Virus record (IMG/VR): IMGVR_UViG_2920277478_000005
Span: 687 to 64,686 of that record
Length of the DNA stretch: 64,000 nucleotides
Source of the DNA: a virus
Taxonomy: Duplodnaviria; Caudoviricetes
Direction: 5' to 3' (one strand)
The position numbers and the translations under genes were made by a program. Shown here piece after piece: positions 1-64,000 of this stretch (its first letter is position 1; the number at the start of each line of letters is the position of its first letter). Below the pieces are notes generated by a model. That model saw only the letters and a program-made list of their open reading frames with translations. It was not told the origin of the DNA and made no database searches.

Positions 1-1
1 T

Positions 2-241
2 CATGCAGGAAAAATTAAAGCATATGTTCAGTTTTGCCTTGCACTCTCTGCCTGGGCTATTGAATCCGATGATAAAGTAGTATTCCGTTCAATGAATGGA
101 TATACCGCTCAGAAAAAAATTACACTTATGTACAATATTTTGACTAACCGCCTTGGACTCTACGGAGATGAATTTAAGACCTGCAGGCTTCACATGATGA
201 AACAGCTCCGTGAAAACGCAAAAGCGGAACAGGTTGCTTAG
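2..241 (+). CDS. Putative amidoligase (COOH-NH2 ligase type 2), C-terminal part only
   Basis: Manual translation HAGKIKAYVQFCLALSAWA...RLGLYGDEFKTCRLHMMKQL*, resembles Amidoligase_2 C-terminus; adjacent to GGCT gene. Confidence 0.75.
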   Translation, partial: HAGKIKAYVQFCLALSAWAIESDDKVVFRSMNGYTAQKKITLMYNILTNRLGLYGDEFKTCRLHMMKQLRENAKAEQVA

Positions 242-288
242 TTATAAATTAGCTGTCCTACCGGCTTGACGGGGAGAAAGGGAATGTC

Positions 289-729
289 ATGTTATATGTA
301 GCATACGGAAGCAATCTTAACGTACAGCAAATGTCATACCGTTGTCCTGGAGCAACGGTCGCATTTACCGGATATCTGATAAATTGGAAATTACTTTACA
401 GAGGAAGCCGCACAGGATCTTATGCAACTGTCAAAAGGCAAAAAGGAAGTAGGGTTCCTGTTGCTGTTTGGAATATCGATAGCAAAAATGAGAAGGCTCT
501 TGATCTGTACGAGGGATATCCGAGATTTTATAAAAAGAGAAATGTATTTGTACAATTAAAAAACGGCACTAGAAAAAAGGCTATGATATACCTCTTGCCA
601 GACTCAGCCACTGCGGGAAGGCCATCTAGCCGTTATGTTGGAACTGTATTGCAAGGTTACAAAGATATGGGATTTGATACAGATTATTTGTACGATTCAT
701 TGGATTATAATTTAAAAGAAGTAAAATAA
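289..729 (+). CDS. Gamma-glutamylcyclotransferase (AIG2-like) family protein
   Basis: YVAYGSNL N-terminal motif, LDLYEGYP catalytic-region motif. Confidence 0.9.
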   Translation: MLYVAYGSNLNVQQMSYRCPGATVAFTGYLINWKLLYRGSRTGSYATVKRQKGSRVPVAVWNIDSKNEKALDLYEGYPRFYKKRNVFVQLKNGTRKKAMIYLLPDSATAGRPSSRYVGTVLQGYKDMGFDTDYLYDSLDYNLKEVK

Positions 730-750
730 AGAGGGGAAATCCCCTCTTTA
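727..750. terminator. Bidirectional intrinsic terminator between convergent genes
   Basis: TAAAGAGGGG-AAAT-CCCCTCTTTA perfect 10-bp stem. Confidence 0.75.
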
Positions 751-752
751 AT

Positions 753-782
753 AAGAGGTAACCGTTGCAGCGGTTACCTCTT
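753..782. terminator. Second hairpin overlapping the HTH gene stop
   Basis: AAGAGGTAACCG-TTGCAG-CGGTTACCTCTT 12-bp stem. Confidence 0.55.
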
Positions 783-1034
783 TCTGCCGGGTTTTTGAGT
801 TCCCTGGCGAGTGTGGGTTATGGCTGATTCCTTGTTCGGTACCCTAACAATCAATTCATCCAGCTCACAATCCAGGGCTTCGCAAATCAAGTCGAGGTGT
901 TCCAGATTCACCCTATCTGCAAGCTCGTGGTACAACTCGTTGATGGTGTTGGGTCTTATTCCGGTTGCCCTCGCCAAATCTGCCTGAGTAAGTCTCATCT
1001 CCCCAAGCTTTTTTGACAGTAAAATTTTAATCAT
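774..1034 (-). CDS. XRE/Cro-like HTH transcriptional regulator
   Basis: MIKILLSKKLGEMRLTQADLARATGIRPNTINEL; ATG at 1034 preceded by GGAG. Confidence 0.85.
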   Translation of the reverse strand: MIKILLSKKLGEMRLTQADLARATGIRPNTINELYHELADRVNLEHLDLICEALDCELDELIVRVPNKESAITHTRQGTQKPGRKR

Positions 1035-1190
1035 GCCATTGCTCCTTCCGTTATAATTTAGCACCTCTTGATATATCGGAAGGACTTTTGTTAGATTATA
1101 TCAAATACTGTTATAAACTGCGTGATATATTTTATACCCTGTAAGGCAAATTTTGAAGCAAACATATTATAAAAAGCACCTATTTTGTTA

Positions 1191-2639
1191 TTATTTGAAT
1201 GTATTTGCATTCATGTGGTCAGCTATCTTTTTCCATGTATTCTGACCACAGCAACCATCATCATCAATACCAACATTCCGCTGAAATGTTTTAAGTGCTG
1301 ACTTTGTATTTTTTCCAAAATCTCCGTCAACAGAAACTCCAAGAATGGACTGTAAGCATCGCACCGCCGAACCTTCTGTTCCAGACTGCAGCACTGGAAG
1401 CTGAATGTTTAATTTTTCAGTCAGGCTAACTTTTGCTTTGCTTGATGAAGTGTCTTTTTTCTGTTCTGGATACACTGCTTTTCCGTTCCAGTCATAGATG
1501 GTGTAGCCCTGTTTCCACTCTTTCTTTGCATTCTCAAGGCTCTTGTACGCTCCAATCTGGCTTTTACTGTCTCCCCAGGTTTTCCGGATTCTGTAATATT
1601 TATCTACAGTTGTAGTTGCTGCCTTTGCGCCGATCAGCTGCTTGAAGCGGTTCCAGTCACCTTTTGCCCGGATTGCAGAAGGGCAATTCTTTGCGCACAC
1701 ATCATAGTGGGATACCACATGATCTGCGTCAATTCCAAACTTCTGCATCAACATCTTGCAGATTTCAACAGTGTTCCGAAATGCTTTATCATAATTATAC
1801 CCTGCCTGCACGCACATCTCAATGCCGATAGAATTGTGGTTGTTGCAAATTCCGAAAAGACCACCACCATAGTTAACGCCGACATGCCATGCGCCTCGAT
1901 TAAAAGGTGTAGCCTGATAAGCCTCGGTATCATCAACATATACATGAGCAGAGTAGCCGGAGAAGTTCCCGTCATGCTGAGCCTTAGCATGTGCCTTTGC
2001 GTTTGCTCCTTTTGCAAAGTTATCTGTATTATGGATAACGATGTATTTAGGCACCTGATTTGCGTAGCTGTTGTTATTGCTGATTAAACTTGTGTTAAGA
2101 TTCATTGTAACATCCTCCTTATTCACTTCTGGCATCGCGATTATCTTCGCCAGAATTTCCAATATCTTTGAGCCATAATTCTTCCCGGCAGCCCAGCCTC
2201 CGCCCTGTGGATTTTCCTGTATCCCAAGCCATTCAACATATGGGGCTATTTCTCTTTTCACATAACAGAAACGAGGATCCACGCATACACCGTACAGTTT
2301 TTCGTTAGATGCATATGCTTTAAGATGCTGGATCTGTGCCCGGATGCCGATCCATGGATGAGAGAACGAATTCCCTTTCATACCATTTTTTGTAACGCCG
2401 ATTCCGGCAAAATTGTTCTGGTCCAATGTTACGGCAGAACCATTGAATGTGAAATTACCTGTTTCGAGGCAACTTTGCGCAAAGGCGATATCTCCCCTTA
2501 CTCCTTCCGTTTTTCCTTCTGATATATAATATTCAACCATATCGATTACGGATTTAGGTACTGCCGGATTGACTTTCTGTATATATGACTGCATCTGCTG
2601 GACCGTAGCAACTGCAGTTCCCATTATATTCGTTTTCAT
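1191..2639 (-). CDS. Multidomain endolysin: glucosaminidase-like + amidase_2 + cell-wall binding domains
   Basis: AFAQSCLETG/NNFAGIG (GH73-like); IVIHNT...AWHVG...SIGIEMC...SHYDVCAKNCP (amidase_2); C-terminal VDGDFG/DDGCCG peptidoglycan-binding repeat. Confidence 0.92.
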   Translation of the reverse strand: MKTNIMGTAVATVQQMQSYIQKVNPAVPKSVIDMVEYYISEGKTEGVRGDIAFAQSCLETGNFTFNGSAVTLDQNNFAGIGVTKNGMKGNSFSHPWIGIRAQIQHLKAYASNEKLYGVCVDPRFCYVKREIAPYVEWLGIQENPQGGGWAAGKNYGSKILEILAKIIAMPEVNKEDVTMNLNTSLISNNNSYANQVPKYIVIHNTDNFAKGANAKAHAKAQHDGNFSGYSAHVYVDDTEAYQATPFNRGAWHVGVNYGGGLFGICNNHNSIGIEMCVQAGYNYDKAFRNTVEICKMLMQKFGIDADHVVSHYDVCAKNCPSAIRAKGDWNRFKQLIGAKAATTTVDKYYRIRKTWGDSKSQIGAYKSLENAKKEWKQGYTIYDWNGKAVYPEQKKDTSSSKAKVSLTEKLNIQLPVLQSGTEGSAVRCLQSILGVSVDGDFGKNTKSALKTFQRNVGIDDDGCCGQNTWKKIADHMNANTFK

Positions 2640-2664
2640 AATATCCCCCTAAAAAGGAAAGGGC

Positions 2665-3024
2665 TTAAGCCCCTTCCTTCTGTGAACCATTAATTTTTCC
2701 ATCGTCTAAAAGATCTTTCACGCCGCAAAACCACACATCAATTATCTTAAGCAGCGCATCTTCCGACATAATAACCTGCAACCACTTTGGCAGTAATCCT
2801 CTCGCCTGCTGAACAACCCATTTCAATTTCTGCTGTCCCGTTCCTGATTCTTTATACATATGTTCCGCTTTCAGGATCAGCTGGTATACCTGTTCACGGA
2901 TGCCTTCCAATCCTTTATGCTTGGCATACTGAAACGTAATAACCAAAGTCACTACAAGCAAAATTAACACCGCAACCAGTAATACTGGGAACGGAATCTG
3001 TTTTAAAAAGTTAAGTAATTCCAT
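2665..3024 (-). CDS. Holin (LL-H-like)
   Basis: N-terminal TM helix, GQQKLKWVV motif, position directly upstream of endolysin. Confidence 0.7.
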   Translation of the reverse strand: MELLNFLKQIPFPVLLVAVLILLVVTLVITFQYAKHKGLEGIREQVYQLILKAEHMYKESGTGQQKLKWVVQQARGLLPKWLQVIMSEDALLKIIDVWFCGVKDLLDDGKINGSQKEGA

Positions 3025-3036
3025 AAGTAATTCCTC

Positions 3037-3360
3037 CTAATCAATGCTGTATTTGGCCAGAACTTCTCTGTCCATTTCTTTTTTGTGTTCTTCTGCACGC
3101 TGAAGATTTTCAAATGCTTCTTCGAGCTCGCCATTATGCTCTCCTTTTACAATTGCATGATGTAGCCAAAAGAGCACGCGCCCCGTAGCATGCGTAATTT
3201 CTTCATCCGCTTTTCTCTGTTCAATTTTATACTTAATGCGTTCCTGCTCTCGTGCCTCCACTTCCATGAGCCTTCGCTCAATATAGTGACGAATCAGAGC
3301 AAAAAAAATGCCGGCAACACCTCCGCTGCCAAGCACAGATAGACAAAATGTTTCGAGCAT
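3037..3360 (-). CDS. Membrane-anchored lysis-module protein
   Basis: N-terminal hydrophobic segment then coiled coil; between tail and holin. Confidence 0.55.
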   Translation of the reverse strand: MLETFCLSVLGSGGVAGIFFALIRHYIERRLMEVEAREQERIKYKIEQRKADEEITHATGRVLFWLHHAIVKGEHNGELEEAFENLQRAEEHKKEMDREVLAKYSID

Positions 3361-3434
3361 TACTCTTCCCCTCCGAGTGCTTTTAAGAGCCGATCCAGAT
3401 TACCTCCGATCAACCAATCCACCAGTTTTCGCAT
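3360..3434 (-). CDS. 24-aa small ORF MRKLVDWLIGGNLDRLLKALGGEE
   Basis: GAAAGGAGG RBS before ATG; stop overlaps next start (TAATG). Confidence 0.6.
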   Translation of the reverse strand: MRKLVDWLIGGNLDRLLKALGGEE

Positions 3435-3505
3435 AAGAACCTCCTTTCGCCATTAATAGATGCCAATGTGTTGCACCTAAAAGGTCTATCTCTCGCATGC
3501 ACCAT
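3410..3505 (-). CDS. 31-aa small ORF MVHARDRPFRCNTLASINGERRFLCENWWIG
   Basis: GGAGGT RBS 5 nt before ATG; fills the gap between annotated genes. Confidence 0.4.
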   Translation of the reverse strand: MVHARDRPFRCNTLASINGERRFLCENWWIG

Positions 3506-3533
3506 ACCTTACCTCCATGAAAAAAGGGAACCT

Positions 3534-3770
3534 CTACGGTTCCCTCATGCTTACATACTCTTCCTTTACTTCTTCAATAATCCCTGCGTCAAGTCTTTCG
3601 TCTTCGCTCGCTTCTACATTCAGCATATTTCGCAAATGAGAAAGTTCGGTTGCCAGGCTCTTGATGAACCTGCTCTGCCTCACTATGATTTCATCCTGCT
3701 TTTCAATCATATCTTCATAGAATTCCACAAGTTCTAAAACCTGGTTTTCATCCATCGTCGTTACCTCCAC
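3534..3770 (-). CDS. Hypothetical coiled-coil protein
   Basis: ORF in operon, overlaps upstream gene. Confidence 0.6.
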   Translation of the reverse strand: MEVTTMDENQVLELVEFYEDMIEKQDEIIVRQSRFIKSLATELSHLRNMLNVEASEDERLDAGIIEEVKEEYVSMREP

Positions 3771-4186
3771 TTGTATCTTGGTTTTTCTTCACCAAATATC
3801 CAATACCTCAGATGATCATCCAATACAATAGCTAATAGAGATAGGATATACCATGCCACAGTAAAAGGAAGACATATCTGTCCAATTATATTAAAAGGCA
3901 TATTGCTGTAATCCCATATTCCAAGCCCCAATACAATATTCAAAATGTATCCGGAAAGGAACTCAATTGCAGTTATCCCGACAGCACAGATAAACATCTG
4001 TTTCCATATGAGCATATCCCATCCTAGAAATTCATTTATCGAACCACAAAACAAGAAGCAAAGCCCTCCAACCAGTACCATAGGCAGCGAGCTGTACCCT
4101 CGCCATATCAGTTCGATCATGTAGTAAATCGTACCTCCTATAGCGAAAAGCACAGCGTTTCTGCCTATGGTCTTCAGAGCATTCAT
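3761..4186 (-). CDS. Membrane protein, ABC_trans_CmpB-like
   Basis: Four hydrophobic helices; IELIWRG, EFLSG, IWDYSNMPFNIIGQICL motifs. Confidence 0.7.
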   Translation of the reverse strand: MNALKTIGRNAVLFAIGGTIYYMIELIWRGYSSLPMVLVGGLCFLFCGSINEFLGWDMLIWKQMFICAVGITAIEFLSGYILNIVLGLGIWDYSNMPFNIIGQICLPFTVAWYILSLLAIVLDDHLRYWIFGEEKPRYKWR

Positions 4187-4872
4187 TTAACCTCCTTGTC
4201 GGCTGCCATTTCGGCCAGATAGTCCTTTAAAACTTCTGACTGATATTCTTCCGGGATCGGCGCTCCGTATTCAATCTTGGCGATTTCCGAAGCTTTCGCG
4301 CACCCTTTAATCCACATGTTCAGTGAATTCCCATAGGTTGTGTGATAGCTTTTGAACTCCATTGCACCATTAATAATTTTCCGCATGTCTTCGGCAGAAT
4401 AATAACGGCAAGGATTTCCGTCCTCGTGGTATTCCAGTTTTTCACTGCCTGCCGCAAGCTGTGCCTGTTTTCCAAATAAATTCAGCTGGTCTTCATCTTT
4501 TAAGCTGAAATGTTCTGTTCCTGAAGAAATAGAAATGTCCACGCCTGCAAATACTGTACTCTGGCAAATCTGCGAAATCTCTTTCTTCTTATTTGCACGA
4601 TAAGTTTCAATAGAAAGATAATCTGCGTTCAGACCTTCCTCCTTCTCTTTTAACTGGTCGAACCAGAAGTCAATGTCTGCAGATATTTCTTCTTTTGTTA
4701 CGGTGGACACTGTAACCTTAAAATAGATTTCATCTGCTTCCACTCCCTGTGGGCCTTCCTCGCTTTCTGGAAGCTGAGTTTCGTTTTTGCGGATCCATAC
4801 ATCTGCAGTCCCATCGGGTAAAGTAGCATAAGTGATTTTTCCCTGTGATACAGGACAATTCGTTTTATGCAT
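4183..4872 (-). CDS. Tail-associated protein, DUF4376-like
   Basis: KKKEISQICQSTVFAG...HFSLKDEDQLNL...YHTTYGNSL; ATG at 4872 overlaps RT stop. Confidence 0.6.
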   Translation of the reverse strand: MHKTNCPVSQGKITYATLPDGTADVWIRKNETQLPESEEGPQGVEADEIYFKVTVSTVTKEEISADIDFWFDQLKEKEEGLNADYLSIETYRANKKKEISQICQSTVFAGVDISISSGTEHFSLKDEDQLNLFGKQAQLAAGSEKLEYHEDGNPCRYYSAEDMRKIINGAMEFKSYHTTYGNSLNMWIKGCAKASEIAKIEYGAPIPEEYQSEVLKDYLAEMAADKEVK

Positions 4873-6214
4873 AATTTTTCCTCCACATTTTATAATACTT
4901 TTCAGTGCTATATTCTTTTCCCTTGGCATAATCGCTGACTATTTTTCGAGCTATTTTTATAAGTTGATCAACCCGATTCTTTTTCCGGTAATGAGCCATA
5001 TTCGTGCTTTTGAACCATCCGAATTGAGAAACCACGCTCTGTACAAATTTCATTTTTACTTGAATTTTCTTACGCAGTTTATCGGAAAATATCTTTCTTT
5101 TGCGGCGAGCAGCCAAAAATATACGTTTTCTTATTGTGACCCACGTTTTTCTATACTTTACCTGTTTTCCCAGGTATCCTTTTGAGACTGTATTTCCTCC
5201 ATGAAATCGAAATCCCATATAGTCCAAAAGAGAGCCTCTGGCTTTTCCATTCCTGTCTTCATACATAGCCTTTGTCATTTTCCAATCAGGCTTTATATCC
5301 AGATCAAGAATCTTATTCATATATTCTATGAGCATTCTTTGTGCCATATGGACGTCTTTCTTATTCCCGGAAAACAATACAATATCATCCGCATAAAATA
5401 TAACGTGTGATATAAGTCTTTTTTCTCGTGTCTTCCCTCTGCGGGTAGAGATTTTTACCAGTTTTTCACTTGCATAATGATATGCATAGGAAAGAAAATA
5501 ATTGCAGAGATCCTTGCTGACAGGAGATCCTATGAGAATTCCTCGCATAGTGTCTTTGGATTCCGGATTCGGGAACTCTTCGTACAGTTCTATAAAAGTC
5601 ATAAACATATACAAAAGTTCGTGCGATTTATGTAGATCCCGTTTCAGGTATCCCCTCAACTTTTCATGAGAAATCGAAGGATAACACCGTCTTATATCGC
5701 ATTGAGTCATATATTTTGTTCCATCTGCATCAGAAGAAAGCCATTTCTTTACTGCTTTCTTTCCATAACTTTGGCCTCTCCCTTTTATAGATGCTACTTG
5801 ATAGGTTCCAAATTTTGCTTTCCACAAAGGTTTTGCAGCATCTCCTGCAACTGCCTCATACAATCGGAAAAGTACCGTTTCTAATCCGAGATCTCGAATT
5901 TTGCCGCTTCCCTTGTCAGTAATCTTCGTATAACGGATTGCCGGTGCGGTTTGACACCACATAAGAATATGTTCCTTCATGGTTCTTTCCGCAATATTAG
6001 CTGCCATTTCCTCACTTAACAAGTGAAGTGTCTCTTTCCAAAAAGAACTTCCAGGTTTAAAGTTTTCCCTTACATATTCTCTGCTCTGCGATGCATAACC
6101 AGAGATGAAGCGTACAGTGCTATTCTTTTTGTATTTATTATGGAAATAATCATCAATGCTATTTTCTATTTTGGCTGTATCAGATACAACCAGGCCTTTA
6201 CAATATGTTTTCAT
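4865..6214 (-). CDS. Reverse transcriptase of a diversity-generating retroelement
   Basis: KIRDL, QVASIKGRG, CDIRRCYPSI, GILIGSPVSK, FYADD motifs; adjacent TR/VR pair. Confidence 0.96.
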   Translation of the reverse strand: MKTYCKGLVVSDTAKIENSIDDYFHNKYKKNSTVRFISGYASQSREYVRENFKPGSSFWKETLHLLSEEMAANIAERTMKEHILMWCQTAPAIRYTKITDKGSGKIRDLGLETVLFRLYEAVAGDAAKPLWKAKFGTYQVASIKGRGQSYGKKAVKKWLSSDADGTKYMTQCDIRRCYPSISHEKLRGYLKRDLHKSHELLYMFMTFIELYEEFPNPESKDTMRGILIGSPVSKDLCNYFLSYAYHYASEKLVKISTRRGKTREKRLISHVIFYADDIVLFSGNKKDVHMAQRMLIEYMNKILDLDIKPDWKMTKAMYEDRNGKARGSLLDYMGFRFHGGNTVSKGYLGKQVKYRKTWVTIRKRIFLAARRKRKIFSDKLRKKIQVKMKFVQSVVSQFGWFKSTNMAHYRKKNRVDQLIKIARKIVSDYAKGKEYSTEKYYKMWRKNYA

Positions 6215-6398
6215 TTTTCCTTTCTTTCTGCTTCAAGGACTTTCGGTTTTACTACTAGTCCCCTCCTGTGTCCACTACCGCCACAGGGTGTGACCGACAT
6301 AAATGTCGGTCACATGCTGGTTTGTCTATTTCGGGCATTCCGCCCAAGCCCTTTCGGGGTTTCCTCTGAGGAAACGAAATACAGCACATCGATATTAT
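6215..6398 (-). ncRNA. DGR spacer (Sp) region of the TR RNA, highly structured
   Basis: Non-coding gap between TR and RT with inverted repeats 6289-6314 (12 bp), 6359-6375 (8 bp), 6265-6287 (6 bp). Confidence 0.7.
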
Positions 6399-6508
6399 GC
6401 AGAAATTCGAGCGGCGTAGTTCCACCAGTTGTTACCGAGCCCATTGTTCAGGTTCGCATTCCGGCGGCCGTCAATCGTACCGTTGTTCAGGTTGCCGGAG
6501 CCAAGAAC
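6399..6508 (-). repeat. DGR template repeat (TR)
   Basis: 110 bp, colinear with VR; minus-strand reading VLGSGNLNNGTIDGRRNANLNNGLGNNWWNYAARIS (AAC/AAT rich). Confidence 0.97.
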
Positions 6509-6551
6509 GGAAGCCACTGTGCTGTAAGTCCTAAATTTTAAAATCTATTCA

Positions 6552-6566
6552 CCCGGCTACGCCGGG
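6552..6566 (-). promoter_or_regulatory. GC-rich hairpin/cruciform downstream of VR (DGR target-recognition element)
   Basis: CCCGGC-GTA-GCCGGG on minus strand, 50 nt after target stop. Confidence 0.65.
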
Positions 6567-6615
6567 AAACAATAACGGGGAGATCCCCTCTTGCTGTCGC
6601 AATTCACCCCCAGGC

Positions 6616-8304
6616 TTATGCAGCCGCTCTGCGTCCGCAACGCCCACAGGCAGAAAGACGAGCGGCGTAGTTCCACCAGCCGGCACCGAGCCCAACGTCC
6701 AGGTCCGCAACCCGGCGGCCGTCAACCGCACCGTAGGGCAGGAAGCCGGAGCCAAGAACCTCTCGCTGGCCGTCGCCAGCCTTTTCGAGGTCCTCTGTAT
6801 AGCACCCGTCAGCGTAACCATTACTTGAAGAAGCATTTACTTCTACTGGATATCTAACCTCTGGATCATCAGCTGAATACCCAAGCTTGCTAATATATTT
6901 CCAGCTTCCTTTATTGTCCGGAATCACATAGCCGAGAGCAATCCAGTCCTCTGTTGTTGCGCCAGCTGTCGTTATTTTTGTACAGTCGTAGCAGATATAC
7001 GGACGCATAACATGGTTCTCAATCTTCATAACTGTGTTACCCTTTGGTTCCCAAAAACCAGAAGACATCTCCACACCAAACAAAATATATGGTTCTTTTC
7101 CACTGGCGTTACTTGTCGGTGATCCGCAGGAACCAAGCACGTCATCGCAACCACCAGTATTCCAAGGCATTGTAGATAACATTGTCGGGCACGTCACTCC
7201 CGAAACCGTAGTTGATGCTGTTGAAAACTTCTGCCCTCCATTATCCACATAGACAGCCGAACTATTATCGTCATAGTCTTCGATTTTGGTGATTCGTACC
7301 CTATTGGCCTTTGCGTTGAGGCCAGTATTTCCTCTATCTGTTTCTGGTTTACTATCGCTTGTTAACGAAGAAGCATTTCCAATGGAAACAGTTCCTCCAA
7401 TGACAAGTTCTTTAGCAGCACTTTTGGATATAATGATACGTTCCACATCATTCTCCTGTACTGTGGCAGGTGTCTGTGTCCACCACCAGTTACATCCTGC
7501 CATCACCGACTGGCTATTTCGAGTTGCAAAGGCAATCTCCATAAGTCTTGTCATTCTCTCGGAGTCCTGTGAGGTTTCAGCACAATACTGCGTGCCTTTC
7601 GCCCTGAACTTTGTGAGGGAACTCTGGAAGCTGTAGTTTTTCGGAGATACGCCACTAATCGAGGACGCAACACCGTCCGCATTGTCACCAGACATATATT
7701 TTGCAATTGCCACAAATGGCCGGATTGTTCCGTCTGGTCGGATTGCGCCGCCCTCCGGTAGCCACTCTGCAGAATGTCTGGTATCAGAAATAACGGTATC
7801 CTCGCCATTACTGTCAAATTTACGATATACATACTGTGTTAAATACAGACACCATGTATCGTATTTTGTCCGAGAAAACTCATTATCAATGTCTTTGATG
7901 TACTGAACTTGAAATTCCCCATTCTCATCAACCGATCCATTGACTTCCAGATATGCAAAGCATCCTTTTCCGTCAAAATCATTTACTGCTCTCACTGTAT
8001 TTGTGCTTGGTGCAGCTGCCATGCCTACAGCATCAAAAAGCCGGGTTCCATTGCTTGATGGAGTTACATCATAATTATCAAAATGCACTCCATATTTCTT
8101 GCCATCTTTATGCAGGTTCAAAAGAAATAATGCTTGTTCATTTTTTGAAGCTGCAAATTTTGTAACTGCTTCTTTCAGAGCTACATCATTATTGATCAGC
8201 TGTCCTAAAAGAGCATTAAATACATCTGCGTGTGCTGGATCAGAAGTTTCCAGTTTTCGCAAATTTTCATCAAATGTTGCTCCAGAAATATCGAAATACG
8301 ACAT
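6616..8304 (-). CDS. DGR target: putative tail fibre / receptor-binding protein with C-terminal variable (CLec-like) region
   Basis: Follows baseplate/tail-collar genes; N-terminal ETSDPAHADVFN; VR encodes residues near the C-terminus. Confidence 0.88.
   Translation of the reverse strand: MSYFDISGATFDENLRKLETSDPAHADVFNALLGQLINNDVALKEAVTKFAASKNEQALFLLNLHKDGKKYGVHFDNYDVTPSSNGTRLFDAVGMAAAPSTNTVRAVNDFDGKGCFAYLEVNGSVDENGEFQVQYIKDIDNEFSRTKYDTWCLYLTQYVYRKFDSNGEDTVISDTRHSAEWLPEGGAIRPDGTIRPFVAIAKYMSGDNADGVASSISGVSPKNYSFQSSLTKFRAKGTQYCAETSQDSERMTRLMEIAFATRNSQSVMAGCNWWWTQTPATVQENDVERIIISKSAAKELVIGGTVSIGNASSLTSDSKPETDRGNTGLNAKANRVRITKIEDYDDNSSAVYVDNGGQKFSTASTTVSGVTCPTMLSTMPWNTGGCDDVLGSCGSPTSNASGKEPYILFGVEMSSGFWEPKGNTVMKIENHVMRPYICYDCTKITTAGATTEDWIALGYVIPDNKGSWKYISKLGYSADDPEVRYPVEVNASSSNGYADGCYTEDLEKAGDGQREVLGSGFLPYGAVDGRRVADLDVGLGAGWWNYAARLSACGRCGRRAAA
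6650..6759 (-). repeat. DGR variable repeat (VR) at 3' end of tail-fibre gene
   Basis: 91/110 identical to TR; all 19 differences are at TR adenines. Confidence 0.97.
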
Positions 8305-8372
8305 TTTCTACCTCCTTATGATAACATTTATCTATCATTATCCGATTACTTGTTACAAAATATCGAAATACG

Positions 8373-8753
8373 TTAGAATGTATCATCACACTCGAACACG
8401 CATTCCATGTCTGCATCTTTTCCTTTCTTCAAAAACGCTTTCATGGCCACCATATCCCCATCTGCATCATATAACCCAACTTCAGAAATATAAGTATTTG
8501 CCAGCTCATTCTCTGCCAGTGTGCAGCGATATCTGATTTTTGTATCAGAAAGAACCTCATAACCATCAACGTTCTTGCGAAGCAATTCATGATGTAAGGT
8601 GTTCTGATCGGCACTGTGTGGTTTTACTGTTCCGCCCGAATCTACACCTCCATCGCCAAAAGCCATGCCTACAATCTTTGGGAGCGATGAAATCCCCGCT
8701 CTTGCTTTTACCATTTTTTTCTTAGCCAGTGTTGTAACTGTAGTCCCTGCCAT
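8373..8753 (-). CDS. Phage tail-collar fibre protein (DUF3751-like)
   Basis: MAFGDGG...ISEVGLYDADGDMVA motif. Confidence 0.8.
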   Translation of the reverse strand: MAGTTVTTLAKKKMVKARAGISSLPKIVGMAFGDGGVDSGGTVKPHSADQNTLHHELLRKNVDGYEVLSDTKIRYRCTLAENELANTYISEVGLYDADGDMVAMKAFLKKGKDADMECVFECDDTF

Positions 8754-9962
8754 TTAAAGGACCTCCCTTCCTGAATTTAGTTTTACACTTCCATCTAGCC
8801 TACACGTTCCATCCAGTCTTGCGGCCCGTGAAGGAATAACCATTGTGACCTCTACTTCTTCTTCGTGTTTAACAGGCGCACGAATCCGAACTGTCTGCAG
8901 ATATGGCGGCTCTCCTGCATCAAGCAATAAAGTCCCGTCTAGCAAACAGTTGCCGTCCAGGATCTTATTACCATCACGCCAGCCCATAATTACCCTCTGT
9001 GTGCCTCTAAAATCAGCTTTCTCAGCATTAATCATATCAGGCAATAAAATACACTGTTTCGTTTCAAAAGCCTCCTGATTGCCGATAAACAGCCTATGCC
9101 CGATAAAAGTTTCCATCGGATACCAAGAATTAAGCTTTCTCGTTCCGTCCAGTGAAAAGTTTCCATCAAGAAAACCTTCCCACCATACAAAATCACTTCG
9201 TACGAAAAAGGAAGGCTTAAATATATTTTCATGATATACATCTGGAATCCGGTGAAAAATTCGATCTGCTATAAAATTCTCAGTTAAGACTGTATCGAAT
9301 GGATAGACTGGGCGAAATTCTGTCGGATACCAATGATTCAGATTGATACTGCCGTCAAGAGCGAAGGAACCATCAAGAGAATACTTCCACCATGAAAAAT
9401 CTGAATGATACGTCACTCTCTGTTCAAAGCTCTCTGTGCATTCAATAAGCATGAGGATAACAGAAAGAAGATATACTGTGTGTGATTGCTTCAGCTTATC
9501 GACTTTACTCTTAACTTCTCCTAGTTCTACCTCTGTTTCACCTTCCAATTGAACGCTGAATATGTTAGGGTGAGAAAAATAATGTCCCGGCTCATTACAA
9601 TCATGAACCTGGACATCATAATCCGTCACGCCTTTTAAAATCTGTTCCATTCGCCATGGGGTCATTGGTGCTTTTGTGTTTTTCTTTTCACGGAGTAACC
9701 GTCGTCTTTCTTCATATGATAGGTCTTCTCTTACGGGCAGTCCATACTTGATCTCATGATATTTAAGTCCCCATGTAGCTGTATCGATAAACATCTGGTA
9801 TGGAAGTTCTTCAATATGCACAGTGGCCAGATCAAGCTCTCTGCCCATAACTTCGTATATCCATTTTCCGACATAGGATTTATCATACCAGCCTTTAGTT
9901 ACATATGTCAGCATTCTGTTGGCCGAATCGCTCCACGGGAATCTTTCCAGATCTATACTCAT
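8754..9962 (-). CDS. Baseplate wedge protein (YmfQ/DUF2313-like) with LDG repeats
   Basis: TATWGLKYHEIKYGLP...EERRR; follows baseplate J. Confidence 0.75.
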   Translation of the reverse strand: MSIDLERFPWSDSANRMLTYVTKGWYDKSYVGKWIYEVMGRELDLATVHIEELPYQMFIDTATWGLKYHEIKYGLPVREDLSYEERRRLLREKKNTKAPMTPWRMEQILKGVTDYDVQVHDCNEPGHYFSHPNIFSVQLEGETEVELGEVKSKVDKLKQSHTVYLLSVILMLIECTESFEQRVTYHSDFSWWKYSLDGSFALDGSINLNHWYPTEFRPVYPFDTVLTENFIADRIFHRIPDVYHENIFKPSFFVRSDFVWWEGFLDGNFSLDGTRKLNSWYPMETFIGHRLFIGNQEAFETKQCILLPDMINAEKADFRGTQRVIMGWRDGNKILDGNCLLDGTLLLDAGEPPYLQTVRIRAPVKHEEEVEVTMVIPSRAARLDGTCRLDGSVKLNSGREVL

Positions 9963-11107
9963 GTCTCAGCCCCCTCTAATGTAAATGTCACATTACCGGT
10001 ATCTGCATACTCGCTTGATGAAAGGTGAATGTTTTCTCTCTTTCCATCCATCGTAAAATCTATGAAATCGCTTACTCCGGTTATGGTTGACAGTACTGTT
10101 CGAGCCGAATTGTACCGGAGGATATTTGTTTCTTTCGCCGCGGAATAGACTGCCATCATTTCAGTTTTGAATGTCGAGATTACATCATCCAATCCAACGC
10201 CATCCAGAACAAGTCCTGTACAGGCAAAATCTACAGTTTTTACTGTAGCTGACTTGACGATCAGCTTAGACGATCCAGTAGGCAACAGTCTTTTGCTCCT
10301 GTCGTCCGGAGAAACGATATGGTTGTAAACTGCTGTGACCAGTGTACTTGATGCGGGCTGTCCGTTGCTATCAACTAAGATCAATCCCACTGTTCCTGGT
10401 CCTTCAACAGCTGGTTCTACAATACAATCTCCAATCCCGGGGACTTCTTTGGCCCACTTAATATAGTCAGCATCATTCGCTACATAGAACTGCGAATCTT
10501 GGAATTCTGCATGGATTCGTTCATAATAATCTTCATCATTTTCTTCTTCAGCACCACCCGATGTTTTCTCGCTGTTGGTAATTGCTGTAACGCCATTGAT
10601 CGGTGATGCCATAATTGTAATCGTATTTGCCGGAACATTCCCGGATACCCCCGGAGTGACCGCTTCAACCGCAAGGTCCATGGTTTCATTCTCTGTGAAC
10701 GTAACAGTTCGTAAAGTCTGGAACTCAACAGCTTCCATCTGATCTGTTGCAGGAACTGCAAAGACTGTGCCTGCTGCCAATACTGTGCCATAAGCCGCCG
10801 TAACAGACACTGTTCCAGTTGCTGCTACAGCTTCTTTCCTTGTCACTCCTGCTTCTGCGCCATGCAGATCCATCCAATCGCCCCAGGAATATTCCGGAAA
10901 CGCAACCATCAGGCAGCGAACAAGATTGAACTGTACAAGCTGAGATATCTCGATGGCCGTAGGCATGGTAAAATCATATGGGAAATCACCTTCCATATCC
11001 GATATATCCGCCGGAAGGTTTCCCATCATCCTCTCCTGTATCTGGTCAGAATCACTTTCTGACACAAATTCCGGAACTTCAAATTCTGGTCTAGCCATAT
11101 TAACCAC
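9959..11107 (-). CDS. Baseplate J-like protein
   Basis: LDLHGAE-like GDWMDLHG, GVSGNVPANTI, GGAEEENDED, KWAKEVPGIG motifs. Confidence 0.9.
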   Translation of the reverse strand: MVNMARPEFEVPEFVSESDSDQIQERMMGNLPADISDMEGDFPYDFTMPTAIEISQLVQFNLVRCLMVAFPEYSWGDWMDLHGAEAGVTRKEAVAATGTVSVTAAYGTVLAAGTVFAVPATDQMEAVEFQTLRTVTFTENETMDLAVEAVTPGVSGNVPANTITIMASPINGVTAITNSEKTSGGAEEENDEDYYERIHAEFQDSQFYVANDADYIKWAKEVPGIGDCIVEPAVEGPGTVGLILVDSNGQPASSTLVTAVYNHIVSPDDRSKRLLPTGSSKLIVKSATVKTVDFACTGLVLDGVGLDDVISTFKTEMMAVYSAAKETNILRYNSARTVLSTITGVSDFIDFTMDGKRENIHLSSSEYADTGNVTFTLEGAET

Positions 11108-11112
11108 CTCCT

Positions 11113-11574
11113 CTAAACTTCTATGATTGAATCAACGGTAAAGGGTTCTCCATCAACCGAATAAACTATGAATGATACTTTTACCCTCCCAGTACCCCAT
11201 TCAAAAGAAAACTCTTCTACCGATGATGTCCGCGGATTGACCATCAGAGCTTCCTGGATTGTCCTTTCTAGAGAAAGTTCTACAGTGCTTTGGTCAGATT
11301 CTCTTGTTATATCTTCCGTTTCAGTTCCATGATCATCCGAATATCCCAGACAAGAATATCTTTCTGTAGATACCGTTTTTACACACCATATTTTATATGC
11401 TTCATATCCATCGTTCATTGGCACATTATTTGCGGCGGTGCGAACGAAATCTCCTTTTTCAAGATCCCACATTGGCGATGGCTTATAGTCAACGTCATAT
11501 TCTTCATCTTCCTCTTCATCCACAAAATCTGGAACATCCACAGTCGGCAGTAAATTTTTTGATTCTTCTTCCAT
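11113..11574 (-). CDS. Baseplate protein XkdS/DUF2634-like
   Basis: TERYSCLGYSDDHG, IQEALMVNPR. Confidence 0.8.
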   Translation of the reverse strand: MEEESKNLLPTVDVPDFVDEEEDEEYDVDYKPSPMWDLEKGDFVRTAANNVPMNDGYEAYKIWCVKTVSTERYSCLGYSDDHGTETEDITRESDQSTVELSLERTIQEALMVNPRTSSVEEFSFEWGTGRVKVSFIVYSVDGEPFTVDSIIEV

Positions 11575-11582
11575 ATTGCCTC

Positions 11583-11942
11583 CTATAATCCACTTGCCTT
11601 GACTACTACATCTATGACTACAGGTTCTCCCTCAACCCATACGATAAGCACACGATCTCCCGGTTTTAACTTAGGCATAACCACCTTATGGCTATGTGAG
11701 CCCGTTCCGCTGTTATGCCCTCCGTGTGTTCCTCCGGATACGTTTGTTGATAGATTAGCCAAAAGTCTGCAGACGGAATAATCCTTTTTAGGAATAGGCA
11801 AAGGAAAAGTATTGGAAACAAGGGAATAATCTTTCTTGATCACTCCAAAGTCGAACGAAAATCCTCCTCCTGAGTGTTCTACCATTCTCGAATCCAATAC
11901 CTTTGCAAGCTTTTCCATTCCATTTTTTTCCATTTTTGACAT
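11583..11942 (-). CDS. Baseplate spike-associated protein (XkdR/DUF2577-like)
   Basis: Start re-called at ATG 11942 with GGAGG RBS; LKPGDRVLIVW motif. Confidence 0.7.
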   Translation of the reverse strand: MSKMEKNGMEKLAKVLDSRMVEHSGGGFSFDFGVIKKDYSLVSNTFPLPIPKKDYSVCRLLANLSTNVSGGTHGGHNSGTGSHSHKVVMPKLKPGDRVLIVWVEGEPVVIDVVVKASGL

Positions 11943-11955
11943 AATGTTCCTCCTG

Positions 11956-13212
11956 TCAGTCAAATGATCCATCGTCAACCCAGCCCCAGACATGAGTCTG
12001 ATTCCAGTTTTGTGTAACCAGATGCCATGGGTGTGCTTTTCCGGAACCACCTTTGATCGTGATTTTTGCTTTTCCGGCTCCTGCACTGTATCCTCTGGCA
12101 TCTGGATAACTGCTGACATAATGCTTACCGCCATGGAAATTAACAATGTCCCCAACATCATATGATTTTGCTTTTGTTTTTTTATTCCCACTGCTCTTTT
12201 TTGCTGCCGGTGCTTTTTTCAATCCCAGTGTCATAAGCATTTTATCTACATCATGCGTAGCAGATATTACGATATAATACCCAGCACTTATTGAAGCTGT
12301 TTTTAGATGAATCTTGTCACCCTTCCGAATGATAGGAATATCCGGGAGTTTTATCGTGATTTCTTCCTTTGGTTTGCCATCATCTGCAAGAATCTCTCTC
12401 GCTTCTTTTTTTGCCTCATCCAAAGTATCATTGGTTCCCCTGGAAACAATCTTCTGTCGGATTCCGTAGTTTGTCTTTCCATCAACTGTAGCCTCAACAG
12501 GTGAGCATCCATCATCATTTGCTTTTCCGATGATTTTTACCCTTGTAACCATCCCGGTAGTGCTGATCTTATGGTTTACTTCTGTAAGATGCTGTGTTTC
12601 TTCAAAATGATATACTGTTTTATTTGTTCCAAAACCAACTACGGTCACATTCATTTTCACAGCCCGCAGACATGCCTCAATGCCACCTTTCTTTTTGGCT
12701 TCCTTGAGGATTTTCACAACCACTGTTCCAAGCTTTTCAGACTTATAAGCCAGTTTCCCATGCTTCACATTTGGTCCGCTGTAAGATGTGACCTTTATGC
12801 CCCAGCGTTTCAGCACTTGGACTATGGCTGACTTTGTCTTTACGCCAGCTGAAAAATATACATGATCTTGTGATTCCTGCAGATCATATAGAACATCGTA
12901 TGCCTTTACCTTAAACTTCTCTCCGGATGTTCTCGCTGAAGGATTCCATTCAACTATTTTTCCTCTGGTTGCTTCGGCATTTTTGCCGCCATTATAGGAA
13001 TACAAAAGTGCTGCATAACACCCAGGCTTGGCAAGAGAAGAAATTCTTCCCTTTGAAGTTTTATCGTTCTTGGCTGAAAAACTAATTCTGGCCGCAAGCT
13101 GGTCCTCTCCCTCTTCCCAGGATACATCTTCGACAAATTGCGTGATGTCGTAAGCCTTTTTATCTGCAGTCATAATGGCCACGAGGTATTTATATTTCAT
13201 TGGATTTATCAA
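11956..13212 (-). CDS. Tail hub protein XkdQ-like
   Basis: DITQFVEDVSW...YDLQES...YGIRQKIV; position after LysM protein. Confidence 0.8.
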   Translation of the reverse strand: MINPMKYKYLVAIMTADKKAYDITQFVEDVSWEEGEDQLAARISFSAKNDKTSKGRISSLAKPGCYAALLYSYNGGKNAEATRGKIVEWNPSARTSGEKFKVKAYDVLYDLQESQDHVYFSAGVKTKSAIVQVLKRWGIKVTSYSGPNVKHGKLAYKSEKLGTVVVKILKEAKKKGGIEACLRAVKMNVTVVGFGTNKTVYHFEETQHLTEVNHKISTTGMVTRVKIIGKANDDGCSPVEATVDGKTNYGIRQKIVSRGTNDTLDEAKKEAREILADDGKPKEEITIKLPDIPIIRKGDKIHLKTASISAGYYIVISATHDVDKMLMTLGLKKAPAAKKSSGNKKTKAKSYDVGDIVNFHGGKHYVSSYPDARGYSAGAGKAKITIKGGSGKAHPWHLVTQNWNQTHVWGWVDDGSFD

Positions 13213-13225
13213 TACTCTCGCCTCC

Positions 13226-13924
13226 TTATGGTAAAGTCAGTACTGTTCCTGGATATATCCAATGTCCGTTGTCGCTATTGCGCCGGCCATGTTTCTTAGC
13301 AGCCGCTTCAATAACCTTCTTATTGGCATTGTAGATATTTCTCCACTTTGATTCAGTTTTATATTTCTTACGAGATATTCCACAAAGCGTATCGCCTCGG
13401 ACAATCCTGTAGGTCTTTTTCTTTTTAGTAGATTTCTTGGTACTTGGCCTAGTGGTTTTCTTTTTCTTTTTAGCTTTTTTCTTAGTCCCCAGTTCCTTTG
13501 TTGTATAAATCTTCATCTCGACATATGGAACAAAAGATATCTCGTACGAATAGTCCCCATGTCCGCCAAAAGGCTTATACTCAAAAGATTTGATAGTAAC
13601 ATCTTCATTGATACCAGCTTCAGAAACCACCAGATTTAAAGGTGTCTTTTTTGTCTGCCAGCTTTTCAGTTTGCTGGCGCAGGTTTTTGGCGCTATCCAT
13701 TTCTGGTTTACGGAGGCAAGCTTTTTTCTGCCTGCCCCCCAGAAATATCCAGACCATTTTATAATCTGAGTACCCATACCAGATGGGTAACTCATTTTTC
13801 CTTTTCCAAGAATGTTATATTCCTGATATGCTGTTTCTCTTTTTACATCAACATCATCTTTTGGCATCGAAGGGAACTGGAACTTCGATGCCGAATTATG
13901 CAATTCTTTTAATATCGCTCCCAT
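13226..13924 (-). CDS. XkdP-like tail protein with C-terminal LysM
   Basis: YRIVRGDTLCGISRK...IYNANK...IYPGTVLTLP. Confidence 0.85.
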   Translation of the reverse strand: MGAILKELHNSASKFQFPSMPKDDVDVKRETAYQEYNILGKGKMSYPSGMGTQIIKWSGYFWGAGRKKLASVNQKWIAPKTCASKLKSWQTKKTPLNLVVSEAGINEDVTIKSFEYKPFGGHGDYSYEISFVPYVEMKIYTTKELGTKKKAKKKKKTTRPSTKKSTKKKKTYRIVRGDTLCGISRKKYKTESKWRNIYNANKKVIEAAAKKHGRRNSDNGHWIYPGTVLTLP

Positions 13925-13933
13925 GTTCCCTCC

Positions 13934-16900
13934 TTATGTTGTAACAGGCGTATTCTCATAAGCTTCGCTGAGCATTGTTGCAATTTCGCTTCCAAGATCG
14001 TCAGCCAGCTCCTTGATATGTGCTTTGATGAGCCGAATAACATCACTGTCATTTGTATCTGATATATTGAACTGCGGGGAGAGGTTAACCTGTACCACAA
14101 CGCCAGATTTGTCTGACACTACATTCGTTGGCACAGTTTCTTTCTCTGTTTTTTCAGAATCTTGTGAACTGGAATCTGTGTCGAAATAAGGTGTCGTGTT
14201 TGATACTTCTTTGCCAATGATTCCTCCGCTCGCATGTGCTGATATCTCATCATCAGGACCAAGAACTCCCAGTGTCCGTCCTGCGGATTTCCACAATTCA
14301 ATACCTCTCTGTCGTCTGGCCGGTACCGTAGGAATGATATACTCCAATCCTTCCTCACCTACCCACGACAGCTCAGCTCCATTCAGTCCGACTTCGCCTC
14401 CATTTGCATTACCTGCAATAGTAGCTGATACAGATGATCCGCTACTTGAGGTGGAAATACTAGCTGATGGATTCGTGATATGCCAGTTCAGCGTAACTGC
14501 AACATTTGCAGAGGCTGTGAAGCCCTGTGCGAATGTGCTTTGTACCTGTCCGGCACATTCCGAATAAATCGCTGCTGCATTGTTGGTCTGGTCGAGTGTG
14601 ACATCAACATGTCCGTCTGCTGGAATTGTCTCCGAGAAAGCAGATACTACATCAGCTGTTGCGAGAGAATAAATCTCAGCCGCATTATTGGACTGATCCA
14701 ACGTGATGCTCGCGTGACCATTGGCCGGAACATCACTTACTGCGCTCTCAATATCTGCTGTTACCTGCTCCACAACGCCAGAAGTGTCTGTTGTCGTGCC
14801 TGAGAAGGTAACATTTGCACTGCCTTCAACTGGTACATCTCCTACAGCACCTTTTGCGTCTTCTTCCGCCTGTGCCTGCATTCCGGAGGTATCGGTCGTT
14901 GTATTTGTGACATTTACATTTGCAGATGCTTCCTGCTCAATAGGCTCTGTTTCCGTTTCATCTGCTGCCTGTTCGGTTGCAGACTGCATGCCAGATGTAT
15001 CCACCGTTACCAGTTCTGATGGGATAGTAACAGATGCACCTGCCTGCACTTCAATTCCATTTGCCGCAAGTGTCCCGGATTCCATGCCGAGAGCTGCCTC
15101 AATCTGAGCCGCCGCTGTATCGGAATCCACTTCTACATCTGCCAGATCAACTTTGACTCCTTCTGCTGTCACAGACATTTCTGCTCCTTCTGCATCCAGA
15201 GCCGACATAGCCTGCTCGATAGCAGCCTGAGCCTTGTCTCCGTCAACTTCTGCAGTCAACGTATCCATGGAAATAGTCAGTTCCTGGTCTGGGTGAATAA
15301 TATACGGGCTTTCGATACCGTTCTGTTCTGCAATGGTCTGCCAGTCAATTCCAAGAGCGTTGCCAATTTCCCACAGGCAATCGCCTTGATCAACCTTAAT
15401 CTTTACATGATCAGCGGTAACCTCCTGTGTTTCACCCAAGTCACCAAGAGCCTCATTCAGCTTTGAAGTCCATGCATCTTTGTCAATATCAACGTCTCCA
15501 TCAACAGAAGCTTTCAGTCCTTCAAGTGTCACATCATCAGTTGTAGTCTCTGCCGCCGCCCTGTCAATCGCTTCTGCAAGTTCAGGAGGCAACTGACTGC
15601 GGACCGTTTCATACATTGGATTGCTCGGATCCGTAAGTGATGCTTTTAATTCATCACTTCCATTCTTCCAGATCTGATTAGCATAGTTCTGCCATGTTGC
15701 AGACGTATCGCCAGCAGCTGCTCCAACCTCAATAGCATCATTAAATGAATCCATAAGGCTTTGCGGAACTGCTTTCCCCGCTTCCCGGTAATCGTCAATT
15801 AGGCCCTGCATCTGTGTTACATCAGGTTTCATGCTCTCATACATGGTACTCAAAGCATTCTGATCTTTATCTATTACGGGTCCTACACCAGCAACCTTTC
15901 CGTTTCCAAACTCATTGAATCCGTACATCAATGCACTGGTCAGTGCAGAAACATTTCCTTCTTCTGGATGTTCGAGTTGTAGCAACTGCTCCAGTTGGCT
16001 TTGCGCCGTGTTAATTGTATACTGCGTATTTTCCGCAAGGCTCTGCCTGTTGCTCTGAATCTTCTCAGCATATGCAGAATTCAAAGTGTTCGAACCAAGC
16101 TGTAAGCTCTTAGACAGTTCGTTTCCTTCCTGTCCTTTTACATACCAACCAGTCATTTCGTGATACTGCTTATTCTGAGCAGATGTGATTCTTCCGGCTG
16201 ATTCCATCGAATTAAGCTCTGAATACCACTGCTCAACATCTGCCTGTACACTTTCCTTTGCCGATTGCCTCTGATCTCTCATTGCTCCCAGTAAGTCAGT
16301 GAATGAGCCACTTTCCAGATCAGCTGCATTCAAGCTCCCGTATTCCTGATTTATCCAGTCCCATTGCGCCTGTGCTTCCGATTCCTTCCACCGGGCAGTT
16401 ATGCTGTTCATTTTTTCCTGCAAAGCACTGATGGCACCTTCTTCATCTGCATCTATGATTCCATCTTTCAGTGCCTCAGAGACCTTTTGTGATAACTGGC
16501 TAGATAATCCATCCAATTCAACATAATCCGCTGTAGCCCATTTCTCGATGTTCTGGGCTAATGTCTGTCCCTCTTCCGTGCCTCCGAGATACGTCTGAAC
16601 GTGGATATGCGCTGCAAACGTCCGGCTTTCCAGTTCTTCAATCTTGCTCTTAACAAAAGTTTCGATATTACTTGTGTAATCTTCCTGTTCTTCTGTCGTA
16701 AGTTTAATACCAACTCTGCTCTTAAACTCCAGAACGTCATTGGATTCCAGTGCCTTCTGAGCATCTTCTCGAAGCTTATCAGCGTTCTTTACCTCATTTA
16801 AGGCAACTTCCACATTGGCCAGGTACTTCTGATCAAGAATTCCAGAAGCAATGTCCTGCACTTCCTGAGCTGATAGTTTGATGTTTCCAAAATGTTCTTC

Positions 16901-19219
16901 CAGATTACTGCTCAAAGCTTTCTGGTTATAGTTGTCTACTGCAACACCAATTCCAACCACTGCCGCTGTTACTGCCGCTGCCGCAAGTCCGAATTTCGCC
17001 GCTGTCGGAACCATTGCTCCCAGATCACTTATGAACGCTCCAACACTTGGTGCTGTCTGTGCTGCAAGTCCAATGCTTTTAATAGCATTTCCGATAGGCT
17101 GTAAGGTGGTCGCGATATTCTTTGCATTTCCAAGAAGCCCAGTTGCTCCTTTAGCGATCAGCATAGAGCTGAGCACAGAAGAAAGGCCTGCTTTCTTTCC
17201 TCCCGGAAGGATAGCAGACGCACTGGAGAATAATGTTCCGAGTCCGGAAGAAATCAGATGTTTCCCATCTCCGCCAATCCAGTCGGCAAAAGGCTGACCG
17301 ATAAGAGTATCCCATGCAATATCCATCTTTCCGAACATATCCGCATTCTGCCACTCATCAGATGCCGTCATGGTCCCGATAACTGTCTTCATGTGTGCTG
17401 CTTTTTTGTCCACAGTGTCCATAAAATCATTCAGAGCAACCGTCACAGCCGGCATTGCATCTGTAATGGAATCAACGAATCCTCTGACATAGGGAGTAAG
17501 TCTCTGTCCAAAACTGTTCTGAACGCCCTCTACAGCCGACTGCATAAGAGTCATGGAGCCTGCCAGGTTGTCCAACATGGTGTCAGCCATATCCTGTGCT
17601 GCATCTTTTGAATTTCCGATTGCATTGGAAAGATCGTTATAATCCTGTTCTGAAGCATTGATGATAGCAAGCATACCGCTCATAGCTTCTTTTCCGAAAA
17701 TGGTGGACGCCGCCGCTGTCTGTTCAGTTTCAGAAAGACCTCCTAAACTGCTTCGCAAATTATCCATGACACCTTTCAGTGTTTTCATGTTTCCCGAGCC
17801 GTCGGTCAGGCTAATACCATATTTGTCCATAGCCTCTGCCATGCTGTTAGTTGGTGCTGCCATGTTAGCCAGGGACGTCTTTAAAGCTGTACCGGCCATG
17901 CTTCCTTTAATTGAACTGTTAGCCATAAGCCCTAATGCCAAAGAAGTATCTTCGACGCTATATTTCATGGCTCCTGCTACCGGCGCAACATATTTGAATG
18001 ATTCACCTAGCATGCCTACGTTTGTATTCGAACTAGCAGACGCCTTTGCAAGGACATCCGAGAAATGTCCGGCATCTTTTGCTTTCAGTCCAAAAGCTGT
18101 CAAAGCATCTGTAACAATATCCGAGGTGCTTGCCAGATCTTCGCCGGAAGCTGCTGCCAGACTCATAATACCGGATATACCAGCAGTCATTTGCTCTGGT
18201 TTCCAGCCTGCCATAGCCATGTAATTAAATGCCTGAGCTGCTTCAGTAGCGGTAAACTTCGTAGTTGCCCCCATTTCCTGTGCTTTTGCGGTCAGATCAT
18301 CAAATTCTTTTCCTGTAGCACCAGATATAGCCTGAACCTGTGACATCATACTCTCAAACCCTTTGTATGTATTCACAGTATCAGCCAGTCCTGCGCTCAC
18401 TCCAAGGAATGTTGCGCCCTGTGCTATTGGATTCTTTGCAGCATTTAAAACCGCTCCCATTGGGGCAGTAGCGGCATCTACTATACTCATAGTTGCCGTA
18501 AATACGCTTCCGTCCCAGGCTGATGCTTTATCCATCACATCATCGATGATCGGACTTGCATTATCATCTGCCCCCAGTTCCGCTGTCCCGGAAGTTCCAT
18601 CGAATGTGGCCACTGCATCTTCAGCGCTTCGGATTATCTGCGTGGCTGTATCGTCAGCTTCCACTGAGGCCACAGCCACTTCACCATTCAAGGCGGCTAA
18701 AGCATCCTCCACATCCATAATCTGCATCGTAGCATTGTCGTCCGCAGTAAGCTCTACTACCGCTTCATTTCCGTTTAGAACAGACAGTGAATCTCCAACA
18801 CTATTTACCACCCCGGTGGCATTATCATCTGCCCCCAGTTCTACGTCAGCACTTGCTCCGTCAAGGGTTGCTGCTGCATCCTCGACACCAGATATTTCAG
18901 CGGTAGCATTGTCGTTTGCACCTATCTCAATATCTGCAGATATTCCTCCTACTCTTTCAGCCGCATCTTCGACTCTTGAAAGAACCGGAGTGGCATTGTC
19001 ATCTGCTGAAACTTCAATAGAATGCTCACGTCCAAGCGTTCGATCTACTCGCTCTGCTGTTTGTTCAATCCCTCTGGTTTTGAATCCAGATGACAGGATC
19101 CGATTTACCTTCTGGGCGGCAGTGGCTAGGGTGTTCATCTTATTCGTAATATTTGATAGGCCAGGGTCTGTATTATCATTCACAGATACAGGAATCTCAA
19201 TTCTAATTGTTTCTCCCAT
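13934..19219 (-). CDS. Tape measure protein (TP901 family) with internal LysM
   Basis: FESMMSQVQAISGAT...MGATTKFTATEAAQAFNYMAMAGW; VDQGDCLWEIG...IHPDQELTI. Confidence 0.95.
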   Translation of the reverse strand: MGETIRIEIPVSVNDNTDPGLSNITNKMNTLATAAQKVNRILSSGFKTRGIEQTAERVDRTLGREHSIEVSADDNATPVLSRVEDAAERVGGISADIEIGANDNATAEISGVEDAAATLDGASADVELGADDNATGVVNSVGDSLSVLNGNEAVVELTADDNATMQIMDVEDALAALNGEVAVASVEADDTATQIIRSAEDAVATFDGTSGTAELGADDNASPIIDDVMDKASAWDGSVFTATMSIVDAATAPMGAVLNAAKNPIAQGATFLGVSAGLADTVNTYKGFESMMSQVQAISGATGKEFDDLTAKAQEMGATTKFTATEAAQAFNYMAMAGWKPEQMTAGISGIMSLAAASGEDLASTSDIVTDALTAFGLKAKDAGHFSDVLAKASASSNTNVGMLGESFKYVAPVAGAMKYSVEDTSLALGLMANSSIKGSMAGTALKTSLANMAAPTNSMAEAMDKYGISLTDGSGNMKTLKGVMDNLRSSLGGLSETEQTAAASTIFGKEAMSGMLAIINASEQDYNDLSNAIGNSKDAAQDMADTMLDNLAGSMTLMQSAVEGVQNSFGQRLTPYVRGFVDSITDAMPAVTVALNDFMDTVDKKAAHMKTVIGTMTASDEWQNADMFGKMDIAWDTLIGQPFADWIGGDGKHLISSGLGTLFSSASAILPGGKKAGLSSVLSSMLIAKGATGLLGNAKNIATTLQPIGNAIKSIGLAAQTAPSVGAFISDLGAMVPTAAKFGLAAAAVTAAVVGIGVAVDNYNQKALSSNLEEHFGNIKLSAQEVQDIASGILDQKYLANVEVALNEVKNADKLREDAQKALESNDVLEFKSRVGIKLTTEEQEDYTSNIETFVKSKIEELESRTFAAHIHVQTYLGGTEEGQTLAQNIEKWATADYVELDGLSSQLSQKVSEALKDGIIDADEEGAISALQEKMNSITARWKESEAQAQWDWINQEYGSLNAADLESGSFTDLLGAMRDQRQSAKESVQADVEQWYSELNSMESAGRITSAQNKQYHEMTGWYVKGQEGNELSKSLQLGSNTLNSAYAEKIQSNRQSLAENTQYTINTAQSQLEQLLQLEHPEEGNVSALTSALMYGFNEFGNGKVAGVGPVIDKDQNALSTMYESMKPDVTQMQGLIDDYREAGKAVPQSLMDSFNDAIEVGAAAGDTSATWQNYANQIWKNGSDELKASLTDPSNPMYETVRSQLPPELAEAIDRAAAETTTDDVTLEGLKASVDGDVDIDKDAWTSKLNEALGDLGETQEVTADHVKIKVDQGDCLWEIGNALGIDWQTIAEQNGIESPYIIHPDQELTISMDTLTAEVDGDKAQAAIEQAMSALDAEGAEMSVTAEGVKVDLADVEVDSDTAAAQIEAALGMESGTLAANGIEVQAGASVTIPSELVTVDTSGMQSATEQAADETETEPIEQEASANVNVTNTTTDTSGMQAQAEEDAKGAVGDVPVEGSANVTFSGTTTDTSGVVEQVTADIESAVSDVPANGHASITLDQSNNAAEIYSLATADVVSAFSETIPADGHVDVTLDQTNNAAAIYSECAGQVQSTFAQGFTASANVAVTLNWHITNPSASISTSSSGSSVSATIAGNANGGEVGLNGAELSWVGEEGLEYIIPTVPARRQRGIELWKSAGRTLGVLGPDDEISAHASGGIIGKEVSNTTPYFDTDSSSQDSEKTEKETVPTNVVSDKSGVVVQVNLSPQFNISDTNDSDVIRLIKAHIKELADDLGSEIATMLSEAYENTPVTT

Positions 19220-19227
19220 TTACCATG

Positions 19228-19389
19228 TCACCCCTTTTTCGTATTCGCCTCGATCCATAGCCTGGTTGAAGCAAAAAGAAAAGCCCTCTCTCCAGAGGGC
19301 AGACTCATTACTTCACTTGGCAATAAACCTTGGCGTTGAAATATGTGGTGGAGTAATGTTGACTTCCCACCGGCCATAATCAGTTTTTT
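19228..19389 (-). CDS. -1 frameshift extension of tail assembly chaperone (gpGT-like)
   Basis: Heptamer AAAAAAC at 19383-19389; -1 frame open for 51 codons to TGA at 19228. Confidence 0.8.
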   Translation of the reverse strand, partial: KKLIMAGGKSTLLHHIFQRQGLLPSEVMSLPSGERAFLFASTRLWIEANTKKG

Positions 19390-19895
19390 GCAGTTTCAGC
19401 CTTCAATTCTTCATTATTGAAGCCATTGACATCATCAATGATATCCATAATGCGGTCTTTTTCTCCCGGAAGAAGAACAGCATCGATTACATCAAGGGCA
19501 TTGATAATGCAGATGCCTTTTGCTTCCAGGCCTTTTTTGACAGCAGGATTATCCCACAGTTTGGCCTGATCTTCTTCCGTAGTGGAGTTGTAAATCAGAG
19601 AAGCTCTGTACTTTGGCAGATCCAGCTCGTCTGCAACCCGGATGCCCTGGCGGCGATTCTTTGTATATTTTGTGTATTTTTTCCGGATATCTTTTAACAT
19701 TTCATCGGACAACGAATGAATTCTGAAGGAGAAATACTTTCGTTCATTACGGATGATATCGATCTTCTTAATATCATTTGCTGCATCATCAGCTGCTGCC
19801 AACAATCCTTCCAGATAATCCTCTTCATTTTTAATAATCATGTCTTCCTTCTCTTCCTCGGTTAATTCCGGATCCATAAAGTCTTTATTTGCCAT
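19380..19895 (-). CDS. Tail assembly chaperone (XkdN-like)
   Basis: Between tube and tape measure; ends AKN* at A-AAA-AAC slippery site. Confidence 0.85.
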   Translation of the reverse strand: MANKDFMDPELTEEEKEDMIIKNEEDYLEGLLAAADDAANDIKKIDIIRNERKYFSFRIHSLSDEMLKDIRKKYTKYTKNRRQGIRVADELDLPKYRASLIYNSTTEEDQAKLWDNPAVKKGLEAKGICIINALDVIDAVLLPGEKDRIMDIIDDVNGFNNEELKAETAKN

Positions 19896-19917
19896 TTCTT
19901 TTCCTCCTGTTAAAAAC

Positions 19918-19940
19918 GAGGGGCTGATGCCCAGCCCCTC
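19918..19940 (-). terminator. Hairpin after tail tube gene
   Basis: GAGGGGCTG-N5-CAGCCCCTC 9-bp stem followed by GTTTTT on minus strand. Confidence 0.6.
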
Positions 19941-19950
19941 TTAATAGAAA

Positions 19951-20406
19951 TCAGATTGTCAGTTTGCTCTTATTCTCAACCTTGCCATTGCAGTGCAGGG
20001 CAAAAGATCTTTTCAGCACATCGCCTGTAGCTACGTTCTGGATATCGCTGTCTCCGGAAAGGATACACTCTCTGTAGGTCACACGTTCCTGTGATCCGTT
20101 TCTTCCTTCGATAACTCCTGTAAACATCAGGACGGGAGATTCCCCATTTGCAATGGCGTTGATAACCGCATTAAACAGCTCGCCATCAAGAACTACGATT
20201 TCGGAAATGTTTACGGTAACGCCCACAGTTCCATTGACCTCAAGTTCTCTGTTCTGGCCAAGAGGTGCATATTTGTAGTTATTAAAGGAACCTTTTGTAG
20301 TGAAACTTTCAACCTGTGCAAATGGTTTTCCAGAAGAGTTATAAAGCATCGCATCTTTGCCAGATCTGCTGTGTCTGGCATCAGTAGCCGCACTTTTATT
20401 CAGCAT
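19951..20406 (-). CDS. Tail tube protein (XkdM-like)
   Basis: Directly after sheath; ERVTYRECI motif. Confidence 0.85.
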   Translation of the reverse strand: MLNKSAATDARHSRSGKDAMLYNSSGKPFAQVESFTTKGSFNNYKYAPLGQNRELEVNGTVGVTVNISEIVVLDGELFNAVINAIANGESPVLMFTGVIEGRNGSQERVTYRECILSGDSDIQNVATGDVLKRSFALHCNGKVENKSKLTI

Positions 20407-20424
20407 TATTTATTCCTCCTTTTC

Positions 20425-21834
20425 TTATTCACCAGATGCAGCAACAATAGTGCTGAACTGGAAGTAGTAATTCAGATAGATGTGCTCTGCAGAATCCAGA
20501 TCGATCACTTCGATATCAAATCCACAGGTATCTCCATCAGTAGTAACAGTTGTAGATTCAGTTACATTGCCGTACTGGATCTTTCCTTCTGCCTCCATGG
20601 CATTGCAGATACCCTGGATAGCTGCCATGATAGTGGCTCTTCCGTTTGTATCGTTATCAACCTTTCCAACCAGTGCGTCAGCTGCTGCATTTGCTCTGTT
20701 CAGAAGTTCATAACGGGTCTTTGTTCTACGGATTTTCTTCCATCCACTGTCGTGGTTGGCATCCGGATGAACCAAGGTATTAACACCATTGTCAAGCCAT
20801 ACAGCCCCATCAGAAGCCGTAGAGAGGACCAGACAGCCTTTTTCTTCAGCTACTTCCATCTCTGTATTTGTAAGGATTTCATTCAGAACGCTGTATCTGC
20901 TAAGAGTAGCGTGTGTCACGGACTGGTTCGCAGGAGTCGCAGCTACAATACCCGCAATATATGCAGCCACCTGATATCCTTTCAGCTCTTCATTGCCGGC
21001 ATTGGCATTCGCATTCAGCGGTGCAATTACGTTTTCAGTGTCGAAGCTTGAGATCGATGTCATTCTGTCTTCCAGTGAAGAGGAAGGTTTTGGAGTAACA
21101 ATCGCCATTCCAAAAGAACCTGCCAGATAAATTCTGTCAAGGAATGCAGCTACCAGTGCATGGACAGCGGCGTCTTCTGTATCAACGCAAATGGTGTTGA
21201 AGAAGTATTTCTCCACTTCTTTTAATCCAGCACTGTAGTCTGCGTTTGTTACTGTCGGATCTGCGCCATCTGCGAAAGCGGACTGGCTAACCGCTGTAAC
21301 GGCTCCTGATGCATCAGTAATATCAACTACAAAGTTCTTTGAGGAAGCAAATGCTTCTTTCAGCGCAGTAGCTTCTTCTGCTCCTGCTGCAAATGTTACC
21401 TTTTCGAACTCAGAGCCATCCAGATATACGATGCACTCCTTCTTTGAGGAATCGCCAAGCTTCTCTCTGATTGTTGCTGTAAATTTTGCACCGCTTGGAT
21501 ATTTTGTTGAAAGCTTTGCCTTGCCTGTTGCACAAGCAAGAGAGGCGCTGCCAACCGTACCACCGTTTCCTACTCGAACAGCGATAAGTTTGACAGCGCC
21601 TCCATAGAACGCTTCTCTTAATGCATCTGTGGTGCCTCCAGTACCAAAGGTATTTTCATATCCTTCAGATGCCGGAAGAACTGTAGCTTTTCCAAGTGGT
21701 CCGATCGAAGACTTGAAAAGCACTGCTACAACACCATCAATTGCTCCAAAGTTTGTTTCGTCCCCTCTTTTCTGCACATTGAAGTATGCACCGGGACGGA
21801 TTTTGTTTTCTCCAAGAGAAAAATAACCTGCCAT
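20425..21834 (-). CDS. Tail sheath protein
   Basis: KIRPGAYFN, GPLGK, DNGVNTL...WKKIRRTK. Confidence 0.93.
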   Translation of the reverse strand: MAGYFSLGENKIRPGAYFNVQKRGDETNFGAIDGVVAVLFKSSIGPLGKATVLPASEGYENTFGTGGTTDALREAFYGGAVKLIAVRVGNGGTVGSASLACATGKAKLSTKYPSGAKFTATIREKLGDSSKKECIVYLDGSEFEKVTFAAGAEEATALKEAFASSKNFVVDITDASGAVTAVSQSAFADGADPTVTNADYSAGLKEVEKYFFNTICVDTEDAAVHALVAAFLDRIYLAGSFGMAIVTPKPSSSLEDRMTSISSFDTENVIAPLNANANAGNEELKGYQVAAYIAGIVAATPANQSVTHATLSRYSVLNEILTNTEMEVAEEKGCLVLSTASDGAVWLDNGVNTLVHPDANHDSGWKKIRRTKTRYELLNRANAAADALVGKVDNDTNGRATIMAAIQGICNAMEAEGKIQYGNVTESTTVTTDGDTCGFDIEVIDLDSAEHIYLNYYFQFSTIVAASGE

Positions 21835-22056
21835 TTATTCGACCTCCTTTTTCATGAATCTATCAATGATCTGTTTCGCTTCCGCAACAGTCATTTCTGT
21901 TTTTTTGCAACCCTTAAAGGCTGCTACTGCGCATTCGCGAGGAACTCCAAACACTTTTGCGCTTGCATATTCAAGTTCCTGAATGGTGTACTTGTCAGCG
22001 GACGGCTGTACTGTTTGTGTCGCAGCCGGTGTCTTCTTGATATCTTTTTCTGCCAT
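21835..22056 (-). CDS. Hypothetical phage protein
   Basis: ORF in structural operon. Confidence 0.65.
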   Translation of the reverse strand: MAEKDIKKTPAATQTVQPSADKYTIQELEYASAKVFGVPRECAVAAFKGCKKTEMTVAEAKQIIDRFMKKEVE

Positions 22057-22068
22057 TGCTTACTCCTT

Positions 22069-22938
22069 TCATGTAAGATCGTTGATTGTTACGCCTGATA
22101 TACCAGGCTGTTTAAATGCGTCTTTTAAGCACGCATAATACCCTGTCAGAGACATCTGCCCCTCTCTAAGGTAATCAGCATTGTTGTTCATTTTCAGAGC
22201 TTTCACGGCCATTGGGGAATCATCAAACATGATGATCTCTTCATCCTTCGCTAAGCTCTGGTGAAGTGCGGCCATCATCTTCAACCGCATTGACGGTTTC
22301 GGACACAGGAGATGCACCGAAATAACCGCATTGAACCACGACAAGCTACTCCTACAATGACCATCTGTGCTGTCAATTGATTTCAGTCCAGAATAGAAAA
22401 CAGGAGTATCTGCCGGAATGGTGTATTCTGATAACTCATCAATTCCAAAAACTATGCATTCTGGGAAAAGATTCTTAATATACCTGTTCAACGCCATAAC
22501 AGGATCGGGATCCGTAGTTTCCTGCGCGGGGTATTCCAGAATATCGAACGCAATTTCTTTGCACAGCACTGCGTTTCCTTCCAGGATGTAAGGTTCGCTT
22601 CTGGCCCATGCAAAGCACATAGGTGCCTCCCTTTCCGGTTTCATCACCACGTCCTGAAGACAATTCCTGATAGCAACTTCCATCTTCTCTACTTCAAGCG
22701 GATCCATGATGTCGTACAATGCGACAGTAAGCTGGCCAGATGAAGACCGCTTTGTATCCACCTGTTTGTTGAAGACGTAAGAAATCCTCGGATACTGGTT
22801 TTTTCCATTCCATCCTTCCTGCTGATCAGGAGGAAACTCTGTATTAAAGATAGCTGGCTTATCTGCGTACTTGGCCAGGGTCCCGTTCAGAAGGTTGTCC
22901 TGAGATAATCTTCTATACAGCAACTGATTCAGATCCAT
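22069..22938 (-). CDS. Putative tail terminator/completion protein
   Basis: Position between neck genes and sheath. Confidence 0.55.
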   Translation of the reverse strand: MDLNQLLYRRLSQDNLLNGTLAKYADKPAIFNTEFPPDQQEGWNGKNQYPRISYVFNKQVDTKRSSSGQLTVALYDIMDPLEVEKMEVAIRNCLQDVVMKPEREAPMCFAWARSEPYILEGNAVLCKEIAFDILEYPAQETTDPDPVMALNRYIKNLFPECIVFGIDELSEYTIPADTPVFYSGLKSIDSTDGHCRSSLSWFNAVISVHLLCPKPSMRLKMMAALHQSLAKDEEIIMFDDSPMAVKALKMNNNADYLREGQMSLTGYYACLKDAFKQPGISGVTINDLT

Positions 22939-23215
22939 CTTCTACACTCCCCTCATGCACATTTACCGTTTCCATTCCGTCAGAGGAATATCTGATAGTC
23001 CACATTCCTTTTTCAATAGCCTCAGCCTGGATCACGAAATGATTCTGGATATTCTGTGTTTCTGGCAGGAATAAAACTGTGATGGTGTCAGCAGTTGCTT
23101 CTGTCACTATTCCGGACTGCGCTTTATCCCAGGTTTTATTTTTTGCCGAAATAAGAGAGCCCCTTCCGATTTCAGCAAGATTTATAACTTTCTTTGTTTC
23201 TTCAGTCAGTAACAT
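22913..23215 (-). CDS. Hypothetical phage protein
   Basis: ORF in structural operon. Confidence 0.6.
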   Translation of the reverse strand: MLLTEETKKVINLAEIGRGSLISAKNKTWDKAQSGIVTEATADTITVLFLPETQNIQNHFVIQAEAIEKGMWTIRYSSDGMETVNVHEGSVEDGSESVAV

Positions 23216-23593
23216 TTACCCTCCTAACTCCGAGAACAATGCCAGAATCTCCGGCATTGCAGTTTCTTTGATTTTTTCAACATAAGGACGGGCTGCCATT
23301 TTGCTTGTTCCATGTTCCAGGTACCCTGCGTAATGCATTCCAGACTGGATTCCGAATATGCCATTTCCTCCACCGCCAGAGCTGTACATATTCCAGTTCC
23401 TTCTCAGGTTTCCGCTCCTTACTCCAGGTGGACTTCCAGGAGCCGAAGGACTTGGATTGGCCAAAACCGTAAGAGCGGCATTCCTGAGTTCATTGGCCCC
23501 CTGCATCATCTTTGCATCAACCTGTCGTTTGGTTTGCTCTACGCGGTTCTTTACTTCTTCCTGTACGGCTGCCGCTGCTGCCTCCGGACTCAT
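23216..23593 (-). CDS. HK97 gp10-like neck protein
   Basis: PPGVRSGNLRR...YAGYLEHGTSKMAARPY. Confidence 0.85.
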   Translation of the reverse strand: MSPEAAAAAVQEEVKNRVEQTKRQVDAKMMQGANELRNAALTVLANPSPSAPGSPPGVRSGNLRRNWNMYSSGGGGNGIFGIQSGMHYAGYLEHGTSKMAARPYVEKIKETAMPEILALFSELGG

Positions 23594-23952
23594 TTCAAAT
23601 CATTCCTTTCTTCGAGATAAGCAATGCCGGCAACCCCAAGGTCTCCGGCATTATCAACAGCAAGAACTAAATATGCTTTTTCCTCGTATGCAAGAATATC
23701 TGACTTTTTGAGATCGCATCTTCCAGATACCACAAGGGTATGCGTTAGAGAATGCAGTTTCTGGTCCCATAGGTGTTTTGTCAGCTCCCTCTCATTCGAA
23801 GTCGCCTGTGCAAGAATTCCATCCACTATAGTTCCCGTGTCCTCATATGAGTTCTTTGCATATCCATCTACATTGTCCACATGCATCTTCAATACCCGGA
23901 AGCTCTTCCAGAGATTTCCTGGGCGAAGGTACATTACGTTTCCGAACATCAT
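23590..23952 (-). CDS. Putative head-closure protein
   Basis: Size, position, beta-rich pattern. Confidence 0.6.
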   Translation of the reverse strand: MMFGNVMYLRPGNLWKSFRVLKMHVDNVDGYAKNSYEDTGTIVDGILAQATSNERELTKHLWDQKLHSLTHTLVVSGRCDLKKSDILAYEEKAYLVLAVDNAGDLGVAGIAYLEERNDLK

Positions 23953-24392
23953 ATATCTTCCCCCTCTGTCTCCTCATGTGACATCATTCCGGCATAAAAA
24001 TAAGGCGGTGTTATCCGCCCTGTTTCTGGATTTTCTGCCAACGGAAGAATTGCTTCTACCGAAGCTGCACTGGCTTTCAGATCTTTTTTCAGGTCCTCAT
24101 ACATTTCTTTCCATAGTTTCGCCCGTTCTCCCATGGACAAGGAGAGCGGGCCTACTTTCGTATCAGGTTCAAACGCAAACTTGCGCATAATGCTTTCAAG
24201 GCATCGGAGTTTTGCCTTTTTCCATTGTCTTGTAGTCGGAATCTTTTCTGGAAGTACCGCATTGTATTCCTCATCGCAGAGCGCACAAGTCTTTTCTTTT
24301 CCCTCGACCATTACATCTCCGAGTTCAAAACGCATACGGTCTTTTCCGTATTTAGCAATATTCCCCGGTTCGTACTGATATGTTCCAGGCAT
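23949..24392 (-). CDS. Putative head-tail adaptor
   Basis: DRMRFELGD...CDEEY motif; position. Confidence 0.6.
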   Translation of the reverse strand: MPGTYQYEPGNIAKYGKDRMRFELGDVMVEGKEKTCALCDEEYNAVLPEKIPTTRQWKKAKLRCLESIMRKFAFEPDTKVGPLSLSMGERAKLWKEMYEDLKKDLKASAASVEAILPLAENPETGRITPPYFYAGMMSHEETEGEDI

Positions 24393-24826
24393 CAGGCATC
24401 ACCTGCGCTTTTCTCCAGTTCCCCAAGGCTCTTCGCCTTAGTTTCAGCTTCTTTCTTTACAGCAGTTCTCGAATCTACTGCATTCAGAAAGATAAGCACT
24501 GCATTATCCTCTACAGTGTCTCTAATATGAGCTACAGCATCCTTCTGGTTCATCTGCATAGTTTTTACTGCTTCCTGAAGCTGAGACTCTGTAACGTCCA
24601 AATCGAAGCTCTTATCTCCTTTTACGATTTCGATTTTGAAGAATACTTCTCCGACTGATGCCACGCATTCCTCAAGCGTTTCAACCGGAATACCGTCACG
24701 AATCACAGTCAGCACTCCCATTTTTTCAAGAGCTACCGGATCAGTGACTGCTTCGGCCGGGATTTCCTCTCCGATGAAGTATCGTTTTCCGCTCAGAGTG
24801 CATGGTTTATTTGCAACAAGCTTCAT
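24392..24826 (-). CDS. Hypothetical head-associated protein
   Basis: ORF after major capsid. Confidence 0.6.
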   Translation of the reverse strand: MKLVANKPCTLSGKRYFIGEEIPAEAVTDPVALEKMGVLTVIRDGIPVETLEECVASVGEVFFKIEIVKGDKSFDLDVTESQLQEAVKTMQMNQKDAVAHIRDTVEDNAVLIFLNAVDSRTAVKKEAETKAKSLGELEKSAGDA

Positions 24827-24837
24827 ATGGCACCTCC

Positions 24838-25863
24838 TTAGACTGCAGATTTGTAGAATCTCGCCAGATCATCGGATGTCTTATGCATATCTGCTGCCAT
24901 AAGTCCTTCTACATATTCTGTATGTGTTCCATTCTCACCAAGATAGTTCAGAATCGGAAGTATCTGTCCATTTCCAAGCATATCCCAAGTGAAAATGTAA
25001 CCAGCAGACGGTTCATCAATGCTCGGTGCATTTGTGGCATAGGCAAGAAGGAATGCATCCGGATCTCCGATATACTGCATATTTTCATCTTCTCCCATGC
25101 TGGCATTGTTCATGATGGATTTAAGCACCACGATCTTTTCTACTCCGAAGAGCTGTGCCAGAACATTTTCTGTTACAGACGCTGGGTTTGCAGTGCTTCC
25201 GCCATATTTAACCCTTTCAAGGATTGCCGGATGCACCTTCAGGGCATTGAATACATTGATACCAAGACCGAGACGGTTCGGCATGCGTCCTGTCTGCTGA
25301 TTCATGCTTGTCTTCTCGCTATCGATAAATGCAATAGGATCAGAGTTTGCATTGCTGAATTTAATGAACTGGTTTGTGCTCGGAGAGGTATTGTCTACTC
25401 CTTCAAGTTCATTCTTCCATGCGCCGGCTTTGAAGTAGCTTTCCGCAAACAGACGATCCTGATGGATATTTGCCTGTTCTGCAATGGTTTTTACTCTCTG
25501 CTGTTTCGGCTGCATTGTGGTTGGTCCCTGTCTTCTGCTGAGATCGGTCTGGCGAATCTGGTCGATTCCCATGATCATCTGGTCTACCTGGCATACATAA
25601 GGTTTCATACTCTCGCCTACTACTGTAGGATCAACTTTTCCATAAGCAGGTTTTCTTCTCCAGTTATCTCTCAGCAGATCTTCCTTGCTGAACTCATAGT
25701 AGTTATCAGAAGAAAGGCTTACCGGACAGGTTGGGAAAAGAGCCTTTGCAAAGTAGTTAGCTGCATTCTGGTAGTATGCCAGAGCCATGTTTGTAAGTGC
25801 TGTGTGGGGTCTGAATACGCCTTTTGCGATTTCAGACTGGATTCCTGCTGCTGTGTTTCTCAT
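24838..25863 (-). CDS. Major capsid protein
   Basis: 341 aa, LTNMALAY...FPTCPV, position after decoration protein. Confidence 0.88.
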   Translation of the reverse strand: MRNTAAGIQSEIAKGVFRPHTALTNMALAYYQNAANYFAKALFPTCPVSLSSDNYYEFSKEDLLRDNWRRKPAYGKVDPTVVGESMKPYVCQVDQMIMGIDQIRQTDLSRRQGPTTMQPKQQRVKTIAEQANIHQDRLFAESYFKAGAWKNELEGVDNTSPSTNQFIKFSNANSDPIAFIDSEKTSMNQQTGRMPNRLGLGINVFNALKVHPAILERVKYGGSTANPASVTENVLAQLFGVEKIVVLKSIMNNASMGEDENMQYIGDPDAFLLAYATNAPSIDEPSAGYIFTWDMLGNGQILPILNYLGENGTHTEYVEGLMAADMHKTSDDLARFYKSAV

Positions 25864-25887
25864 TAATATTTTCCTCCTTTATCAAGA

Positions 25888-26322
25888 TTATGCTTTTGCC
25901 TTCTGGTATTTAGAAAGCTGCAGTCTGCTGTATCCTCCGGCAGATACATTGTTAAGAGCTACACCGATTACGTAATCGCCAGCTGCCGCAACTGCTGCTT
26001 TTCCTCCGGTGGTCGCAGTAACCTCCTGCCCTTTCTTGATCTCAGCGGAAGCAATGACGAATCCGATATCCTTGATCAGAATATCAACGTCTTCGCCCTC
26101 TTTAACTTTTCCAGCTTCTGCACCGGAAATGTCATTATATCCACCTTCGATAATAGAAACGCCAAGCAGAGGTGCTGTGCCATCGGCAGCGACAACCACA
26201 TTACCATCAGTATCGTATTTCAGAATAAGGTTACGGATATCAGCAACATCTGCTCCTGCCTTTTCGGAAATAGTTGGTGACTGGTTGATCTGTGTTCCAT
26301 TAAAATTTTTACCCATTATCAT
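25888..26322 (-). CDS. Capsid decoration/cement protein (DUF2190-like)
   Basis: Gly/Ala-rich, IKKGQEVTATTGGKAAVAAAGDYVIGVAL. Confidence 0.75.
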   Translation of the reverse strand: MIMGKNFNGTQINQSPTISEKAGADVADIRNLILKYDTDGNVVVAADGTAPLLGVSIIEGGYNDISGAEAGKVKEGEDVDILIKDIGFVIASAEIKKGQEVTATTGGKAAVAAAGDYVIGVALNNVSAGGYSRLQLSKYQKAKA

Positions 26323-26333
26323 TCGCCTCCTTC

Positions 26334-27512
26334 TTAGTATCCGGCTTCGTCTTCGTACTCAGCCATAAGCTCCGGATGTGCTTCCCAGGCTTTTGCCAGT
26401 GCCATGTTATATGGCATGGAAGGATCTTTTTCAATCAAACCCTTTGCAATCGTATCGATTTTTCCTTCTGCTGCAGACTTCTTGACTGCAGCAGTTCCGC
26501 CAGAGAATGATTTACCGATTTCTCCGAACACTCCAGAGTTGTTGACCATTGCCACATTTCTGTCGAGAATGCTGATCATGTCATTGTAGGCAGTTCCGCC
26601 TGCACTTTTCAGTGTCTTCAAGGACTTAGCCAGTTCTTCCGGTTTCTCTCCAAGAACTTCGTACTTTTTAGCAACTGCATAAAGTTCTCTGTCTTCCGCT
26701 TCTTCCGCTCTTTTCTCGAGAGCTTCCAACTTTTCTCTCACAAGAGGATGCAGTCCTTTGTAAATATCATCGTCAGTATTTTGTTCTGGCGGTGTAAAAG
26801 ATTTCTTTGTATCTGTTTTCTTTTTAGCTCCTTCATCATCGAGAACGTCTGGATTTTCCTCTTTTTCGCATTTCTGCGGTGCTTTCTTCTCGATAGACGG
26901 ATCCTCGTTTGTCTCTACGGCAAACTTTTTGATAAGTTCATCATATGTCGCTCTTTCCTCAGCAGACATTTTTGACTTGTCGATTTTAATCATGTCTTCC
27001 AATTCTCCTTTCGTTTCTACGGATTTCTGAATGATTTCCTCCAGATTGCTATGTGCTTTCATAACCATAGGAAGATCTGTTTCGTCAGGTGCATCCAGAT
27101 TCTTTTTGATTTTTGCAGATGTTCCGCCAGCCCATCCGGGAATGTATTCCTTCATAGCTGTAGCGAACTGTTCAATGCTTGTATCCATTGCACTCTGCTT
27201 CCCGCTGCTGTCCAGTTCTGGGTCGCACAGGATTGAATTAAGTGAATTCTGCATGGCGTAACATACGGACCAGATTTCATCCCGGATTGCGTCCATGCTC
27301 ACAGCGTTGATCTGTTCATCGAAGGTTGTAGCTGATTTCTGCACTTCTCCGCTGATCCAGTTCAGGAATCGTTTAAACAGTCCGATCTCTGGGTCTGGTG
27401 TTTCCTCTGCTTTGTTCTTGCCTTTCAGCAGTTTAATGTCAGCTCTCTGATTTGCGCCTTCATCAACAAAATCTACTTTACCTACTTCCAGGCCTTTCAG
27501 TTTTGTTGCCAC
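26334..27512 (-). CDS. Putative scaffolding protein
   Basis: VDFVDEGANQ N-terminus, acidic coiled coil, upstream of capsid. Confidence 0.65.
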   Translation of the reverse strand: MATKLKGLEVGKVDFVDEGANQRADIKLLKGKNKAEETPDPEIGLFKRFLNWISGEVQKSATTFDEQINAVSMDAIRDEIWSVCYAMQNSLNSILCDPELDSSGKQSAMDTSIEQFATAMKEYIPGWAGGTSAKIKKNLDAPDETDLPMVMKAHSNLEEIIQKSVETKGELEDMIKIDKSKMSAEERATYDELIKKFAVETNEDPSIEKKAPQKCEKEENPDVLDDEGAKKKTDTKKSFTPPEQNTDDDIYKGLHPLVREKLEALEKRAEEAEDRELYAVAKKYEVLGEKPEELAKSLKTLKSAGGTAYNDMISILDRNVAMVNNSGVFGEIGKSFSGGTAAVKKSAAEGKIDTIAKGLIEKDPSMPYNMALAKAWEAHPELMAEYEDEAGY

Positions 27513-27541
27513 AATGCTTCCTCCTTTCGCTTTTATTTATC

Positions 27542-27563
27542 AAAAAAGCACCCTTTCGGATGC
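27542..27563 (-). terminator. Intrinsic terminator inside head module
   Basis: GCATCC-GAAA-GGGTGC-TTTTTT on minus strand. Confidence 0.75.
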
Positions 27564-27576
27564 CTATTGATCACAT

Positions 27577-28053
27577 TTATTTAATTCCGTGCCACGCTGT
27601 CTGAAGCAGAAATCCTAAAAGATACCAGATCTTATCCTTTATCTTCTTCATGCAGATTTCTTCTCCGAGCTGAGCATCTACACATGTAGATGTTTCAATG
27701 ATCTCAAAACCATTTCGAAGTACGCAACGAACCATTACCGTCTTATAACCTACGGTACTGGTTTTGGTGTAACTGATAAAATCATTCACCATGTGTTCTC
27801 CTATTAATACGCCAGATATCAGTTTCGGATCCTCTTGAACCTGCATATAAGACTGTTCGAACACATCTTTCGGAGACCAGCTGATATATCCATCCGGATA
27901 TTTAACTACATATCCCGGATTGCCATCATCTGAACCTCCAAACCTTCTTCTTGCTTCTTCAATGGTATCGCAGGCACCTGTTTTTAATGCCTGTGCTTCT
28001 GCAAGAGTTGCTTTTTCTGCCTCAACAAGCTTTGTTCCAATATACTTATTCAT
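27577..28053 (-). CDS. Two-domain protein: KYIGTK...SWSPK domain + N4 gp49/Sf6 gp66-like domain
   Basis: MNKYIGTK...GYVVKYPDGYISWSPKDVFE; VLRNGFEI...CVD...KIWYLLGFLL. Confidence 0.65.
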   Translation of the reverse strand: MNKYIGTKLVEAEKATLAEAQALKTGACDTIEEARRRFGGSDDGNPGYVVKYPDGYISWSPKDVFEQSYMQVQEDPKLISGVLIGEHMVNDFISYTKTSTVGYKTVMVRCVLRNGFEIIETSTCVDAQLGEEICMKKIKDKIWYLLGFLLQTAWHGIK

Positions 28054-28507
28054 TGTTTACTTCTACCCTTTCTGCTTTCCCTTCAATGGAGAACATGCTG
28101 TAAGTTCCATCTTTTACCTTCTCCCAAACATCCGCATCTGTAACCTGGAAGCCAATCCACCAGCCAACAGGGAGTGTACCTTCTGGGATTCCCATTGCCG
28201 CCATCTTCTCTTCCGTAAATACAACACTCTCGATCAGATAAGCAACCCCGCCTCTTTCGTGCATCTCTCCACCTTCCCGGTAGAGATCAACAAACTTGTA
28301 AGCGGCACTTTCAAGTTCATCAGGCTCTATGATGTCGCCCTGCCAGTCTTCCAGAGTTTCTCCATTCTCAGCAATGGCAACACTAGCCCAGCCGAATGCC
28401 TGCATTTTTTCATTATTTGTCTTCTTTACCTGGAACTTTCTTTTTGTTACCTCCGGCTTTCCAACCGGTTCGTCCCTTATTTTCATTATTTCATTGAATG
28501 TTTTCAT
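28046..28507 (-). CDS. XkdF-like putative prohead protease
   Basis: AFGWASVA...DWQGDII...GEMH...GWWIGF...MFSIEG. Confidence 0.85.
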   Translation of the reverse strand: MKTFNEIMKIRDEPVGKPEVTKRKFQVKKTNNEKMQAFGWASVAIAENGETLEDWQGDIIEPDELESAAYKFVDLYREGGEMHERGGVAYLIESVVFTEEKMAAMGIPEGTLPVGWWIGFQVTDADVWEKVKDGTYSMFSIEGKAERVEVNNE

Positions 28508-29438
28508 TTTTCACCCTCACATACTTCACCGCACATTTACAGCGCGGGTGTAATGGTGGAATAGACGTTGTGATTTCTCTCCTTCCGGATACCGTTTTGA
28601 ATTCATCATCCATTCCTATCTTAGTTCCTTCAAGAGCTGCACATGATGCGCAGACATGGCCGTTCAAAGCCGTTGACCACTCTTTTTCCATCTCCGGAAG
28701 GTTCCCTGCAGTTACCGATTCCCTCACAAAGGCATCTGCACCATGGTTATAGGCTTGCGCTATTTCCGATCTGGCTATAGTCTCTGCCCTATACCGTTGC
28801 TGTCTTTCTGCGTATTTCGAAGCAGCTTCCCTCGCTTTCCGCTCAATTGACTCAGGTTTCATTCTCGGATGATCTGTTGTCAGCCTTTCCTTGATGGAGT
28901 TGTAATATTTGAGATTCGCTGCAGCCTGTCTCTCTGTTAGTCCTATTGTCGGCCGGATATATCTTGCCGTTTCAGCACTGCTCATATTAAGAGATTCAGC
29001 TTCAGCAATCAGATACCGGATTGCGCCCACCTGCTCATTACAGCAATTTGTTATCAAATCTCCCGTATGATCAACAATCCAGCTTCGAACCCAGCTCTCA
29101 GAGCTTATTACATCTTCTGCTCCACAAAAGAGGGAATTGTTTTTCCACCCTTCAAGAAACGCTTGTTCCCATACAGGTGTCATTTTTTCTGACAGCATCT
29201 TCGAATAATCCTGGAACCATATATCAAAAAGGCTTTCCGGATCCGTTTCTCCTATTACGATTTCTCGCAGTTCTCTGTACAGCATGACTGCTGCCTGATC
29301 CTGCCAGAATCGAACAAGCCATCTTACTGGTTCATCCACATTCCCTTCAAGATAAACGTCAAGCGCATCCAGTACTCTCTGTGATTCTTCGCTTTTTTTA
29401 ACAGCCCTTGATCTTGGCCGTATTTTTCGCATCATCAA
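28491..29438 (-). CDS. Minor head protein (Mu gpF / SPP1 gp7-like)
   Basis: RAETIARSE...C..C...PPLHPRCKC. Confidence 0.88.
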   Translation of the reverse strand: MMMRKIRPRSRAVKKSEESQRVLDALDVYLEGNVDEPVRWLVRFWQDQAAVMLYRELREIVIGETDPESLFDIWFQDYSKMLSEKMTPVWEQAFLEGWKNNSLFCGAEDVISSESWVRSWIVDHTGDLITNCCNEQVGAIRYLIAEAESLNMSSAETARYIRPTIGLTERQAAANLKYYNSIKERLTTDHPRMKPESIERKAREAASKYAERQQRYRAETIARSEIAQAYNHGADAFVRESVTAGNLPEMEKEWSTALNGHVCASCAALEGTKIGMDDEFKTVSGRREITTSIPPLHPRCKCAVKYVRVKNENIQ

Positions 29439-29439
29439 A

Positions 29440-30825
29440 TCACCTGCCTAACCTTTTCTTGGCTTCCTCAGCATCTTGATTCTCTTCTGGATCCACCTCT
29501 GGTCCATCAGGTTCGTTTACTGTCTTTTCTGGTGCTCTGCGCTGCGCTTCTCGCCGTTCATCTTTTTCTCTGGAATCTGGAACTTCCGTTCTTTCCGGAA
29601 GGTTTGCTGCTTCCCTGACATAATCTTCCAATTCTTCGTCTGGTATCAGGATTCCTGTGCCAACCATATCTTTCAAGAATGTTGACAGTTTTGTAATATC
29701 TCTCTTATCAACATCGCCATGTGATAGCTGTGGATAATCTTCAATCCCATCGAAATGGGAACCATTGATATCTATCAACGAAGGAATGCCCTGGTTATTG
29801 AATGTCTCGCAAATAACATCTAAAAAAGCTCCGAGCGCAACAGAAAACAATTCTGTCTTGTCAGAGCTTAGTGCGAAGCTTCCAGTCTTTTCATGTCCAA
29901 GCATAATAAAATCTGCAAGGACTGTCTGGGCAATCTTCGTGTCATATCGGTTTATGATTGCGTTGGTATCGAACTGTCTTGTCCCTCCGGTGCTCAGAAG
30001 TTCTGCTTCGTATCCATGCGGAAGAACAAGCCCTTCAGATTCGTTTCTGCGAAGGTTCTTTACCATGGTAATAAGCGCTCCATTAATCTTAACCAATTCG
30101 GGATCTTGACTATCCCATATTTCTAAGCCTTCAGGAGCATGAATAACTGGCAGACCTGCAAGATCACGCTCAATTCCGATAGCTTCTATCTCCTGAATCC
30201 TTCTTTTGAAATACCAGGATCTGTACGCATTTCTCAAAATGCTCCGCCCCTCCGGATTATCTTTGGCACTTTCCGTTCGGAACAGCATTGCTTTACTGAT
30301 CGGAATAGTCAGCAGTCCGTAATCAGGAGGCGGCTGTTGTGTCATTCCTATGAGGTTATCATTATCATCGTATTCCCAGCGATATAACGTATCCTGTGCT
30401 CTCGGAGGAAGTTTCTGCCAGCCTATCAATCCATCAGAGTATTTGCTTGATGATCTCCGATTCTTTGTTTTACCCATTCGGCGCTTATATACAATCTCAT
30501 GGAAGCTCCAACCGTAAGGTAGGAATGACAGGATTTCCGAAATGGTATCTGTCCATGTGGCCTGCATGTCGTCCATACAGCTTTCAACAAACTCTGCAGC
30601 TTCTTTGTCTTTGGCACTGTCACCTCCCGGCTCTACATGCCACTCAACCTGCCGGATCATCATCTTAATTGCAAAAAGAATGGCTCCAACGGTATCGTCA
30701 TTCTTTTCCATTTCCTGAAATACTTTTATGCCACGCATTCCAGACAGTTCTGGAAGAAATTCCTCGTAAAACTGTCCTTCCCAGCGTTTCTGTCCAATCC
30801 GTCCATACTCTTTCATCTTCATCAC
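29440..30825 (-). CDS. Portal protein
   Basis: After terminase; NPEGRSILRNAYRSW...IERDLAGLP. Confidence 0.9.
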   Translation of the reverse strand: MMKMKEYGRIGQKRWEGQFYEEFLPELSGMRGIKVFQEMEKNDDTVGAILFAIKMMIRQVEWHVEPGGDSAKDKEAAEFVESCMDDMQATWTDTISEILSFLPYGWSFHEIVYKRRMGKTKNRRSSSKYSDGLIGWQKLPPRAQDTLYRWEYDDNDNLIGMTQQPPPDYGLLTIPISKAMLFRTESAKDNPEGRSILRNAYRSWYFKRRIQEIEAIGIERDLAGLPVIHAPEGLEIWDSQDPELVKINGALITMVKNLRRNESEGLVLPHGYEAELLSTGGTRQFDTNAIINRYDTKIAQTVLADFIMLGHEKTGSFALSSDKTELFSVALGAFLDVICETFNNQGIPSLIDINGSHFDGIEDYPQLSHGDVDKRDITKLSTFLKDMVGTGILIPDEELEDYVREAANLPERTEVPDSREKDERREAQRRAPEKTVNEPDGPEVDPEENQDAEEAKKRLGR

Positions 30826-30842
30826 CCCTCTTTCCGGCTATA

Positions 30843-32309
30843 TCAGCCCCAATAATTGTCTTTTGTCAGCTCCTGCAATTCTTTAACTCCAGGTGCTGTA
30901 CCTGTGTGTTTCTTGATCTTTCCGAGATACAATGCCAAAGCAAGAGCATCTGCCCGGTCAGGGGAATCAAGACCCCTTTTCTTCATTTCTTTTTTTGATT
31001 CGATTTCAAGCTTTCCGTTACTCGCCATTGTATATTTTCTGGAGGAAAGCTGGCCGATTGTCTGCTCATCGTCTTCAATTACAATCTGCTTGTTATCCAG
31101 AAGGTCTCGCATACTGGCCCACATGGCGGTGGTCAGGTTATTGTACCTTTCAGCTGCGTCTTTACCCGCTGCCGTATCGGTCTCAATCTTTTCTGCTGCA
31201 TTTATCGGAATAATCTGCATCTTGTGAAGCTTCTGTTCTTTCCGGACTTCCTTTAGTCGGTCGGTAACACCTCCACCAAGGCCGGTATCATCAATCTGTA
31301 CATACACCTTGCCTTCATACTTTGAATATTCTCTGTATATCTTCTTGAATTCCTTTACGATGTCACCTACAGTGGCCATCAGGTTCTGTCCTCGCCTGTT
31401 TCGGACTATTTTGCAATGACCATGATAATTACGATATATGATCGTTTCATCATCTCCGAAACGGGCCACATCCACCCCCAGTGATACAAACTGCATCCCG
31501 TCCGTATCATCAAGTTCTAGCAATTTGCTACTGCACTGCTCGATCAGGCTTAACGGAATAAATACATCATCTTCCTGATTCGGAAATTCTCCACGGACAC
31601 GGACACGCACTACGTTTGAATCCCATCCATACTTCCTTATGAGCGAATCAATATTTTCTTTGTTTGTTCTGCTGCTGTCTGCAGATGATACAGTGTGGCA
31701 TTTATACAGTGCCCTGTCTCTGGTATGTGAATCATAAAATGTTCCAGATGTTCGTGTTGGGTTTCCGCACAGAAGAAGTTTATTGTTTGCTCCAGATAAG
31801 GTACCAAGGATAGCCTCCATGATCGGATCCGCAACACCGGAAGCTTCATCAACGATAAAAAGCATGTTATCTTCATGGAAGCCTTGCATGTTCTCTGGCT
31901 TTGTAGCAGTCCTGGCAACACCAAACCAACGCTTTTCATTGCCGACCATATAAACATAGGTCTTTGTCCATTTCAGAAGCATGGAGAGCAACTCAGACTT
32001 GCTCATCCACTTAGAAATCTCAGACCAGAGGACATCGTGCAACTGCTGTTTGGTTGGTGCTGTCGCAACGATTCTTGGATATGGGAAACAGGTAATAAAC
32101 CACAGGAACACTGCTGCCTCAAGACCAGTCTTTCCTACACCCTGTCCAGATTTAATACTGACCTTCGGGTTTGCCGCCAAATCTCTTGCAGCTTCCGCCT
32201 GCCATTCATCAGGTTCAAAGCTGAGCACCTCCCGGAAGAACATAACCGGATCATTTCGCCACAGCGGTATGCTTTCATCAAGGAATTCAGAGAACTGAAT
32301 ATCATCCAT
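30843..32309 (-). CDS. Terminase large subunit
   Basis: SGQGVGKT Walker A, IVDEASG Walker B, GVDVARFGDD and SPDRADA nuclease motifs. Confidence 0.95.
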   Translation of the reverse strand: MDDIQFSEFLDESIPLWRNDPVMFFREVLSFEPDEWQAEAARDLAANPKVSIKSGQGVGKTGLEAAVFLWFITCFPYPRIVATAPTKQQLHDVLWSEISKWMSKSELLSMLLKWTKTYVYMVGNEKRWFGVARTATKPENMQGFHEDNMLFIVDEASGVADPIMEAILGTLSGANNKLLLCGNPTRTSGTFYDSHTRDRALYKCHTVSSADSSRTNKENIDSLIRKYGWDSNVVRVRVRGEFPNQEDDVFIPLSLIEQCSSKLLELDDTDGMQFVSLGVDVARFGDDETIIYRNYHGHCKIVRNRRGQNLMATVGDIVKEFKKIYREYSKYEGKVYVQIDDTGLGGGVTDRLKEVRKEQKLHKMQIIPINAAEKIETDTAAGKDAAERYNNLTTAMWASMRDLLDNKQIVIEDDEQTIGQLSSRKYTMASNGKLEIESKKEMKKRGLDSPDRADALALALYLGKIKKHTGTAPGVKELQELTKDNYWG

Positions 32310-33102
32310 CTTTGTTCTCTCCTTCCCTTGCTTTTACCACAGCTTCGGCCCATGCACGAACAACCTCATTGCCCTTGCTTTCTCCAGCTATCTTCTGCTT
32401 TTCAAGTCTCAGCTTCGCAAGTGCTTCAATAGCCTTGGTCTTCTTTGACTGTACAGTTGACAGCTCTTTTTCAAGTCTGGCAATCATATTGTCCTTGTTT
32501 TCCATTGTGGTTTGCATGTTATACATATCTCCCGGCAGACGTTCTTCAGCAGATATTTTCTTCTCTATGCGTTCTTCATAGAGATGCTTATCCTCTTCTG
32601 TTTTGAATGTCCTTTTGCTTTCGCTTCGGTTGAATCCATACAGGGATACTTCACCTTTCATGTTCCGGTATTTATTGATTGCAATCATGATCCTTCTTTC
32701 CCTCACGGCAAAGAGCTGAATCTGTTCGATCAGGAGCATTTCTTCATCCATCGGGATATCTTCGATCATATCTTTTTCAGACTCATCAAGGACATCCCAA
32801 TATACAGAGGAATATGCTCCGTGTTTCTCTGCAATCTTATCTCCCGGTTTCAGTGGACCGCCTTTATTTCCAACTGCATTTCTGTTTCCAGGCTGTCCAC
32901 CTTTATGGCGAGCGTTCGTTTTTTTCTTTTGCGAACGTTCGTTTTTCTTTCCTTTTGTCTTTCCGTCCCAATTCTGTGTTGATTTCCACCGCCGAACTGT
33001 GCTGGCCGGGACGTCCAACTTCTTGGCAATGTCAACAAGTTTCATCCCGTTCTTATACATTTCCTCAGCTTCAATGCTGTTGGGACTTCTTGCCCTTGCC
33101 AA
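32302..33102 (-). CDS. Terminase small subunit
   Basis: MARARSP...HTH...GGQPGNRNA...KHGAYS. Confidence 0.88.
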   Translation of the reverse strand: MARARSPNSIEAEEMYKNGMKLVDIAKKLDVPASTVRRWKSTQNWDGKTKGKKNERSQKKKTNARHKGGQPGNRNAVGNKGGPLKPGDKIAEKHGAYSSVYWDVLDESEKDMIEDIPMDEEMLLIEQIQLFAVRERRIMIAINKYRNMKGEVSLYGFNRSESKRTFKTEEDKHLYEERIEKKISAEERLPGDMYNMQTTMENKDNMIARLEKELSTVQSKKTKAIEALAKLRLEKQKIAGESKGNEVVRAWAEAVVKAREGENKDG

Positions 33103-33142
33103 TGGACACCCCTCCCCTCCATCATCTTATTTCGGCATATGC

Positions 33143-33170
33143 AAAAGGGAGAGGTTGCACTCCCTCTCCC
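33143..33170 (-). terminator. Putative terminator closing the accessory operon
   Basis: GGGAGAGG-N8-CCTCTCCC-TTTT on minus strand. Confidence 0.55.
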
Positions 33171-33201
33171 CGCTTTCTGTTCTATATATCGTAGAACAAT
33201 A

Positions 33202-33723
33202 TTAAATTTTTGTGATAAATTCAGCTTTTGAATAGCCTGTCACCCCTTTTGTCATCATCTTCAAAAAGTCTTCTTTTGAGAAATCAGACAATCGGAAGAT
33301 CTCTTCCGGCCTCATTCCAAGCTGTTTGCTTATTTCTTCTACGGTTTTGCCATCGTCCATAAGTTCTTTAATGATTTTTTTCATCGGTTCGAGCAAATGT
33401 GTACCTCTTGCCCTGTTATGCGTGACAGTACCGTAAATATCCTCTGAATGCTCCTTGTGCTCCACAACAACCACCGGTACTTTTCCGTCGAGTTTAGAAC
33501 GTAATGGTTCCATTCCTGCGACCGTCCATCTGTGGAATCCGTCAATAATGGTCATGTCGGGACGAACAACAATAGGAAGTGTCCATCCGTTTGTGAGAAT
33601 AGATTGTATGAGCAGTTTCAGATTCTCTTTCGAAACTTTGTTCGGGTTGTAGTCATTTGGCTTTAATGAATCCCTGTTTACCCATTGCAAGGTAGATAAT
33701 GGTGCTGATAATTTATTATCCAT
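33202..33723 (-). CDS. ParB/Srx-fold protein, IbrB-like
   Basis: LKPNDYNPN, GWTLPIVV, IIDGFHRW, TVTHNRARG. Confidence 0.85.
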   Translation of the reverse strand: MDNKLSAPLSTLQWVNRDSLKPNDYNPNKVSKENLKLLIQSILTNGWTLPIVVRPDMTIIDGFHRWTVAGMEPLRSKLDGKVPVVVVEHKEHSEDIYGTVTHNRARGTHLLEPMKKIIKELMDDGKTVEEISKQLGMRPEEIFRLSDFSKEDFLKMMTKGVTGYSKAEFITKI

Positions 33724-34858
33724 GTCGTTCTCCTTTCTTCGCATCACTGATGTAACGTCCATATATTCTCTGGTACAATGCCCGGAATGCCCTCATTTTG
33801 GGATCACCGGATATCAGTCCTTCGTATATATGCTTATAATCTGCATCTGTTGCTATGGCTGATACCGACATAAAGAAGTTGCGGTATCGTTCTGCCACAT
33901 GCCTTTTATGCGGAGTATCAAAGAATACGTCCATGTGGTTAAATAAATAAATCAGCTCCTGCCGATAATCTTTCTGTTCCTGCCCTTTTTCAGCTTCTTT
34001 CCTTTTTCTGGAGCTTCGGCCGAACATCTCGCTGTCCCAGTACAGGGCTGCAAGATAGGCATTTGGTTCTCTCCGAATGATCCTCTCCATGAGGTCCGGA
34101 TAATATTCATTCATCTTCACGAGGCTTCTGGCCGTATCAACAGAAAAGAACTGAGATACTCTCATCTGCCTCTTGCTTGAACCAGACTGCCAGAGAAACA
34201 GATATATCTCCGGGATATCGACATGGTTTCTCAGAAGAAACAGCCATACATCATTATCTGTCCAGTCATAGATCGGAAATACCTGCTTTTTCGCAGTCAT
34301 TTTGTTCCCTGCTTTTGTCATTGATGCAATATTCTGAAGCCTCTGCACCGACTCTGCAGTTCGGATTCCAACCATTGTAATGCCTGACACAGTTGTTCTT
34401 GGCAGAAAATCCTGATAAGCATCGATCCTCGGCCGTAACAGCCTGTGGTTCCTTATTGCAAAGGAAGGTGGCTGCCGTACCCAGACATCCTGTTTTGTGG
34501 AATCCCAGCAGATAAAGGTTTCATCGTTCGACAGTTCATTGAAGCAGTTGAAGTGTTTTACTTCCACGCAAAACCATTCGAACTTCGCCCCCATCATCAT
34601 AAAGATGCGGCGCCATTTTCTTGTCATATCTTCCATGCACGGAAATATTGCTTCTTCATCTATGAACTGTACGGTAAGCTGCTTCATATTGATCTCGCCT
34701 CGGTTGGCCAGATTCACCATCAGCTGTGCCACACACAAGCTGTCTTTTCCGCCACTGAAGGAAAAGAACACTGGCAGGCCATTTCCAAATACATTTTTTA
34801 TTCGGATTTCCGCAGCCCTCACAACATCAATGTTTGATTCGCAGCGTTTTACAGCCAT
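33716..34858 (-). CDS. PAPS-reductase-family PP-loop protein, IbrA-like
   Basis: FSFSGGKDS, FIDEE, VGIRTAESVQR, FPIYDW. Confidence 0.88.
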   Translation of the reverse strand: MAVKRCESNIDVVRAAEIRIKNVFGNGLPVFFSFSGGKDSLCVAQLMVNLANRGEINMKQLTVQFIDEEAIFPCMEDMTRKWRRIFMMMGAKFEWFCVEVKHFNCFNELSNDETFICWDSTKQDVWVRQPPSFAIRNHRLLRPRIDAYQDFLPRTTVSGITMVGIRTAESVQRLQNIASMTKAGNKMTAKKQVFPIYDWTDNDVWLFLLRNHVDIPEIYLFLWQSGSSKRQMRVSQFFSVDTARSLVKMNEYYPDLMERIIRREPNAYLAALYWDSEMFGRSSRKRKEAEKGQEQKDYRQELIYLFNHMDVFFDTPHKRHVAERYRNFFMSVSAIATDADYKHIYEGLISGDPKMRAFRALYQRIYGRYISDAKKGERHG

Positions 34859-35514
34859 ATTTTCTCACCGCATTTAGGGCAGACAACAAACCTTCTGGTC
34901 TCTGTGATCTCCGGTTCTGTTTCAGTGGTACTCTGTCCTTCTGCTGTCGAATTATCCGAAGTGTTCGGCTTTTCCGAACTGTTCTCCGAATTATTGTCCG
35001 GTGTTTCTTCTGGCGTTGCTTTCTGCCCTCTCTTTTCATTTGCCTCTTTCATCTTCTGAATCTCAGATTCATCCAATGTGCCGTACTCCGAGAGCTTGTC
35101 AGTCACTTCATCTGCATCAGCGACCATCTGCTGTAAAATTTCTTCATCATATCCAGGGATATCCAGATCCCCCTGCAGTTCCTCAAGGAACTCATTCAGG
35201 GTTTCCAGATTGTCAATTCCAAGAGCATAGGTCTTATTATCTGCTATCATAAGCTTCTTCTTATCATTCTCTGAAAGCCCCGTCTTTACATATACGGTTG
35301 CTTCCTGATATCCAAGGCTTACCATAGCTTCGTATAAGCCGTTGCCGATCAAGATCGTATCGTCTTCATCCACAACAATTGCTCTGGTCTGTCCAAACTT
35401 TTCAAGGGAGCGTTTCAGCTCTCTGATCTGCTGTTCGGAATGTATTCTAACGTTTTTCTTGGGATGTTTAAGGGCATCCAGCCTTTTTGTAGTAACGTTC
35501 ATTTTGTCCTCCAT
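34849..35514 (-). CDS. ParB/Srx-fold protein with C-terminal CPKC
   Basis: KNVRIH...SLEKFGQTRAIVVDE...IGNG...MIADNK. Confidence 0.85.
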   Translation of the reverse strand: MEDKMNVTTKRLDALKHPKKNVRIHSEQQIRELKRSLEKFGQTRAIVVDEDDTILIGNGLYEAMVSLGYQEATVYVKTGLSENDKKKLMIADNKTYALGIDNLETLNEFLEELQGDLDIPGYDEEILQQMVADADEVTDKLSEYGTLDESEIQKMKEANEKRGQKATPEETPDNNSENSSEKPNTSDNSTAEGQSTTETEPEITETRRFVVCPKCGEKIWL

Positions 35515-35547
35515 TTCTGAAGGGCAATGGCTTCCGGCTGCAACCGG

Positions 35548-36324
35548 CTATTTGATAGCTTTTAAAAATTCTCTGGCTCCATCGAAATGCTGTGCTGCAT
35601 TTTCAACTATGGTCTGATCAATGTCGTAAATTTCTTTCCAGCCCTGCTGTTCTGTCTCCATGTACTGTCTGGCAGGCCATGGATGTGTACCGCATAAATA
35701 TCCTTTCTCCCAGTCATATATGGGCGGGAGCTTCACATCATAATAGTGAATGTATGCAAGGATATCTTCGTGCCTCCACTCTGCAAGAGGGCTGTATCTG
35801 GTGATTCCGGCTGAATTAGTGTAAATATTATCTTTTCCAACATAATTGCCGTCTGCCTTTCTGCGTCCGAGCAGAAGTATTTCCAGCTGATGCTCTTTAT
35901 AATATCGTGCCTGTCCCCTGTGCTGTACGATATGGAACCACTGTGCTGCCTTATTGCTTTTATCCGGGAACAACATATCCGGATGCTTTTTCAGCCATTC
36001 CATATCCTGTCCGGTATTGATAACCTCAAGGCCAGAAGGTTTATTCTGCTCTATCCATGCAATAAATGCCGGATATTCCAGATTGCACCTTACAAGGACG
36101 CTCTGATCAATGCCGGCTTTCTCGCATATCTCTCCAAGTACCAGGGAGTCTTTTCCCGCACTCCATGCATAGGCTGCCTTTTTCCCTTTGCATTTCTCTT
36201 TGATGTCTTTCACTGTCTTTTTCACAAGGGAATCCAGTTCTTTCTTTGACACCGTCTCTTCAATGTGATCAAGCGCATTCTTCCAATCTTCATTATTTCG
36301 AACGGATTGTTTTCTACCGAGCAT
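35548..36324 (-). CDS. Second PP-loop (PAPS-reductase-like) protein
   Basis: AYAWSAGKDS, LLGRRKADGN, YSPLAEW. Confidence 0.8.
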   Translation of the reverse strand: MLGRKQSVRNNEDWKNALDHIEETVSKKELDSLVKKTVKDIKEKCKGKKAAYAWSAGKDSLVLGEICEKAGIDQSVLVRCNLEYPAFIAWIEQNKPSGLEVINTGQDMEWLKKHPDMLFPDKSNKAAQWFHIVQHRGQARYYKEHQLEILLLGRRKADGNYVGKDNIYTNSAGITRYSPLAEWRHEDILAYIHYYDVKLPPIYDWEKGYLCGTHPWPARQYMETEQQGWKEIYDIDQTIVENAAQHFDGAREFLKAIK

Positions 36325-37693
36325 AGCGTCTCTCCTTTCCGGAAGCGGCCAAGGCGATAATTCCGCTCAACAGGACTGTCAGCAAGCTTCCTAGTGTTTT
36401 ATATGGTCCACTATTCAAAACGCTGCCGTAGGCGAATACAGGAAGCCCTACAGCCAGTGCAGTAACCACACCTGCGATAATCCCTTTTGCATTCAGTCTT
36501 ATCCCTTTCAGTGTCATGACTGTTGGAAGTAATGTTGACGCCCTCAGTGTGCCATAAAACAGAAACAGATGTGTCACTGTAATTCCCGGGATATTTGCAA
36601 TCAGAATGCCAGCAATCAGAAGCACTGCCATTGCAGCTCTGGTCTTCCTGATGTCTTTTCCTCCTGCAATATCTGTCGTAAGCGAAGACACTGCGCACAG
36701 GTTGCTATCCACTGTAGACAGCAAGCCGGAAACAATCATGAAAAGGAACGGCAATACTGCCCAGGACGGGAAAAAGTGGCGGATCAATTCAAAATTGATG
36801 ATTCCAAGGTTCTGTGCCTGATATCCTGCACCGGCTCCCATAAATCCAAGGATTCCCATTGACAGCGGAACCATTGCAAAAAGAACTGCTCCAAGAAGAA
36901 ACGCTCTTCCCAGCTTCTCTTTTTTTACTGCAAACGCCCTCTGCCAGAAGCTCTGATCTCCAAACGGACCGGATAAAAGTCCGATTGTTGTCGGAAGCCC
37001 AAAGGCTAAGAAAATCTCTACTCCTTTTCCAGAGAAGAGCGTTGTGCAGTCTCCTGATATACCGCTCAGGCCCTGTATAATGCCCTGTGTTCCTGTATTT
37101 CTTACTCCGAATATTACAAATAGGCTACATGCAATAAGCATGAATACCATTTGAATAGCATCTGTAAGCATAGATGCTTTAATTCCAGAGAACAGCGAAT
37201 AGGAAATTGCTATACATGCAAGCAGAATTGTCATGGTTTTGAACGAAATTCCTGTTACTGCACTAAGAATCTGGCTTCCCGCAAGAAGCTGAACTCCTGT
37301 TGACAGAACAGACAGTCCGATCAGCTGAAAGAGGTAAACTCTTTTCACTCCATCCGATTTGTATTTTTCTTTCATGTAACCAGACAGTGTCATTCCTTCC
37401 GGCATTTCCTTTCGTATCCTCTTTGCGAAAGGAATGAATATCACAAGGCAAAGAGCATTCGGGACCAGAAACCAAAATAAACCGACCCATCCGGTGGAAT
37501 ATGCTTTTTCAGTTGATACAAATAATGCCGGAGCCCAGATCCACGTTGCCGCAATGCTGAGAGCCGACATCAGCCAGTTTTCAGAACGGCTTCCAACGCA
37601 GAAGCGTTCCACATTTTTTTCTTTCTTTGTCAGGATCACTGTTGCCAGGATCATAATAACTGCATATACAAATAATATTGTTACTCCATTCAT
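36314..37693 (-). CDS. Sodium:solute symporter (SSS) family transporter, DUR3/choline-like
   Basis: About 13 hydrophobic helices; SIAATWIW, GPFGDQSFWQRAFA, SGLLSTVDS. Confidence 0.88.
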   Translation of the reverse strand: MNGVTILFVYAVIMILATVILTKKEKNVERFCVGSRSENWLMSALSIAATWIWAPALFVSTEKAYSTGWVGLFWFLVPNALCLVIFIPFAKRIRKEMPEGMTLSGYMKEKYKSDGVKRVYLFQLIGLSVLSTGVQLLAGSQILSAVTGISFKTMTILLACIAISYSLFSGIKASMLTDAIQMVFMLIACSLFVIFGVRNTGTQGIIQGLSGISGDCTTLFSGKGVEIFLAFGLPTTIGLLSGPFGDQSFWQRAFAVKKEKLGRAFLLGAVLFAMVPLSMGILGFMGAGAGYQAQNLGIINFELIRHFFPSWAVLPFLFMIVSGLLSTVDSNLCAVSSLTTDIAGGKDIRKTRAAMAVLLIAGILIANIPGITVTHLFLFYGTLRASTLLPTVMTLKGIRLNAKGIIAGVVTALAVGLPVFAYGSVLNSGPYKTLGSLLTVLLSGIIALAASGKERRYAR

Positions 37694-37767
37694 GCGTAAT
37701 CTCCTCTAAAATATTTTAAAGGAGCATTCCCATCTTTCTATCCTTTCCTCCCTCCCAAGATTGCATT

Positions 37768-37797
37768 AAAAAAGCCACTGGTTTTTCCCCAGTGGCT
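37768..37797 (-). terminator. Promoter-proximal intrinsic terminator
   Basis: AGCCACTGG-N7-CCAGTGGCT-TTTTT on minus strand. Confidence 0.75.
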
Positions 37798-37827
37798 CAT
37801 GGCTTTTGATTAAAATTTTACTCGCAT

Positions 37828-37856
37828 ATCATACACCATTTTCGTTATTAAGTCAA
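37828..37856 (-). promoter_or_regulatory. SigA-type promoter for accessory/late operon
   Basis: TTGACT-N17-TATGAT. Confidence 0.7.
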
Positions 37857-37890
37857 TGTTAAGTTAACAGTTTCCGTTATTCTGATTTTA

Positions 37891-38475
37891 TTAAAAAAAC
37901 TTCAAACCGTCAATTCCGAAAAACAGCGAAGATAAGCGCTCTTTCGCAATTTTGATATCTTCGTATACAGTGACCTTGCTGACCGAAAATTTTTTTGAAA
38001 TTTCTGCAATTGTCATTGGCGTCTTTGATATGTAAAGGGCTTTAATAATCTTATAGCGTCTCTTATCTTTTTCCGATAATTTGCTACAATAGATACGGTA
38101 TACATCAAGCATTTTGTCAATATGCTGCACCATGATAGCGGTTCTTTTGGCCGAAGTTTTGATGCTCTCCACTATGACCTTATCATCTTTCATGGTCATG
38201 ATGTCTTCCAGTACCTCTGTAACCTCCCCTTCCTTGGACTTGTAGACGGCATTTTCGTAGCTCGCCTTTAAAGTTCTGTAATTTCTAAGGAGCAAATCGG
38301 TGTTATGCAAACGACGATCAATCTTCTCCTTCTCGCTTTTTCTCTGCCCTACCATCATTGCATCAGACGCAACCTGTGCGCCGGCAAGGGCAGCCTGCTG
38401 AATCATTGCATCAATTTCCTCTTTTGTCAGTGCTACGAATTGTACTTTTTTCTCTGTGTCCATGCCATACCTCAC
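37891..38475 (-). CDS. Late transcriptional regulator (ArpU/RinA-like, sigma70 region-4 HTH)
   Basis: C-terminal MTIAEISKKFSVSKVTVY HTH; last early gene before late operon. Confidence 0.7.
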   Translation of the reverse strand: MRYGMDTEKKVQFVALTKEEIDAMIQQAALAGAQVASDAMMVGQRKSEKEKIDRRLHNTDLLLRNYRTLKASYENAVYKSKEGEVTEVLEDIMTMKDDKVIVESIKTSAKRTAIMVQHIDKMLDVYRIYCSKLSEKDKRRYKIIKALYISKTPMTIAEISKKFSVSKVTVYEDIKIAKERLSSLFFGIDGLKFF

Positions 38476-38702
38476 AAATATTTCTTTCCTGTTTCCGGAT
38501 CCTCAAATCGAATTCTGTCGCAAAGTTTAAAATTAAATCCTTTTGCCAGACGTTTCACCATTTTCACGAACATATCTGCCTCGTTGTCTCTGCGTGTCCA
38601 GTCAGATCTGAAAACCTGCGTCTGAGGTTTTGATGCAGAGCAAATTGCATCATGAGCAGTCTTGTCCTTGCATCCACTGGCATTATAAAGTGTTCTGTCC
38701 AT
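38472..38702 (-). CDS. Hypothetical phage protein
   Basis: YNASGCKDKTA...DRIRFEDPETGK. Confidence 0.65.
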   Translation of the reverse strand: MDRTLYNASGCKDKTAHDAICSASKPQTQVFRSDWTRRDNEADMFVKMVKRLAKGFNFKLCDRIRFEDPETGKKYL

Positions 38703-38922
38703 GCTGTCCCTCCCTCGATTTTTTTAGGAATCCACTTTTATATCCTTCCCATTGTTGATCGGTCATTCCCGGTCCCAGTAAGTCCCTCACGGTGTCAAGT
38801 GCCTGCTTTGTTCCACAGTCAGGACATATTTCTGTTTTCCGATCCTTTCTTGATACTGCTGGTCTGGTGCTGTACTGCTGCCCACATTCAGGGCATATCT
38901 TTCTTATTGCCATTGTCCCCAC
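38683..38922 (-). CDS. Small zinc-ribbon protein
   Basis: CPECG...CPDCG. Confidence 0.65.
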   Translation of the reverse strand: MGTMAIRKICPECGQQYSTRPAVSRKDRKTEICPDCGTKQALDTVRDLLGPGMTDQQWEGYKSGFLKKSREGQHGQNTL

Positions 38923-39100
38923 CTTCCATATCCAAAAAATCTTCGATGTTCATTTGCCCAGGTACGCTGTAGTTTTCCCAGTCAACAGGATTCCGGTAAT
39001 AATGTGCAGTAAGGCTGTTCCAACATTCCGGTCCATATCCTCTTTTGATACTTTCCGGATCCGTCAGTTTCTTTCCGCACTTCTGGCATTTACTGTACAT
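38888..39100 (-). CDS. DUF6011-like zinc-finger protein
   Basis: CQKCGKKLTDPESIKRGYGPEC. Confidence 0.75.
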   Translation of the reverse strand: MYSKCQKCGKKLTDPESIKRGYGPECWNSLTAHYYRNPVDWENYSVPGQMNIEDFLDMEGGDNGNKKDMP

Positions 39101-39115
39101 ATGGGCTCCCTTTCT

Positions 39116-39337
39116 TTACTCGTCTGTATATGTTTCATACTCTAATCGAGATATTGGAATTACCTTTTCTTCCGGCACATTACACATATCCGCAATGCTT
39201 TTTTTCTGTTTGCTCACATATTCTTCAAGGTCGATAGTTTTTGCGTTAATATCAACATTCAGTCGCATATAACCATCGTCAAAGTTGTATAATTCTGCAT
39301 CCAAGATTTTATAATATGTGCTGACACTGCACTTCAT
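39116..39337 (-). CDS. Hypothetical protein
   Basis: Likely start MKCSVS overlapping upstream stop. Confidence 0.5.
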   Translation of the reverse strand: MKCSVSTYYKILDAELYNFDDGYMRLNVDINAKTIDLEEYVSKQKKSIADMCNVPEEKVIPISRLEYETYTDE

Positions 39338-39654
39338 CGCTTTTCCTCCTGTTTTTCTTCTTCTCTTTTTCCACACATCAGCTCAATAAGCCACTTTTCC
39401 TGCTTAACCAGGTATTCGTACTTCCACTGGAGCAGAGCCTGATCCAGAGCATGATCTGCTATATGAAGCTGCATTTTCACAGAAGAAATTCTCATTCTTG
39501 TTTCATCGATCTGTTTCTGAATCCTCGCACAAATCTCTCCGTACTTGGATGCTTCACTCTCTTTTCTCACTCTTTGTACTGCTATCGCACACCATAATGT
39601 AAAAAACGCTCCTACTGTAGCAGCTCCTGCAATATAAAATAATACACTTCTCAT
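39334..39654 (-). CDS. Membrane-anchored coiled-coil protein
   Basis: N-terminal TM helix. Confidence 0.6.
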   Translation of the reverse strand: MRSVLFYIAGAATVGAFFTLWCAIAVQRVRKESEASKYGEICARIQKQIDETRMRISSVKMQLHIADHALDQALLQWKYEYLVKQEKWLIELMCGKREEEKQEEKR

Positions 39655-40001
39655 TTATTCACCTTCTTTCTTTACTAATTCATCAATTTCATGCCCTATC
39701 GGTTTCCATAAATGCAGGCAGTTTTCAACATGATTTACATATTGGCTCTTCTTTGGGTGAATCTGATACGCTTCCTCTTCCTCGCCAAAGAAAACGTCTT
39801 TCAATACGCACATATCATTCCAGGTTGGGATATTGCATCTCTTTTTCGGTGAAACCGATACATGTTCGTAGCCATTCATGCAGTCCCAAATGACACTACT
39901 GGTTCCGCAATCTGGCAATTTGATCATTGCCGCATGCGCCGGAAATATCACCTGATGGTTCCAAATACGATGGTTTTCTAATATTTTTCCAAGTTTTTCA
40001 A
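39655..40001 (-). CDS. Hypothetical phage protein, 5' end apparently frameshifted
   Basis: YEHVSVS...PTWNDMC...HP...YVN...CLHLW; RBS plus TTG at 40001 is out of frame by 1 nt. Confidence 0.55.
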
Positions 40002-40002
40002 A

Positions 40003-40737
40003 TTACTCGCCTCCCACTATTTTTTCAAGACACTCATTCCATCCATCTTCGTATCCAATTTCATACCCTGTTGCAGTTTTAGGAGCTTTATGTCTTTCAA
40101 GTTTTTTGCCTTTGCAATCCCATTTTATCTCCCGTAATATTTTCCACAATTTTTCTACTTCCGGAGATCTCCACGCAACCATACAATATGTATGTGCGTC
40201 TTCTGAGTAATGATAATAATTTCTCTCAAGATGTTCCCTGGCTTCTTTCTCTGTAAGAAACATCGTGTTTGGGTACATAAATGGTCTGATCGAAATACCA
40301 ATTATCATGGTATCGTCATGTCCATTGTTGGCAAGAAATTCATTCACTTCCTGCGTTGACAAATCCTCATACACTTCTTCTCCATCCTCCATATACGTCA
40401 ACTCGAAATCCTGTGTATGCCCTGTTTCAATTCTACAGTTTTCCCTATCGATATTGTTGCCTGGCAAGATGTTATCATTGAGATACTTCACCGTTTCTTC
40501 CGTTGTACTTGTAACTGTGCTTCCATCTACTTGCAAGCACAGCTCGTCCGGATCCTCATTATTGATCACACTCTCACTGCCTTTAATAACCCAGAAGCGA
40601 GGATCCGCTGTTCCTGTTGTGTCCTGAGTATTCATCTCAAGCTGTAATCTCTTCAGAAATTCTATATCTTCCTGCGAAATATCTCTTTTCTCCGTTGTAT
40701 CTTCATGATACTGCAATGTTTTATGAAATATTGCCAT
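40003..40737 (-). CDS. Hypothetical phage protein
   Basis: NTQDTTGTADPRFWVI...FLTEKEA...AWRSP; start re-called at MAIFHK. Confidence 0.7.
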   Translation of the reverse strand: MAIFHKTLQYHEDTTEKRDISQEDIEFLKRLQLEMNTQDTTGTADPRFWVIKGSESVINNEDPDELCLQVDGSTVTSTTEETVKYLNDNILPGNNIDRENCRIETGHTQDFELTYMEDGEEVYEDLSTQEVNEFLANNGHDDTMIIGISIRPFMYPNTMFLTEKEAREHLERNYYHYSEDAHTYCMVAWRSPEVEKLWKILREIKWDCKGKKLERHKAPKTATGYEIGYEDGWNECLEKIVGGE

Positions 40738-40751
40738 CTTAATTCCTCCTC

Positions 40752-41297
40752 TCAACGCCCGCTCCGCAGCATGCAGAACAGTAATTCTGTCATAGACTTC
40801 GTTCTTATCCCCTGCCTGCAAGGCAATACAATTTCCAACTTCCAGTTTCTATCCTCGCTTAATGGTGTAGGATCATTGAATTCTTCCGTTGCTTCTCCCC
40901 AAAACGGAATAGCAACCATAATGCCGTAATAAGTTGATGAATCCGGGTGCTTTTCACTCATGTAATTAGCAAATTTGCCACTCCGGAAATCTGGCAGAAT
41001 GTCTTTGTAACACGCCATCGTAGTTACAATGTAATTCTTTTCCCCGAAGAAATTCAAACCATTACCGCTATAAACATCCTCTTTGCAGCTCTTGATTTCA
41101 TAGCAGGTGAATATGCCTTTTTCTATTCCTGACACAGAGCATTGATTCGCCGGAGAAAATTCCATGTAGTCCACCCGCCTTGCCTTCGGTGTCCATGGAT
41201 CAATACTAACCTCGCTGGCCCAGTGCGAGCCAGCCCCTCCGAGGCGAGTATCTGTAAGTAATTTTCCGAGGAATTTGGTTGTTTCAGTTCTTGTCAT
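40752..41297 (-). CDS. Putative nuclease-fold (PD-(D/E)xK-like) protein
   Basis: RRVDYM...CYEIKSCKED. Confidence 0.5.
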   Translation of the reverse strand: MTRTETTKFLGKLLTDTRLGGAGSHWASEVSIDPWTPKARRVDYMEFSPANQCSVSGIEKGIFTCYEIKSCKEDVYSGNGLNFFGEKNYIVTTMACYKDILPDFRSGKFANYMSEKHPDSSTYYGIMVAIPFWGEATEEFNDPTPLSEDRNWKLEIVLPCRQGIRTKSMTELLFCMLRSGR

Positions 41298-41300
41298 TTT

Positions 41301-41615
41301 CTACCTCATATTGGGTTTTTTTACCTTAATTGTTTCTTGCAATTCAGGTTTTGTGGTGTTGTTTTCTGCCCACATGCGAAGTTCTTTTGCTCCTGGATTA
41401 TCCTTTTCGATACCATCTGCCAAGTTGCGCAGGACCATAGAAATAATTCCGGCGTCTGCAGTTGCATATGGCGTAAGAGCTTTAATGATATTTTTACTGT
41501 AATAGTTCAAGCCTTCACTAAGCATTTCTGCCCCTTCTTTGTTTTTTCCTTCTTGGACCATTTTTCTGGCTCTAAGGACATAACTCTGCATACGTTTCTC
41601 CTTAATCTTCCTCAT
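41301..41615 (-). CDS. Hypothetical protein
   Basis: ORF in early operon. Confidence 0.6.
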   Translation of the reverse strand: MRKIKEKRMQSYVLRARKMVQEGKNKEGAEMLSEGLNYYSKNIIKALTPYATADAGIISMVLRNLADGIEKDNPGAKELRMWAENNTTKPELQETIKVKKPNMR

Positions 41616-41857
41616 TTCTTTACCACCTTTATCCTTTTTCTTAAATACTCAGCATGTTGATTTGTTACAATATAATCTTCGCACTGCTTACATGTCATAT
41701 CTCTATTTTTCAAGTTCCCATCATACCAATTACATTCGTCACAGACGAAGCAGGCTTTTATCGCTTCCCCTGCACAGTTATCTCCTGTTTCCACATTGTT
41801 TGCACAATGATTACAACGGCATCCTGTGCAGTGAAAAGCATAATCATCTCGGCTCAT
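41612..41857 (-). CDS. Cys-rich hypothetical protein
   Basis: CTGCRCNHC...CFVCDEC...CKQC. Confidence 0.6.
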   Translation of the reverse strand: MSRDDYAFHCTGCRCNHCANNVETGDNCAGEAIKACFVCDECNWYDGNLKNRDMTCKQCEDYIVTNQHAEYLRKRIKVVKK

Positions 41858-42258
41858 AAGCTTCCAGAGAGCATTTTTATACCCTCAAAATAGAAAATCC
41901 ATTTATCCGGTTCTGACATCTGTTTCGGAAAATCCTTCCAGTATTCATATGCTTTTAACAGTAGACAATCAATGGCATGATTTTCTATATCATTCTCTGT
42001 CTTTAGCCACGCACAGTGTTCTCTGCAGTAATCTTTAACTGTCTTCAACAATTCCGCTTTTCCGGCAATTTCAATAAACTCTTTCATCAATGGATAGTAG
42101 TTAATATCTTCGATATCCCCAAATTGCGTTTTCTTGAAGCTTATCCCCCGATACTGTCTACGACCTGTCTGATCTTTTCCGATAAATTCAGATCTGAAAT
42201 TATTACTTGCGGGCTTAAAATCCTCAACCTTGCATACAACACTACATGCTTGATACAT
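41854..42258 (-). CDS. Hypothetical protein
   Basis: ORF in early operon. Confidence 0.6.
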   Translation of the reverse strand: MYQACSVVCKVEDFKPASNNFRSEFIGKDQTGRRQYRGISFKKTQFGDIEDINYYPLMKEFIEIAGKAELLKTVKDYCREHCAWLKTENDIENHAIDCLLLKAYEYWKDFPKQMSEPDKWIFYFEGIKMLSGSL

Positions 42259-42260
42259 TT

Positions 42261-42479
42261 TTATCTCCCTTCCTCATCAAAATCCAGATCAACTCTAATC
42301 ACATCTGTGTTTATTGCAGATAGAGATTTTACCTTTAAATCGTAAAATGGTTTCAACAGTTTTGAACCGGCACTAAATTCATCGTAATCCTCCCAGTTTC
42401 TTCCTGGATGGCATATCTGGACTTTCTCGTCGCTCTCAACATCTGTGTCAATTGTTGCCAATAAATCAATCAGTCTCAT
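42261..42479 (-). CDS. Hypothetical protein
   Basis: Likely start MRLIDLL. Confidence 0.55.
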   Translation of the reverse strand: MRLIDLLATIDTDVESDEKVQICHPGRNWEDYDEFSAGSKLLKPFYDLKVKSLSAINTDVIRVDLDFDEEGR

Positions 42480-42609
42480 ATTCTTCGCGCTCCTCCGCAT
42501 ATTCATAGCTATCCATCATGTCGCACCGGTTATCACAACCGCCTTGTTTCTCGCAGCAGATGCAGCATTCTGTTTCGCCGTCCGGGCATTCTAATTTACA
42601 TCTTCCCGT
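42466..42609 (-). pseudogene. 47-aa Cys-rich ORF with ACG at the start position
   Basis: AAGGAGG-N5-ACG then GRCKLECPDGETECCICCEKQGGCDNRC...; stop overlaps next gene. Confidence 0.45.
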
Positions 42610-42656
42610 TTAGTCCTCCTTATATGCTTTTAAACGTAGCTTTTAAGCTGTTATTA

Positions 42657-42860
42657 TCAATACTCATAGTCAATGCATTCATCCAATTCTGAATAATATT
42701 CTCCATCAAAGCCTTTTCTCATTAACTTCTCCCAACAAGAGAAGCATACAAGTCTAAATGCTATACCATGACAATCTCTGGTAAAATCCATTTCACCGCG
42801 TTCTACTTCTTTATTACAGCAAGGACATATTCGAATATCTCTTTCTATCTGTCTGTTCAT
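42657..42860 (-). CDS. Small zinc-finger protein
   Basis: CPCC...CHG...CFSC. Confidence 0.6.
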   Translation of the reverse strand: MNRQIERDIRICPCCNKEVERGEMDFTRDCHGIAFRLVCFSCWEKLMRKGFDGEYYSELDECIDYEY

Positions 42861-43034
42861 TCAATCAAATCCCTCTTTCCTCATAATTTCTTTTATGCAT
42901 TTCTCACAATAGCAACCTTCCTGCCCCTCTATCTTGTATAAGAAGCACGTCCAGTGCCTGTTCCAGATGCCTTTATCGTCACATCTTTTGCAACTACCTT
43001 GCCCGTTTCCCTCACACCGTATTATTTTTAACAT
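42861..43034 (-). CDS. 57-aa Cys-rich protein (below ORF-track cutoff)
   Basis: MLKIIRCEGNGQGSCKRC...CYCEKC; abuts next ATG. Confidence 0.55.
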   Translation of the reverse strand: MLKIIRCEGNGQGSCKRCDDKGIWNRHWTCFLYKIEGQEGCYCEKCIKEIMRKEGFD

Positions 43035-43118
43035 TTATTCATTTCTCCTATATGCTTTTGGACATATTTTTTAGACTGTTATTGTCAATAGTGGCGAATC
43101 ATAGGAATCGATTCCATA

Positions 43119-43565
43119 TCAATTAGCCTCATCTTTTACCTCCAGTTTTCTTAAATCATCAATCAACCAGCTTTCGTCTTCTGCTTCAATGAAATCAAAC
43201 TTTGCATTTGTTATGCCCTCTAAATACAAATATTTGTATGGGTTTCCGTACATAGACTCAACTTTTCTAGCAAGATATAGTTGCCCTCTTCCATTTCTCA
43301 GCATATAAGTCCATGAAGGATCCAGTCCGTCAAGAAAACTCTTTTCGTCTTTTGTAAGTTTAGGTTTTTCTGTAATATATTCCTTCTGTAACTTATCATC
43401 TTTTTTCTCATTTATTTCACATACATAATTTGTAATAAGGCATTTATTGTTTGCAGTCACTCCTGCAATAGCTCTCAGCAGATATCCCGCAATCTGTTCT
43501 TTTTTTACACTAGATTTTTCCGAGCATTCAACATTAATTGTTATCTTAATATTTTTTTCTTCCAT
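43119..43565 (-). CDS. Hypothetical protein
   Basis: ORF in early operon. Confidence 0.6.
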   Translation of the reverse strand: MEEKNIKITINVECSEKSSVKKEQIAGYLLRAIAGVTANNKCLITNYVCEINEKKDDKLQKEYITEKPKLTKDEKSFLDGLDPSWTYMLRNGRGQLYLARKVESMYGNPYKYLYLEGITNAKFDFIEAEDESWLIDDLRKLEVKDEAN

Positions 43566-43779
43566 AACGCCATTTCCTCCTTGCTTCTGCTCTTTTCATG
43601 CGATGAACTTCATTTTCCAAGGTATTCACCTGTTTCTGCAGATCGTCCACATCGACCAACAGGTAAAAATCCGGCTGAACCAGTCTGGTCGGACCTACAT
43701 TCATATTCATCTCTTTGTGCAATTCCTTGCACTTGTTTTCTCTCTCATGCACTGCTTTATATACTTTCATTATCCGCAC
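43546..43779 (-). CDS. Hypothetical protein
   Basis: ORF in early operon. Confidence 0.55.
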   Translation of the reverse strand: MRIMKVYKAVHERENKCKELHKEMNMNVGPTRLVQPDFYLLVDVDDLQKQVNTLENEVHRMKRAEARRKWRYGRKKY

Positions 43780-44051
43780 CTCTCAAGAATTTCTCTGCAA
43801 ACCCGGTCATATTCCAAAAGCAATGTAAGATCTTTCGTTCTGCTCAGTGGCCGGTCTACAACTTCAACGTAAAACTCTTTCTGGATCATCTGGCCATAGC
43901 TCGCAGAATTATAAACGTCCTGCCTTTTGCAGCTGATTAATTCAGCTACTTCGGATCCAGTGATGGAATACTCCATCACTGTCCCATTCCTTTTGCATAA
44001 GTTATATAACGCCTTCGCCATATTAATCACCCGTAATAAATTTCGCTGCAT
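43770..44051 (-). CDS. Hypothetical protein
   Basis: ORF in early operon. Confidence 0.55.
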   Translation of the reverse strand: MQRNLLRVINMAKALYNLCKRNGTVMEYSITGSEVAELISCKRQDVYNSASYGQMIQKEFYVEVVDRPLSRTKDLTLLLEYDRVCREILERCG

Positions 44052-44233
44052 CCATCATCGGAAAACTCAACTTCTTCCAGCTTCCAACCATCGCGCTGGA
44101 ATTCTCCTCGATATGCTTTTTCGTAATGGTTTTTTACGATTTTTTCAGCCTCTTGCATGTCTTTTGCTTTAACAATTCCGACTATAGTTTCGCATCGGAA
44201 TCCATCATGCTGATAATATCTATACAAATTCAT
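44027..44233 (-). CDS. Hypothetical protein
   Basis: ORF in early operon. Confidence 0.55.
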   Translation of the reverse strand: MNLYRYYQHDGFRCETIVGIVKAKDMQEAEKIVKNHYEKAYRGEFQRDGWKLEEVEFSDDGCSEIYYG

Positions 44234-44248
44234 TTATTTCATCCCCTT

Positions 44249-44452
44249 TCAGCTGTGCGTGGCAATAAAGTTTTCCATCGCCCATCTATTTCCAGTAGCA
44301 GCCACCTGTGCTCTGGTTCGCTCATACGGGCTGAGAGGTCTTCCAGATGTTCTCCTGGTTCCTTCCGCCGGAAGAAGTCCCTTCCGGCGAAGATTTGCAA
44401 GTTCCTCTGGTGTTGCGTCTTTGATATCTTTTACTGATATGATCTCAATCAT
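44249..44452 (-). CDS. Hypothetical protein
   Basis: YERTRAQVAATGNRWAMENF. Confidence 0.65.
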   Translation of the reverse strand: MIEIISVKDIKDATPEELANLRRKGLLPAEGTRRTSGRPLSPYERTRAQVAATGNRWAMENFIATHS

Positions 44453-44454
44453 GT

Positions 44455-45549
44455 TTACGCCTCCCTTATCGCAACCGGAAGCACCATGGCTTTCATGTCG
44501 CTGTCCTCTGCTTCCACAATCATCGGTGTTCTTGGGCTGGTGAAGCCCAGTGCAATATTGTCACAGGTAAAAGCTTTCAGCGTTTCAAGAACCAGTTTGG
44601 AATCAAATCCCAACCGTATGGATTTGCATACGGTTTCCTGGAGCGGTACCTGTTCCTGATAATCTGCCAATTTATCCCGAATACTGATATTCAGCACATC
44701 GTCTTCTATCTGGAATACTGCCGGCTGCTTTTCCTCTGTACACATCTTTGCTCTGGTCATTGCTCCGATCAGGGCCGTGCGAGATGCACATGTATTGATT
44801 TCGCCATCAGTAAACATCTTCTGATACGGAAAATAATTTCCTGTGATCAATCTGGTATAGATGGTGTATTCGTCAGATTTGAATACTGCACTGTTTTTGG
44901 TGTATGTAAGTGTCACATCGTCGATCACGCCCATGGAAATCAACTTCTTGGCGGTTGCCTTCGGCACGATCAGTTTCATGTCCTTTGCGCCTTCTGCTTT
45001 AACAGAATCTACTGCGACCACGTGCCCGTCCAGTGCGGCAAGGGAAACTCCGCTGTCTGTACCCTCAAAATAAATTCCGGTCATCTGTGTATTCGCACCG
45101 CCGTCAGCTGCTGCATAAATAACATGACCTATAGCCTCCATGATCTTTTTGCCATTCAATTCCACTCCATCCGCTTCCGGATCCTCTGTAATATCAAAAT
45201 TGAATTCTTCCGGAGGATAACTCTGGTATTTATTTTTAATTGCTCCTATCTTGATCATAACTACATTCTTGTCAGTTGCGCTGATGTCGATTTCTCCATC
45301 TGGAAGATTTTTAATCAAGTCAAAGGCTTTCATTGGAATAATAAAATAACTGCCTTCTGAGGCCTCTAATTTGACCTTCATTGTGATCTCGGAGTTGGAG
45401 GCGATTAAATACCCGTCCTTTACCAGAATTCCTCCCAGAGCCGGAAACTGGTCATTCTTCTGCACAATACTTTTTAATTTGTCAATAACTCTGGCAATCT
45501 CATACTTCTGTACTTTCATCTTCATTCCTTTCCCGGAGGACAATACCAT
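44455..45549 (-). CDS. dnaN: Phage-encoded DNA polymerase III beta sliding clamp
   Basis: Three-domain pattern; LAALDGH, YTRLITGNYFPY, LGFDSKLV, MVLPV C-terminus. Confidence 0.88.
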   Translation of the reverse strand: MVLSSGKGMKMKVQKYEIARVIDKLKSIVQKNDQFPALGGILVKDGYLIASNSEITMKVKLEASEGSYFIIPMKAFDLIKNLPDGEIDISATDKNVVMIKIGAIKNKYQSYPPEEFNFDITEDPEADGVELNGKKIMEAIGHVIYAAADGGANTQMTGIYFEGTDSGVSLAALDGHVVAVDSVKAEGAKDMKLIVPKATAKKLISMGVIDDVTLTYTKNSAVFKSDEYTIYTRLITGNYFPYQKMFTDGEINTCASRTALIGAMTRAKMCTEEKQPAVFQIEDDVLNISIRDKLADYQEQVPLQETVCKSIRLGFDSKLVLETLKAFTCDNIALGFTSPRTPMIVEAEDSDMKAMVLPVAIREA

Positions 45550-46051
45550 CGAGGTATTTCACCACTCCGTTTGAATATTTGATCCTGTAAGGTTCCAGCT
45601 CCTCCCGGTTCATGTACTTGTGTCCGTAAATCTTCTTCATGTCCCGGAACACCACCCACGGAACTCGGTAGAATTCTTTAAATTCCAGAGACACAACCAA
45701 AAAGCACATTGCTCCAAGCTTCATATACCGTTCAAAGCACGCCTGCTGTTCAGCAGTAACTACATCTCTGCCGATCTTATCCTTGTCCGTATGTTTTGCA
45801 TCAAACAAGATCATGGTTGAATCCATGAGAATTCCTTTGAAATCAGGCTGAGCCTGTTTAGTGAAGCAGCAGATGAACTGACCTCTGTTCCTGTCCATTG
45901 CCTTCAGTACCTTAAATGCTTCCGGAGTTTTATCCACTGCTGCGATTCCTCTTTCTTCATAGAATCTGGATGCCGCAATTATCATTCCCTCAAAATGTTC
46001 CCCGTTAGATCTGCTCTGCAGACCTCTTATCGAACGCTTATAAGTATCCAT
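45500..46051 (-). CDS. recU: Holliday junction resolvase RecU
   Basis: GEHFE...DKTPE...QPDFKG...FDAKHT. Confidence 0.85.
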   Translation of the reverse strand: MDTYKRSIRGLQSRSNGEHFEGMIIAASRFYEERGIAAVDKTPEAFKVLKAMDRNRGQFICCFTKQAQPDFKGILMDSTMILFDAKHTDKDKIGRDVVTAEQQACFERYMKLGAMCFLVVSLEFKEFYRVPWVVFRDMKKIYGHKYMNREELEPYRIKYSNGVVKYLDGIVLRERNEDESTEV

Positions 46052-46325
46052 TTTCTTCCGCTACCTTTATGAGTTTGTTTATTGTTACTGCTCCAATTCC
46101 CGGAATCTTATTCAGCTGAAGGAATGCGATAAACTCCTTTGCTCCCTCTCCGGTTTTTGGAGCACTGGCTTTTCCACAATTAAAGCCCTCACTTCGTGCT
46201 TTTTCCACACGATCTTCCACATAATGCACAAGCTGTTCGTCTGTCTTCTTTCTCATTTCCACAGCTTTTTTATGAATAAGGTTTTCATCAGTTGTTCTTC
46301 TACAGCTTCTCTTTGCCATCTTCAA
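46038..46325 (-). CDS. Hypothetical protein with C-terminal HhH-like motif
   Basis: KIPGIGAVT. Confidence 0.6.
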   Translation of the reverse strand: MKMAKRSCRRTTDENLIHKKAVEMRKKTDEQLVHYVEDRVEKARSEGFNCGKASAPKTGEGAKEFIAFLQLNKIPGIGAVTINKLIKVAEENGYL

Positions 46326-47313
46326 TCTCCTTTTTATTTTCCAGGTCCGGCACCGGTATATTGTGACTAGTCAGCCATTTCGCAAAGCAGGAATGACACA
46401 TATGGCCAAACGATGTCGCCTTGCCGCCCCTGACCGCTCTTGCTGTCAAGGTAACCATCTTGTTTTTATCTTCTGTCTTTCCGCACAACATACAGTTGCC
46501 ACTGAGTTTTTTATTGACTTTCTCGCTTCTTTTTCGAATCTGCAGTTCCTTCGGATAATCCCTGCGCATATTCTTCTCACCAACAATCGGAATCAGACTG
46601 TCTTTCATAAATACCGGTATCCCGTTGTAATCAGCTTCTACAACGATTCTCTTGATCCATTCGAATTCAGGAATCACTTTCTCTTTCCTGTGTCCTGTCT
46701 CGGCACCGATGATTATCCAGTTCAAATATTTCAGTGCGGAAATGTTTTCATCTATATCTTCGAGCAATGGCTCTATACTGGCGAAAGTGTTTAACAGGTT
46801 TGGAAGCTGGTATATCCGTTCCATGTCCTCACTATTCGTCACAGTTGTTCCGTACCACATATTCCCTTTCCCAGAAGGCACACCGTACTGGGTGTACCTT
46901 TTCGGATTCTTTGTGAGAAACAGGTAATTGTGCTGAGGATGTTTTGCACAAGTGTAAAGGACATCCTCTATCCAACTGTCAGGAATCCACTCTCCAAATA
47001 TGTCTGCCATTGCTCCAACAAATATATTTTGCCCCTGTTTCAGCTTGTCCAGTGTGTCATATCTGTATATGTGTAATGTCGGTTCAAACCCAAATGGATA
47101 TATGACAGGCTTTCCATCCTCATTCATGAACGGTTTATCCAGGACAAACAGATCTCCCTCCATTCGATATTGGTCTGTCTGGACCATATTTCTTTTCATA
47201 TTTCCACAAAAACGGAGTGACATCTTGTCAGCGTAGCAGTAAGAACAACCATGCCGACAACCGGTAATTGGATTCCATGTATGATCGCACCATTCGATAC
47301 CGCTCTTATTCAT
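46300..47313 (-). CDS. DUF5131 (gp37/gp68) family protein
   Basis: IEWCDHTWNPITGCRHGCSYCYA, IFVGAMADIF, LFLTKNP, WIIIGAETG. Confidence 0.88.
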   Translation of the reverse strand: MNKSGIEWCDHTWNPITGCRHGCSYCYADKMSLRFCGNMKRNMVQTDQYRMEGDLFVLDKPFMNEDGKPVIYPFGFEPTLHIYRYDTLDKLKQGQNIFVGAMADIFGEWIPDSWIEDVLYTCAKHPQHNYLFLTKNPKRYTQYGVPSGKGNMWYGTTVTNSEDMERIYQLPNLLNTFASIEPLLEDIDENISALKYLNWIIIGAETGHRKEKVIPEFEWIKRIVVEADYNGIPVFMKDSLIPIVGEKNMRRDYPKELQIRKRSEKVNKKLSGNCMLCGKTEDKNKMVTLTARAVRGGKATSFGHMCHSCFAKWLTSHNIPVPDLENKKEIEDGKEKL

Positions 47314-47542
47314 TGGCCAGCCTCCTTCCTGCATGTTCAAGGATTTTTTCTTCTTCCCACTTCACTTCGGAGAAGTCAATCTTCTGTCCACACTCGCTAC
47401 AATATTTCGGTTGAAAGTTCGGCCCCGCATTCAACACATGATTACATCTAGGACAATAACAAGGCTTATGCTCCACATATGTGAATCCGTATTTCCGGTA
47501 AACTTCCGTTCTTACAACTGGTTTTCGTGCTATGAATTTCAT
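47306..47542 (-). CDS. Small zinc-ribbon protein
   Basis: CPRC...YCSECGQKIDF. Confidence 0.65.
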   Translation of the reverse strand: MKFIARKPVVRTEVYRKYGFTYVEHKPCYCPRCNHVLNAGPNFQPKYCSECGQKIDFSEVKWEEEKILEHAGRRLANE

Positions 47543-47736
47543 CACTCCACCTTCTCTCCATACTCGATCACGTATTCGTACTGAGCTGATTTTCTGTTTT
47601 CGCCTCCGGGAACTTCTTTTCTGACAATCTGGACTGCATATCCTGCTTTTGCCAGCATGGAAACCATCTGCAATCGGTCTTCTTCGTTCCACTGAACGCT
47701 TCCTTTTCGAATACTTCTGATGCTCTGCTTCGCCAT
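47542..47736 (-). CDS. Hypothetical protein
   Basis: DRLQMVSMLAKAGYAV. Confidence 0.6.
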   Translation of the reverse strand: MAKQSIRSIRKGSVQWNEEDRLQMVSMLAKAGYAVQIVRKEVPGGENRKSAQYEYVIEYGEKVE

Positions 47737-49901
47737 TATCCGCACTTCCTTTCCATCTTTTCTTCTCGTTCTTTCATCAGCTTCTCAAATGCAGCTACAA
47801 AAGCTTTTACCGATGCCGGCATCCCACAGTTGTGATTTCCCCTGCACTGGATCACGCGACCATTGTTATATTCCATTGTGAAATATGGTGTATCAGGTTC
47901 TTCCACTCTGCGCACAAAGAAGATGTGTGTCTGCCCTTTGGCCACTCGGTCAACGTAAGTTCCAACACAATGGTGAAGGGCAGCTCCTTCATTCTTGATT
48001 TCCTGTGTATCTCTTGGCACTCTCAATATCAATCCTTTTCCTTTTATCAAGAAAGCGTTGTCTATGCCGGCATTCTCTTTGAGCATTTCCTCCAGAAGTT
48101 TTTTCATGACCTCGGCTTCCCGCTTTATCCGTTCATCTTCCCGGCGTTTCTTTTCCGCTGCCTTTTTATCCTGCAATGCTTGATATTCCGCAGCTGTCCG
48201 ATCATGTACTTTCTTGAAATTCTTCGGAAAATAGAAGAACATATTGTTGAGATCATATTTCAGTTCTTTGCACCAGTTCAAATAATCAAGCCAGTCCTTA
48301 GCGCAATTCTGCAGACGTTCTTCTCTGATATCCGGTCTTTCTTTACACTGCATATAGGAATATCGCCAACATTGTCCGCTCTCTCCCACGCGATAATCAG
48401 CACCTTCGCGTTCAATATATCTGCAGATCTTATGGATGGTCGATTTCCTGTTCTCCTTCCGGATCAGCGTTGTGTTGCATCCGAAAAGTTTATAGAACCG
48501 TTCCAGTTCTTCCGCTTTTAGGTTGTAACCAGAGCTTTGCGCTTCCTGCAATAATCTCAGTTCATCAATGTTTCCATCAATAGACTGCAGTATTCGCGTG
48601 TTTTCCTTCGTAAGGCCAAGAATTTCAAATATTGTTTTTCCACTTTTTCTCAGTCCCCTAATTCCATTCCGGCTTTCATACCCAAAAGCACCATCGTGAA
48701 ACTCGTTGATCAGATGTGCGGCCAGTTTATACAATCCCATTTTTATAAACCATTCAAGCTGCGGAAACTCCCTGTATCTGTTGATTGCCTTTGCATAATG
48801 TATCTGTTCACTCGGTCTATTCTCTGCCAAAATTTCCAGCGCCGAGTATTTCATCGGAGTATCTTTCCATGCTTCCGGCAGGTTTCCGGGATATAAGGTG
48901 CAGTATGAACTTGCTCTGTATCCTTCATCTGTGCACCACCGTACAATACCAGTCTGTTTATACTCTCTGTATTCATAACTGCTGGTGCATGGCGTTCCGT
49001 TCGGTGCAAATTTGTAAAATGTCCTTACAATCTCGAATAATCCATCATTTATCTTTCCATCCGGCTTTACTTCTCTATGTGCCGTAAAATATCGCCACAG
49101 AAATCCCTCTTCTCTTGGCTCAATGAATGAAACTATCCTTTCGTCCCATATATGCATCGGCATCCTGCCTCTGGCCTTGATAGTGACCGGGCTCCCGCAA
49201 AGAGGACATATCCCTTTTTCATTATTTCTCAATCGAATTTTCGTTCTGTCCACCAATGTAACCTCATTGCAATGGGTGCAACGCACCAGAGCCTCATTCT
49301 TTGACCTTGCTGAGTAGATAAGATATCTGCTGAACGACATCGCCTTTTCTGATACCCATTTCTTGAAGTCTTCCGGAATTTCCTTGACCGTTTCCATGAC
49401 TGAATCAATAGGATTTGTCTCCTTGGCATGTCTTTCATCAAGACGTTTTTGTCTGACCATATCCTGAAAACGCTCCACTGCTGTCCAGTCTTTTACATCT
49501 TTCTCAGTGCTCCATTCCTTGAAAAAACTACGCATACGATCAATGTCTGCATCCGTCCAGAAGAACATATTCGGCGTCCATCTGCCTGTACTTTCTTTGT
49601 AATCCCAATGATGTTCATAAAGGCTGATATCATACATTCTGTCATAAGCTGCAGTCAGCCATTTCACTTTTTCAACAGTCAGATCCTGTGATATGTAATC
49701 ATTCTTGGAAAAAAACGTTCTTAACTGAGCGCTCTTTTCTCCTTTTTTCAAATTCCGGATTGGATAGAATGTCACCATCAAAAGATCTTTTTCTATATCT
49801 CTGGTCGTTACAATATGTGTGCCCGCAGCTCTTTCGGCAAACCTGACCATTTCGTCCGTAGCTTCCTCTCTCGGAATCTTCGCCAATTTTCTCTTTTCCA
49901 T
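47736..49901 (-). CDS. PcfJ-like protein
   Basis: DYLNWCKELKYD...FPKNFKKVHD...EGAALHHCVGTYVDRV...YFTME. Confidence 0.9.
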   Translation of the reverse strand: MEKRKLAKIPREEATDEMVRFAERAAGTHIVTTRDIEKDLLMVTFYPIRNLKKGEKSAQLRTFFSKNDYISQDLTVEKVKWLTAAYDRMYDISLYEHHWDYKESTGRWTPNMFFWTDADIDRMRSFFKEWSTEKDVKDWTAVERFQDMVRQKRLDERHAKETNPIDSVMETVKEIPEDFKKWVSEKAMSFSRYLIYSARSKNEALVRCTHCNEVTLVDRTKIRLRNNEKGICPLCGSPVTIKARGRMPMHIWDERIVSFIEPREEGFLWRYFTAHREVKPDGKINDGLFEIVRTFYKFAPNGTPCTSSYEYREYKQTGIVRWCTDEGYRASSYCTLYPGNLPEAWKDTPMKYSALEILAENRPSEQIHYAKAINRYREFPQLEWFIKMGLYKLAAHLINEFHDGAFGYESRNGIRGLRKSGKTIFEILGLTKENTRILQSIDGNIDELRLLQEAQSSGYNLKAEELERFYKLFGCNTTLIRKENRKSTIHKICRYIEREGADYRVGESGQCWRYSYMQCKERPDIREERLQNCAKDWLDYLNWCKELKYDLNNMFFYFPKNFKKVHDRTAAEYQALQDKKAAEKKRREDERIKREAEVMKKLLEEMLKENAGIDNAFLIKGKGLILRVPRDTQEIKNEGAALHHCVGTYVDRVAKGQTHIFFVRRVEEPDTPYFTMEYNNGRVIQCRGNHNCGMPASVKAFVAAFEKLMKEREEKMERKCG

Positions 49902-49912
49902 GCGACAGCCTC

Positions 49913-50680
49913 CTACAGAAGATCAAACAATGACATCTGTCCAGACAGTTCGCTGCTTTTGGTACTGGTTTTTTCAGCTTTCCGCTGCTTAGAAGCAGCA
50001 TCTTTTTTCACTGGCTTTTCAGAAATCTGAGGTTTATCTTTTGTTTCCTGTGATTTTTTCTCATTATCTGTGATTTTTTTGGTAGTTTTTGTTGGTGCGA
50101 TCGGCTTTTTTGTTATCACAGGCTTTTTACCTTTTTCCTTTTTAACAGGTTCCTGTTTTTCATATTTGTGGTAATAATCCTCGGCCCATTCATACACAAC
50201 CCGGTCTTCAACTGCTGTACTTCTACCATTCGACTGCTTCCTGGCCTGTTCAACGATATAACTAAAGCACTTGTTCCAGGTCTTTCCCTCCTGCATCACA
50301 TCTTCAGCAAGCCCCTGATCCTCTTCGCATCTTTTCATCAGGTAAGTAATGACCGGATCCGCAAAGTTCTTCTGAGTTGCTTTTTTCTTTTCTGCTTCCA
50401 GCTTTTCTCTGGCTTTCTGTTTTACCGGCTTTGCGTTTTCAGCTTCTGCCGCTTCAACTTCTTCTTTTGTCGGAGCTGGAATCCCGGAAACAATATCAGC
50501 AAGAGAGGCTTTTCCCATTGGAACTGTATCCTCTTCCTTTGATTCATCGCCTTCCTGGGCCTCTAATTTGCCCTCTGTCGGTTTCTCTTCCTGTTCCCCT
50601 ATTGTTTCACTGCCTGCAACCGTTCCCGCCTCTAAACGGTCAGTATCAGCTTCAAGTTCCTGTTTTAACTGTTCTGACAT
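49913..50680 (-). CDS. PcfK-like protein
   Basis: YLMKRCEED...CFSYIVEQARK...VYEWAEDYY; ends GQMSLFDLL. Confidence 0.8.
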   Translation of the reverse strand: MSEQLKQELEADTDRLEAGTVAGSETIGEQEEKPTEGKLEAQEGDESKEEDTVPMGKASLADIVSGIPAPTKEEVEAAEAENAKPVKQKAREKLEAEKKKATQKNFADPVITYLMKRCEEDQGLAEDVMQEGKTWNKCFSYIVEQARKQSNGRSTAVEDRVVYEWAEDYYHKYEKQEPVKKEKGKKPVITKKPIAPTKTTKKITDNEKKSQETKDKPQISEKPVKKDAASKQRKAEKTSTKSSELSGQMSLFDLL

Positions 50681-51498
50681 TTGTATTCTCCTTTCTCGAA
50701 ATCAAAATAAAAAGTAATCTTCCCAGGGTTGCGTTCTTCAATCGGAGTTATCCATGAGCCGCATATTTCTTTAAATATCTGAACCTGCCGTCTACAGTTC
50801 CATTCTTCCCTAAAATAAAACGGTGTGTACCAGAATTCCTGTCCTGGCTTTTCAACCGGCATCAGTGGATCTCCGCACACCGGATTGGATATCGTATTTG
50901 CAACAGCCACCCAGCCTGCGCACCCAAGAAGCGAAAGCTGTATGTAACACATCTGGGCAACTACCCTGTCTATGTCATTGGCAGTGAACAAAACCCGTGT
51001 CTGATAATTTATCTTTTTTCTGTGGAATATGTTTGCCGCTGCTACAAGAGTTGCTCCTGCTCCACACGCCGGATCATTGACAGATATCCATTCCTGTTTT
51101 TCCAATGTCTGTACATTGTCATTGATTGTTATGCTTGCCATACATTCACAGACATTGTATGGTGTAAAAAACTGCCCTTTCCAGTGGTTCCCTAGCTCAA
51201 GGCTCATGTACAGTTTTCCAAGAAAGTCCTGATCTGGATTGCGTTCCAGTGCCTCAACCACAATCGCAAAGCATTTGGCCGGCTTCTCTACCCCGCCAAG
51301 GCGTTTTATGCACTCTGCATATTCTTTCTCTCTTGCAGTGTGTCTCGGTTCCGTCTTATCCACCGAATTCGCCAGTGTGCAAGCCATTGCCGCCATTAGA
51401 TCGGCCCACACCTGCCATGAACTCCGGCTGTAACACAGTTCTTGAAAGACTTTTATGAATTCTTTCTCTGTTCCCTGTATTTTCTCTATCTGCTCCAT
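50665..51498 (-). CDS. N-6 DNA methylase-like SAM-binding protein
   Basis: GQFFTPY, NDPACGAG, NDID; no NPPY/F/W motif. Confidence 0.7.
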   Translation of the reverse strand: MEQIEKIQGTEKEFIKVFQELCYSRSSWQVWADLMAAMACTLANSVDKTEPRHTAREKEYAECIKRLGGVEKPAKCFAIVVEALERNPDQDFLGKLYMSLELGNHWKGQFFTPYNVCECMASITINDNVQTLEKQEWISVNDPACGAGATLVAAANIFHRKKINYQTRVLFTANDIDRVVAQMCYIQLSLLGCAGWVAVANTISNPVCGDPLMPVEKPGQEFWYTPFYFREEWNCRRQVQIFKEICGSWITPIEERNPGKITFYFDFEKGEYKCQNS

Positions 51499-51502
51499 GC
51501 TG

Positions 51503-52129
51503 TCACCTCTTGAATCCGTGTTCCCGCATTAGCATATCTATATACTCTGGTGTCGCACGTTCTGGTTCTTCTTCTATCTGGTCCCGGTGCTGTTGTTCTA
51601 TTGCCGCATTTTCGTGTGTGGTAAGCTGTGCAATATATTTATTTTTCGCTTCCAGAATACTCGGAGGAAGCTTTGCATCATTCGTCTTGCGCTCGATCAG
51701 GGTTGAATATATCTTGAAGAAATGCGCTCGGACAGCATCCTGGTTCTCATCAAGGCATATCTCCCGGAAGCCAAGCCGCTTTACCGCCTCTCTGACTATT
51801 GGTGTCAGGCTTTCCAGTGCCTCTTCCTGCCTGTAATATCCATACTGGCTGATGGCCTTCTGGACTTCTCCCCAGGCTTTTCCCTGGTCTTTGAGGTGTG
51901 GAACTGTGTATTCTGCACATTTCTCCCGTATCTCAGATATCTGCGGCGGGTATGTATGAGTGGCAAACAGTTCCATCAATGCTGTTTCGCAAAGCTTGTA
52001 ATCCAGATCCCCCAACATGCGGTACCACATTCTGATGCTATACTGATCTGGCATGACATTGAATGTCGGATATGCGCTTTTGATTGAAGCCCTGATAAGA
52101 TCAAATTCCTGTTGCGTCACTTCCATCAC
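51503..52129 (-). CDS. Replicative helicase loader/inhibitor (G39P-like)
   Basis: WYRMLGDLDY...YPPQISEIR; follows replication initiator. Confidence 0.75.
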   Translation of the reverse strand: MMEVTQQEFDLIRASIKSAYPTFNVMPDQYSIRMWYRMLGDLDYKLCETALMELFATHTYPPQISEIREKCAEYTVPHLKDQGKAWGEVQKAISQYGYYRQEEALESLTPIVREAVKRLGFREICLDENQDAVRAHFFKIYSTLIERKTNDAKLPPSILEAKNKYIAQLTTHENAAIEQQHRDQIEEEPERATPEYIDMLMREHGFKR

Positions 52130-52961
52130 CTGTCCCTTTGTACCATCCAGCTGTTGCCTCCATGTATTGACTGGTAGACATATTTCGTGTTGCGGCCGGC
52201 GCTTGTGTCACAGGAGTTCTGGAGGCAGGCATTGAATTCTGTGAACGTTCTAACCAACCAGTGATAAATCTCTTGATCCCTCTCGGTGTTTTGCGATTAC
52301 GAGGGTGGCTGTCAAGCCATGCCGCCATTGATCTAAACTCCTGTTCAACATCCAGTGCCGGAAACAGTTCCCTCAGTGAATTGAGGTAATCAAAGGTCAC
52401 ATCATAGTTTCCTGAGCCTGTAACCAGCGGAAGAGAGATGAACGTGTTCTGCTTGGAGTCTTTAAGCTCCAAGCTAATGTTTTTATTATCTTTCTTTATC
52501 TCTTTCTCTATCTCTTTCTCTATCTCTTTCTCTATCTCTCCGTTACAGATTTGTTTCACTTCGTTACAGCCCGTTACATCAGTGTTACATTGTAACGCTT
52601 CTTTGCTTCTATATTTCCTTACACGAGCTGCGCTTGTACTCTCGGAACCCGTCATTTTAGCGCATTCTGACAGCGAATATTCGGTTTCGTCAATCAACTG
52701 CATGAGGTCCTGCTGAATCAAAAACATAACCGTCACTCTGACATTTTCGACTTCTTCATCCAGATCAAGGGCAAGCTCGTCATAGAATGTTGCTTCTACT
52801 CCCTCGAAGTAAAGTCTCCCATCCTGTTTCATTGCTACAAGAAGCATTTTCAGGTAAATAATTGTGTAGGTGTCTCCTCCGGCAATCTTCCGAAGTTTTT
52901 TGATAGCCTTCTGACGGAAAAATCCGTCAGGAAGCTTTAACCAATAATATCTTTTCGCCAT
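52101..52961 (-). CDS. Phage replisome organiser / replication initiator
   Basis: MAKRYYWLKLPDGFF...IIYLKML. Confidence 0.9.
   Translation of the reverse strand: MAKRYYWLKLPDGFFRQKAIKKLRKIAGGDTYTIIYLKMLLVAMKQDGRLYFEGVEATFYDELALDLDEEVENVRVTVMFLIQQDLMQLIDETEYSLSECAKMTGSESTSAARVRKYRSKEALQCNTDVTGCNEVKQICNGEIEKEIEKEIEKEIKKDNKNISLELKDSKQNTFISLPLVTGSGNYDVTFDYLNSLRELFPALDVEQEFRSMAAWLDSHPRNRKTPRGIKRFITGWLERSQNSMPASRTPVTQAPAATRNMSTSQYMEATAGWYKGTGDGSDATGI
52498..52596. repeat. Putative replication origin: GTTACA iterons plus 12-bp tandem repeat
   Basis: CGTTACA at 52541, 52562, 52572; TGTTACA at 52583; inverted TGTAAC at 52591; TCTCTTTCTCTA x3. Confidence 0.5.
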
Positions 52962-52973
52962 AAGTTCCTCCGC

Positions 52974-55900
52974 TTAGTAGATTACTTTTGAACCATCATC
53001 TGTCTTAATTACTGTCACAGCCTGGCCAAATCTCGCTTTCATGGCATCGTCATGAGTGATTGCCATGATCTTCACATCGGAATACCGATCACGGATCGTC
53101 TCAAGGGCATCTACATAAGCCTGCGCGCCCTCATCATCAAGGAAAGGCGGTTCGTCAATAAATAGCATTCCAAGCTGTATTCCTGCCGCTGTTGCCTTGA
53201 TCTCGGACAGTGCAAGGATAACTGCAAGAGAAGCTTTTACCTTCTCGCCTCCGCTCTTGGAAGCATACGGAAGAGTTGTCTTGCCATATTCGTTAATCAG
53301 AACATCCAGTGTTGCCTTGTCTCCGTCCTTGCCTTTGACGGTACGTTCCATCACGAATTCCACTCCCATCGTTCCACCAGTCATCTGTCCGAGAATATTG
53401 TTCGTAGTATCTGTGATATGAGGAATGATGTTCCTGATAATCTGATGCGGAACTCCGTCCTGTGAAAACGCCTGCTTTAATGCTTCGTAACAGTCCGCTC
53501 TGCCGGCGGCTACAGCAATTCCATTATTCAGCGTGGAGATTTCTCCTCGCATGGTATCGATATTTTCCAGACGTTCAAGGAGTACTCCCTTCTGAATCTG
53601 CAGTTCTCCAAGAGTTTCCTTGTTACTGCGAATCTGCCTGTCTGTTTCTTGCACCATATTGGTCGAAAATGTTTCCTTCATTTTTTCCAACATGGTATCC
53701 ATACCAGTAAGCTGAGAAGAGAGAATGAATTTTCTGTCAGTAAGTTTTTCCATCTCTTTTTCCATGCTCTCAATCCTTTCAAGAACATGCTGCTTTCTTT
53801 CTTCGTAAACAGGAAGTTCTTTTTCCTGTTCTACATAAGTCTGCAGATGAGCCATCTGCTGTTTGATCTGTTCCTGTCTGTCAACTGATTTCGATAGTTT
53901 ATTAACTGTTTCCGTTATCTCAGAAGCCTTTGATTTGACCTGTAGCAGATTCTCCTCGCACTGCCCTATATTTTTATCGTTCGATTCCTTTTCGGCCTCT
54001 AAACGGGCAATTTCGAGTTTGTTCTGCTCCACAGCTTTCTTTATGCGTTCATATTTGGAAAGTTCTGTTACAGATGCGGTCAGAATAGCGAGGCGTTTAG
54101 GATCGTATCCTATTCTTTCAATCTCTTCCTGCTTGTCGGCTATTTTTTTGTCACGCTCAGATGTTAATATCTCAATCTCTTCCTCGCATTTTTTTAGATT
54201 GTCCAGCTCAACCGGAAGGCTTTTGACATCTTCGACTGCTTTCGACAGGAATCTGCAGCTTGCGCTCTCGATATCCGGGCACCCAGAATTCTTCATGAAT
54301 TCTTCCTGCTGTCTTATCTCAGTAATTCTTTTCTGTCGATAATCCCGTCGGTTTTCCGCTCCTGATATCTTCTGCGAATAGGATGAATCAATTTCGTGCA
54401 ATTCGTTTTGAGCCGTAGAATACAGGTATCTTTTTTCCTGCTGGTGCTCGATTTCTTCCCTTTGCTTTGCCAGTGTGTCAAGGCTTTCTTCCAGATCGTC
54501 TGGAATCTTAAATGTCAACTGCGAAATCTGATTGCGTATCTGGTCGTTTCGGAACTTGCTCTTATCAATAAGTCTCTGGTAACGGTCAGCCTCTTCGGTG
54601 TAACCGTTCAATGTCTCTTTGGCATTTTTGTATTTAATAACGTCCTTTTCTACGCCAGAAAGCTGCAAAGATAATTCTGAATGCTGTTTTGCTTTTTCCC
54701 GTATCACATCCGCCATTTCCAAAAGGTTATTGCACGCTGTCAGCGTCTGCTTTGAATATTCCAGGTCATGTTCCATGGCACTGCATTCCTCGGAGCATTC
54801 TTTTAATTCACTTCTCGCTTTTTCGCTTTCTTTCTCTGCCTCAGATATTTTTTCCTGACGTTCGAGCAGTTTTCTTCTGGATTCATCCAGATTTTCAAGT
54901 TCTTCCTGCTTTTTATGAATATCTTTTTCTACTGTCTCCAGTTCTTCCTCTGGATTTCCCTGAGCCTTAATGAAGTCAGTCTTGATCCGAACGGCTTCTT
55001 TTTTAGAAGCAAGCTCCTTTCTTGCATCCGCAAGCTTCTTTCTGGCATCCAGTTCCATTACTCCATAGATTCCAAGCCCGAGCAGATTTCCAAGGATAGC
55101 AATACGTTCATCTTTCTTCGCCTGCAAGAATAATCCATACTGGTCCTGCATGATCAATGCGCAGCTGCGAAATGTCATGCTATCCATACCAAGAAGCTTC
55201 TCGATTTCATCCTGTGTGTCAATGATTCTTTCCTTGGACAGATTCATCCAGTCAGCACTTTCTTCCTGATACTGTGACAAGTTCAGTGTTGGTTTTCCGG
55301 ATTTTGTTCTGGTGCGGACTACCCGGAATCGTTTCTCTCCGATGTCGAAAATAAATTCTATGGAACCGCTTCTTGCATCCTCTGTACCTCGGATCCACGC
55401 CTTACAGTCTCCCTCACGGGTTTCTTCAAACAGACAATCCACAATAGCATCCATGAAAAGGCTGCTCTTTCCTGCACCGTTTACTCCATTGATCGTGCAG
55501 AATGAAATGTCTGAAAAATCAAAGTTTTCTTCCTTGTAGTTTCTGTAATTTCTGACAGAAATAGATACCGGCTTAAACACACCGTGAATCTCTGCGGTGG
55601 TACTCTGTTTCATGGCTTCTGCTATGATTGGCTCGGCAAGCTCCACGATTTTGTCTGGATTCTTAAATGTCTTTTCCTCCAACCATTTTTTCAGATTCAA
55701 CCTTGGGTCGCTTTCCTCCGAGAGAAGCCCGCGGTTCGTGATGTCAATAGTGCTTTCTGCTTCAATATCTGCCACATAGAATGCACCAAGCTCATACAGG
55801 TTCTTTTGCAGTAGTGGAATGTTGAGCGCCTTTTTCTGCTCAGATGTGCAGGAATACCGCACCCGGACTATCTTATCCGTCACATCTTCTGAAATGCCTG

Positions 55901-56804
55901 TTCTGTGAAGATACATAGCCCCTTCACGGATATAGTCGCCAACTTCATCAGGATCCCAGGTGATAGTGTGGAACTGTCTGTATGGAGTAGTGTATCTATG
56001 TCCTTTTACCAGAGTGCCTTTCTCATTAAATTCATGAATCCAGAATCCACGATCCTGTCCTTCATCATTAAAATTCATTGCATTGATCGCTCCGGAATAG
56101 AATACATTGTCAAATCCTTCAATGATTTGCGGGCGATGGATATGGCCAAGAAGCACCGCCTCATATCTTGCGGCCATTAAAGCTTCTCTTGGAATGACCG
56201 GCTCAAAGTTTGTGAAGAAGGAGGTCTGTCCTGATTCCATGTTGCAACCAGGAACCGTATAATGTGCCATGAGAATCGGTGTCTTTTCACACTCTGCTCT
56301 CAATGCAAAAACCATATCTGAAATATATTTCGTCCATGCAAGATTTTCTTCGTCTGCAGATAAACCAGGGAATTTTGCTCTGAACTCCTGTTTGTCAAAT
56401 CCTGGCAGGCAGGCAATGTCTGCCCATGGAGTCTTTATTACTCCTGGTTCTGTAACAACATCTACATTTCTAATATTAAGCAGCATCCGTTCAAGAACTC
56501 TAAACTGAGCAGCTCCATCGTGATTTGGAGTGCCTCGCATCACGATCACATACTTCGAAAAATGTGCTAATGATGTAATGATGTTCGTTGCCGTAATCAT
56601 TTCGTCTGAATACCTCACGGGGCCAACCTGTTCCTGATGAAAGATATCTCCTGATACACAAACGATATCCGGTTTCTCTTCTATAGCTACCTGTACCATA
56701 TATTCCAAACATTTTACTGTATCCTGCGAACGGAGATTTACTCCGTCCACTACAGGTCCTTTAAACTGTCCAATATGCCAGTCAGCAGTATGAAGTATTT
56801 TCAT
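52974..56804 (-). CDS. Fused SbcD(Mre11)-SbcC(Rad50) nuclease-ATPase
   Basis: HTADWHIG, GDIFH, GTPNHD, GHIH phosphoesterase motifs; GVNGAGKSS, KSGGE, LFIDEP ABC-ATPase motifs; one open frame. Confidence 0.92.
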   Translation of the reverse strand: MKILHTADWHIGQFKGPVVDGVNLRSQDTVKCLEYMVQVAIEEKPDIVCVSGDIFHQEQVGPVRYSDEMITATNIITSLAHFSKYVIVMRGTPNHDGAAQFRVLERMLLNIRNVDVVTEPGVIKTPWADIACLPGFDKQEFRAKFPGLSADEENLAWTKYISDMVFALRAECEKTPILMAHYTVPGCNMESGQTSFFTNFEPVIPREALMAARYEAVLLGHIHRPQIIEGFDNVFYSGAINAMNFNDEGQDRGFWIHEFNEKGTLVKGHRYTTPYRQFHTITWDPDEVGDYIREGAMYLHRTGISEDVTDKIVRVRYSCTSEQKKALNIPLLQKNLYELGAFYVADIEAESTIDITNRGLLSEESDPRLNLKKWLEEKTFKNPDKIVELAEPIIAEAMKQSTTAEIHGVFKPVSISVRNYRNYKEENFDFSDISFCTINGVNGAGKSSLFMDAIVDCLFEETREGDCKAWIRGTEDARSGSIEFIFDIGEKRFRVVRTRTKSGKPTLNLSQYQEESADWMNLSKERIIDTQDEIEKLLGMDSMTFRSCALIMQDQYGLFLQAKKDERIAILGNLLGLGIYGVMELDARKKLADARKELASKKEAVRIKTDFIKAQGNPEEELETVEKDIHKKQEELENLDESRRKLLERQEKISEAEKESEKARSELKECSEECSAMEHDLEYSKQTLTACNNLLEMADVIREKAKQHSELSLQLSGVEKDVIKYKNAKETLNGYTEEADRYQRLIDKSKFRNDQIRNQISQLTFKIPDDLEESLDTLAKQREEIEHQQEKRYLYSTAQNELHEIDSSYSQKISGAENRRDYRQKRITEIRQQEEFMKNSGCPDIESASCRFLSKAVEDVKSLPVELDNLKKCEEEIEILTSERDKKIADKQEEIERIGYDPKRLAILTASVTELSKYERIKKAVEQNKLEIARLEAEKESNDKNIGQCEENLLQVKSKASEITETVNKLSKSVDRQEQIKQQMAHLQTYVEQEKELPVYEERKQHVLERIESMEKEMEKLTDRKFILSSQLTGMDTMLEKMKETFSTNMVQETDRQIRSNKETLGELQIQKGVLLERLENIDTMRGEISTLNNGIAVAAGRADCYEALKQAFSQDGVPHQIIRNIIPHITDTTNNILGQMTGGTMGVEFVMERTVKGKDGDKATLDVLINEYGKTTLPYASKSGGEKVKASLAVILALSEIKATAAGIQLGMLFIDEPPFLDDEGAQAYVDALETIRDRYSDVKIMAITHDDAMKARFGQAVTVIKTDDGSKVIY

Positions 56805-57244
56805 TTGCTCATCTCCTTTACTGTTGCCTTCATTGCTGTGATCATGTTCTTTAATTCCGTTTCTAAAAGTAAAAAGTTCTCCTCGCTAATTCCGCAGAAT
56901 TCAACGCCATCATCTCCCATCTTTTCTCCGATAAAGAGAATATTTCCAACAATGGGGCATCCATGTTTATCAAACTCGTAAAGATAACTTCCGATCAGAT
57001 TTGCTTTGTTCGGCTTCAGTCTTCCCTCTTCATCGATCAGCATACTCACACACTTCCCTGGTTCTTTAACAGGGCTGGATGGCATTTTCAGTTCTGTGTA
57101 TAATCTCTTTGGCATTACATGTTCTACAAGGTCACAGCCGTTTCCGATAAGTTCACACAGAGCTTTGTTATGTTCCCGGATGGTACCGGATGGAAATTCA
57201 TGTACTGACATTTCCAATTCTGTTGATACCTTTATTATTTTCAT
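56801..57244 (-). CDS. DUF3846-like protein
   Basis: MLIDEEGRLK...NLIGSYLY...IVGNILF. Confidence 0.7.
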   Translation of the reverse strand: MKIIKVSTELEMSVHEFPSGTIREHNKALCELIGNGCDLVEHVMPKRLYTELKMPSSPVKEPGKCVSMLIDEEGRLKPNKANLIGSYLYEFDKHGCPIVGNILFIGEKMGDDGVEFCGISEENFLLLETELKNMITAMKATVKEMSK

Positions 57245-58362
57245 CTGCGCCCGCCTCCTCTCTGGCATTTAATGCAAAGTGGCTCTCCGAATTTATTGAT
57301 TGAATATTCGTAAACCCTTTCATTTATGACCTCACCGCATCTGGAACACTGGAAATCTGCCGATCTATCCGGCTCTGGTTCTGGCTCCGGTTCGGGAGCA
57401 ATATCCGGCTCCTGCATTGGTGGATAATCATCTTCGTTTTCTGTATCCGAAGCATATGCTGGATTATTCAGATCATCCTGAGTAAATACTGTGCTTTCAG
57501 ATTCGAAATCCACGCTCTTAACTGCTATCTGTGGTGTACCAAACATATTGTTCACGGAGTTCATGCCTTGTGTCAGCATTGCCTGCCTGACCTGTGGATC
57601 CGAGAAATCAGGTGAAAAGATAACTGTTGGGATAGCGAAATTTTTCAGCAGTTCCGCCTTTGTGTATGTACCTTTTACGCCAAGCAGAGCTCTTATAACA
57701 CGAAGCTTCGCACCAGTCATAGCCTTTTCGGCCCAGGTCTTTTTCAGCAGTGCCATGTTGACCATGACGGAGCGTTCAACGTATCTGTCTCTATCTTCTT
57801 TCGCAACCACAAAGGCCTGGCATTTCTTCCCCCATTTATTCTTGGATTCCACCCATTGTCCAGAAAAAATTTCCGCAGCTGCCTGTGCCTGTTTTTCATC
57901 AGTTATGCCTTTTGCAGCTTTATCCGCAAACTCAATGCGATACTTCTCTTCTTCGTCCTCAAGACAGATCACCTTCTGATCGGTTTCTGTTCTGGCCGTT
58001 CCGTCAGCCTTGCGCATAGCGCCCTGAGCCTGTGCACGGTATGTAACGCGGTCAATGCGTTCGCCATAGGTTTCCTTGGGATTGAACTGGATACCGGCCG
58101 CCATAGCCATTTTGTTGAGCAATGGCTTAGATAAGGAAAACACATCTTCCCAGATATCCTTTCCTCTCTCATCCTTCTTCCCAGTCTTAACTGAACCAAC
58201 CTTGAAAATGTCTCCGCTGTTCTCACCCAGATCGACTGGAACCTCTTCTACATGGAATTTGTAGAATGGATTGAGCTGCACGTCCGTTGCTGTAGGAACC
58301 AGCAGATTGTAATTTTTGTATGCCGTAATAACTTCCGGCAAGCTTCCTAAAACCTCTTTCAT
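57241..58362 (-). CDS. Putative recombination protein with C-terminal zinc finger
   Basis: SLSKPLLNKMA...EKAMTGAKLRVIRALLG...CSRC...LCIKCQ; precedes SbcCD. Confidence 0.5.
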   Translation of the reverse strand: MKEVLGSLPEVITAYKNYNLLVPTATDVQLNPFYKFHVEEVPVDLGENSGDIFKVGSVKTGKKDERGKDIWEDVFSLSKPLLNKMAMAAGIQFNPKETYGERIDRVTYRAQAQGAMRKADGTARTETDQKVICLEDEEEKYRIEFADKAAKGITDEKQAQAAAEIFSGQWVESKNKWGKKCQAFVVAKEDRDRYVERSVMVNMALLKKTWAEKAMTGAKLRVIRALLGVKGTYTKAELLKNFAIPTVIFSPDFSDPQVRQAMLTQGMNSVNNMFGTPQIAVKSVDFESESTVFTQDDLNNPAYASDTENEDDYPPMQEPDIAPEPEPEPEPDRSADFQCSRCGEVINERVYEYSINKFGEPLCIKCQRGGGRR

Positions 58363-58511
58363 CTACTTGATAACCTCCTATTTTTGTGATAAAATGACGA
58401 TGACTTTAAAAACAAAGGGTCGATAACCTGTTTTTAAAAGTTCTGACTGGTCTTGGATAGGATCGTGGGTGCCGTCTACACTCCGCTTTCCCCTTATTAT
58501 CCAAGACCTTT

Positions 58512-58868
58512 TTAATGTTCATCACCTCCTATAAACCAATTCAGAAACCCAAACAGTGCGATGCCGAATATTCCAACAAAAACTATTTCTGAGCCAATTT
58601 CATGGCTTCCTCTTTCGAGATAAAGCTTATTTGAAAGCATATTGTAAAGAATCGTGCTTGCCAGGACTGGAAGTGCATACTTCAAAGCTCTTGCAATAAA
58701 AAGGATTCTCTTTCTCACTTTCTCTTTCTTTTTGTGGATGTAGTATTTCTCATATTCTGCCTCATTGAATTCTCGCACCACGGACAGATATACCCTTGTT
58801 TTGGAATCTTCTGTGATATACTTATATTCCATGTCTTTGCACATATCTGGCACCTTGCATACATTCAT
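58512..58868 (-). CDS. Two-TM membrane protein
   Basis: Two C-terminal hydrophobic helices. Confidence 0.6.
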   Translation of the reverse strand: MNVCKVPDMCKDMEYKYITEDSKTRVYLSVVREFNEAEYEKYYIHKKKEKVRKRILFIARALKYALPVLASTILYNMLSNKLYLERGSHEIGSEIVFVGIFGIALFGFLNWFIGGDEH

Positions 58869-59032
58869 TTCCTTGCCTCCTTGTCAATGAGAATCAATTC
58901 CTTTGCGATAACGCTCTGCAATGCCATTCTGTCCATTTCGTGCCAGCTGATCGGCACCGGGCTGTTGTCCATTGCATTCAGGATCCGCTCTGCGGCCTGA
59001 TGATATTTTTCAAGATCTTTTGCTGTCAGCAT
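58865..59032 (-). CDS. 55-aa hypothetical protein (below ORF-track cutoff)
   Basis: AGGAGG RBS; MLTAKDLEKYHQAAERIL...; ATGA overlap. Confidence 0.6.
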   Translation of the reverse strand: MLTAKDLEKYHQAAERILNAMDNSPVPISWHEMDRMALQSVIAKELILIDKEARK

Positions 59033-59041
59033 CTTTCCCTC

Positions 59042-59212
59042 CTATACTGCCAGGCGAAGCTGGCCATTTTTTTCTTCTTTCATCATTTTTTCAACAAATG
59101 CAGTTGCTTTTTCTTTTCTTTCCATTTCGATCAGACATTCTTCATGGCAACTGCACTGTTCTCCCGGATCCAGATACGCTCCGCAATCCGGACAGATTCT
59201 GTAAAAAGCCAT
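59042..59212 (-). CDS. Small zinc-ribbon protein
   Basis: MAFYRICPDCGAYLDPGEQCSC. Confidence 0.7.
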   Translation of the reverse strand: MAFYRICPDCGAYLDPGEQCSCHEECLIEMERKEKATAFVEKMMKEEKNGQLRLAV

Positions 59213-59226
59213 CGTATCCACCCCTT

Positions 59227-59478
59227 TCATTCAATCATATATAATTTGTTAAATGCCTTTTTGGGGATTTTCCCTGACGGATACCCCTTGGCAAGCTGTC
59301 CATCGGCTATCAGGTCCGATCTAAGGGAACGTATCATGCGATATGCCGTATCCCTGCTCACACCCATCATTTCTCTGACCTCAGCGGCTGTATAGTAAGA
59401 ACGTTCCGCAGATGTAAGTTTTTTGATTACACCGTTTGCATTTTCCATACCAAGCACCTCATTCCAGATTTCTCTCAA
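59227..59478 (-). CDS. Putative excisionase / HTH protein
   Basis: YYTAAEVREMMGVSRDTAYRMIR...GKIPKK. Confidence 0.7.
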   Translation of the reverse strand: MREIWNEVLGMENANGVIKKLTSAERSYYTAAEVREMMGVSRDTAYRMIRSLRSDLIADGQLAKGYPSGKIPKKAFNKLYMIE

Positions 59479-59935
59479 TCCAATTTTTCAGATTCTGCGT
59501 GATCTCATTTACTTCGTCTAATGTCTGAATGATTTTTTTCAGTTCCGGTTTTTCCTCTTCTGAGATAATTCCGTCTGCCGTAATATCAAGAAGTGATTCC
59601 TTTGCCTCGTTTATCTTCTTTAAAGAAGAAAGCATTCTCAGGCTGATTCTATCCAGTCCTGCATTCTCGATCTTCGGCATGTTCTTTCCAAGCGGGCACA
59701 TCTCCCGGCAATAATTTCCTTTCAATTCCGGTGCCTTATAGCAGTCAGCCATCAAAAGGACCTCTTCCTGATATGGTATTGTGCTCCCAAGTTCGATTCT
59801 GGCTAACCTTGTACGGTCGATTCCTATTTCTTCCGCAGCACCTTCTCTGCTGCTCAGACGTTCATTTGACTTTGCCGCCTCATATCGTGCCTGGCAAAAC
59901 ATATTAGCCGCTGCTTTCGTAGCAAATTTCGACAT
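59459..59935 (-). CDS. XRE HTH regulator (CII-like)
   Basis: SREGAAEEIGIDRTRLARIELG. Confidence 0.75.
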   Translation of the reverse strand: MSKFATKAAANMFCQARYEAAKSNERLSSREGAAEEIGIDRTRLARIELGSTIPYQEEVLLMADCYKAPELKGNYCREMCPLGKNMPKIENAGLDRISLRMLSSLKKINEAKESLLDITADGIISEEEKPELKKIIQTLDEVNEITQNLKNWIERNLE

Positions 59936-59976
59936 TTTTCTCTCCTTCTATAAGCTGTATAATCAAGTTATGATAA

Positions 59977-60177
59977 TTAAATTGTGTACTCTGTATCGAT
60001 ATCCAGAGCCTTGCTGATTTTTTCAGCAAGTGCAGGTGCATACATTCTTCCATTTATGGTGGTTGTCACATAGTTCCTGCACATCCCAACTTCACCGCAT
60101 AATTCCGTGACAGACATATCTCTGTCAATTAGGGTTTTCTTTACTTCTTTGCACCATGGAGACAGTTTTCGCTTCAA
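59977..60177 (-). CDS. Cro-like repressor
   Basis: Short XRE HTH; first gene of the leftward operon. Confidence 0.75.
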   Translation of the reverse strand: MKRKLSPWCKEVKKTLIDRDMSVTELCGEVGMCRNYVTTTINGRMYAPALAEKISKALDIDTEYTI

Positions 60178-60266
60178 AATATCACCTCCGTTTTCAACAA
60201 ATGTTTATTACATTTGTTGTTTACATTTGTTTGCGATTGCATTAAAATAATCAGAAAGGAGTTATC

Positions 60267-60473
60267 ATGGATAATTGGATTGATAATCTCAGAAGAATTG
60301 GACTTAAACGTTATGGTGACGAAAACCGCCGGATTCTTTCTGAATTATTAAGAAACGGTATTCCTGCCGGAAACACTGTTATGTCGGAAGCATCTGCTGA
60401 GGCTCTTATCATTGCTGTGGCGGCCATGATTGAAGAAAACAATAAAGCATTGCTCTCCGATTTATCGATGTAA
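60267..60473 (+). CDS. Small hypothetical protein inside genetic switch
   Basis: GAAAGGAG RBS before ATG. Confidence 0.55.
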   Translation: MDNWIDNLRRIGLKRYGDENRRILSELLRNGIPAGNTVMSEASAEALIIAVAAMIEENNKALLSDLSM

Positions 60474-60516
60474 CTCTCTCTTTTTTTGCATTAAACATTT
60501 GTTTATTACATTTTTA

Positions 60517-60670
60517 ATAATAATTGGATATTTCCAATTTGTCAATACTTTTATTTGGATATTTCCAATTTTTATTGAAAGGTAGGTTTCATGTTAGATA
60601 GAATCCTTGCATTATTAAAAGAAAACGGAATTACGGCCAAAAAGCTCACTTCTGATTTGGAAATTTCCAA
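60517..60670. promoter_or_regulatory. Leftward promoter and three palindromic operators
   Basis: TTGACA-N17-TATTAT on minus (60545-60517); TTGGA-N4-TCCAA at 60524, 60555, 60657. Confidence 0.7.
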
Positions 60671-60938
60671 TTCTTCTGTCTCGGATTGGAAAAAAGGAAG
60701 TAAGCCTTCTTGTGATGTCGTTGTTAAGCTAGCAAAATATTTCGGCGTATCAACTGACTATATATTGCTTGGTGAAAAATCCATTTCTATATCCCAAGAG
60801 GATCAAGATATTTTAAAACTATTTCACCAACTTCCGCATGATGCGCAGTTGGAATTTCGAGGTGAATTGAAGGGGTACATAAAATGTTTAAAGCGACAGG
60901 AAGAAGATACTGTCGAACCTCTTAAGAAAGCAAAATAA
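60591..60938 (+). CDS. CI-like repressor
   Basis: XRE HTH ...SVSDWKKGSKP...LAKYFGVSTDYILLG; divergent from cro. Confidence 0.85.
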   Translation: MLDRILALLKENGITAKKLTSDLEISNSSVSDWKKGSKPSCDVVVKLAKYFGVSTDYILLGEKSISISQEDQDILKLFHQLPHDAQLEFRGELKGYIKCLKRQEEDTVEPLKKAK

Positions 60939-60980
60939 TAAGCTTCGAGTGGTACCGGAGCAGGAAGGGGAAATAAACAT

Positions 60981-61994
60981 ATGAGAAGAAAAACAGTTGC
61001 TATCATTTTGGCAAGTAGTCTTATTTCAAATATTTTTATTTCAAACAATCTTTTTGTATACGCTGCTTCTGAAACTGCATCTACTATTGCAGACAATGAA
61101 GCCATAAGAATAGATGCCGAATCTCCTGTTTCTCTAATTTGTGATACTGAAGAATACACAGTAAATGTACAACGTATTTTTTACGAAAGAGGGAATTACG
61201 CAATAGAGTTTATGATTCAAAATCATTCAGATCATGATTTTAACTTTGGCTTAGACGGTTCAGACATAGATGGTTTTCAAATTACCATATATTCTGGGGG
61301 CACTTGTATAGCTGCGGGGAAAAAAGGAGTTGCTAAATTTCATTTCAGAGAACAAGATTTAACAGATTATGGAATAAACGATTTTCAAGTATTAAATACA
61401 ACTTTTTCAGAATTTCCATTTGGCACGGGTGCTTCGTATCCATTGCAAATTCAAAAAGACGCTTTTTCTCAAGCGCCAGATCAGATCCAGGGAGCTGAAA
61501 ACACAGAACTATTGAAAACAATGGAAGAATTAAAGAAACAAATTGAGGAGTTGAAAGCAGAAAATGCTTCGTTAAAAGAGCAGCTTTCCAGTAGTTCAGC
61601 TACTTCTGATTCAGACACTCCGTCTTCAGATTCTGTTTCGACTACAGACAACGAAAACGATCAGCGATTGTTAAATGCTATTATAATGTGTGCTGATGTA
61701 ACAAACGGAAATGGTACTGATGTAATTGGGCAGCGTGCATATATTGTTATACCTAAAGAAGTCTTGTCGCAGATTTCAGAAAACGGATACGCAACTTTTC
61801 TCGAGAACAAAATAAAAAATAGTGGATATAACTGGTTTTCTATAATATGTGATGACGGAACTGGAATAGTATTTTCCAATTCTTTCACCGGTCTTGGAAC
61901 ATATGGTGAATTAGATGATGAAGGGTGTGTGACAACTCCATTAGGTTATATATCGGCTTCCGAAAGCGGATACGAGTATGAACCGGCAAACTAA
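60981..61994 (+). CDS. Secreted/surface protein in lysogeny operon
   Basis: Signal-peptide-like N-terminus, coiled coil, Ser/Asp linker. Confidence 0.6.
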   Translation: MRRKTVAIILASSLISNIFISNNLFVYAASETASTIADNEAIRIDAESPVSLICDTEEYTVNVQRIFYERGNYAIEFMIQNHSDHDFNFGLDGSDIDGFQITIYSGGTCIAAGKKGVAKFHFREQDLTDYGINDFQVLNTTFSEFPFGTGASYPLQIQKDAFSQAPDQIQGAENTELLKTMEELKKQIEELKAENASLKEQLSSSSATSDSDTPSSDSVSTTDNENDQRLLNAIIMCADVTNGNGTDVIGQRAYIVIPKEVLSQISENGYATFLENKIKNSGYNWFSIICDDGTGIVFSNSFTGLGTYGELDDEGCVTTPLGYISASESGYEYEPAN

Positions 61995-62007
61995 TCAAGG
62001 AGATTTT

Positions 62008-62562
62008 ATGACAATTGGTGAACGAATAAAAGAATTGCGGACTGAGGCTAATCTGCGTCAGTCCGAACTTGGAAAAGCAATAGGTTTTTCTGGCCAAGTA
62101 GTATCGAATGTCGAAAGAGGTTACTCTTTCCCGTCAACAGAATTTGTTAATCGCAGTGCTGCATGCTTCGGTGTGCCAGCAGATTACATTCTTGGCCGGA
62201 CTACTTCAAGATATGCTGTTGCGGATCCGAAAGAAGTTTCCGCAGTGCAGGCAAGAACAAAAGCCCGTTTGGCTCAGTTGCAGATGAGCCTTCCGGACCT
62301 GATCAAAAAATCAACGCTGACAGAGGAAACCTGCTGTGACATTCTGGACGGAAAGACTGTTCCTGGAATAGATGCCACTGCAAGCCTATCAAAAGCCCTC
62401 GACACCTCTATGGATTACCTTGTGGGTAATTCTGAATACAGCTGTGCCATTGCTTCAGAAGACGAACAGGATATCATCCTGCGGTACCGTCAGTTATCCA
62501 AGAAGGGAAAACGTATCTTTTTGGGAATGATGGAGAAGATGGAAGAAGAAAAAACAGAATAG
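62008..62562 (+). CDS. Tandem double XRE-HTH regulator
   Basis: Two HTH units ending ADYILGR and MDYLVGN. Confidence 0.8.
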   Translation: MTIGERIKELRTEANLRQSELGKAIGFSGQVVSNVERGYSFPSTEFVNRSAACFGVPADYILGRTTSRYAVADPKEVSAVQARTKARLAQLQMSLPDLIKKSTLTEETCCDILDGKTVPGIDATASLSKALDTSMDYLVGNSEYSCAIASEDEQDIILRYRQLSKKGKRIFLGMMEKMEEEKTE

Positions 62563-62634
62563 TATATTTAACTGGGGAACCGTTGGGGTGTTATGTCAGC
62601 CGCCGGACACTTTGGTGAAAGGAGGCTGGTGCTG

Positions 62635-62721
62635 ATGGTTACATATGGTGATTTATTTACTTTTGTAATTATGCTTTGTGCAGTTGTAACTCTTGTTATC
62701 AATTTAATGCATAAAAAATAG
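62635..62721 (+). CDS. Putative holin-like type I toxin (28 aa)
   Basis: MVTYGDLFTFVIMLCAVVTLVINLMHKK; GAAAGGAGG RBS. Confidence 0.8.
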   Translation: MVTYGDLFTFVIMLCAVVTLVINLMHKK

Positions 62722-62755
62722 CGCCCTCGTCCTGGTAAGATAAGGCGCTATTTTT
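62714..62755. terminator. Bidirectional terminator of toxin locus
   Basis: AAAAATAGCGCC-N18-GGCGCTATTTTT. Confidence 0.75.
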
Positions 62756-62808
62756 AGCTATTGTTTTATCCGGCGGTCAGGTGTACGCTGACCAACGGCT
62801 CTCTTGTT
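62714..62808 (-). ncRNA. Putative antisense antitoxin RNA
   Basis: Perfect TTGACA-N17-TATAAT on minus strand (62843-62815) pointing into the terminator; no ORF. Confidence 0.6.
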
Positions 62809-62896
62809 AAGTACATTATATCTATATTCAACATTTTTGTCAAACATTTGTTGATTACATTTGTTTGACACATTTGTTTAGTAATGGAGGATTCAG

Positions 62897-64000
62897 ATGC
62901 CGGCTTATAAGTATTTTACCAAAGATGGAAAGACAAAATGGTACGCCAACTTCTACTATGATGATTGGCTTGGCAAGCGTCAGCACAAATGCAAAAGAGG
63001 TTTTTCTACCAAAAAAGAGGCTATAGAATGGGAACGTGACTTTCTGGCGCAGGGAGCCAAGGATCCAGATATCCTGTTTTCTGCTCTGATCAAGAATTAC
63101 ATGCAAGACTGCAGCTCCCGGTTGAAGCTGACCACTTTGGAAAACAAGCAGTATCTGATAGACATGAAACTGCTGCCATTCTTTAAAGATATGAAGATCG
63201 GTGACATTACTCCAATCGTGATTCATCGGTGGCAAGATGCCATGATTAATTACAGGGATGAAAAAGGAAATCCTTATTCTCAGACGTATCTGAAGACCAT
63301 CAATAACCAGATGTCTGCTATCATGAATTATGCTGTCAAATACTATAAGCTCCGGAGCAATCCATGCCTTGCAGCTGGTGCGATCGGGAAAAGCAGCGCA
63401 GATGAAATGAACATCTGGACCAGAGAGCAATTTGACTACTTCCTTACCTTTGAAAAGAAAAGTGCGTACCGGATGGCGTTCAGCCTCATGTTCTATGGAG
63501 GACTCCGATCTGCAGAAGTTCTGGCTATTACTCCGGCGGATATCCTGCCGGACTGCTCCATATCAATTAACAAGAACTTTGTGGTTATAAAAGGCGAGCA
63601 ATACTTCCAGACACCCAAAACCGAAAAGAGCAAACGTGTCGTGAATATCCCGCAATCTCTGTATAAAGAACTTCAGGATTATGTTGCCAGCATGGCTATA
63701 GAACCAGATGAGCGTATCTTCTATTTTCAGAAATCCGGTATGCGGTCAGAATTTAAACGTGCAACTGCCAGATCTGGTCTTCCGGAGATCAGGATCCATG
63801 ATCTTCGCCATTCCCACGCAAGTATGCTAATTGACATGAAGTTTTCTATCAAAGAGATTTCGGACCGGCTTGGACATGAATCACCGGAAACAACCTGGAA
63901 AGTTTATGCTCATTTGTATCCAGGAAAAGACAGGAAGCTTGCTGACGCTCTCAATGAAGTAAGAGCCACAAATGATAATGCAGAAGATAAAAACGTATGA
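62897..64000 (+). CDS. int: Tyrosine recombinase / phage integrase
   Basis: N-terminal arm-binding domain; GLRSAE (R), PKT (K), HDLRH, RLGH, VYAHLY (Y). Confidence 0.95.
   Translation: MPAYKYFTKDGKTKWYANFYYDDWLGKRQHKCKRGFSTKKEAIEWERDFLAQGAKDPDILFSALIKNYMQDCSSRLKLTTLENKQYLIDMKLLPFFKDMKIGDITPIVIHRWQDAMINYRDEKGNPYSQTYLKTINNQMSAIMNYAVKYYKLRSNPCLAAGAIGKSSADEMNIWTREQFDYFLTFEKKSAYRMAFSLMFYGGLRSAEVLAITPADILPDCSISINKNFVVIKGEQYFQTPKTEKSKRVVNIPQSLYKELQDYVASMAIEPDERIFYFQKSGMRSEFKRATARSGLPEIRIHDLRHSHASMLIDMKFSIKEISDRLGHESPETTWKVYAHLYPGKDRKLADALNEVRATNDNAEDKNV

Follow-up and report, generated by a model that had tools for sequence, protein, structure and literature searches.

A conserved phage gene block joining an SSS-family transporter to an IbrA/IbrB-like pair next to the terminase genes: a candidate import, activate and attach unit

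The window analysed here is a 64,000-nucleotide stretch of a Caudoviricetes virus, a prophage of gut bacteria (positions 687 to 64,686 of IMG/VR record IMGVR_UViG_2920277478_000005), in which five co-oriented minus-strand genes, T, P1, B1, P2 and B2, fill the space from a putative late regulator to terS. Gene calls and family matches agree with the five-gene order given in an earlier sequence-only reading, and with its placement of the block just upstream of terminase. The features of the region, in gene order, are as follows.

37891-38475, minus strand: putative late-gene regulator, 194 aa, with a C-terminal HTH
37828-37856, minus strand: sigma-70-like promoter, TTGACT-17-TATGAT, 10/12 matches
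37772-37798, minus strand: strong predicted intrinsic terminator between promoter and T, a 10-bp hairpin with 6 GC and a U-tract
37701-37724, minus strand: predicted Shine-Dalgarno (SD)-sequestering hairpin, in which an anti-SD CTCCTT pairs with the T ribosome-binding site (RBS) AGAGGAG
36314-37693, minus strand: T, SSS-family (LeuT-fold) secondary transporter, 459 aa
35548-36324, minus strand: P1, short PP-loop/PAPS-reductase-fold protein, 258 aa, SAGKDS, an optional member of the module
34849-35514, minus strand: B1, ParB-N-fold protein, 221 aa
33716-34858, minus strand: P2, IbrA-like PP-loop enzyme with SGGKDS, 380 aa, its C-terminal domain helical
33202-33723, minus strand: B2, IbrB-like ParB/Srx protein, its start placed at an internal Met used by homologues
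33147-33170, strand unassigned: GC-rich hairpin between B2 and terS; its U-tract, read on the gene strand, is weak (CCTTTTGC)
32302-33102, minus strand: terS, directly downstream of the block (NF040601 TerS, 135 bits; phrog_1889)
30843-32309, minus strand: terL, directly downstream of terS (phrog_2)

Recomputed junctions bear out the three overlaps of 8-11 bp and the single 33-bp gap described before: T and P1 overlap by 11 nt, B1 and P2 by 10 nt, and P2 and B2 by 8 nt with the B2 start at 33723 (an alternative upstream start, the first ATG at 33762, would give 33202-33762), while P1 and B1 are separated by 33 nt. Overlaps of this size between neighbouring genes suggest that their translation is coupled.

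Conservation was followed through 130 loci from IMG/VR and GTDB genomes, each having T in full length and 3.4 kb or more of downstream DNA. Joint conservation of the transporter with the enzymes had been named beforehand as a point on which the proposal could fall, and it held very strongly, i.e., B1, P2 and B2 are kept with T in 125 of the 130 loci, across a T identity range of 46-100%. Because of this retention the block is not a chance neighbourhood, and the view that the five genes form one conserved unit is supported. P1 is present in 109 of the 125 complete modules (missing in 16), and in this lineage T stands apart from B1-P2-B2 only in two evident deletion variants. Co-conservation persists despite mosaic recombination within the block, e.g., in one locus (L004) T matches at 99%, B1 at 90% and terL at 66%. 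Hosts of the module loci include Lachnospiraceae, Oscillospiraceae and Clostridioides difficile, and T is phage-restricted and essentially absent from host core genomes: it is carried by more than 110 IMG/VR contigs and was found in 2 of 301 sampled host-family genomes at E ≤ 1e-60. The sequence-only reading knew of no described system with this five-gene composition, and our search of the searchable literature likewise found none.

T matches PF00474 SSF (E 1e-19) and phrog_20720 (E 1e-236), and its alignments contain the motifs ATWIWAPA and GDQSFWQR. Its earlier assignment to the DUR3/choline branch of the SSS family agrees with a profile search against the PDB, in which DUR3 (E 8e-27) and SLC5A7, i.e., CHT1 (E 1e-22), were the best solved-structure matches and vSGLT was weaker (2e-12). 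T shares with DUR3 and SLC5A7 a W-x-W in TM1 and a D-x-x-(Y/F)-W in TM6, but is shorter (459 aa) and without the C-terminal domain. The DUR3 urea ligands T98, Y117, Q124, N305, Y315 and Y461 correspond in T to A, F, C, L, F and F; this aromatic/hydrophobic set hardly varies. Urea, previously listed among the candidate solutes, is thus an unlikely cargo, since T keeps none of the polar residues by which DUR3 binds it. S326 and T327 (in SGLLSTVDSNL of TM8) are nearly invariant, as are the pocket residues, and the pair lies at the putative Na2-site position of SSS transporters, by analogy with PutP. Distant relatives of T lie in quite different operons (with STAND NTPases, with a P-loop kinase and an NMNAT-like protein, or with a ProRS-like protein), so the T family is not specific to IbrAB.

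Both PP-loop proteins belong to the PAPS-reductase family: P1 matches PF01507 PAPS_reduct (E 3e-12) and phrog_424 (E 6e-34), and P2 matches PF01507 and phrog_2302 (E 5e-98). An AlphaFold2 model of P2 (pLDDT 83.5) gave VIA structural matches to APS reductase (Z 15.1), CysD (14.3) and the FMN adenylyltransferase or PAPS domain of FAD synthase (14.2), and its predicted fold is closest to the adenylyl-transfer/sulfonucleotide clade. The statement that neither protein has a CC..CxxC cluster or an ECG motif holds in the alignments: no conserved ECG-type Cys motif was found in P1 or P2, the Cys of the P1 'CGTH' is not conserved, neither Taranis gp37 nor E. coli IbrA keeps the P2 cysteines, and the alignment of the IbrA family shows no conserved Cys cluster.

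The similarity of the last gene pair to IbrA/IbrB, proposed before, is well borne out. The P2 HMM scores 163-173 bits against annotated IbrA proteins (173 for that of an E. coli phage), the B2 HMM scores 137 bits against IbrB, and B2 is 37% identical (E 2e-30) to IbrB of Escherichia phage PhiR5_2; by sequence, P2 and B2 are members of the IbrA/IbrB family. As in the pairs of E. coli prophages and many phages, IbrA is followed by an overlapping IbrB, and the PP-loop, PIYDW, RVxxxF and DGxHR/NRARG motifs are common to both. The classical IbrAB is a two-gene unit without a transporter, whereas here the pair is joined by T, B1 and usually P1 at what would be the head of a late operon. B2 (PF02195 ParB_N, 27.6 bits; phrog_2159, E 1e-73) keeps its DGFHR and HNRARG motifs intact and has a C-terminal HTH. 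B1 has no Pfam match; it belongs to the 'ParB-like' phrog_620 (E 3e-46) and matches ParB-methyltransferase families (phrog_498, E 6e-29; PADLOC MTase_II, E 3e-12), its N-domain being most similar to the ParB domain of phage DNA methyltransferases. B1 has GNGL where GxxR would stand, an acidic linker, and a CPxCG at the C-terminus that is invariant; it is probably a non-catalytic ParB-like subunit. The best Foldseek matches of its AlphaFold2 model (pLDDT 76) are CTP-type ParB, Noc and KorB (E 2e-5). DNA targeting by the module is a candidate role, as the ParB/Srx fold also covers enzymes acting on small molecules or proteins, i.e., SerK and sulfiredoxin, both of which appear among the lower matches in the B1 structure search. 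In DpdA/DpdB and the ParB-methyltransferase fusions a ParB-fold NTPase stands beside a DNA-modifying enzyme (for DpdB, PMC12839542), as it may here; in this block a PP-loop protein takes the place of the transglycosylase or methyltransferase, and B1 is without the GxxR arginine motif. The notion of two equivalent pairs, P1/B1 and P2/B2, is not sustained: P1 and P2 are barely similar, as are B1 and B2, P1 is dispensable and B1 is without GxxR.

The putative late regulator (PF08279 HTH_11, E 8e-9; phrog_1558, E 6e-54) precedes T in most loci, and in phage Taranis a gene annotated as a RinA-like activator holds the equivalent position. The promoter that follows it, located correctly by the sequence-only reading, recurs as hexamers with a following GTAAAAT..TA.ATC box where T is only 57-80% identical. 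Two elements of the leader had been missed. An equivalent of the terminator hairpin (37798-37772), with its T-run, lies in the leaders of many related loci, and no Rfam family matched it. The arms of the SD hairpin (37724-37701) covary across loci (CTCCTT/AAGGAG versus CTCCTCCA/TGGAGGA) and a purine-rich decoy, GGAAAGGAG, lies upstream; translation of T appears to be gated by this RBS-sequestering hairpin. As for the hairpin-U tract reported at 33143-33170, the hairpin exists, whereas its U-tract is weak and only part of the family has it: it occurs in Lachnospiraceae-type loci and is absent where the spacer is 40-60 nt. That the block has its own promoter and terminator is doubtful; the arrangement resembles a late promoter with a terminator behind it, so the block probably heads a late operon, and we infer its late expression from this layout.

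Related lineages show what may take the place of T. An environmental IbrAB lineage has the order B1-X-P2-B2, where the X position is filled by T, by a TctC solute-binding protein (E 1e-52), or by a cupin, either alone or with an aldehyde dehydrogenase (E 5e-104), all of them small-molecule supply functions. In the cultured Faecalibacterium phages Taranis and Pioen the activator is followed by a polytopic membrane protein of 333 aa, by B1 (241 bits), IbrA (455 bits) and IbrB (298 bits), and then by terS; homology of the membrane protein to T was not demonstrable (HMM E 9; hhalign E 0.0027, probability 11%). Among isolated-phage records, B1 in full length turns up in only five, three with the Taranis-type membrane protein (Taranis twice, and Pioen), one with T (MT836198) and one unannotated (MT835903), and P1 in only one. 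A P2 relative is present in 222 such records, and in many of these the IbrA/IbrB pair has no transporter, so import is not intrinsic to the family.

Based on these observations, we read the block, tentatively and with a probability of about 0.4, as a late-expressed "import, activate, attach" unit at the head of the late (packaging) operon. An IbrA/IbrB-type pair, P2 and B2, would have acquired a dedicated solute importer, T, together with B1 and, in most lineages, P1. During lytic development T would take up an exogenous small molecule, probably with (putative) Na+ coupling and probably an aromatic, hydrophobic, or cationic/carboxylated organic compound, not urea. The PAPS-reductase-fold enzymes would spend ATP in adenylylating this molecule or its acceptor site, the ParB/Srx proteins would give NTP-dependent phosphotransfer and/or DNA targeting, and the activated group would go onto a macromolecule, most likely phage DNA shortly before packaging. 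Gene content, families, folds and co-conservation are the observed part of this reading; that T feeds the enzymes, the chemistry, the timing and the DNA target are the conjectural part. The unit as a whole is favoured by the co-conservation and phage restriction of T, the 8-11 nt overlaps and the slot substitution; the chemistry by the adenylyl-transfer-clade fold of P2 and the DGxHR and NRARG motifs of B2; the DNA link by the ParB-methyltransferase-type domain and ParB/Noc/KorB matches of B1, the HTH of B2 and the adjacency of terS; and the timing by the conserved promoter-terminator leader after the regulator gene. Against it count the transporter-free IbrA/IbrB pairs, the SerK and sulfiredoxin fold-mates, the T relatives in other operons, the Taranis membrane protein with no demonstrable homology to T, and a late expression read from layout only. 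Dedicated importers are encoded with phosphotransfer and nucleotidyl-transfer enzymes in lic-type and NadR/PnuC-type pathways; the likeness to the module is one of logic only, as the enzyme folds differ and there is no sequence relationship.

The same enzymes could instead make a soluble metabolite, a reading we consider unlikely but one that retains some weight: T would import a precursor that a ParB/Srx kinase and PAPS-fold adenylyltransferases or ligases turn into a nucleotide-linked cofactor or signal, which could, e.g., refill a pool emptied by host defence, and not into a modified macromolecule. CysD and FMN adenylyltransferase, the nearest folds to P2, yield soluble adenylylated products, and SerK, a free-serine kinase, shares the ParB/Srx fold, as does sulfiredoxin. 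In addition, in other phage contigs one T relative (L171/L172) precedes an APS-kinase-like P-loop kinase and a small protein resembling NMN adenylyltransferase, near a Nudix gene, and another (L163) overlaps a ProRS-like adenylate-forming enzyme. However, the matches to NMNAT and to the kinase are weak, scoring far under family cut-offs, the kinase at a further locus (L258) may be part of an RNA-repair set, B1 and B2 are closer to DNA-binding ParB and ParB-methyltransferase domains than to SerK or Srx, and a block heading the packaging operon suits DNA processing.

Improbable, in our view, is a regulatory module: T-IbrAB would sense a solute in the environment, or import it, and adjust late-gene expression or the outcome between lysis and lysogeny. 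The one phenotype reported for IbrAB is 'co-activation of prophage gene expression', a label that phage records also carry, the block immediately follows the late regulator with its promoter-terminator leader, and T translation is apparently gated; yet genes transcribed from the late promoter cannot easily control its firing, the enzymes retain catalytic PP-loop and DGxHR motifs, and the co-activator label is without a known mechanism. Slightly more improbable still is that T, as its relatives in operons with STAND NTPases might also do, acts as a membrane effector or gate, here in superinfection exclusion or counter-defence, with nutrient transport beside the point. T relatives on integrative elements are translationally coupled to NACHT/STAND NTPases (L173/L174, L262/L263), one of them adjoining a methyltransferase near DruA, but these are only 27-33% identical to T, whose nearly invariant pocket and conserved TM8 Ser-Thr pair (the putative Na+ site) are expected of a working transporter, and the sister lineage fills the slot with a solute-binding protein or metabolic enzymes. 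Phage-borne transporters are usually taken as auxiliary metabolic genes, and with a sigma-70-like promoter upstream and a hairpin downstream the block might seem a 'moron' in which T gives the lysogen extra nutrient uptake, functionally unrelated to the neighbouring enzymes; the T-P1 overlap, the rarity of T without B1-P2-B2, the terminator between promoter and T, and host core genomes essentially without T make this very improbable.

Least probable is Dnd/Ssp-like phosphorothioation with an imported sulfur compound: DndB/DndC and SspD likewise combine a ParB fold with a PAPS-reductase-fold PP-loop ATP pyrophosphatase, which in their case acts on DNA, P2 weakly matches DndC (PADLOC, 30 bits; TIGR03183, 22.6 bits) and BrxP, and many of its structural neighbours are sulfur-transfer PP-loop enzymes, but the TIGR03183 score falls far under its cut-off of 290, the Cys triad and dyad of DndC (PMC10853773) have no conserved counterpart in P2, and PADLOC and NCBIfam searches of the five block genes matched none of DndA, DndD and DndE, the cysteine desulfurase included, a transporter being present instead.

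Returning to import, activation and attachment, the operon of T with IbrAB suggests that a widespread but unexplained phage enzyme pair acts on an externally acquired small molecule.

The five minus-strand genes between the putative late regulator and terS belong to a real and widely conserved operon. They lie in an IMG/VR provirus record of 64.7 kb, with an estimated completeness of 98%, and are arranged as follows.

Genes of the block and its flanks
37891-38475: helix-turn-helix (HTH) protein of 194 aa, upstream of T
36314-37693, minus strand: T, SSS-family transporter, 459 aa (PF00474 SSF, E 1e-19; phrog_20720, E 1e-236, full length)
35548-36324, minus strand: P1, short PP-loop protein (PAPS_reduct)
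34849-35514, minus strand: B1, matching ParB-like PHROGs and the ParB domain of phage DNA methyltransferases
33716-34858, minus strand: P2, IbrA-like PP-loop protein (PAPS_reduct)
33202-33723 (33762 if the first ATG is used), minus strand: B2, IbrB-like (ParB_N)
Downstream of the block: terS and terL

Gene calls gave overlaps of 11, 10 and 8 nt and a single gap of 33 nt, the junctions claimed in the sequence-only reading, and the motifs cited there were found in the alignments. Relatives of T were drawn from IMG/VR (best 80 of 111 contigs) and from GTDB species genomes (best 80 of 164 matches), and all five proteins were run by tblastn against the retrieved loci; the count covered 130 loci from these best-80 sets, each having a complete T followed by 3.4 kb or more of sequence. 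P1-B1-P2-B2 accompanied T in 109 of the 130, and B1-P2-B2 without P1 did so in another 16. Five loci were exceptions: L033 and L160 have evident internal deletions, L013 and L045 gave no B2 match, and L082 has B1 upstream of T. The composition of the module was kept across T identities from 100% to 46%, in loci whose named hosts include Blautia, Ruminococcus, Acetatifactor, Enterocloster, Oscillospiraceae, Anaerotruncus, Agathobaculum and Clostridioides difficile. Among the matches are candidate lysogenic strains, namely the Lachnospiraceae isolates MGYG-HGUT-00092/00137, Otoolea muris DSM 111138, Acetatifactor muris DSM 23669, Anaerotruncus colihominis DSM 17241 and the C. difficile strain of OX246690. 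Gene identities vary independently (in L004, T is 99% identical, B1 90%, P2 100% and terL 66%), which indicates that recombination reshuffles the alleles while the composition is retained. When 301 genomes of the host family were sampled, only 2 contained a match to T at E ≤ 1e-60, so T is no housekeeping gene of the host. Megablast of the block against isolated phages gave no match, and tblastn found T and P1 each in only one isolated-phage record, an unannotated faecal phage. In one further locus (L164 152-2440) T is called as a 762-aa product whose C-terminal 290 aa opens with a lipoprotein-like signal (LLMLPCGLSAQ), probably because two gene calls were fused or because the gene is a variant of Bacteroidota type; it is followed by four genes, for a protein of P1 size (260 aa) whose PP-loop matches are only marginal, two ParB-like proteins and one PAPS_reduct protein.

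The last two genes had been likened to IbrA/IbrB, and P2 and B2 are indeed members of those families. P2 is 26% identical to IbrA of Escherichia phage PhiR5_2 over 86% of its length (tblastn, E 1e-23), an HMM of P2 from the Clostridial set scores 173 bits against IbrA of an E. coli phage and 163 bits against that of a Streptococcus thermophilus phage, and the two proteins have motifs in common over their entire length, including beyond the PP-loop domain. IbrB comes after IbrA in PhiR5_2, just as B2 follows P2, with the 8-nt overlap; B2 is 37% identical to the PhiR5_2 IbrB (E 2e-30), and its own Clostridial HMM gives 137 and 133 bits with IbrB of the E. coli and S. thermophilus phages. B2 reaches 27.6 bits against PF02195 (cut-off 26.3), its DGFHR (DGxHR) and HNRARG (NRARG) motifs are invariant in 11 aligned sequences, and it ends in an HTH. 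The AlphaFold2 model of P2 (pLDDT 83.5) places its predicted fold nearest the PAPS-reductase-like clade, with VIA Z scores for the N-terminal domain of 15.1 (APS reductase), 14.3 (CysD) and 14.2 (PAPS domain of FAD synthase), against only 9-10 for TilS, NcsA, LarE and NadE. Structural matches of the C-terminal helical domain (about 250-380) were to designed helical proteins only, and Pfam DUF3440 did not match P2 at E ≤ 0.01. With PAPS/APS reductases, however, P2 has the fold alone in common: as CysH, P1 and P2 were rejected because they are without the catalytic ECG(L/I)H Cys and score about 22 bits against TIGR00434/TIGR02057, the cut-offs of which are 165-254. P1 and P2 are barely similar, as are B1 and B2, so the block is not a single pair repeated in tandem, and the idea that P1-B1 and P2-B2 are recent duplicates of each other was rejected. 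Among isolated phages, 222 records hold a P2 relative, and in the IbrAB loci inspected IbrA and IbrB stand alone, without T, B1 or P1.

B1, for which a Pfam search gave no match, is shown by its model (pLDDT 76) to have a predicted ParB-N fold. Its nearest Foldseek neighbours are CTP-type ParB, Noc and KorB (E 2e-5 to CTP-bound ParB), with SerK and Srx ranking lower (E 0.01-0.06, covering only about 85 residues); ParB proteins from related loci score 21-23 bits on the NCBIfam SerK model, whose cut-off is 380. Across 63 sequences AGNGLYEA (GNGL) stands at the place of the ParB arginine motif GxxRxxA (Box II), and the protein ends in an invariant CPxCG preceded by an acidic linker. A canonical partition-type CTPase was rejected for B1, as it is without the arginine motif and has no ParA or parS context.

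T matches PF00474 at 71 bits (cut-off 22.8) over residues 31-408 of 459, and TIGR00813 at 111 bits, under the stricter cut-off of 184. Its motifs had suggested the DUR3/choline branch of the family, a placement upheld by a profile of T relatives, which finds DUR3 at E 8e-27 and a bacterial SLC5A7 choline-type transporter at E 1e-22, well ahead of vSGLT, SGLT, NIS and SMVT. The urea site of AtDUR3 has been defined experimentally as W93, W95, T98, Y117, Q124, N305, Y315, W338 and Y461 (PMC11840088), and was mapped onto T through a HMMER alignment to 9j7c. The Trp pair is kept (W51/W53 in T), whereas every polar urea ligand is lost, the remaining seven positions being A56, F75, C82, L239, F249, F272 and F377. 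These pocket positions are near-invariant in a 67-sequence alignment that includes relatives at only 24-35% identity. The retained Trp pair and the replaced ligands together argue for a predicted aromatic/hydrophobic cage without the ligands needed for urea, and thus against urea, a solute of the DUR3 branch that the motifs resemble; the more likely substrates are organic cations, aromatic compounds and hydrophobic acids. S326/T327 in SGLLSTVDSNL, near-invariant in the same 67 sequences, presumably correspond to S340/T341 of PutP (Na2 site, TM8), going by the motif. T was also considered as the pantothenate permease PanF, and rejected at 80 bits against the TIGR02119 equivalog cut-off of 328; the "pantothenate permease" labels on T-like proteins in the ESM Atlas are automatic naming.

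The view that T's place in the module, its slot, delivers a substrate to IbrA/IbrB has its strongest indirect support in what fills the slot in one environmental lineage of IbrA, where other solute-handling proteins are found. Members of this lineage, at 40-100% identity to the L081 protein, have the order B1-X-P2-B2. X is either T, or a solute-binding protein of the TctC family (E 1e-52), or a cupin, or a cupin with an aldehyde dehydrogenase (E 5e-104). By their family assignments these are all predicted small-molecule supply or conversion functions, and in the instances with TctC or aldehyde dehydrogenase there is a hint of a carboxylic acid. One environmental viral contig (L289 43-4242) has two B1-like genes, a TctC-family solute-binding protein, and IbrA-like and IbrB-like genes, that is, a periplasmic binding protein within an IbrAB module. 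In the cultured Faecalibacterium phages Taranis and Pioen the order is a RinA-like activator, a 333-aa polytopic membrane protein at T's slot, B1, IbrA, IbrB, two small genes and terS. The membrane protein belongs to no Pfam family, and homology of the Taranis version, gp35, to T was not established (hhalign probability 4% and 11%; HMM E 9), only its ESM-Atlas feature neighbours pointing to SSF. Among isolated phages a full-length B1 is confined to five records, and in at least four of them a membrane protein fills the slot as well.

In one lineage IbrAB is obligatorily tied to an importer, and in a sister lineage the slot is taken by a solute-binding protein or by enzymes acting on small molecules; both point to a small molecule as the substrate. 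On this reading T would supply the molecule, P2 (and P1 where present) would perform an adenylylation at the expense of ATP, B2 would use NTP for phosphotransfer or for DNA loading, B1 serving as a degenerate adaptor, and the group would be attached to phage DNA ahead of packaging. We put at roughly one in five the chance that the block is a new phage nucleic-acid hypermodification pathway reliant on the phage's own secondary transporter, in which a gut metabolite from outside the cell, possibly an organic acid or amine of aromatic or aliphatic type, would be taken up late in infection and ligated to DNA via PP-loop adenylation under ParB-fold guidance. One rival shares the importer and the enzymes and parts from it at the product, which would be a soluble nucleotide-linked metabolite.

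A regulatory role of the module is another rival.

Leader elements between the regulator gene and T, minus strand
37856-37828: near-consensus promoter
After the promoter: conserved GTAAAAT..TA.ATC box
37798-37772: strong terminator hairpin, between the box and the decoy
After the terminator hairpin: purine-rich decoy
37724-37701: anti-Shine-Dalgarno (SD)/ribosome-binding-site hairpin of T

All of these recur in loci where T is only 57-80% identical, and both sides of the SD pairing covary; an Rfam search of leader and block gave neither a riboswitch nor any other known RNA. A 5-codon ORF (ATG GGA ATG CTC CTT TAA) spans the anti-SD in the window's leader (37701-37860, minus strand). The layout resembles that of a constitutive late promoter with a terminator read through by a phage antiterminator, and suggests late-operon antitermination with translational gating of T; if so, the block would comprise the first late genes. 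The block had been credited with its own promoter and a hairpin-U tract. A terminator hairpin follows the promoter inside the leader, and the hairpin between B2 and terS occurs in part of the family only, so that a promoter and terminator belonging to the block alone are doubtful.

A conflict-effector role for T is a further rival. Among the more distant T relatives, at about 250-310 bits to the profile, some occur with STAND/NACHT NTPases on integrative elements. Those in L173/L174 (7001-8425), L262 (6001-7470) and L263 (4863-6332) are translationally coupled to large NTPases of this kind, with DruA or RelA_SpoT genes in the vicinity. In one case the NTPase contains an FGE-sulfatase domain, and the gene after it resembles guanidinoacetate methyltransferase. 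Such sets may represent a defence-type operon, not described before, whose membrane component is SSS-like. On phage contigs, the neighbours of T relatives are an HxD...H protein, a P-loop kinase and a protein weakly resembling NMNAT. In two aquatic examples (L171 476-3485; L258 5318-8913) the conserved, double-stranded beta-helix-like HxD...H protein of about 230 aa precedes the T relative and an APS-kinase/AAA_33-like kinase follows it, in L171 with a small NMN-adenylyltransferase-like protein next, and in L258 with genes for a DSPc phosphatase and a T4 Rnl1-type RNA ligase nearby; this upstream protein of 233 aa is not P1-like. In L163 (2104-4886) the T relative overlaps by 4 nt a divergent paralogue of archaeal-type ProRS-like class II synthetases (TIGR00408 186 bits, cut-off 437), and others adjoin TrmB regulators. 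An IMG/VR search with one distant relative (P0263) gave no match. These varied contexts show recurrent recruitment of the T family to mobile or conflict systems and to ATP-dependent activating enzymes.

An independent moron is another rival. The five-gene reading was to fall if the transporter proved not to be conserved with the enzymes, and it passes that check, since 125 of the 130 loci keep T with B1-P2-B2. The two deletion variants show that the enzymes occasionally decay with T intact. In one of these (L033 3703-6260) a B2 fragment comes straight after T and terS follows, and in the other (L160 8001-10978) a P1 fragment is fused to a B2 fragment. Dnd-like phosphorothioation is the least likely of these rivals. 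No Cys set is conserved through the IbrA family and the DndC and CysH scores lie far under their cut-offs (for DndC, TIGR03183 22.6 bits against 290, with no conserved Cys triad and dyad), so that P2 is neither DndC nor a PAPS reductase. The P1 and P2 alignments hold no conserved Cys motif, the Cys of the P1 CGTH varying, and an Fe-S cluster in P2 was rejected because four Cys near-invariant in the Clostridial set are missing from the Taranis IbrA (gp37), E. coli IbrA and L081. No DndC or SspD structure is listed among the Foldseek and VIA neighbours of P2, which carries no weight for the exclusion.

To our knowledge, phage-encoded secondary transporters built into enzyme operons are rare, and the earlier remark that no described system of this five-gene composition was known agrees with the searchable literature, which holds no description of a transporter-linked IbrAB module. 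It is this form that is new, the IbrAB pair itself being already known and functionally unexplained. IbrA/IbrB-like pairs are very common, and it is routine to mistake them for auxiliary "PAPS reductase" genes of sulfur metabolism. Discussion of phage "PAPS reductases" continues to treat them as genes of that kind (PMC12323421). The importer-tied lineage and the slot of its sister lineage give a concrete experimental handle on IbrAB. Prophages of the major Clostridia of the human gut (Blautia/Lachnospiraceae, Oscillospiraceae and C. difficile) carry the module in abundance, and cultured Faecalibacterium phages have a B1-IbrA-IbrB module with a different membrane protein at T's slot. If the hypermodification reading is true, it would reveal the biochemical activity of the IbrA/IbrB family, and if phage DNA or virions carry a diet- or host-derived metabolite, gut chemistry would be tied to the conflict between phage and host.
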